Source: a virus (Duplodnaviria > Caudoviricetes). Taken from it: a DNA stretch of 24,922 nt. Location of the stretch: IMG/VR virus record IMGVR_UViG_3300029199_000025, positions 1 through 24,922 of that record, one strand, 5' to 3'. How positions within the stretch are numbered: position 1 is the stretch's first letter; every line of letters begins with the position of its first letter. The notes under the pieces were generated by a model, which worked only from the letters and a program-made list of their open reading frames with translations, searched no databases and was not told where the DNA came from. The position numbers and the translations under genes are program-made. This document shows positions 1-24,922 of this stretch, piece by piece.

Positions 1-16
1 ATGGGAGCGCTGCCGA

Positions 17-193
17 ATGACCGACTCCCCACTCGGCCGCGCCTGCCCTGACTGCGGCGAGCCCATGAGCAATATGCCAAGCCTGAACGCCCGCCAATGC
101 GCCACCGGATGTAAAGAGACATTCGCGTGGAACCTGGCACCCGGCCAGCTCCCCCTGATCGCAAACAACAGAGCAACGAGGAAGCCGCAATGA
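17..193 (+). CDS. small Zn-ribbon-like hypothetical protein (58 aa)
   Basis: Manual translation MTDSPLGRACPDCGEPM...RQCATGCKETFAW...RKPQ; CxxC and CxxxC pairs; GGGAG upstream; ATGA overlap with the next gene at 190-193. Below the ORF-track size cutoff. Confidence 0.7.
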   Translation: MTDSPLGRACPDCGEPMSNMPSLNARQCATGCKETFAWNLAPGQLPLIANNRATRKPQ

Positions 194-498
194 GCCACGA
201 ACACTACTTCATCGACGTTTCCGCCTATGACCGCGTGGACGTGTATCGGCTGATCGAGCTGGCTGGCATCACCTGCCCGGTGGCTCAGCACGTATTCAAG
301 AAGGCATTCGCCACTGGCAAGCGCGGCCACAAGGATCTGCGCCGCGACTGGCAGGACATTGCCGACAGCGCGGCTCGCCGGCTGCAGATGATCGACGAGG
401 ATGCCGGGTGGACGGATGGCGCTATTCGGGCCGCTGCATTCGGCCAGCAGAACACCATCGATTGCCGCACTCCTGAAGAGAAGGCGGAACTGGCATGA
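190..498 (+). CDS. phage hypothetical protein, loosely DUF3310-like (102 aa)
   Basis: Start reassigned to ATG 190 (ATGA coupling, GAGGA upstream); helical motif QHVFKKAFATGKRGHKDLRRDWQDI. Family call is tentative. Confidence 0.7.
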   Translation: MSHEHYFIDVSAYDRVDVYRLIELAGITCPVAQHVFKKAFATGKRGHKDLRRDWQDIADSAARRLQMIDEDAGWTDGAIRAAAFGQQNTIDCRTPEEKAELA

Positions 499-767
499 AG
501 CCCTCTCGAATCGACGTGATAGGACAGAACGGAAATGACGGCGAGCACTACGACGGCCTCGGCCGGGAATGGCTCATTCAATCTGGCCTGCTGCCCGCCA
601 TCGGAGCGGATGAAGATCGAGGCGCAGAAGCACGGCTATCTGATCCTGCACAAGCTCAAGGGTATGACCGGGCCAGCACGGCAGGCGAGGGGGCGCGAGC
701 TGATGGATCGTGTGCCCGAAACTGTGCGGCCTGCGGTTGCCGAGTGGCTGAAGGCGAGGGCCGGTAA
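495..767 (+). CDS. hypothetical protein (90 aa); competes with 535-771
   Basis: ATGA-coupled to the upstream stop, AAGGCGG upstream; N-terminus IDVIGQNGNDGEHY looks protein-like; TAA abuts ATG 768; C-terminal half looks like off-frame sequence. Confidence 0.4.
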   Translation: MKPSRIDVIGQNGNDGEHYDGLGREWLIQSGLLPAIGADEDRGAEARLSDPAQAQGYDRASTAGEGARADGSCARNCAACGCRVAEGEGR

Positions 768-771
768 ATGA
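535..771 (+). CDS. hypothetical helical protein (78 aa)
   Basis: GC3-rich codons and amphipathic helical sequence in the 3' two thirds (KIEAQKHGYLILHKLKG...VAEWLKARAGK); stop overlaps next start (ATGA 768-771). Confidence 0.6.
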   Translation: MTASTTTASAGNGSFNLACCPPSERMKIEAQKHGYLILHKLKGMTGPARQARGRELMDRVPETVRPAVAEWLKARAGK

Positions 772-1712
772 CTTTCCCGATCCGTAAAGCCTCAGCCCAA
801 ACCACGGTCAAGCCGGTGAAAAGTGCTGGATCGGGAAAATCCTCTGCGATTGCCCTACGTGAGCGCAAGAAACCAACACCAAATAAGGCTTGCGAAAAGT
901 GTCAGACGCCTTTCTACGCGGCACCGTCGCATGTACTCAAGGGGTGGGGGCGCTTCTGCAGCAAGACTTGCTCAAGTTCTGGAGAGGCAAACCATCGCTT
1001 TAAGAAGAATGATGCTGTCTGCAAGTGCTGCGGATCAGCGTTCCACGTAAAGCCGTCCCGCCAGAAGAGAGGCAAGGCTCGCGTCTATTGCTCCGATGAG
1101 TGCCGGAAGAAGGCCCAGGTATCAAGCAAGACATGTCCCTCGTGCCAAGTCGCTTTTGATGTGCCTGCATCCCATGCGCATAAGCGCAAGTTCTGCTCTG
1201 CGGAGTGCCAGAAAAAATCATTTCGAAACAGCACGCCAAACAGGGTGTGCGTCACCTGCTGCGCCCCGTTCTTCATAAAGGAGTCCGATTTGAAACGTGT
1301 AGCCGATGCCGGAACGTTTTGCTCCGTGGAATGCATGACTCGGAGCCGAGGGAAAATCAGGCTGGAAGACGGGAAGTATGCGTCTCACCTTGAGCGTGAC
1401 CTCTACCAGATGCTGAAGGAGGAGGGGCTTTTAGTTGGCGCTGTTCGTGAATACAAGTTCCACCCAAACCGGAGGTGGCTGTTTGACTTCGCATGGCCTG
1501 AGATGAAGGTAGCGGTAGAGATTCACGGGGGAATTTGGTCTGGCGGAAGGGGCGGGCATACGTCAGGAAAGGGCAGGTTGCGCGACATGGAGAAGATGAA
1601 CGAAGCAACCATGCTTGGCTGGCTAGTTCTTGAGGTTGCATCAAACCACCTAAGAGACAAAAGCGTAATTGATTGGGTGCGGAAGCTTATAGAGCTGAGG
1701 GTTGCCGCATGA
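768..1712 (+). CDS. endonuclease with four Cys4 Zn-finger repeats and a C-terminal Vsr/DUF559-like PD-(D/E)XK domain (314 aa)
   Basis: Four repeats CxxC-x3-F-xn-[FY]CSxxC at 891-1334; nuclease motif REYKFHPNRRWLFDFAWPEMKVAVEIHGGIW...GH...EKMNEATMLGWLVLEV. Confidence 0.85.
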   Translation: MTFPIRKASAQTTVKPVKSAGSGKSSAIALRERKKPTPNKACEKCQTPFYAAPSHVLKGWGRFCSKTCSSSGEANHRFKKNDAVCKCCGSAFHVKPSRQKRGKARVYCSDECRKKAQVSSKTCPSCQVAFDVPASHAHKRKFCSAECQKKSFRNSTPNRVCVTCCAPFFIKESDLKRVADAGTFCSVECMTRSRGKIRLEDGKYASHLERDLYQMLKEEGLLVGAVREYKFHPNRRWLFDFAWPEMKVAVEIHGGIWSGGRGGHTSGKGRLRDMEKMNEATMLGWLVLEVASNHLRDKSVIDWVRKLIELRVAA

Positions 1713-1801
1713 CCAGTCACCGCTGCGACCCCGCCATGATCAAGAGCGGGCGCGCGATCGAGACAATCCGAATTCTGATGCAGCAGGGGAGAGCGGCCTA
1801 A
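1709..1801 (+). pseudogene. 30-aa mini-ORF, probable 3' remnant of a displaced resident nuclease gene
   Basis: MTSHRCDPAMIKSGRAIETIRILMQQGRAA; last 26 aa align without gaps to the last 26 aa of 768-1712; coupled on both sides (ATGA 1709-1712, TAATG 1799-1803). Confidence 0.65.
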
Positions 1802-2937
1802 TGGCAGCACGTAAGCACGACGACGAGACAATCAAGGCCGCGCTGGCGGGCCGCACTGTGGCAGAGGCTGCGCAGATCCTTGGGCTGCACGAGCGCAACG
1901 TCTACACCCACAAGGCGCGTCTGGCTCGTCAGGGGTGGAGCCCGGAGCACGACATGGTGAAGACGGTGCCGGATGGCTTCCATCTCAAGGGCACGTCGAC
2001 GCTGTACGGCAAGGACGGCGAGCAGAAACTGCAGTGGGTCAAGTCAAACATCGATCACGAGCGCCAAGCCGAACTGATGAAGGAGGCGGTCAAGGCGCTG
2101 GCCCTCGACATCAAGCCAGCCAAGGCGCTGCCGGCTCCGCTGCACACGCTTGCGCACCTGCTCAACTGCTACGTCATCACCGACTACCACCTTGGCATGA
2201 ACGCCTGGGCGGAGGAGACGGGCGCAGCATGGGATATGAAGATCGCCGAGGACACGCTGGTCGGCTGGTTTGGTGCTGCCATCGCTCAGGCGCCTGACTC
2301 CCATACTGGCGTATTCGCACAGCTCGGGGATCTGCTGCACTGGGACGGAATCCAGGCGGTTACGCCAACTTCCGGCCATGTCCTTGACGCCGATACCCGC
2401 TTCCAGAAACTGGTGCGCGTGGCCATCAGCGTAATCCGTCGCGTGACGGCCATGCTGTTGCAGAAGCACGAGCGCGTCGTTCTCCTGATGGCTGAGGGCA
2501 ACCATGACCTGGCATCGAGCGCTTGGCTGCGTGAGCTGTTCGCAGCCCTGTACGCCGATGAGCCCCGCATTGAGGTCATCACCCGGCCGGATCCGTACTA
2601 CTGCATTGAGCACGGCCGCACGTCGCTGTTCTTCCACCACGGCCACAAGAAGCGGATGGACTCCCTTGAGACGGTGTTCATCGCCAAGTTCCGCGAGGTC
2701 TTCGGCCGTACCAGGCACAGCTATGCGCACACCGGCCACCTGCACCACAACGTCCTGCGCGAGACGAACACCATGCAGATCGAGCAGCACCGCACCCTGG
2801 CCGCGCCAGACAGTCACGCGAGCCGCGGCGGGTGGATGAGTGGGCGAGACGCCAAGGTCATCACCTACCACGCCGAGCACGGCGAAGTGGGGCGCATCAT
2901 CGTTTCGGCCGACATGGTTAAGGGAGCAGCAGCATGA
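1801..2937 (+). CDS. N-terminal HTH plus calcineurin-like metallophosphoesterase (378 aa)
   Basis: Start reassigned to ATG 1801 (GGGGAG upstream, TAATG coupling); HTH TVAEAAQILGLHERNVYTH; motifs DYH, GDLLHWDG, GNHD, HHGH, GHLH. Confidence 0.85.
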   Translation: MAARKHDDETIKAALAGRTVAEAAQILGLHERNVYTHKARLARQGWSPEHDMVKTVPDGFHLKGTSTLYGKDGEQKLQWVKSNIDHERQAELMKEAVKALALDIKPAKALPAPLHTLAHLLNCYVITDYHLGMNAWAEETGAAWDMKIAEDTLVGWFGAAIAQAPDSHTGVFAQLGDLLHWDGIQAVTPTSGHVLDADTRFQKLVRVAISVIRRVTAMLLQKHERVVLLMAEGNHDLASSAWLRELFAALYADEPRIEVITRPDPYYCIEHGRTSLFFHHGHKKRMDSLETVFIAKFREVFGRTRHSYAHTGHLHHNVLRETNTMQIEQHRTLAAPDSHASRGGWMSGRDAKVITYHAEHGEVGRIIVSADMVKGAAA

Positions 2938-3524
2938 AGATGAACAGCGCGCGTCAACTCTGGCATGACGCCTACTACCAGCGCCGGGAATCGACTACCT
3001 CCTACGCCCTCGAGGTGGGAATGCTGCAGGCCAGCATCCAGAAGACCGAGAAGGACCGACGCACCGACGTGGCGCTCGATCAGGCGCTGTGCGGAATGGT
3101 CCAGTCGGTGATCGGTACGCTGCCGGCCAGCCTGCAGTGCTTCGGCCACTGGATGTACTCGCCGCTGGCCGAAGACGACCACCGGGAGATTGCCGAGGAG
3201 CTGGTGTTCGCGATGGCAGCCACCAAGCTGCCGCGTATGACCGAAGCCAAGCGCGAGAAGGCGCAGTACGTCGCCAAGGGCGTTCTCTACCGGTACCGCC
3301 GCCAGCATCAGGGTGGGCAAAGCTCGACGCCTGACCCGCTGCCGACCCCTGAGACCTTCCGCGCCTGGCTCTTCGACGAGTACGGCGTGCGCCTCTGCAG
3401 CGAGAACTGGACCCGTGAGTGGGAGTCACACATCGACGCCTTCTTCCAGGCCTGCAATGACATGGACAAAGCCGCGCTGGCACCGGTTTCTGGCCTGTTG
3501 TACCAGTGGAAGGATGCGGCTTGA
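2934..3524 (+). CDS. putative late-gene regulator / Q-like antiterminator (196 aa)
   Basis: AAGGGAG RBS, ATGA coupling; last gene of the nin-like block directly before promoter, tRNAs, terminator and lysis/head genes. Function inferred from position. Confidence 0.55.
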   Translation: MKMNSARQLWHDAYYQRRESTTSYALEVGMLQASIQKTEKDRRTDVALDQALCGMVQSVIGTLPASLQCFGHWMYSPLAEDDHREIAEELVFAMAATKLPRMTEAKREKAQYVAKGVLYRYRRQHQGGQSSTPDPLPTPETFRAWLFDEYGVRLCSENWTREWESHIDAFFQACNDMDKAALAPVSGLLYQWKDAA

Positions 3525-3541
3525 ATGGTGAGAAAAAGTCC

Positions 3542-3570
3542 TTGCATTCCCGTGCGGCTAGTAGGATCAT
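3542..3570 (+). promoter_or_regulatory. putative sigma70 late promoter (pR'-like)
   Basis: TTGCAT-17 bp-GATCAT just after the Q-like gene; predicted +1 near A3577, the first base of a leader hairpin. The -10 is non-consensus. Confidence 0.45.
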
Positions 3571-3576
3571 TTCTCC

Positions 3577-3612
3577 ATGCTGTGATTCCTTCGCCTGATG
3601 GGATTGCAGCAT
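3577..3612 (+). promoter_or_regulatory. 5' leader hairpin of the late/tRNA transcript
   Basis: ATGCTGTGATTCC pairs with GGGATTGCAGCAT (13 bp including three G-U pairs), followed by CGTTT. Confidence 0.5.
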
Positions 3613-3616
3613 CGTT

Positions 3617-3691
3617 TGGCAAGTAGCACAGCGGTAGTGCTCCCGGCTGTTAACCGGGCGGTCGTTGGTTCGAATCCAGCCTTGCCAGCCA
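3617..3691 (+). tRNA. tRNA-Asn(GTT)
   Basis: Cloverleaf: acceptor TGGCAAG/CTTGCCA, D stem GCAC/GTGC, anticodon arm CCCGG-CTGTTAA-CCGGG, T loop TTCGAAT, G73, encoded CCA. Confidence 0.95.
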
Positions 3692-3696
3692 ATCAA

Positions 3697-3772
3697 GCCG
3701 CTATAGCTCAGTAGGTAGAGCGCCTGCCTTGTAAGCAGGATGCCAAGGGTTCGATTCCTTTTGGCGGCACCA
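3697..3772 (+). tRNA. tRNA-Thr(TGT)
   Basis: Acceptor GCCGCTA/TGGCGGC, D stem GCTC/GAGC, anticodon arm CCTGC-CTTGTAA-GCAGG, T loop TTCGATT, encoded CCA. Confidence 0.95.
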
Positions 3773-3775
3773 AGC

Positions 3776-3850
3776 GTCCAGGTGGTGTAACGGCAACATG
3801 CCGGCCTCCAAAGCCGTGTGATCTGGGTTCGAATCCTAGCCTCGACGCCA
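3776..3850 (+). tRNA. tRNA-Trp(CCA), atypical (C4:C69 and C27:U43 mismatches)
   Basis: Acceptor GTCCAGG/CCTCGAC, D stem GTGT/ACAT, anticodon arm CGGC-CTCCAAA-GCCG, T arm CTGGG-TTCGAAT-CCTAG, G73, encoded CCA. Confidence 0.85.
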
Positions 3851-3857
3851 ATTCAAG

Positions 3858-3883
3858 AAACCGACCACTGAGTCGGTTTTTTT
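3858..3883 (+). terminator. intrinsic terminator after the tRNA cluster
   Basis: AAACCGAC-CACTGA-GTCGGTTT with the T run continuing to 7 T. Confidence 0.85.
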
Positions 3884-3884
3884 A

Positions 3885-4044
3885 TGCCGATTAGAAAGCC
3901 AATCCGCGCTTCAGTCGGCAATGAAATACCAGTTTAGGGCGCTAAAGGCCGTTTGAATGGCTCGCCACCATGCGCCCAACCCTCTTCCGGCCCCATGCCT
4001 GCCTCCTTGCTCATAGGCGGATCGCACGCGCATGTGAGGCCGGA
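3885..4044 (+). other. three consecutive predicted stem-loops in the leader of the lysis genes
   Basis: TGCCGATT/AGTCGGCA (3885-3920); GGGCGC/GCGCCC with inner stem (3937-3977); TCCGGCC/GGCCGGA, CATGC/GCATG and CTGCCT/AGGCGG (3986-4044). Confidence 0.5.
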
Positions 4045-4067
4045 CCAATCACCAACGAGACTCCACT

Positions 4068-4382
4068 ATGACCGACAGCCATGAGGGCAGGACAGTGCAT
4101 GAGCGAGTCGGCGCCCTGGAGCAAGAGGCGGCCGTCACTCGGCATCGCCTGGACAGATTCGACCGCGACCACGCGCAGTCACCCAACCGCCTGACCAAGC
4201 TCGAGCAGCAGTTCGAGCACATGACCCGCCAGCTCACCGCGATCGGAGAGAGTCAGGACGAGGTAGCCGGGAAGGTGGACACGCTGAGCAACAAGCTCAC
4301 CTATGGCATTGGCGCCGGCGTGGTGCTAGTTGCCGTGTTCGACAAGCTGTGGCCGTTCCTGGCCAAGGGGTTTGGCTCATGA
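4068..4382 (+). CDS. coiled-coil protein with C-terminal membrane anchor (XhlA/holin-associated type, 104 aa)
   Basis: Heptad-rich N-terminus (RLTKLEQQFEHMTRQL), one TM YGIGAGVVLVAVF...LWPFL; first gene of the late operon. Confidence 0.7.
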   Translation: MTDSHEGRTVHERVGALEQEAAVTRHRLDRFDRDHAQSPNRLTKLEQQFEHMTRQLTAIGESQDEVAGKVDTLSNKLTYGIGAGVVLVAVFDKLWPFLAKGFGS

Positions 4383-4591
4383 ACCTAATCCCCGAATGGC
4401 GCAAGTGCTGGCGTCTCACCAGTGTGCAGCTCGCCATCCTCACCGCAGTGCTCAACGCAGCAGCCGGCGCATGGGTAGCGTTCGAAGGCCACATCAGCCC
4501 CGTCGCATGGGCCAGCGTGAACATGGTCCTCGGCGTGGCTATGGCTATCGCCCGGGTGGTGTCGCAGCCGAAGGTGACTGGCAATGAGTGA
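4379..4591 (+). CDS. putative holin, two TM helices (70 aa)
   Basis: Start at ATG 4379 (ATGA coupling); MNLIPEWRKCWRLTSVQLA... two hydrophobic helices ...IARVVSQPK. Confidence 0.75.
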   Translation: MNLIPEWRKCWRLTSVQLAILTAVLNAAAGAWVAFEGHISPVAWASVNMVLGVAMAIARVVSQPKVTGNE

Positions 4592-4667
4592 AGAATACGA
4601 CGGCCTTATCGACGGATGGGAAGACTACGTCGGGTTCGGCGAGAGCGTGAGCATCGAGACGATATGA
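4584..4667 (+). CDS. acidic 27-aa mini-protein
   Basis: MSEEYDGLIDGWEDYVGFGESVSIETI; AAGGTG RBS; 8-nt overlap with the holin stop and ATGA overlap with the next gene; GC3-rich codons. Confidence 0.5.
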   Translation: MSEEYDGLIDGWEDYVGFGESVSIETI

Positions 4668-4930
4668 AACGCCTCCACGCCACCCTGATCCTGATATGCC
4701 TCGCAGCCTGTGTCGCTTTGATGATCGGGAGAGATGTGTGGATGTATTGGCGCAAACAACTTAGGAGTCCGCATGAGCACATCGTTCACGCCATAGGCGT
4801 TGAGCACGAGATCACCGCGCACACCTACACGCTTGGGTCTGATGGGCTGAAGTTCATCGGTTCCGATGGCGTCACCGTTGCGATCTTCACATCCTTCGAC
4901 TGGATGAAGCTGATTCCAGCATCCGCATAG
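4664..4930 (+). CDS. hypothetical membrane-anchored protein (88 aa), possibly a frameshift fusion of two genes
   Basis: MKRLHATLILICLAACVALMIG hydrophobic N-terminus then a beta-rich tail; internal AGGAG plus out-of-frame ATG at 4773. Confidence 0.55.
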   Translation: MKRLHATLILICLAACVALMIGRDVWMYWRKQLRSPHEHIVHAIGVEHEITAHTYTLGSDGLKFIGSDGVTVAIFTSFDWMKLIPASA

Positions 4931-4940
4931 AGAAAACACC

Positions 4941-5378
4941 ATGGCACGCCCAAGTAAGTACAAGGCTGAGTTCGCCGAGCAGGCGAGAAAGCTGTGCAAG
5001 CTTGGCGCTACCGATCAGGAATTGGCCGATTTCTTTGAGGTGGCGCTGAGCACGCTGAACCTCTGGAAGATCCAGCATCCTGAGTTTTCGGAGTCCCTAA
5101 AGCTCGGCAAGGATGTGGCCGATGAGCGTGTTGCCAATGCTCTGTATCAGCGAGCAATGGGCTACAGCCATCCGGACACTGATATCCGCGTCATTGAGGG
5201 CGCGATTGTCGAGACCCCGTTGATCAAGCATTACCCGCCAGACACAACTGCCGCGATCTTCTGGCTGAAGAACCGTCGTCCTGATGAGTGGCGCGATCGA
5301 CAGGAGGTTGCGCATGACGTCGTCGGCAGCCTCGCAGATCGGATGGCCAAAGCCCGTGAACGCCAAAAGCAGGAATGA
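4941..5378 (+). CDS. terS: terminase small subunit
   Basis: MARPSKY N-terminus, HTH (GATDQELADFFEVALSTLNLWK), PPDTTAAIFWLKNR motif; directly upstream of TerL. Confidence 0.92.
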   Translation: MARPSKYKAEFAEQARKLCKLGATDQELADFFEVALSTLNLWKIQHPEFSESLKLGKDVADERVANALYQRAMGYSHPDTDIRVIEGAIVETPLIKHYPPDTTAAIFWLKNRRPDEWRDRQEVAHDVVGSLADRMAKARERQKQE

Positions 5379-6840
5379 CCTAGAGCTCCAGCTGATTGAC
5401 GACATTGCAGGTTTTACGCACGACCCTCAGGGCTTTGCCATGTACGCCTTCCCTTGGGGCGAAGGTGAGCTTGCAGGCGTTGAGCGTCCTCGCGACTGGC
5501 AGTGGGAGACGATGGGCGTCATTGGCGGCCACCTGAACAATCCAGAGACGCGCTTCCAGCCGTTGATGATCTCGGTCGCGTCCGGTCACGGTATCGGCAA
5601 ATCAGCCGAGATGGGCATGATCCTGAACTGGGCCATGTCCACCTGTGAGGACTGCAAGGTCGTCGTCACGGCCAACACCGAGAACCAGCTGCGGACGAAG
5701 ACCTGGCCGGAGATCGGCAAGTGGTTCCGCCTGGCGATCAATAAGCACTGGTTCAACGTAACCGCGACGAAGGTTGCCTCGGTTGACCCTGAGCACACTG
5801 ACAGCTGGAAGGCTGACGCGGTGCCTTGGAGCGAGCACAACACCGAAGCATTCGCCGGCTTGCACAACAAGGGCAAGCGGATCGTCCTGATCTTCGACGA
5901 GGCCTCGAACATTGCCGACAAAGTGTGGGAGGTGGCCGAGGGTGCGCTGACTGACGAAGACACCGAGATCATCTGGCTGGCCTTCGGCAACCCGACGCGC
6001 AACACCGGGCGTTTCCGTGAGTGCTTCACACGCTACAAGCACCGCTGGGTCACCAAGCAGGTTGACTCGCGCACGGTTGACGGCACCAACAAGGCGCAGA
6101 TCGCCAAGTGGGCCGAGGACTACGGCGAAGATTCCGATTTCTTCCGTGTGCGTGTCCGCGGCATGTTCCCGAGGGCGTCCGACTTGCAGCTGATACCGAC
6201 TGACTGGGTGGCTGAGGCAATGCGGCGCGAGGCTGTATTCGGTCTGTCTGATGCGCTGGTGTGTGGCATCGACATCGCACGTGGTGGCGCTGACAACAAC
6301 GTGATCCGGTTCCGGCGCGGGCTTGATGCTCGAACCATTCCGCCGATCCGCATCCCTGGCAGCGAAACGCGCGACACGACGCTTTTCATCGCTCGAGTGT
6401 GCACGGCGGTGCAGGACCACAAGCCCGACGCTGTATTCGTCGACTCGACCGGTGTTGGCGGGCCTGTGGCTGACCAGCTGCGGCGCCTTATGCCTGGAAT
6501 CCCGATCATTGACGTGAACTTCGCCAGCGCGGCGCCTGATGGCCACTACGCGAATATGCGGACGTACATCTGGTGGAAGTTGCGCGAGGCGTTGCGTGCC
6601 GGCCTGGCAATCGAGGAAGACCCAGACCTTGAGGCTGAGCTCACCTCGCCCGAGTACACGCACAACCAGCGTGACCAGATCGCCCTGGAGAAGAAGGCGG
6701 ACATCAAGAAGCGCCTCGGCATCAGCCCTGACGACGCTGACGCCTTGGCCCTGACCTTCACATTCCCCGTCCAGAAATCACAGCACACGCATGAGCAGGG
6801 CACGGCTCTGCTCAGCGACTACGACCCGTTTGCGAGGTAG
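5356..6840 (+). CDS. terL: terminase large subunit (about 494 aa)
   Basis: Walker A SGHGIGKS, Walker B VLIFDEAS, GNP motif, RNase H-like GIDIARGGADNNV and SPDDADALAL; start placed at GTG 5356 (uncertain). Confidence 0.95.
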   Translation: MNAKSRNDLELQLIDDIAGFTHDPQGFAMYAFPWGEGELAGVERPRDWQWETMGVIGGHLNNPETRFQPLMISVASGHGIGKSAEMGMILNWAMSTCEDCKVVVTANTENQLRTKTWPEIGKWFRLAINKHWFNVTATKVASVDPEHTDSWKADAVPWSEHNTEAFAGLHNKGKRIVLIFDEASNIADKVWEVAEGALTDEDTEIIWLAFGNPTRNTGRFRECFTRYKHRWVTKQVDSRTVDGTNKAQIAKWAEDYGEDSDFFRVRVRGMFPRASDLQLIPTDWVAEAMRREAVFGLSDALVCGIDIARGGADNNVIRFRRGLDARTIPPIRIPGSETRDTTLFIARVCTAVQDHKPDAVFVDSTGVGGPVADQLRRLMPGIPIIDVNFASAAPDGHYANMRTYIWWKLREALRAGLAIEEDPDLEAELTSPEYTHNQRDQIALEKKADIKKRLGISPDDADALALTFTFPVQKSQHTHEQGTALLSDYDPFAR

Positions 6841-6845
6841 AAACA

Positions 6846-7106
6846 ATGTGCGGCAGCTCGCTCAAGAAGATCGTCAAAGTGGCCACGCTCGGCCTCGTTG
6901 ATATGGAAACACCCAAGCCGCCGAGCGCCCCAGATGCACCAACCCAGAGCACGCCGACTGCGGTCGACCCTGGCGTCACGCAGGCGCGCGAGGACGAGCG
7001 GCGTCGCAGGGCTGCAGCGGCAGGCGCAGGCAGCACGATCCTGACTGGCGCAGGTGGGCTAAACACAACCGCTCAGACCGGGCAGAAAACGCTCCTGGGG
7101 GCATGA
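6846..7106 (+). CDS. small virion-associated protein preceding the portal (86 aa)
   Basis: GAGG RBS; Met-Cys start, Pro-rich middle, RRRR, STILTG and KTLLG C-terminus typical of podoviral pre-portal proteins. Confidence 0.8.
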   Translation: MCGSSLKKIVKVATLGLVDMETPKPPSAPDAPTQSTPTAVDPGVTQAREDERRRRAAAAGAGSTILTGAGGLNTTAQTGQKTLLGA

Positions 7107-7107
7107 T

Positions 7108-8793
7108 ATGGCTGATTCGTTGCGTCAACGCCTGGATCGCCGCATATCTCAGCTCAAAACCGAGCGTGACCGTGGCTGGCTCCCGCTGTGGCGCGACATC
7201 AGCGACTACATCGCGCCTGATATGGGCCGCTGGAATCTGAGCGACGCCAACGAGGGCAAGCGCCGGGACCAGAAGATCATCAACAGCACGTCACGCGCGG
7301 CGCTGAAGATCCTCGCCTCTGGCATGTTCTCGGGCATGACCAGCCCATCTCGGCCGTGGTTCAAGCTGGCCACGCCTGATGCTGCGCTGATGGAGTTCGG
7401 GCCGGTCAAGTCCTGGCTGCACCAGGCCGAGCGCGTCATGCAGGACGTGTTCGCGCGCTCCAATCTGTACAACGTGTTGCCTACTCTCTACGGCGAGCTG
7501 GGCGGTTTTGGCATCGGCGCCATTGCCTGCATGCCGGACGATGACGAGTTCGTGAGGTTCTACAACTTCACGGCAGGCAGCTACATGGCCGCTACCAGTT
7601 CGCGGCAACAGGTGGACACGCTCTATCGCGAGTTCCGCATGACAGCGCGCCAGATGGAGCAGCAGTTCGGGCGCGACGCGATGAGTCAGGCCGCGCAGAG
7701 CCTGCTCAGCAGCAACCCGGATGCGTGGGTTGACGTCTGCCACGCAGTCGAGCCGAACGACAAGCGTGATTCTGGCAGGCCAGACAACCGCAATATGCCG
7801 TTCAGGTCCGTGTATTGGGAGAAGGGCGGGGATTCCGACGCGCTGCTGCGGCAGTCCGGGTTCCAGACCTCGCCGATCATGGTGCCGCGCTGGGACGTCA
7901 ACGGTGAGAACGTCTACGGCCACGGGCCGGGCTCAGTGGCGCTCGGTGATACCAAGGCACTGCAGCTGATGGAGAAGCGCAAGGCGCAGATGCTCGAGAA
8001 GCTGGTAAACCCGCCAATGGGTGCTCCTGCTTCACTGCGCGGCCAGCGTGCGTCAATCCTGCCAGGCGACATCACATACCTGGACATGACGAACGTCGGC
8101 CAGCAGTTCGCGCCGCTGCATGAGATCAACCCGTCGGCCTATACGGCATTGCGCGGCGAGATCGAGGCACACGAGGAGCGGATCAACTCGGCCTTCTTCG
8201 TCGACCTGTTCCTGATGATCAGTTCGATGGATGACGTCCGCACTGCGACAGAGATCGCGGCGCGCAAGGAAGAGAAGATGCTGATGCTCGGGCCAGTGCT
8301 CGAGCGGATGAACGACGAGCTGCTCGACCCGCTGATCGATCGGGTGTTCAACCTGATGATCGAGCAATCGTCACCGCGCTGGTCTGGCCTGCTGCCTGGC
8401 AAGCCTCTGCTCCCGCCGCCTCCGCAAGAGCTGGCAGGCATGGATCTGAACGTCGAGTACGTTTCGATCCTCGCTCAGGCGCAGAAGGCGCTCGGGGTCA
8501 CTGGCATCGAGCGCGTGGTGAGCTTCGCTGGGAACCTGGCTGGCATCTACCCGGACATCGTCGACAAGCTCAACCTCGACCAGGCTGTAGACGAGTACGC
8601 CGGCATGTCTGGTGTGCCGCCGACGATCATCCGTTCTGACGATGAGGTTGGCCAGATTCGCAAGGCCCGCGCCGATGCGGCTCAGGCCGAGGCCATGAAC
8701 CAGCAGATGCTGGCAGGCATCCAGGGCGCCAAGCTGCTCTCTGAAACCGACGTATCCAACGACAACGCACTGACCGCACTGGTAGGCCAATGA
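7108..8793 (+). CDS. portal / head-tail connector (561 aa)
   Basis: GMTSPSRPWFKL, RWDVNGENVYGHGPG, RTATEIAARKEEKMLMLGPVLER motifs of the T7 gp8/BPP-1 type portal family. Confidence 0.95.
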   Translation: MADSLRQRLDRRISQLKTERDRGWLPLWRDISDYIAPDMGRWNLSDANEGKRRDQKIINSTSRAALKILASGMFSGMTSPSRPWFKLATPDAALMEFGPVKSWLHQAERVMQDVFARSNLYNVLPTLYGELGGFGIGAIACMPDDDEFVRFYNFTAGSYMAATSSRQQVDTLYREFRMTARQMEQQFGRDAMSQAAQSLLSSNPDAWVDVCHAVEPNDKRDSGRPDNRNMPFRSVYWEKGGDSDALLRQSGFQTSPIMVPRWDVNGENVYGHGPGSVALGDTKALQLMEKRKAQMLEKLVNPPMGAPASLRGQRASILPGDITYLDMTNVGQQFAPLHEINPSAYTALRGEIEAHEERINSAFFVDLFLMISSMDDVRTATEIAARKEEKMLMLGPVLERMNDELLDPLIDRVFNLMIEQSSPRWSGLLPGKPLLPPPPQELAGMDLNVEYVSILAQAQKALGVTGIERVVSFAGNLAGIYPDIVDKLNLDQAVDEYAGMSGVPPTIIRSDDEVGQIRKARADAAQAEAMNQQMLAGIQGAKLLSETDVSNDNALTALVGQ

Positions 8794-9107
8794 CCAACGC
8801 AAGCGATGAGCGCTCCCTGAAGAAGGCTGAGCGTGAGGAGCGGCTGTCCCGCGAAACCCTCGAGGCTGACTTTCGCTGGCTGATGGACGACCCGCGAGGG
8901 CGCCGCATCGTCTGGCGCCTGATGGCCAGGTGCAAGGTGTTCGAACCCGTCTTCAACACGCACGGCGGGGTGATGAACTTCAACGAGGGCCGGAGAGATA
9001 CCGGCCTTTTTCTTTTGGGCGAGATCGACCGGCTGTGTCCCGCGCAGTTCGCAGTGATGGCAGCAGAGAACGCCCGCCAACCCGAGGAAACGGAAACCAA
9101 TGACTGA
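8790..9107 (+). CDS. Bbp19-like head-module protein (105 aa)
   Basis: LMDDPRGRRIVWRL and FNEGRR motifs; position after the portal; ATGA coupling. Confidence 0.8.
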   Translation: MTNASDERSLKKAEREERLSRETLEADFRWLMDDPRGRRIVWRLMARCKVFEPVFNTHGGVMNFNEGRRDTGLFLLGEIDRLCPAQFAVMAAENARQPEETETND

Positions 9108-9717
9108 CTCGACTCAAGCAAGCGCTCCGGAAGCCACCACCAGCGCAGCGGCAGACGTTCAGTCCGGAGCCACTGTTGAAACCCCTGAGCAGGCCCCGGC
9201 GACCCCGGAAACGCCCGCGCCAGAGAAAACAGATGGCGACGGCCAGCCCCAAGGGGCGCCTGATGATTACGCCGACTTCAAGCTCGCCGACGGCGCAGAG
9301 CTCGATGCGGAAGTGCTGACCAGCTTCAAGGGCATCGCCAAGGAGCTGGGTATCTCGCAAGAGGCAGCACAGAAGCTACTCGACCTGCAGGGCCAGCTCG
9401 ATTCGAAGCGTATGCAGGCGCTTGAGGCGGCTCAGGCCGAACAGTCGCAGCGCTGGGCAGACGCCGTGAAAGCGGACAAGGAGCTTGGTGGCGAGAACTA
9501 CGACAAGACCGTAGAGACCGCCGTCAAGGCCGTGGAGAAATTCGGAAGCCCTGAACTGCGCGCCCTACTGAACGAAACCGGAATCGGTAACCACCCCGAG
9601 CTGGTGAAGTTCTGTCATCGCATTGGCAAGGCACTGAGCGAGGACAACCTCGTGATGGGCGGCAATCAACAACAGAGCCGGAAATCTGACGCTGAAGTCT
9701 TCTACGGCGCTAATTGA
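9100..9717 (+). CDS. capsid scaffolding/assembly protein (205 aa)
   Basis: Acidic low-complexity N-terminus, KELGISQEAAQKL and GIGNHPELVKF motifs; between portal and major capsid genes. Confidence 0.8.
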   Translation: MTDSTQASAPEATTSAAADVQSGATVETPEQAPATPETPAPEKTDGDGQPQGAPDDYADFKLADGAELDAEVLTSFKGIAKELGISQEAAQKLLDLQGQLDSKRMQALEAAQAEQSQRWADAVKADKELGGENYDKTVETAVKAVEKFGSPELRALLNETGIGNHPELVKFCHRIGKALSEDNLVMGGNQQQSRKSDAEVFYGAN

Positions 9718-9731
9718 TCGAGGAAACACAA

Positions 9732-10724
9732 ATGGCTGTTATCGGAAACACTGCACTGACTCTGACGGATTGGGCAAAGCGCCAAGATCCTGACAGCAAG
9801 CCGGCTCGCATCGTCGAGATGCTGAGCCAGACCAACGAAATCTTGACCGACATGCTCTGGCTGGAAGGCAACCTCCCGACCGGCCACCGCACGACCACCC
9901 GCACCGGATTGCCAGCTGGTACTTACCGCGCGCTCAACGCTGGTATCCCGAGCGAAAAGAGCACCACTGCCCAAGTCGATGAGACCTGCGCGATGCTCGA
10001 ATCGCTTGGCGTAGTGGACGAGGCGCTCGCTGCGCTGAATGGCGGCACTGCTGCATTCCGCCTGTCCGAAAACGCTGCCTTCGTTGAAGGCATGAACCAA
10101 ACCATGGCGTCTGGCATCTTCTACAACAACTCCGCGCTGAACCCGGCTCAGTTCACTGGACTAGCCCCGCGCTACTCGGACAGCACCGCCAAGAACGGCA
10201 CGAACATCATCAAGATGGGTGGCGCCGGCTCGGACAACACCTCCATTTGGCTGGTCGTATGGGGCGAGCACACCGTCCACGGCATCTACCCGAAAGGCAG
10301 CAACGCCGGTCTTGACCACAACGACATGGGCATCGACCTGGTCGACGATGGCACAGGCAAGAAGTTCCGCGCCTTCCGCGACCACTACAAGTGGAATTGC
10401 GGTGTTGCCCTGCGAGATTGGCGCTATGCCGTTCGCATCTGCAACATCGACGTGTCCGACCTGATCGCTGACAGCACTGGCGCTTCGGTGAAGCTGGTCG
10501 AGAACATGATTCGAGCCATCCACCGCATCCCGAATCTGCGCTTGGGTCGTGCTGCGTTCTACATGAACCGCACCGTCCGCGAGATGCTCGACATCCAGGC
10601 TATGAACAAGTCCAACGTCCAGCTCTCCATCAAGGAGTTCGATGGAGAGTTCATCACCAGTCTGCGTGGCGTGCCTTTCCGCACCACTGACGCCCTGCTC
10701 AACACCGAAGCCGCCGTGGCTTGA
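9732..10724 (+). CDS. major capsid protein, BPP-1/epsilon15 type (330 aa)
   Basis: GAGGA RBS; LTLTDWAKR, NTSIWLVVWG, DWRYAVRICNID, DALLNTEA motifs; strong codon bias. Confidence 0.93.
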   Translation: MAVIGNTALTLTDWAKRQDPDSKPARIVEMLSQTNEILTDMLWLEGNLPTGHRTTTRTGLPAGTYRALNAGIPSEKSTTAQVDETCAMLESLGVVDEALAALNGGTAAFRLSENAAFVEGMNQTMASGIFYNNSALNPAQFTGLAPRYSDSTAKNGTNIIKMGGAGSDNTSIWLVVWGEHTVHGIYPKGSNAGLDHNDMGIDLVDDGTGKKFRAFRDHYKWNCGVALRDWRYAVRICNIDVSDLIADSTGASVKLVENMIRAIHRIPNLRLGRAAFYMNRTVREMLDIQAMNKSNVQLSIKEFDGEFITSLRGVPFRTTDALLNTEAAVA

Positions 10725-10734
10725 GGAGAACCAA

Positions 10735-11175
10735 ATGATCACCGATAAGCTGAATACCTTCAGCGCTGCGCAGGCAGTCACCGCAACAGCCGCTTCGACC
10801 GACGTGATCGATCTGGGTCCGCTGACCCATGGCAACACCCGTCGCGACATTGGCGCTGGCGAGCCCATGCACTTCGTTGTCACTGCGCTGACCACTGCAA
10901 CCGCAGCCGGCGCGGCCACCGTGAACTTCCAGTTGCAGACCAGCGACGACAACAGCACGTGGGTCACGCTGTACGACTCCGGCTCTGTTGCTCTGGCGGG
11001 CATGGCCGCTGGCAAGCAGCCTGTCGCCGTGGCTGTGCCGCGTGGCGTTCGCCGTTACCTGCGTGCCAACTACGTTGTCGGCACCGGCCCCCTGACCGCT
11101 GGTAGCTTCTTCGCCGGCTTGGTCAAGGACGTTCAGGACATCGCCTACTACGCCAGCGGCTTCACCATCGCGTAA
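10735..11175 (+). CDS. capsid cement/decoration protein, Bbp16-like (146 aa)
   Basis: GAGGAG RBS; MITDKLNTFSAAQAVTATAASTDVIDLG...RRYLRANY beta-rich sequence; follows the major capsid gene. Confidence 0.88.
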   Translation: MITDKLNTFSAAQAVTATAASTDVIDLGPLTHGNTRRDIGAGEPMHFVVTALTTATAAGAATVNFQLQTSDDNSTWVTLYDSGSVALAGMAAGKQPVAVAVPRGVRRYLRANYVVGTGPLTAGSFFAGLVKDVQDIAYYASGFTIA

Positions 11176-11184
11176 GGAGGAGTC

Positions 11185-11385
11185 ATGGACGTAGTCGCAA
11201 CAGAGGTTGGCTTCTACGGCGGCCTCCGTGCCATCGGCGAACAGTTCGAGATTGCAAGCGAAAAGGATCTCGGCAGCTGGATGGAAAAGGTTGGTGGCGA
11301 CAAGCCCAAGCCTGAAGCCAAGGCAAAGCCCGGCCCCAAGCCGGCCGTCAAGCCTGAAGAGTCTGGCAACCTGCCTGACGCGTAA
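11185..11385 (+). CDS. small head-module protein (66 aa)
   Basis: AAGGAGG RBS; GFYGGLRAIGEQFEI...SWME followed by a Lys/Pro-rich tail. Confidence 0.8.
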   Translation: MDVVATEVGFYGGLRAIGEQFEIASEKDLGSWMEKVGGDKPKPEAKAKPGPKPAVKPEESGNLPDA

Positions 11386-11390
11386 CACCA

Positions 11391-11408
11391 AGGGGCCTCC
11401 GGGCCCCT
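11391..11408 (+). terminator. GC hairpin between head and tail genes (weak terminator or RNA stabiliser)
   Basis: AGGGGCC-TCCG-GGCCCCT followed by ACTCATTT, a poor U tract. Confidence 0.5.
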
Positions 11409-11427
11409 ACTCATTTCCGGAGATCGC

Positions 11428-12024
11428 ATGGCCAGTGTCGTTCAAATCTGCAACATGGCGCTCACCCGCATCGGGCAGAACCAGTTCATCGACTCGATCG
11501 ACGAGCAGAGCAAGGCGGCCGAGCTGTGCGCGCTCCACTACGAGCAGTGCCGCGACGAGGTGCTGCAGGCGTTCCCTTGGCCCTTTGCCGAGGCTCGTGT
11601 TGCGCTGGCTGATATCGGCTCGCCACCGCAGAACTGGGCGTTTCGCTACCGCTACCCGGTCAACTGCCTGCAGGCGCGCCGTATCAGCGTGCCAGGGCTC
11701 GAGATGCCCACTGCAGAGCAACGCGTGCCGTTCAAGGTCGTGAACGCGGCTGGCGGCCGAGCCATTCTGAGCAATCAGGAGCAGGCCGAGCTGGTCTACA
11801 CGGTGCGCGTCGAGGATACGACCTACTTTCCGCAGATGTTCGTCAATGCGCTGGCGTGGCGCCTTGCTGCCGAGCTTGCTATGGGGCTGCAGGCCAGGCC
11901 AGAGAACTACTCGTCCGCGATGCAGAATTACCAGATGACCATCAGCCAGGCCCAGGCCCTCGCCTTTGAAGAGAGCGAGGAGGGCCCGGTTCCAGAATCC
12001 GAGTTCATACAGGCGCGCAACTGA
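11428..12024 (+). CDS. tail adaptor / tubular protein A-like (198 aa)
   Basis: MASVVQICNMALTRIG, WPFA, YRYPVNCL, FVNALAWRLAAELA motifs; GGAG RBS. Confidence 0.88.
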   Translation: MASVVQICNMALTRIGQNQFIDSIDEQSKAAELCALHYEQCRDEVLQAFPWPFAEARVALADIGSPPQNWAFRYRYPVNCLQARRISVPGLEMPTAEQRVPFKVVNAAGGRAILSNQEQAELVYTVRVEDTTYFPQMFVNALAWRLAAELAMGLQARPENYSSAMQNYQMTISQAQALAFEESEEGPVPESEFIQARN

Positions 12025-14333
12025 TGGGCAACAGCATCATTCAGCCGTCGTTCGCTGCGGGCGAACTGGCGCCGTCCCTCTACGCGCGCGTCGATCTGGC
12101 CCGATACCAGACCGGCCTGCGCCTGTGCTCGAATTTCTTCGTGATGCCTTATGGGGGCGTCAAGAATCGCCCTGGAACCCGATTCATCTACGAGGCCAAG
12201 GGCAGCGGGAAGGCCCGCCTGATCCCGTTCCAGTTCAATGATGAGCAGACCTATGTCCTAGAGTTCGGCGACCTCTACATGCGCGTCTACAAGGATGGCG
12301 GCATCGTAGAGTCGAGCCCTGGCGTGCCGTATGAGATCGTTACGCCGTTCACCGAGTCCCAGCTGTTTGACCTGAACTACACGCAGTCGGCTGACGTGAT
12401 GACGATCGTTCACCCGTCGCATGCGCCACGCGAACTGTCGCGCCTGGATCATGACAACTGGACGCTGGCGGCGATCAGTTTTGTGCCGAGCATCAATGCG
12501 CCGACTGGCCTTTCTGCCGCCGCGCGCTCTGGAGGCTCTGGCGATACGACGACCTTCCGCTACGTAATCACTGCCGTATCGGATAGCGAGGTTCCCGAAG
12601 AAAGTCTGCCGTCAACTGCGGCCAGCGTGGCAAGCTGGGATAGCAAGCCCGGCGCAGTGCTTAGCTGGTCTGCGGTCACTGGCGCCGACTATTACAACGT
12701 CTACAAGGACAACAACGGTTCCGGCATTTACGGCTTCATCGGCCGCGCGGACAGCGTTGCATTCACCGACAACAACATTTCGCCGACCAAGACAGACACG
12801 CCGCCGACTGGAAACAATCCGTTCGTTGGCGCTGGCAACTACCCCGGAGCCGTCGGCTACTACCAGCAACGCCTGTGCTTCGCCGGAAGCAATCTGAAGC
12901 CCCAGACCATCTGGATGAGCAAGACTGGCAACTTCAAGAACTTCGGCTATGCGACGCCGGTTAAAGATGATGACTCGATCACCCTGACCATAGCAGCGCG
13001 CCAGGTTCATCGCTTCCGCCATCTGCTCCCGCTTCGGCAGCTGCTCGGGCTGACAACTGGCGGTGAGTGGGTAATCGCAGGCGATGACGCCGGTATAACA
13101 CCGAAGAACGTCAAGGCGGACATCCAGAGCTACAACGGCATCTCCAAGATTCCACCGATCGTCATCAACGACAGCGCGATCTACGTGCAGCAACGCGGCA
13201 ATGCCGTGTCTTCGCTGGCCTACACCTTCGAAAGCGACGGGTTCTCCGGCGACGACCTGACCAAGTTCTCGCCGCACTTCTTCCGCGGGCATACGCTGGT
13301 CGACTGGGCGTACCAGCAGGTGCCTGACCGCCTCGTCTGGGCGGTGCGTGATGATGGCGCGATGCTTGGAATGACGTTCCTGCCAGAGGAGCAGCTGCTG
13401 GCCTGGCATCAGCATCACACCGATGGCGCTGTAGAGTCGGTGTGCGGCATTGCAGAGGGTGGAGAGGACGCTCTTTACTTGCTAGTCAACCGCACGATCA
13501 ATGGCGCCACGAAGCGCTATATCGAGCGACTAGAGACGCGCCAGATCGAGGATATCGAAGACGCGTTCTTTGTCGACTGCGGGCTGACCTATGACGGCCG
13601 AAACCATGCCACCAACGAGACGCTGACACTCAGCGGCGGAACGGACTGGAAGTATCCAGAGGAAGTCACGGTAACGGCCGTCGGGCATTCGTCGTTCAGT
13701 GCAGGCCTTATCGGTCGCCGCCTGCGTCTACGGGCCGGCGATGAAATTGTGCGGATCGAGCTGACGGGCTTCACGTCGTCCACTGTGATGACGGCCAAGC
13801 TGCTCGAGATATGCCCGGAGTCGCTGCGAGACGTTGCGGTTAGCGATTGGGCGCTGATGGCCACGACCGTGTCTGGCCTGTCTCACCTCGAGGGCAAGAC
13901 CGTTTCCGTTCTGGTAGACGGCGACGTGCATCCTCAGCGCGTAGTGACCGGCGGATCGATTACCCTGCAGTCGTCCGCCGCAGTGGTCCATGTTGGCCTG
14001 CCGTATGTGGCGGAGATCGAGACGCTCGAGATCGACGTGCCAGGCAACGAGACATTGCTCGACAAGCGCAAGATCATCCCCAGCGTCACGGTGTACGTGG
14101 AGGAGTCACGCGGTTTCATGGCCGGGCGCAAGAAGGGCGACAAGCTCTACGAGCAGAAACCCGAATATCGCCAGCGCTACAACGCACCGATTCCGCTGCT
14201 GACAGGCCCGAGCGAACTCAAGATCAGCTCTGTGTGGGATGAGTCTGGTCGCGTCTACATCCAGCAGGCAGATCCGCTCCCGCTCACCGTCCTTGCTGTC
14301 ATTCCCGAGGTGACTGTCAGTGGTAAAGGCTGA
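12024..14333 (+). CDS. tail nozzle / tubular protein B-like (769 aa)
   Basis: QPSFAAGELAPSLYARVDL, GGVKNRPGT, YPGAVGYYQQRL, AWHQH, HVGLPY, PLPLTVLAV motifs. Confidence 0.92.
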   Translation: MGNSIIQPSFAAGELAPSLYARVDLARYQTGLRLCSNFFVMPYGGVKNRPGTRFIYEAKGSGKARLIPFQFNDEQTYVLEFGDLYMRVYKDGGIVESSPGVPYEIVTPFTESQLFDLNYTQSADVMTIVHPSHAPRELSRLDHDNWTLAAISFVPSINAPTGLSAAARSGGSGDTTTFRYVITAVSDSEVPEESLPSTAASVASWDSKPGAVLSWSAVTGADYYNVYKDNNGSGIYGFIGRADSVAFTDNNISPTKTDTPPTGNNPFVGAGNYPGAVGYYQQRLCFAGSNLKPQTIWMSKTGNFKNFGYATPVKDDDSITLTIAARQVHRFRHLLPLRQLLGLTTGGEWVIAGDDAGITPKNVKADIQSYNGISKIPPIVINDSAIYVQQRGNAVSSLAYTFESDGFSGDDLTKFSPHFFRGHTLVDWAYQQVPDRLVWAVRDDGAMLGMTFLPEEQLLAWHQHHTDGAVESVCGIAEGGEDALYLLVNRTINGATKRYIERLETRQIEDIEDAFFVDCGLTYDGRNHATNETLTLSGGTDWKYPEEVTVTAVGHSSFSAGLIGRRLRLRAGDEIVRIELTGFTSSTVMTAKLLEICPESLRDVAVSDWALMATTVSGLSHLEGKTVSVLVDGDVHPQRVVTGGSITLQSSAAVVHVGLPYVAEIETLEIDVPGNETLLDKRKIIPSVTVYVEESRGFMAGRKKGDKLYEQKPEYRQRYNAPIPLLTGPSELKISSVWDESGRVYIQQADPLPLTVLAVIPEVTVSGKG

Positions 14334-14787
14334 AGTTGTGCCGCTGTGTGAGGCGGATATCGATGCGATCCTGCCGGACATCCGCCAGGCCGACCGAGAC
14401 GAGATAGAGGAAGCCCTGCAAACGCCCATGCGCAAAGCTCTTGCCGATGCGCTGGCTAACCATTGCAAGGCGTCAAAAATCGTCGTGAGCGGCATCGTGG
14501 TGGCCGTGTTCGGTGATTCTCGGCATTCGGCAGAGGCCGGGGTTCCGTGGCTGATCAGCACGCGCCATGTAGAGCGTTTTCCGAAGGCGTTCCTGCAGGT
14601 CTGCAAGCCGGAGGTAGCAGAAATGCTCACGCGCCATGAGGTGCTGGTCAACTACGTCGATGTCCGCAACGCGGCGGCCATTCGCTGGCTGCGCTGGCTC
14701 GGCTTCACCTTCGGCGATCCTGAGCCATACGGGCCGCTTGGCCTCCCGTTTCACTGTTTTTGGATGAGGCGCCAACCATGTGCGTGA
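14320..14787 (+). CDS. GNAT-fold T7 gp13-like protein (155 aa)
   Basis: RQADRDEI and LVNYVDVRNAAAIRWLRWLGF motifs; between nozzle and ejection genes; GAGG upstream of GTG. Confidence 0.8.
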   Translation: MVKAEVVPLCEADIDAILPDIRQADRDEIEEALQTPMRKALADALANHCKASKIVVSGIVVAVFGDSRHSAEAGVPWLISTRHVERFPKAFLQVCKPEVAEMLTRHEVLVNYVDVRNAAAIRWLRWLGFTFGDPEPYGPLGLPFHCFWMRRQPCA

Positions 14788-15215
14788 GTAACCTGTTCAA
14801 CGCTTACGCGAGCTATGAGCAAGGCAAGTACCTGGACGAAGTGGCCAAGGTAAATGCCGGAATCTCGAACCAGGCCGCGAGGGATGCCATCAAGCGCGGC
14901 AGCATTGAAGCCGATGAGCAGCGTAAAACCACGCAGCAGGTCATCGGTGCACAGCGCACAGGTTTCGCGGCAGGCAACATCGACGTGAACACTGGCTCGG
15001 CCGGACAGGTGCAGAACGACGCCGCAGCGCTGGGCGAGCTGGACGCGCTTACGATCATCAACAACGCCGCGCGCGAGGCCTACGGCTACCGGGTGCAGGC
15101 GATGGATCAGCGGCAGCAAGGCAAGCTGGCGAAGTGGCAAGGCAAGATGGAAGCGTTCGGTTCTATCCTGGGCGGCGCCGAGAAGGGCGCCATGTTTGCA
15201 GCTGGAGGCGCCTGA
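14778..15215 (+). CDS. small internal virion/ejection protein, T7 gp14-like position (145 aa)
   Basis: GAGG RBS, Met-Cys start, IGAQRTGFAAGNIDVNTGS motif, Ala/Gly/Gln-rich. Confidence 0.82.
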   Translation: MCVSNLFNAYASYEQGKYLDEVAKVNAGISNQAARDAIKRGSIEADEQRKTTQQVIGAQRTGFAAGNIDVNTGSAGQVQNDAAALGELDALTIINNAAREAYGYRVQAMDQRQQGKLAKWQGKMEAFGSILGGAEKGAMFAAGGA

Positions 15216-17323
15216 TGGCACGAGTCCCAGATTACTCGCAGCGCCAGGTCAGCTTGCGCCCGGTGAACTCCAACGGGTTCAGCATGCGGGCGCCGGATGC
15301 GTCAGGCTTCACCCGCGGCCTTGAGCAGGCAGAGAATGCCATGCTGCGCCGGGTCGAAAAGGAGCGCGAGAACGCCAATCGAGCAGCCCTGCTCGAGGCC
15401 GACAAGCAGCTGACCGACTGGCAGCACAACACGCTGTTCAACCCGGAAAGCGGTGTGTACACCCGCAAGGGCAAGAACGCGCTCGACGTGACCAACAACA
15501 CGCTTGCTCAGTTCGAGGAGGCGCAGGCGAAGATCGCTGACGGTCTCAAATCAGAAGAGCAGCGTGCCCTGTTCACCCAGGTTGCTGCGCAGCGCCGTGA
15601 GTCCATCTCGCGCGAGCTGAACCGCTACGAATACGGCGAGCGTCAGCGCTACTACGATGACGTCGACCGCGGTCAGCTCGAGACGGCCATGCAGGGTGCT
15701 GCACTGAACTACAACAACCCGGAGAAGATTGCCTACTACCAGCGCTCGGCCAATGAGGTATTGAAGGCGCAGGCTGAGCGCAAAGGCCTCCCGGAGGAGA
15801 TGCTGCAGGCCAACTTGCTCCAGGCCAACAGCGGCATGGCGACGGCCGTTATCTCTCGCATGGTCAACGAGGATCCGGGGCGCGCGAAGCAGTACTTTGA
15901 GACTGCGCAAGGGCAGATGACTGCCGACGACCAGGTGCGTGTATCGAATCTGATCGACCGCGAGATCAAGCGCCGCGAAATCGAGGCCAGGCAGATTCAG
16001 GCGATCGCCCGGGCGGAGCTGTCGAGTCGCGTGTCTGACGCGCAGTCGGCCTATCTGTCCGGCTATGAATTCGACAATCCGCCGTCGCAGTCAGAGTTCG
16101 TGGCGTCCTTTGGAGCAAAAGAGGGCGCCGAGCGCTACCAGCAGTTTGCCAAGACACAGGCGCTTGGTTCTGCTATTCGTCAGGTCAAGACCGCTTCGCC
16201 CGAGGAGCGCATGCGTCTAGTCGAGCAGTTCCGTCCAGCCAAGGATGGCGTGGCCGAAGACGGTTTCGCGGTCGATGCCAAGCTGTACGGAACGCTGATC
16301 AATGCAGCATCGCAAGCAGCGGACGAGCTTCAGCGCGACCCGGCATTCTACGCAGCCAGCTACAGCCCATATTTGCGTAAGGCCGCTGAAGATGCGTCAA
16401 GTGGCGACCCAGCAGCTACCGAGGCGTATGCAACTGCCATGCTTGCCGAACAACAGCGTCTTGGTGCGCCAGATCCGAAACTGCTCACTTCCCGCCAGGC
16501 TGCCGGCATCGCCGCTGCATTCGAGAATACTGAAGACGGCGGAAGCAACGCAGCTCAGCTCATCGAACAGCTGCAACAGCAGTGGGGCAAGCACTGGCCG
16601 ACCGTCTACAAGCAGTTGCAGGACAAGCTGCCGGGCGCCGCGCTGGTCATTGGCTCTGGCGTGGACGAGCAGACAGCGGCAACGCTGGCCCGTATTGCGC
16701 ACTTGAAGACCGAGGAACTGAAGAAGGGCCTAGACAGCACCGAGACGCGCGACGCCAAGCTTGCGCTGAATGAAGGCATGGCTGAGTTCCGCAACACCCT
16801 GGCCGGGCAGGTCGGTGGCGAGCGCACATTCTCCACGCTCTACAGCGAAGCCGAACGCCTGACCTACGCTTACATGGGGCAGGGCAAGAGCGCGCGGGAC
16901 GCGGTCAGTCTGGTGAAGAAATCGCTGATCGATGACAAGTACACGCTGGCCGGCACCTATCGCGTACCGAAGTCGTTCGATGCTGACCTCGTTGAGGTTG
17001 GCACAGAGCGCGCGCTGGAGAGCATCGATCCTTCATCCTTGCATTTCGTCAAGGAGCCATGGATGAAGCAAGAGGATGCGTTCAATCAAGCGCGAGCCAA
17101 CCTCGAAGAAGCCTACTGGGTCAACACGGCAGACGAAAATGTAGGCTTGATGCTTTACCGAAACGGCAGGGCGGTGCTCGATAAAAATAAGAAGCCGATT
17201 GTACGTAGCTGGGATGATCTTGCAGAGCAGGCGGTGCGGAAGGCCATCCAAGCTCCGAATGCCGATATCCCCATGCCTAGCGGCAGCATGCTCGACTACA
17301 GCAAAACGAGATCAGTGAGATGA
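15215..17323 (+). CDS. internal virion/ejection protein, gp15-like position (702 aa)
   Basis: GGAGG RBS, TGATG coupling, MARVPDY start, long alpha-helical Cys-free sequence. Confidence 0.82.
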   Translation: MARVPDYSQRQVSLRPVNSNGFSMRAPDASGFTRGLEQAENAMLRRVEKERENANRAALLEADKQLTDWQHNTLFNPESGVYTRKGKNALDVTNNTLAQFEEAQAKIADGLKSEEQRALFTQVAAQRRESISRELNRYEYGERQRYYDDVDRGQLETAMQGAALNYNNPEKIAYYQRSANEVLKAQAERKGLPEEMLQANLLQANSGMATAVISRMVNEDPGRAKQYFETAQGQMTADDQVRVSNLIDREIKRREIEARQIQAIARAELSSRVSDAQSAYLSGYEFDNPPSQSEFVASFGAKEGAERYQQFAKTQALGSAIRQVKTASPEERMRLVEQFRPAKDGVAEDGFAVDAKLYGTLINAASQAADELQRDPAFYAASYSPYLRKAAEDASSGDPAATEAYATAMLAEQQRLGAPDPKLLTSRQAAGIAAAFENTEDGGSNAAQLIEQLQQQWGKHWPTVYKQLQDKLPGAALVIGSGVDEQTAATLARIAHLKTEELKKGLDSTETRDAKLALNEGMAEFRNTLAGQVGGERTFSTLYSEAERLTYAYMGQGKSARDAVSLVKKSLIDDKYTLAGTYRVPKSFDADLVEVGTERALESIDPSSLHFVKEPWMKQEDAFNQARANLEEAYWVNTADENVGLMLYRNGRAVLDKNKKPIVRSWDDLAEQAVRKAIQAPNADIPMPSGSMLDYSKTRSVR

Positions 17324-19056
17324 CGCTCTATCTTGATGGCAATATCGTCGACCCGGATTACGATCTTCTTAGGGACTCGGTCACCGGGCAGTTTGATGCG
17401 GCAGAGGCTGCGTGGGATCAGCAGGCCTTTGATAACCCGGTGATGGCAGCCCGCAGGATTTCCGAGCTTGCTGACGCCGAGCAGGGTGAGGTTATCCGTC
17501 CTGCCATGACGGCGCGCGGGTATACCTCCCCAGCCGTTAGGGCTGAGCCTGAATCGCCCATGCTCCCTGCCGAGGTTGCTCGTGCACGCGTCAAGGAAGA
17601 AGGCCTCGACCTATCCATCGATGACGGCGGTATTCGCGAAGGCGTTCTTGATATCCTGGTCGAGCGTAAGCGCGCAGAGGCGCAGCGCAAGTTCCTGCTC
17701 GACAACGCGCCGGCGTCGACCATCCCGGTTCAGCTGCTTGCGGGCTTTGCCGCTTCGGCTATTGACCCGATCAACATCGCATCGGCATTTATCCCCGTAG
17801 TCGGCGAGGCGCGCTATGCGTCGATGCTGGCCAATGCCACTACCAGAGCGGCCAGGTTTGGCGTTCGCGCTCGCGTTGGGGCGCTAGAGGGCGCCGTAGG
17901 TGCGGCGATGGTTGAGCCGCTGGTGCTGTACGCATCCGCGCAGGATCAGGCCGACTACGACATCACCAATAGCCTGCTCAACGTAGCATTCGGATCAGTT
18001 CTCGGTGGCGGGCTGCACGCGGCCGGCGGCCTGGTCAGCGATCTTCGGCGTGGCAACCTGCTCGAGCAAGTCAGGGTCGAGTCACTGGCAGAAGCTCCGC
18101 AAGGCGCTGAGGCCAGGGCGACGACGCCAGAGATCGCACTACGGCGCGGCGACGACGACCCCATGCTGCGCCTGAGCGATTCGCTGGCCCGCGGCATTGA
18201 GGCTGATCGTGCGCGCATCGCCGAGGCGTCGGCTATCCAAGCTCGTGACGACCTGATCCCGCAGATTCGCGCAGAGCTGCAGGCCGTCGCAGAGGGCCGC
18301 CTGCCAAACGTGGCCGACCTGAAGGGCGAGCGCTCTGCTATCAATCGCAGCCTGTCGACGCTGGATGAGTCTTTTCGAGATCGCGCCAAGGCTTTCCAGC
18401 AGCAAGGCCTAACGCGCAAACAGGCAGAGCGTGCCGCGCGTGACGCAATCACGGAGGAGCGGCAGCGACTTACAGAGCGCAGCCTTGAGGTTGACGACGC
18501 CCTGGCAGGCAATCGGAGTGCCGAGCAGGCGCGGGCAGAGCTTTCACGCCTAGAGCGCGGAGAAATTCCTGAGCGTTATCAGGCACGCATAGACGAAGCT
18601 GCCGGCAAGGCGGCGTCTGGTTTCGAGCTGCGCCAGACTGCGCGGGCAATGGCCGAATCTGCGCCGTGGCAGGTTCGCGAAAGCGCGCTGCGTGCGGCGG
18701 TAGCCCAAGCCGTAACTGGAAGACCAGTCGACGTCGAGCCGATCTTCCATCTTGCCGATCCGGCCAAGCGACAAGCCGCACTTGAGCGCATCAAGGAGCC
18801 GATCAGGACCGTTTCAGATCCTGAAGGCGAGGTAGCCGCCTACATGGCGGACGAAACTGCCAACTCGCTTGACGGGACAGACCTTGAAGGCGCTGAGCGT
18901 ATGCTTGCCGATGAGCAGGCGCTGACCGACGAGATGGCTGCACAAGCCGGAATCGACCTGAAGCCATTTCTGCGCGAAGCCGAAGAACTGGCCGCAGATG
19001 CCGAAACCTACGCCGCCGCTTACCGGGCCGCGGCACTTTGTCAGTTGAGGAACTAA
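17320..19056 (+). CDS. internal virion/ejection protein with hydrophobic Gly/Ala segments (578 aa)
   Basis: ATGA coupling; DPINIASAFIPVVG and NVAFGSVLGGGLHAAGG segments, then a long coiled-coil region. Confidence 0.82.
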   Translation: MTLYLDGNIVDPDYDLLRDSVTGQFDAAEAAWDQQAFDNPVMAARRISELADAEQGEVIRPAMTARGYTSPAVRAEPESPMLPAEVARARVKEEGLDLSIDDGGIREGVLDILVERKRAEAQRKFLLDNAPASTIPVQLLAGFAASAIDPINIASAFIPVVGEARYASMLANATTRAARFGVRARVGALEGAVGAAMVEPLVLYASAQDQADYDITNSLLNVAFGSVLGGGLHAAGGLVSDLRRGNLLEQVRVESLAEAPQGAEARATTPEIALRRGDDDPMLRLSDSLARGIEADRARIAEASAIQARDDLIPQIRAELQAVAEGRLPNVADLKGERSAINRSLSTLDESFRDRAKAFQQQGLTRKQAERAARDAITEERQRLTERSLEVDDALAGNRSAEQARAELSRLERGEIPERYQARIDEAAGKAASGFELRQTARAMAESAPWQVRESALRAAVAQAVTGRPVDVEPIFHLADPAKRQAALERIKEPIRTVSDPEGEVAAYMADETANSLDGTDLEGAERMLADEQALTDEMAAQAGIDLKPFLREAEELAADAETYAAAYRAAALCQLRN

Positions 19057-21632
19057 TGGGCGCTCTAGACTGCATCGACACAATCCAGGCTGCTGCCAAG
19101 GCCGCAGGGCGCGAGCTGAACGAGAATGAAATGGTCGAGCTGGTAGGCGACCTACAGGCGCGCATCAAACAGCTGCAGGCGACTGACGGCATGCTTGGCC
19201 TAGAAGACGCTGCGTTGCGTGCCGCTGACGAGATGGGGAACGAGGTGAAGCTGGCCGCTGCCATCGAGAAGCGTAACGCGCTGCTCAACGCTCGCCGCCG
19301 CGCTGAACTGGTCGGCTATATCCGCAGCACATGGTCAGATCGTCCCGACCTCGGACTCGAGTCATTCCTTGTCGGCACCAACGTTGCTCGGGCAGGCGCG
19401 CGCCGGTCGGTCGCGGCCGAGCAGAAACAGCTCAGCCAGGCCTATATCGCCGGTTTCCTCAACGACATCGAGAAGGAGGGGCTGCTGCCTTTCCTGACTC
19501 GCGGCGACTTGGATCAGGACATCGCAGATTCGCTCTGGCGTATCGGCATGGATCGTCCGCTGGACGGCCTGAGCAAGGAAGCCGTGTCGATCGCCAAGAT
19601 CATGCAGAAATACCAGGAGACGGCCAGGATCGACGCGAACCGCGCGGGCGCTTTCATCCGCAAGTTGCCTGGCTACGTGGTGCGCCAGTCCCACGACCCG
19701 TACAAGATTCAGCGCGCCGGTTTCCAGCAATGGCGCGACGAGATCCTGCCGCTGTTGGACGAACGCACCTTCGAGGCTGGCTCGGACGTAGATGGCTTCC
19801 TGCTGGCCACCTACAACAATCTGGTCTCTGGTGTGCACCTGAAAGCTACCACGCCAGAACCGACAGGCTTTAAAGGTCCGCGCAACCTGGCCAAGAAGGT
19901 CAGCGCCGAGCGCGTGCTGCACTTCAAGGACGGCGTAGCGTGGAACCAGTACAACAAGGTCTACGGCACCGGCTCGCTGCGCGAAGCATTCCTTGGTGGC
20001 CTCGACCGCTCGGGTGACAGCACCGGCCTGATGCGTCGCCTGGGCACCAACCCTGAAAGCAACTGGAGCGCCGCGCTCGACGAGCTTCAGCTTGATCTGA
20101 AGAATGACCCGGAAGGCCTGCGCAAATTCCAGCAGGATCGCAACGGGCTGCTCAAGACACGCTTCTCGGAAATCGACGGCACGTCCCGCATGGCTGTCAA
20201 CCATGTTGGCGCCAGGGTGGCTTCGAACCTCCGCGCTTGGCAGTCAATGGCCAAGCTGGGCGGCGCGGTCATCTCAGCCGTGACGGACCTTCCCGTTGCA
20301 GCGAGCGAAATGCGCTACCAGGGCAAGGGCATGCTGTCTTCCATGGGCGCACTGATCGGCGGCATGGTCAAGGGCCGCAAGCCAGCTGAGCAACGGGAAA
20401 TTCTCTCGACTCTGGGGGTGTTCTTCGACAGCGTGCGCGGCGAGGTGGTAAGCAAGTTCAGCGCCGATGATTCGCTTGGCGGGCAGATGAGCAAATGGCA
20501 GCAACGGTTCTTCAAGGTAAACGGCTTGACCTGGTGGACGGACGCCATGCGCAGCACCGCGGCGCTGATGATGAGCCATCACCTGGCCTACAACCGTTCA
20601 CTGAACTGGGACCAGATGAACCCTGATCTGCGGCGCACGCTTGAGCTGTTCGACTTCGATGCTGGCAAGTGGGATCTGGTAAGGAGGACGGGAGCCAAGC
20701 AGGCCGACGGCCGCGAGTACATGACAGCCCAGGGCATCGACGATATCGCTGACGCGGATCTCGCCGGATACCTCACCAGCAAGGGTCGCACAGTCAACGA
20801 CGCGGCTGTTGCTGAGCTGCGCGAGGAGCTGCGCGGCAGCCTGCGCAGCTACATCACTGACCGGGCCAGCTATGCCGTCATCGAGCCGGACGCCAGGACG
20901 CGCGCCATGATGCGCCGCGGCACTCAACCCGGAACCGTAGCCGGCGAACTTCTGCGGTTCGTCGGTCAGTTCAAGGCATTCCCTGTGGCCATTCTGCAGA
21001 AGTCGTTCGGCCGAGAGCTGTATGGGCGGGGCTACAAGCCAGGTGCCTACGGTGCAAACCCTGGCCGCGAACTGATCCAGGCTATGCGCAGTGGCAACGG
21101 CGAAAAGCTCGGTATCGCTCAGCTGATGCTGTGGACCACGCTGTTCGGCTATGGCGCCATGGCCACAAAGGATCTGCTGAAAGGACGCGAACCTCGGCCG
21201 GCAGATGACCCCAAGACTTGGGTGGCGGCGATGCTGCAGGGTGGCGCGCTCGGGCTGTACGGTGACTTCCTGTTCGGTGAAGCCAACCGCTTCGGCGGCG
21301 GGCTCACGCAGTCGCTGTCAGGTCCGACGCTGGGCCTGATCGACGGCGGGTATGACCTGTTCGCTAGGGCGCGCGATGGTGACGATACGGCAGCGGCGGC
21401 TGTGCGTTACACAATCCAGAATACGCCTTTCGCAAATCTGTTTTACACTCGCGCAGCGCTTGACTACTTGTTCCTTCATAGCCTGCAAGAGGCGCTGAAT
21501 CCTGGATCACTTCGTAGGATGGAAAGACGAATTGAAAAAGAAAACGCACAGCGCTTCTTAATCTCGCCTTCTCGGAACTACCTCGACACTACCGGTGCGG
21601 TGGTCGATACAGTTTCCGACGTGTTCAGATAA
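19056..21632 (+). CDS. large internal virion/ejection protein (858 aa)
   Basis: GAGGA RBS, TAATG coupling; QSHD, ERVLHFKD, KLGGAVIS, GELLRFVGQFKAFP, QGGALGLYGDFLF motifs; C-terminal hydrophobic helices. Confidence 0.88.
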   Translation: MGALDCIDTIQAAAKAAGRELNENEMVELVGDLQARIKQLQATDGMLGLEDAALRAADEMGNEVKLAAAIEKRNALLNARRRAELVGYIRSTWSDRPDLGLESFLVGTNVARAGARRSVAAEQKQLSQAYIAGFLNDIEKEGLLPFLTRGDLDQDIADSLWRIGMDRPLDGLSKEAVSIAKIMQKYQETARIDANRAGAFIRKLPGYVVRQSHDPYKIQRAGFQQWRDEILPLLDERTFEAGSDVDGFLLATYNNLVSGVHLKATTPEPTGFKGPRNLAKKVSAERVLHFKDGVAWNQYNKVYGTGSLREAFLGGLDRSGDSTGLMRRLGTNPESNWSAALDELQLDLKNDPEGLRKFQQDRNGLLKTRFSEIDGTSRMAVNHVGARVASNLRAWQSMAKLGGAVISAVTDLPVAASEMRYQGKGMLSSMGALIGGMVKGRKPAEQREILSTLGVFFDSVRGEVVSKFSADDSLGGQMSKWQQRFFKVNGLTWWTDAMRSTAALMMSHHLAYNRSLNWDQMNPDLRRTLELFDFDAGKWDLVRRTGAKQADGREYMTAQGIDDIADADLAGYLTSKGRTVNDAAVAELREELRGSLRSYITDRASYAVIEPDARTRAMMRRGTQPGTVAGELLRFVGQFKAFPVAILQKSFGRELYGRGYKPGAYGANPGRELIQAMRSGNGEKLGIAQLMLWTTLFGYGAMATKDLLKGREPRPADDPKTWVAAMLQGGALGLYGDFLFGEANRFGGGLTQSLSGPTLGLIDGGYDLFARARDGDDTAAAAVRYTIQNTPFANLFYTRAALDYLFLHSLQEALNPGSLRRMERRIEKENAQRFLISPSRNYLDTTGAVVDTVSDVFR

Positions 21633-21640
21633 GGATGTCT

Positions 21641-21928
21641 ATGTCCGTGGTTATATCACTGCTGTGGATTGTCGTGGCACCAGTCCTGCTCGCAACGATT
21701 GGAGCTGCTGCGGCGCCTCCGCCATGGTCTGCCTATATCGCGATGGCTATTTTCTTTCCGGCGACTTTCGTGGGTATCTCGATAGCTACGGATATTGATG
21801 GCGGCAGGATTGGATCAATACCCGCAGCAATCCTTGCCGTTAAGGAAGGAATGCAGTGGTTTCTCTGGTGGCTCTTGATTATGGCAGGCTGCATCGGTGC
21901 TGCATGGGCGGCTGCGGTGCTTAGCTAA
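21641..21928 (+). CDS. accessory inner-membrane protein, three predicted TM helices (95 aa)
   Basis: AAGGA RBS fits ATG 21641 (alternative start 21635); almost wholly hydrophobic; T-ending codons unlike the structural genes. Confidence 0.75.
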   Translation: MSVVISLLWIVVAPVLLATIGAAAAPPPWSAYIAMAIFFPATFVGISIATDIDGGRIGSIPAAILAVKEGMQWFLWWLLIMAGCIGAAWAAAVLS

Positions 21929-21937
21929 GGAGGGGGT

Positions 21938-22444
21938 GTGACGATCTATACAGGAGGCCCGATCATTGGCGGGCCCATTGACCTGGGCGATATCGTTCCG
22001 GAAACAGAAGTTTGGTCAGCATGGGCGACGGCAGATCTTATTGCCGTTGTGTTGACGGCATCTCTTGTCGTTAGGCTTTTGCTGGCGTGCCGAAAAGGCG
22101 CCCACCCGCTGATTGGGCTTTCCGAACCACTCGGCCGAGCGCAGCGCATTGGTGTGGTTCTGCTGGTTGCTGCTGCGGCTGTTTTATTAGCCTTTGCTCT
22201 GGCGATCTTTTTTCAGGACTACACGCATGCTCAGGCTGAGCATCGCAGAGTCTTCATGGATGCGACATTTTATACGGGCCGCACGGCCGAGTACCGCTCC
22301 GCAGCCATGGCGCTCTATAGCGCGGCGATTCACCAAGAAATTTGGCTTCTAGCGACGGCGGCGGCCGCTGTCATAGGGGGCTGGCTTGTCTTCGCCCATC
22401 GAGCAACTACAGAGCCACTGATTAGTTGGCTTAAAGACGGCTGA
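21938..22444 (+). CDS. accessory inner-membrane protein, three predicted TM helices (168 aa)
   Basis: TAAGGAGG RBS before GTG; acidic N-terminal segment, TM1, basic loop, TM2, about 40-aa loop, TM3. Confidence 0.8.
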   Translation: MTIYTGGPIIGGPIDLGDIVPETEVWSAWATADLIAVVLTASLVVRLLLACRKGAHPLIGLSEPLGRAQRIGVVLLVAAAAVLLAFALAIFFQDYTHAQAEHRRVFMDATFYTGRTAEYRSAAMALYSAAIHQEIWLLATAAAAVIGGWLVFAHRATTEPLISWLKDG

Positions 22445-22460
22445 ATTCGCTAACCACAAG

Positions 22461-22481
22461 ACCCGCTTCGGCGGGTTTTTT
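22461..22481 (+). terminator. intrinsic terminator 1
   Basis: ACCCGC-TTCG-GCGGGT followed by a T run (6 T in total). Confidence 0.9.
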
Positions 22482-22495
22482 ATTGCCCAAATTCC

Positions 22496-22522
22496 AGGCC
22501 CCGCCAATGAGCGGGGCTTTTT
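22496..22522 (+). terminator. intrinsic terminator 2
   Basis: AGGCCCCGC-CAATGA-GCGGGGCTT with a 5-T run. Confidence 0.85.
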
Positions 22523-22546
22523 ATTGCCCGCACGAAAGGACCGGCC

Positions 22547-24922
22547 ATGACCGTTCAAACCAGCACCAACGTTGCAGCCTTCGTCGGAAACGGTGTTGCC
22601 ACCAGTTTTCCGATCGGGTTCAAGTTCAATTCGTCAGCCGATTTGATCGTAGAAGCGACCAACACAGTAACGGGTGTCACTACGCCCCTTTCGCTGAACT
22701 CGGATTACACCGTCACCGGTGCGGGCAATGAGAACGGAGGCACGATTACCTTCACGGCAGCTCCGCTTTCCGTTGAGAAAGTAAAGGTCACCCGTCACGT
22801 CGATTTGCTGCAATTGACCGACTTGCGCAACCAAGGCAAGTTTTATGCAGAGGTACACGAAGACGTGTTTGATAAGCTGATCATGATCGATCAGCAACAA
22901 CAGACCGAGATCAATGCCGCCAACGACAAATCCGACGAAGCATTGTCAGCCGCTAACGCTGCGAACGAAAAGTCTGACCAGGCCGTCGCAAAAGCCGACC
23001 AGAACCTCGTTGATATGCAAGCGCAGTACGATGCTTTCGAGCAAGGCGCCTCGCTCGTGGTCATTGGCGATTATGCCGCCGGCCTTGTCGTTGATGGCTA
23101 CAACAAGGTTTTTCGCAAAGACGGCGAGCTCTACCGGGCCAAGGCCGAGCTGGCGCTACCGTACTCGCTGAATGGCGACTGGGCAGTAGATGCGCCAAAA
23201 TTCGTTTCGGTCGGCGATGCGGTGCTGCGCCAGGATCTGGCCACTGCGGATGGCGCCGACATGGTCGGCTACAAGGGCCGCACGGTGGCGGACAAGCTCG
23301 GCGATGTGGCCAACATCATGGACTACGGCGCGGTGGCCGATGGCGTGACCGACGATGCTCCGGCCCTGCGCGCGGCCATGGCGGCGCTGGTCGCCAAAGG
23401 TGGCGGTTATCTGTACCTGCCAGCCGGCACCTACTACCTGAACTCTGGCGATCCACGCGGCCTGGCGATGCTGCCCATCACCGGCAAAAATGAGTTCTAT
23501 ACCGTGTGCGAAATCGGCGACGGCGTAACCGTGTACGGTGACGGCGACGCGACGGTGATCAAGTACGAGTCCAATCGCGTAGGCGAGTACCTTAGCCCCA
23601 GTCCGGTTGATGGGATTTATCGCGGGGATGTTGGAGCGCTATTTGCAAACTTCAGGGTTCGTGCGAACAACAACACGCCCTATGCGGTTGGCTCGTTCCA
23701 TGTTCGAGACTTTAGGGTGCTGTATACGCCTCTGCTCAACCAGACCAAGGACTATATCGACGGCCAGGTGGTGCGGATCTATTCCAACTCTGGGGAGGTG
23801 GCGAACGGAAACTTTACCGTCAAGAATGTAAATGTCACTAGCAACCCCGGCCATCAATGTTTCTCGTATGAGAAGGTGGATTCGTTCGATGCGAGCGACA
23901 ACCGCATCTATTCGCCGGGGTACTCGTCCAACCCGTCGAACTCGGACCACTCGGTTTTTTTCATTACGGGGACGAAAGCTCGATATGCCGGGAACCAGTG
24001 TTTCGGGGCGGTGCCGGACAAGAACAGCACGTTCTTTGAGTCGCACTGCCTCTATAACGACATCACCGGCAACCTGTGTTTCGGCATGAACGTGTTCGCC
24101 AATGCCGTGAGTCAGGTTGTGCACCCCGGCGCGGCCTACGACTTTTCGCAGTTCCGCATCGCGCACAACTACGCGCGCCAGTGCAAGACCTTCGTGATGG
24201 ACTTCTGCTACACGGCGAACCGCAAGTCGTTTCTGGAGATCCTCAACAACAACATTCTGCTGCTCGCGGCGACGGTCAATGACGCCGAAGCCATCGTGAG
24301 ATTCGCCAATGACACCGGGTCGCCCCCTGCCGACATCCTTCCTACCGATCTGATAATTATTCGTGGGAATACGGTTGATATCGTTGAATCGACAGGCTTG
24401 GAAGTCGCCTACGCGACCTCATTTGATGCCTTGATTAATCATTCTCAGGTTTCGCACCTTGTCGTGGAAAACAACGAGGTGCGAAAGGCACGCCGTGCTG
24501 TCGTGAATATCGAAGGGACCAAGATCGTCAGCGCACGTATTGCGAATAATCGGTTACTGAACGCGTGTCATCGGGGGAACGGTACGGCAGACGAGGGCGG
24601 GCGGGCCTCGCGCGCGGCCATCATGTGCACGCTCAGTCCGGGGTCGATTCTCGACCGCCTTGAAGTCGAGAGGAACACGATCAGCAACGCCTATAGCGGC
24701 GCGTCTGTGGCCTACGCGCTGCTGGTGGCGAATTTCTTTGGGGCGTCGGCAGCAACGAAATTCGTAGTCAAGTGGAATACCGTCCTGGGCGGAACGACCC
24801 GTAATGTGTTTGTGGATGCGCAGGGAGCGAATACCCACGCCGCAGACACGTTCGAGATCGATCACACACATACCGTGTTTGACGCGGCATCGAGCTACGT
24901 CGAGCTGGTCTCATGTGGCGCG
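22547..24922 (+). CDS. tailspike / depolymerase-type receptor-binding protein, 3' truncated by the window (at least 792 aa)
   Basis: AAAGGA RBS; manual translation: T7 gp17-like anchor (GNGVATSFPIGF...DYTVTGAG...DLRNQGKFYAEVHEDVFDKL), coiled coil, tailspike N-module (FVSVGDAVLRQDL), pectate-lyase-like start (NIMDYGAVADGVTDDAPAL...LYLPAGTYYL) and beta-helix rungs; absent from the ORF track because it has no stop in the window. Confidence 0.92.
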   Translation, partial: MTVQTSTNVAAFVGNGVATSFPIGFKFNSSADLIVEATNTVTGVTTPLSLNSDYTVTGAGNENGGTITFTAAPLSVEKVKVTRHVDLLQLTDLRNQGKFYAEVHEDVFDKLIMIDQQQQTEINAANDKSDEALSAANAANEKSDQAVAKADQNLVDMQAQYDAFEQGASLVVIGDYAAGLVVDGYNKVFRKDGELYRAKAELALPYSLNGDWAVDAPKFVSVGDAVLRQDLATADGADMVGYKGRTVADKLGDVANIMDYGAVADGVTDDAPALRAAMAALVAKGGGYLYLPAGTYYLNSGDPRGLAMLPITGKNEFYTVCEIGDGVTVYGDGDATVIKYESNRVGEYLSPSPVDGIYRGDVGALFANFRVRANNNTPYAVGSFHVRDFRVLYTPLLNQTKDYIDGQVVRIYSNSGEVANGNFTVKNVNVTSNPGHQCFSYEKVDSFDASDNRIYSPGYSSNPSNSDHSVFFITGTKARYAGNQCFGAVPDKNSTFFESHCLYNDITGNLCFGMNVFANAVSQVVHPGAAYDFSQFRIAHNYARQCKTFVMDFCYTANRKSFLEILNNNILLLAATVNDAEAIVRFANDTGSPPADILPTDLIIIRGNTVDIVESTGLEVAYATSFDALINHSQVSHLVVENNEVRKARRAVVNIEGTKIVSARIANNRLLNACHRGNGTADEGGRASRAAIMCTLSPGSILDRLEVERNTISNAYSGASVAYALLVANFFGASAATKFVVKWNTVLGGTTRNVFVDAQGANTHAADTFEIDHTHTVFDAASSYVELVSCGA

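What the first reader, a model, noticed from the sequence alone, without database searches (positions are those of the whole stretch)
21938..22444. Membrane protein whose N-terminus resembles the phage's own ejection protein: candidate decoy-type superinfection exclusion
Seen: the 168-aa protein begins MTIYTGGPIIGGPIDL and the 578-aa ejection protein (17320) begins MTLYLDGNIVDPDYDL. That is 7 identities in 16 ungapped positions (including Met) plus I/L and I/V exchanges, and the DNA is similar too (gtgacgatctat...ggc...atc vs atgacgctctat...ggc...atc). The segment is acidic and precedes TM1, and the loop after TM1 is basic (RK...RAQR), so the positive-inside rule puts the N-terminus in the periplasm. 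Established: podoviral ejection proteins (T7 gp14-16) assemble a trans-envelope channel. Inference: the lysogen displays a membrane-tethered copy of a docking peptide that traps the ejectosome of incoming relatives. The match is short and could be chance or a recombination scar.
Basis: partly seen in the sequence, partly recalled or inferred. Interest (0 to 1): 0.8.

Follow-up and report, generated by a model that had tools for sequence, protein, structure and literature searches.

The report
Phage membrane protein copies ejection-protein tip
A small accessory gene of a temperate phage encodes a predicted three-pass membrane protein whose first 20 residues closely copy the conserved tip of a likely DNA-injection protein of its phage group, so it likely works as a decoy that blocks incoming related phages, although no binding or blocking has been tested.

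Summary
The window pair matches at 7 of 16 residues. Across relatives, the 168-aa family begins MTIYT[EDG]G[LP][IV][IV]GGPI[DN]L. The 578-aa family begins MT[LI][FY]T[DE]GL[IV][IV]R[RK]DRN[IL]L. The best cross-family pair matches at 14 of 20. A 10-codon pattern matched 36 places in 2.9 million viral contigs: 32 ejection-gene starts, 2 starts of this family, 2 unrelated internal hits. The head is under purifying selection, is not a recent DNA copy, and has lost the original's basic residues, which fits export to the periplasm. One correction: it copies the clade's common tip, not this phage's own. The window's ejection tip is a rare variant, changed together with the C-terminal domain of the 702-aa protein, the likely partner. 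The gene sits in a variable membrane-protein cassette at the P22 sieA position, with a candidate internal -10 element and terminators, but it is not a SieA homolog. Decoy-type superinfection exclusion is the best reading (about 0.5). Topology, expression, binding and exclusion are untested.

The parts
21938..22444 (+). m168: 168-aa accessory protein with three hydrophobic segments (residues 33-51, 73-91, 135-153); narrow family from Stutzerimonas-associated phages
   Evidence: pN 0.17 vs pS 0.59 over codons 22-168, window vs L003
21938..22000 (+). Head of m168 (residues 1-21): copy of the ejection-protein head, with basic residues 11-14 replaced by GGPI
21927..21933 (+). Ribosome-binding site AAGGAGG overlapping the stop of m97
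   Evidence: sequence
21635..21928 (+). m97: 95-97-aa three-segment membrane protein, first gene of the cassette here; family present in 26 of 41 distinct slots; function not determined
21444..21449 (+). Candidate internal -10 element (TACACT) inside the 3' end of the 864-aa gene; no -35 found
   Evidence: only run of three nearly invariant codons among 328; present in 27 of 27 cassette-bearing and 0 of 6 cassette-lacking loci printed; not called by the consensus scan
22461..22519 (+). Two tandem terminator-like hairpins (22461-22476, 22496-22519), each followed by a T run, closing the cassette
   Evidence: the scan lists the first on the - strand, the second on +
17320..19056 (+). g578: likely ejection (internal virion) protein, N-terminal part of a T7 gp16-like pair; hydrophobic segments 143-161, 186-204, 222-240
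   Evidence: phrog_3003; distant homologs annotated as internal virion protein; hydropathy; role inferred from synteny
17320..17382 (+). Head of g578: rare acidic variant in this phage (3 of 120 homologs)
15215..17323 (+). g702: likely T7 gp15-like tunnel protein; predicted small C-terminal alpha/beta domain at about residues 577-675 (about 16943-17239), the inferred partner of the head
   Evidence: synteny
17035..17394 (+). Diverged low-GC patch covering the g702 C-terminal domain and the g578 head, with a family-like stretch (g702's last ~12 codons) between them
   Evidence: 23 of 46 invariant sites changed in g702 605-680 vs 6 of 154 elsewhere; GC 0.53 vs 0.61-0.63; DNA bins
19038..21632 (+). 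g864: last internal virion protein gene (phrog_684), upstream border of the slot
22547..24922 (+). Tailspike gene (runs off the window), downstream border of the slot

Best explanation
m168 is an accessory, predicted three-pass membrane protein whose first 20 residues copy the conserved tip of its phage group's 578-aa likely ejection protein, and it likely displays this copy in the periplasm as a decoy that would block DNA entry by related phages. Shown: the copy, its conservation, the loss of basic residues, the variable cassette, the integrase in carriers. Inferred steps: (1) the cassette is transcribed in the lysogen from a promoter inside the 864-aa gene; (2) TM1 inserts N-out, which the arginine-free head allows; (3) in a normal infection the ejected g578 head docks on the C-terminal domain of g702 to join the periplasmic tunnel to the inner-membrane part, as T7 gp16-N does with gp15; (4) pre-placed m168 heads occupy that site on an incoming relative's g702, so the conduit is not completed. 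The decoy is clade-wide rather than self-specific. This phage's swapped g702-domain/g578-head pair would be a candidate escape variant.
For: Profile of 23 distinct g578 heads: among 13,021 ORF starts the three m168 heads present ranked directly after the 15 close-family ejection heads and above true Ab31-type heads; 0-1 of 100,000 shuffles reached each of 8 scores. Collection scan 32 + 2 + 2 of 36. The profile-profile match is confined to residues 1-23, E 2e-4; the body has no match. Head pN 0.09 vs pS 0.42, p 0.007; most conserved segment in 46 distinct sequences, 0.90 vs 0.83. K/R in first 25 residues: 0 in 47 of 48 members, against a mean of 2.9 in the first 21 of 120 ejection heads. Joint change of the g702 domain and g578 head in this phage, basic-for-acidic on one side and acidic-for-basic on the other. 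Slot equals the P22 sieA position; SieA is a 162-164-aa, three-segment inner-membrane blocker of the ejection conduit (PMC10883804). T7 gp16-N cements the gp15 C-terminal domain (PMC8954989; bioRxiv 2021.01.04.424714). Integrase in 4 of 4 relatives tested, two of them m168 carriers.
Against: The whole-protein positive-inside bias is modest: inside 6-8 vs outside 4-7 K/R, reversed in 1 of 9. The copy drops residues 11-14, which are conserved in the original (R11 113/120, R14 115/120) and may matter for binding. The window's m168 carries G6 and P8, away from the consensus. The head is not significantly more constrained than the body (p 0.27 and 0.23). No tracking of the resident's type. The joint change of g702 and g578 is one lineage, and the two parts are adjacent in DNA. 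The g702/g578 roles rest on synteny and on annotations of distant homologs. The cassette is on the late-gene strand and the candidate promoter lacks a -35.
Confidence: 0.5

Rival explanations
1. Bait-and-signal sensor: the head binds incoming g702, but the effect comes from the membrane body (alone or with m97), which depolarises the cell or shifts lysis timing on superinfection.
For: The body is also under purifying selection; the 93-134 loop is well conserved (22 of 42 columns invariant); m168 follows an m97-family gene in 5 of 5 slots. Superinfection-triggered lysis inhibition exists in T4 and N4 (bioRxiv 2025.11.12.688109 passages).
Against: m97-family genes occur without m168 in 21 of 26 slots; no Pfam, NCBIfam or PADLOC family matched; the cytoplasmic parts are very short.
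Confidence: 0.17
2. The head acts in the cytoplasm: it binds newly made g702 or the portal core during assembly, either spoiling the virions of rival phages or tethering or loading the protein into the phage's own core.
For: The gene lies on the late strand directly behind the ejection genes; the same head probably also contacts partners inside the capsid (inference from the T7 core stack); the charge bias is modest.
Against: TM1 has no basic residue before it and 3-5 after it in a short loop; the basic residues of the original were removed, which a cytoplasmic copy would not need; three hydrophobic segments make packaging unlikely.
Confidence: 0.12
3. Old captured gene start: the 5' end of an ejection gene was once fused to a membrane gene and is kept for translation start or N-tail export, while the protein does something unrelated.
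For: Head constraint is not significantly above the body; I3 and Y4 resemble minority or distant ejection heads; the window's copy has drifted (G6, P8).
Against: Synonymous sites have diverged while the matching residues stay fixed; substitutions at 6, 9 and 10 stay mostly inside the set that the ejection family uses; residues 22-30 of the same tail are the least conserved segment (0.72), so mere tail position does not impose conservation.
Confidence: 0.13
4. Helper, not blocker: the displayed head pre-nucleates or guides the tunnel of kin phages, or binds a host envelope factor that the real head also uses.
For: The motif copies the clade consensus; SieA's authors raise occlusion of a host factor such as YajC as an alternative (PMC10883804 section 21).
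Against: A lysogen gains little by aiding superinfection; 36 of 41 slots lack m168; the joint change with g702 points to a phage partner.
Confidence: 0.08

Closest known systems
Phage P22 SieA (PMC10883804; abstract, passages and sections 7 and 21 read)
   Same: About 165 aa, three predicted membrane segments, no signal peptide; gene lies between the last ejection gene and the tailspike; accessory; proposed target is the ejection conduit.
   Different: No sequence likeness (prob 0.1%, E 0.46). sieA is on the opposite strand with its own annotated promoter; m168 is the second gene of a same-strand cassette. The passages read report no ejection-protein mimicry for SieA.
T7 gp15:gp16-N periplasmic tunnel (PMC8954989 and bioRxiv 2021.01.04.424714; passages read)
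   Same: Gene order small / ~700 aa / large internal proteins; the N-terminal part of the last component is the inferred binder of the previous component's C-terminal domain.
   Different: The gp16-like part appears split into 578 + 864 aa and g578 shows no transglycosylase family hit; no sequence or fold match to solved T7 proteins was obtained.
Pseudomonas phage Ab31 / AF / epsilon15-like temperate podoviruses (PMC3974807; passages read)
   Same: Same structural gene order; g578 is 42% identical to Ab31 ORF15.
   Different: Ab31 has a 63-nt gap where this phage has the two-gene membrane cassette; 34 of 34 hits of the Ab31-type head pattern were ejection genes, none a membrane copy.
Membrane superinfection-exclusion morons such as HK97 gp15 and TP-J34 Ltp (passage in PMC10883804; protein name Ltp recalled) and T4 Imm (passage in PMC11436027)
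   Same: Small envelope proteins from accessory slots that act at DNA entry.
   Different: No homology found; none is described in the passages read as carrying a copy of the target's partner peptide.

Membership tests
SieA | Sequence homology to P22 SieA | tested here: not met
   hhalign of the m168 alignment vs P22 SieA: probability 0.1%, E 0.46; no PHROG or NCBIfam family. Types B and C were not compared.
SieA | About 160-aa protein with three membrane segments and no signal peptide | tested here: met
   Three hydropathy peaks in 9 of 9 sequences; three long helices in a low-confidence model. Prediction only.
SieA | Gene between the last ejection gene and the tailspike gene | tested here: met
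   strand differs
SieA | Expressed from the prophage | tested here: inconclusive
   Candidate -10; only unstranded contigs available
SieA | Blocks DNA injection; escape maps to ejection proteins | not testable with these tools
   Needs plating and injection assays
Moron (independent accessory transcription unit) | Present in some relatives and absent or replaced in others | tested here: met
   m168 in 5 of 41 distinct slots
Moron (independent accessory transcription unit) | Own terminator | tested here: met
   Two hairpin-plus-T-run sites after the gene; consensus match only
Moron (independent accessory transcription unit) | Own promoter | tested here: inconclusive
   Consensus scan found 0; conserved TACACT in 27 of 27 vs 0 of 6, confounded by relatedness
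T7 gp15/gp16-like ejection proteins (g702, g578) | Position after tail tubular and small internal virion genes; membrane-inserting segments in the gp16-like part | tested here: met
T7 gp15/gp16-like ejection proteins (g702, g578) | Sequence or fold likeness to solved ejection proteins | tested here: inconclusive

The most novel reading that the evidence does not exclude
Temperate podoviruses run a peptide-decoy arms race at the DNA-entry step. A lysogen displays a membrane-tethered, export-adapted copy of the clade's ejection-protein docking peptide, which caps the incoming periplasmic tunnel. This phage carries the decoy and has itself escaped it by swapping both the docking peptide and its binding domain. 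That would identify the tunnel-to-membrane docking interface of epsilon15/Ab31-like phages from sequence alone.
Probability: 0.3. Interest if true: 0.88.

Novelty: new variant of a known kind. Interest (0 to 1): 0.7.

Why it matters
How SieA-type proteins stop DNA entry is unresolved at the molecular level. Here the candidate blocker names its own target: a 20-residue copy points to one interface of the injection conduit and gives a natural specificity pair (family type vs this phage's swapped type). That makes the mechanism testable with short deletions and one domain swap in harmless Stutzerimonas hosts. Three full-text searches found no report of superinfection exclusion by ejection-peptide mimicry (the library lacks most subscription papers). 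This scan's own unchecked notes list eight similar cases in other phages, so this is one more instance of a pattern that may be general, not a unique one.

Tried and rejected
Chance: rejected. Recent DNA copy or gene conversion: rejected; upstream identity is at background, and identical codons among identical residues are 36-50% against 57% between ejection genes. m168 as a truncated whole duplicate of g578: the body gives E about 1. SieA homology: none. Tracking of the resident's ejection type: not found (12 pairs inferred from equal contig length, p 0.27). Complex prediction, family-type g702 C-terminal part with m168 residues 1-32: no answer (0.09 and 0.06, mark 0.32); neither support nor evidence against; the g578-head/g702 pair was not folded. 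The m168 model was poor (pLDDT 52) and its fold search gave nothing at E <= 0.001. The g702 C-terminal model was good (pLDDT 82) but had no clear match (best Z 6.8). No remote m168 homologs; the head-only search had just 6 candidates, so it is weak. No other protein with the head motif at a gene start; only two patterns were tried. The deviant-head pattern found only the near-identical phage. RNA runs: contigs only, small shares; a 218-nt contig over m168 alone in one run of guessed RNA is not used as evidence. No solved relatives by sequence. m97 shows no likeness to the structural proteins and only sub-0.9 Atlas hits. No earlier scan notes by sequence or place. Supplements of the papers were not opened; SieA's topology figure and alignment there could bear on the comparison.

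Full report
Setting. The window is the structural half of an Ab31/epsilon15-like podovirus: terminase, portal, capsid, tail tubular proteins, internal virion genes of 155, 151, 702, 578 and 864 aa, two small membrane genes, and a tailspike. Named homologs come mostly from Stutzerimonas genomes. Four of four related phage records tested encode an integrase, among them two carriers of the 168-aa gene. I call the genes g702, g578, g864, m97 and m168. The ejection role of g702, g578 and g864 is inferred from gene order and from annotations of distant homologs; no solved relative was found.

Observation. Both starts are as quoted, with 7 identities in 16. Only 1 of 13,004 other candidate ORF starts reached the pair's score. 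The family view is much sharper. The 120 listed g578 homologs (of 677 found) begin MT[LI][FY]T[DE]GL[IV][IV]R[RK]DRN[IL]LDDV. The m168 family begins MTIYT[EDG]G[LP][IV][IV]GGPI[DN]L.D[IL]V; 47 of 48 members read keep TIYT. The best cross-family pair matches at 14 of 20. With a profile of 23 distinct ejection heads, the three m168 heads present among 13,021 ORF starts scored 6.9, 6.2 and 1.1. Only the 15 close-family ejection heads scored higher; the Ab31 head scored -8.8 and the best unrelated start -10.1. At most 1 of 100,000 shuffles reached any of 8 m168 scores. A 10-codon pattern drawn from both families matched 36 places in 2.9 million viral contigs: 32 ejection starts, 2 m168 starts and 2 internal matches in one unrelated gene. 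Both families match by design and the window's own G6 variant does not match; the point is how rare other matches are. The profile-profile match covers residues 1-23 only, and the m168 body has no match to the structural proteins.

Not a recent scar. DNA identity over 60 nt upstream is 0.26-0.30. Identical residues use identical codons 36-50% of the time, against 57% between ejection genes. Between the window and L003, codons 2-21 show pN 0.09 and pS 0.42 (p 0.007); the body shows 0.17 and 0.59. The head is the most conserved segment of 46 distinct sequences (0.90 vs 0.83), next to the least conserved one (22-30, 0.72). The head-versus-body difference was not significant in the two tests run (p 0.27, 0.23). 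An old capture of the ejection gene's start is a plausible origin; the copy has since been kept by selection.

Topology. Three hydrophobic segments appear in 9 of 9 sequences. The head has no K/R in 47 of 48 members; the short loop after TM1 has 3-5; the 42-residue second loop has 4-7 with 4-5 acidic residues; the tail has 2-3. The flanks of TM1 favour N-out, which puts the head and second loop in the periplasm. The whole-protein bias is small and is reversed in 1 of 9. The one block where the copy departs from the original is the basic 11-14 stretch, replaced by invariant GGPI. Basic residues hinder export of N-terminal tails (my knowledge; for PMC8548208 I saw only the one-line abstract), so the change fits an export-adapted copy. 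I put N-out at about 0.75.

What is copied, and the likely partner. The window's own g578 head is a rare acidic variant (3 of 120) and the weakest target of the m168-head profile. L077 pairs a window-type m168 with a common-type g578. Twelve pairs inferred from equal contig length show no tracking (p 0.27). So the copy is of the clade's common tip. In this phage the g702 region 605-680 differs at 23 of 46 otherwise invariant sites, against 6 of 154 elsewhere. It gains basic residues where the head gains acidic ones, while the last codons of g702 between the two stay family-like. That region is a small alpha/beta domain in a confident model of a relative. In T7, the N-terminal part of gp16 cements the C-terminal domain of gp15 (passages of PMC8954989 and bioRxiv 2021.01.04.424714). 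Together these suggest that the head docks on the g702 domain. It is one lineage, and linkage could explain part of it.

Genetic context. The slot between g864 and the tailspike varies. Of 41 distinct slots, 26 hold an m97-family gene, 11 a second membrane family and 5 m168; others are empty. P22 sieA lies in the same place, on the other strand. Two terminator-like hairpins close the cassette. Inside g864, TTT-TAC-ACT is the only run of three nearly invariant codons among 328; TACACT is in 27 of 27 cassette-bearing and 0 of 6 cassette-lacking loci (three more loci gave no anchor and were dropped). It resembles a -10 element about 185 nt before m97. No -35 was found and the carriers are related, so expression in lysogens stays an inference.

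Mechanism and rivals. The best reading is decoy-type superinfection exclusion (0.5): periplasmic m168 heads occupy the g702 site of an incoming relative and stop the conduit from reaching the inner membrane. Rivals: a bait linked to a membrane effector (0.17), an old captured start with no binding role (0.13), action in the cytoplasm during assembly (0.12), and a helper or host-factor role (0.08). Against the best reading: the modest charge bias, loss of conserved arginines that may be needed for binding, drift at positions 6 and 8 in this copy, and no experimental or structural test.

Comparison and novelty. m168 would work like SieA (size, predicted three segments, gene position, inferred target) but is not a member: no likeness to P22 SieA and no family in PHROGs, NCBIfam or PADLOC, with only weak Pfam hits at E 0.14 and above. 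It has no detectable remote homologs. Searches for mimicry-based exclusion returned 7 unrelated listings, 0 and 0 papers; passages of a 2024 review (PMC11436027) contain no 'decoy'. Eight unchecked notes of this scan describe like cases in other phages. They are leads, not support; two of them prompted the tracking test, which was negative here. Verdict: a real feature and a new variant of a known kind, interest 0.7. The boldest reading, decoy plus escape in one genome, has probability about 0.3.

Noticed in passing
window 21444-21449: TTT-TAC-ACT is the only run of three nearly invariant codons in the last 328 codons compared of the 864-aa gene. It is present in 27 of 27 cassette-bearing and 0 of 6 cassette-lacking loci: a candidate promoter hidden in a structural gene.
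   Followed up: partly
window 21635-21928; L009-L045 slots: A 93-105-aa three-segment membrane family fills the slot in 26 of 41 distinct loci, often with an 87-93-aa membrane family (11 slots) or lipoprotein-like genes (L030, L032). No family assignment.
   Followed up: partly
window 17035-17394: Low-GC diverged patch. The g702 C-terminal domain and the g578 head both differ from near-identical relatives (P0011 is 97% identical to g578 yet has the common head). P0021 and P0096 carry a third, intermediate head type.
   Followed up: partly
window 21596-21632; L003, L004, L014, L031: The 864-aa protein has an 11-residue longer C-terminus in the m168 carriers and in L014 and L031 than in most relatives.
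   Followed up: no
window 17275-17323 and relatives: The last ~25 residues of g702 come in several unrelated types among otherwise close relatives.
   Followed up: no
L044 7605-8336: This slot holds two soluble genes (97 and 144 aa), the second with tail-fibre-like composition, instead of membrane genes.
   Followed up: no
L007 15660-17588 (phage Ab31): Ab31 has an empty slot but an O-antigen acetylase gene after the tailspike, a different possible exclusion route.
   Followed up: no
window 3525-4067 and 4068-4382: A 540-nt stretch with no + strand ORF of 50 aa and lower GC precedes a 104-aa gene (phrog_31408); it may hold the late promoter. No holin or antiterminator was assigned.
   Followed up: no
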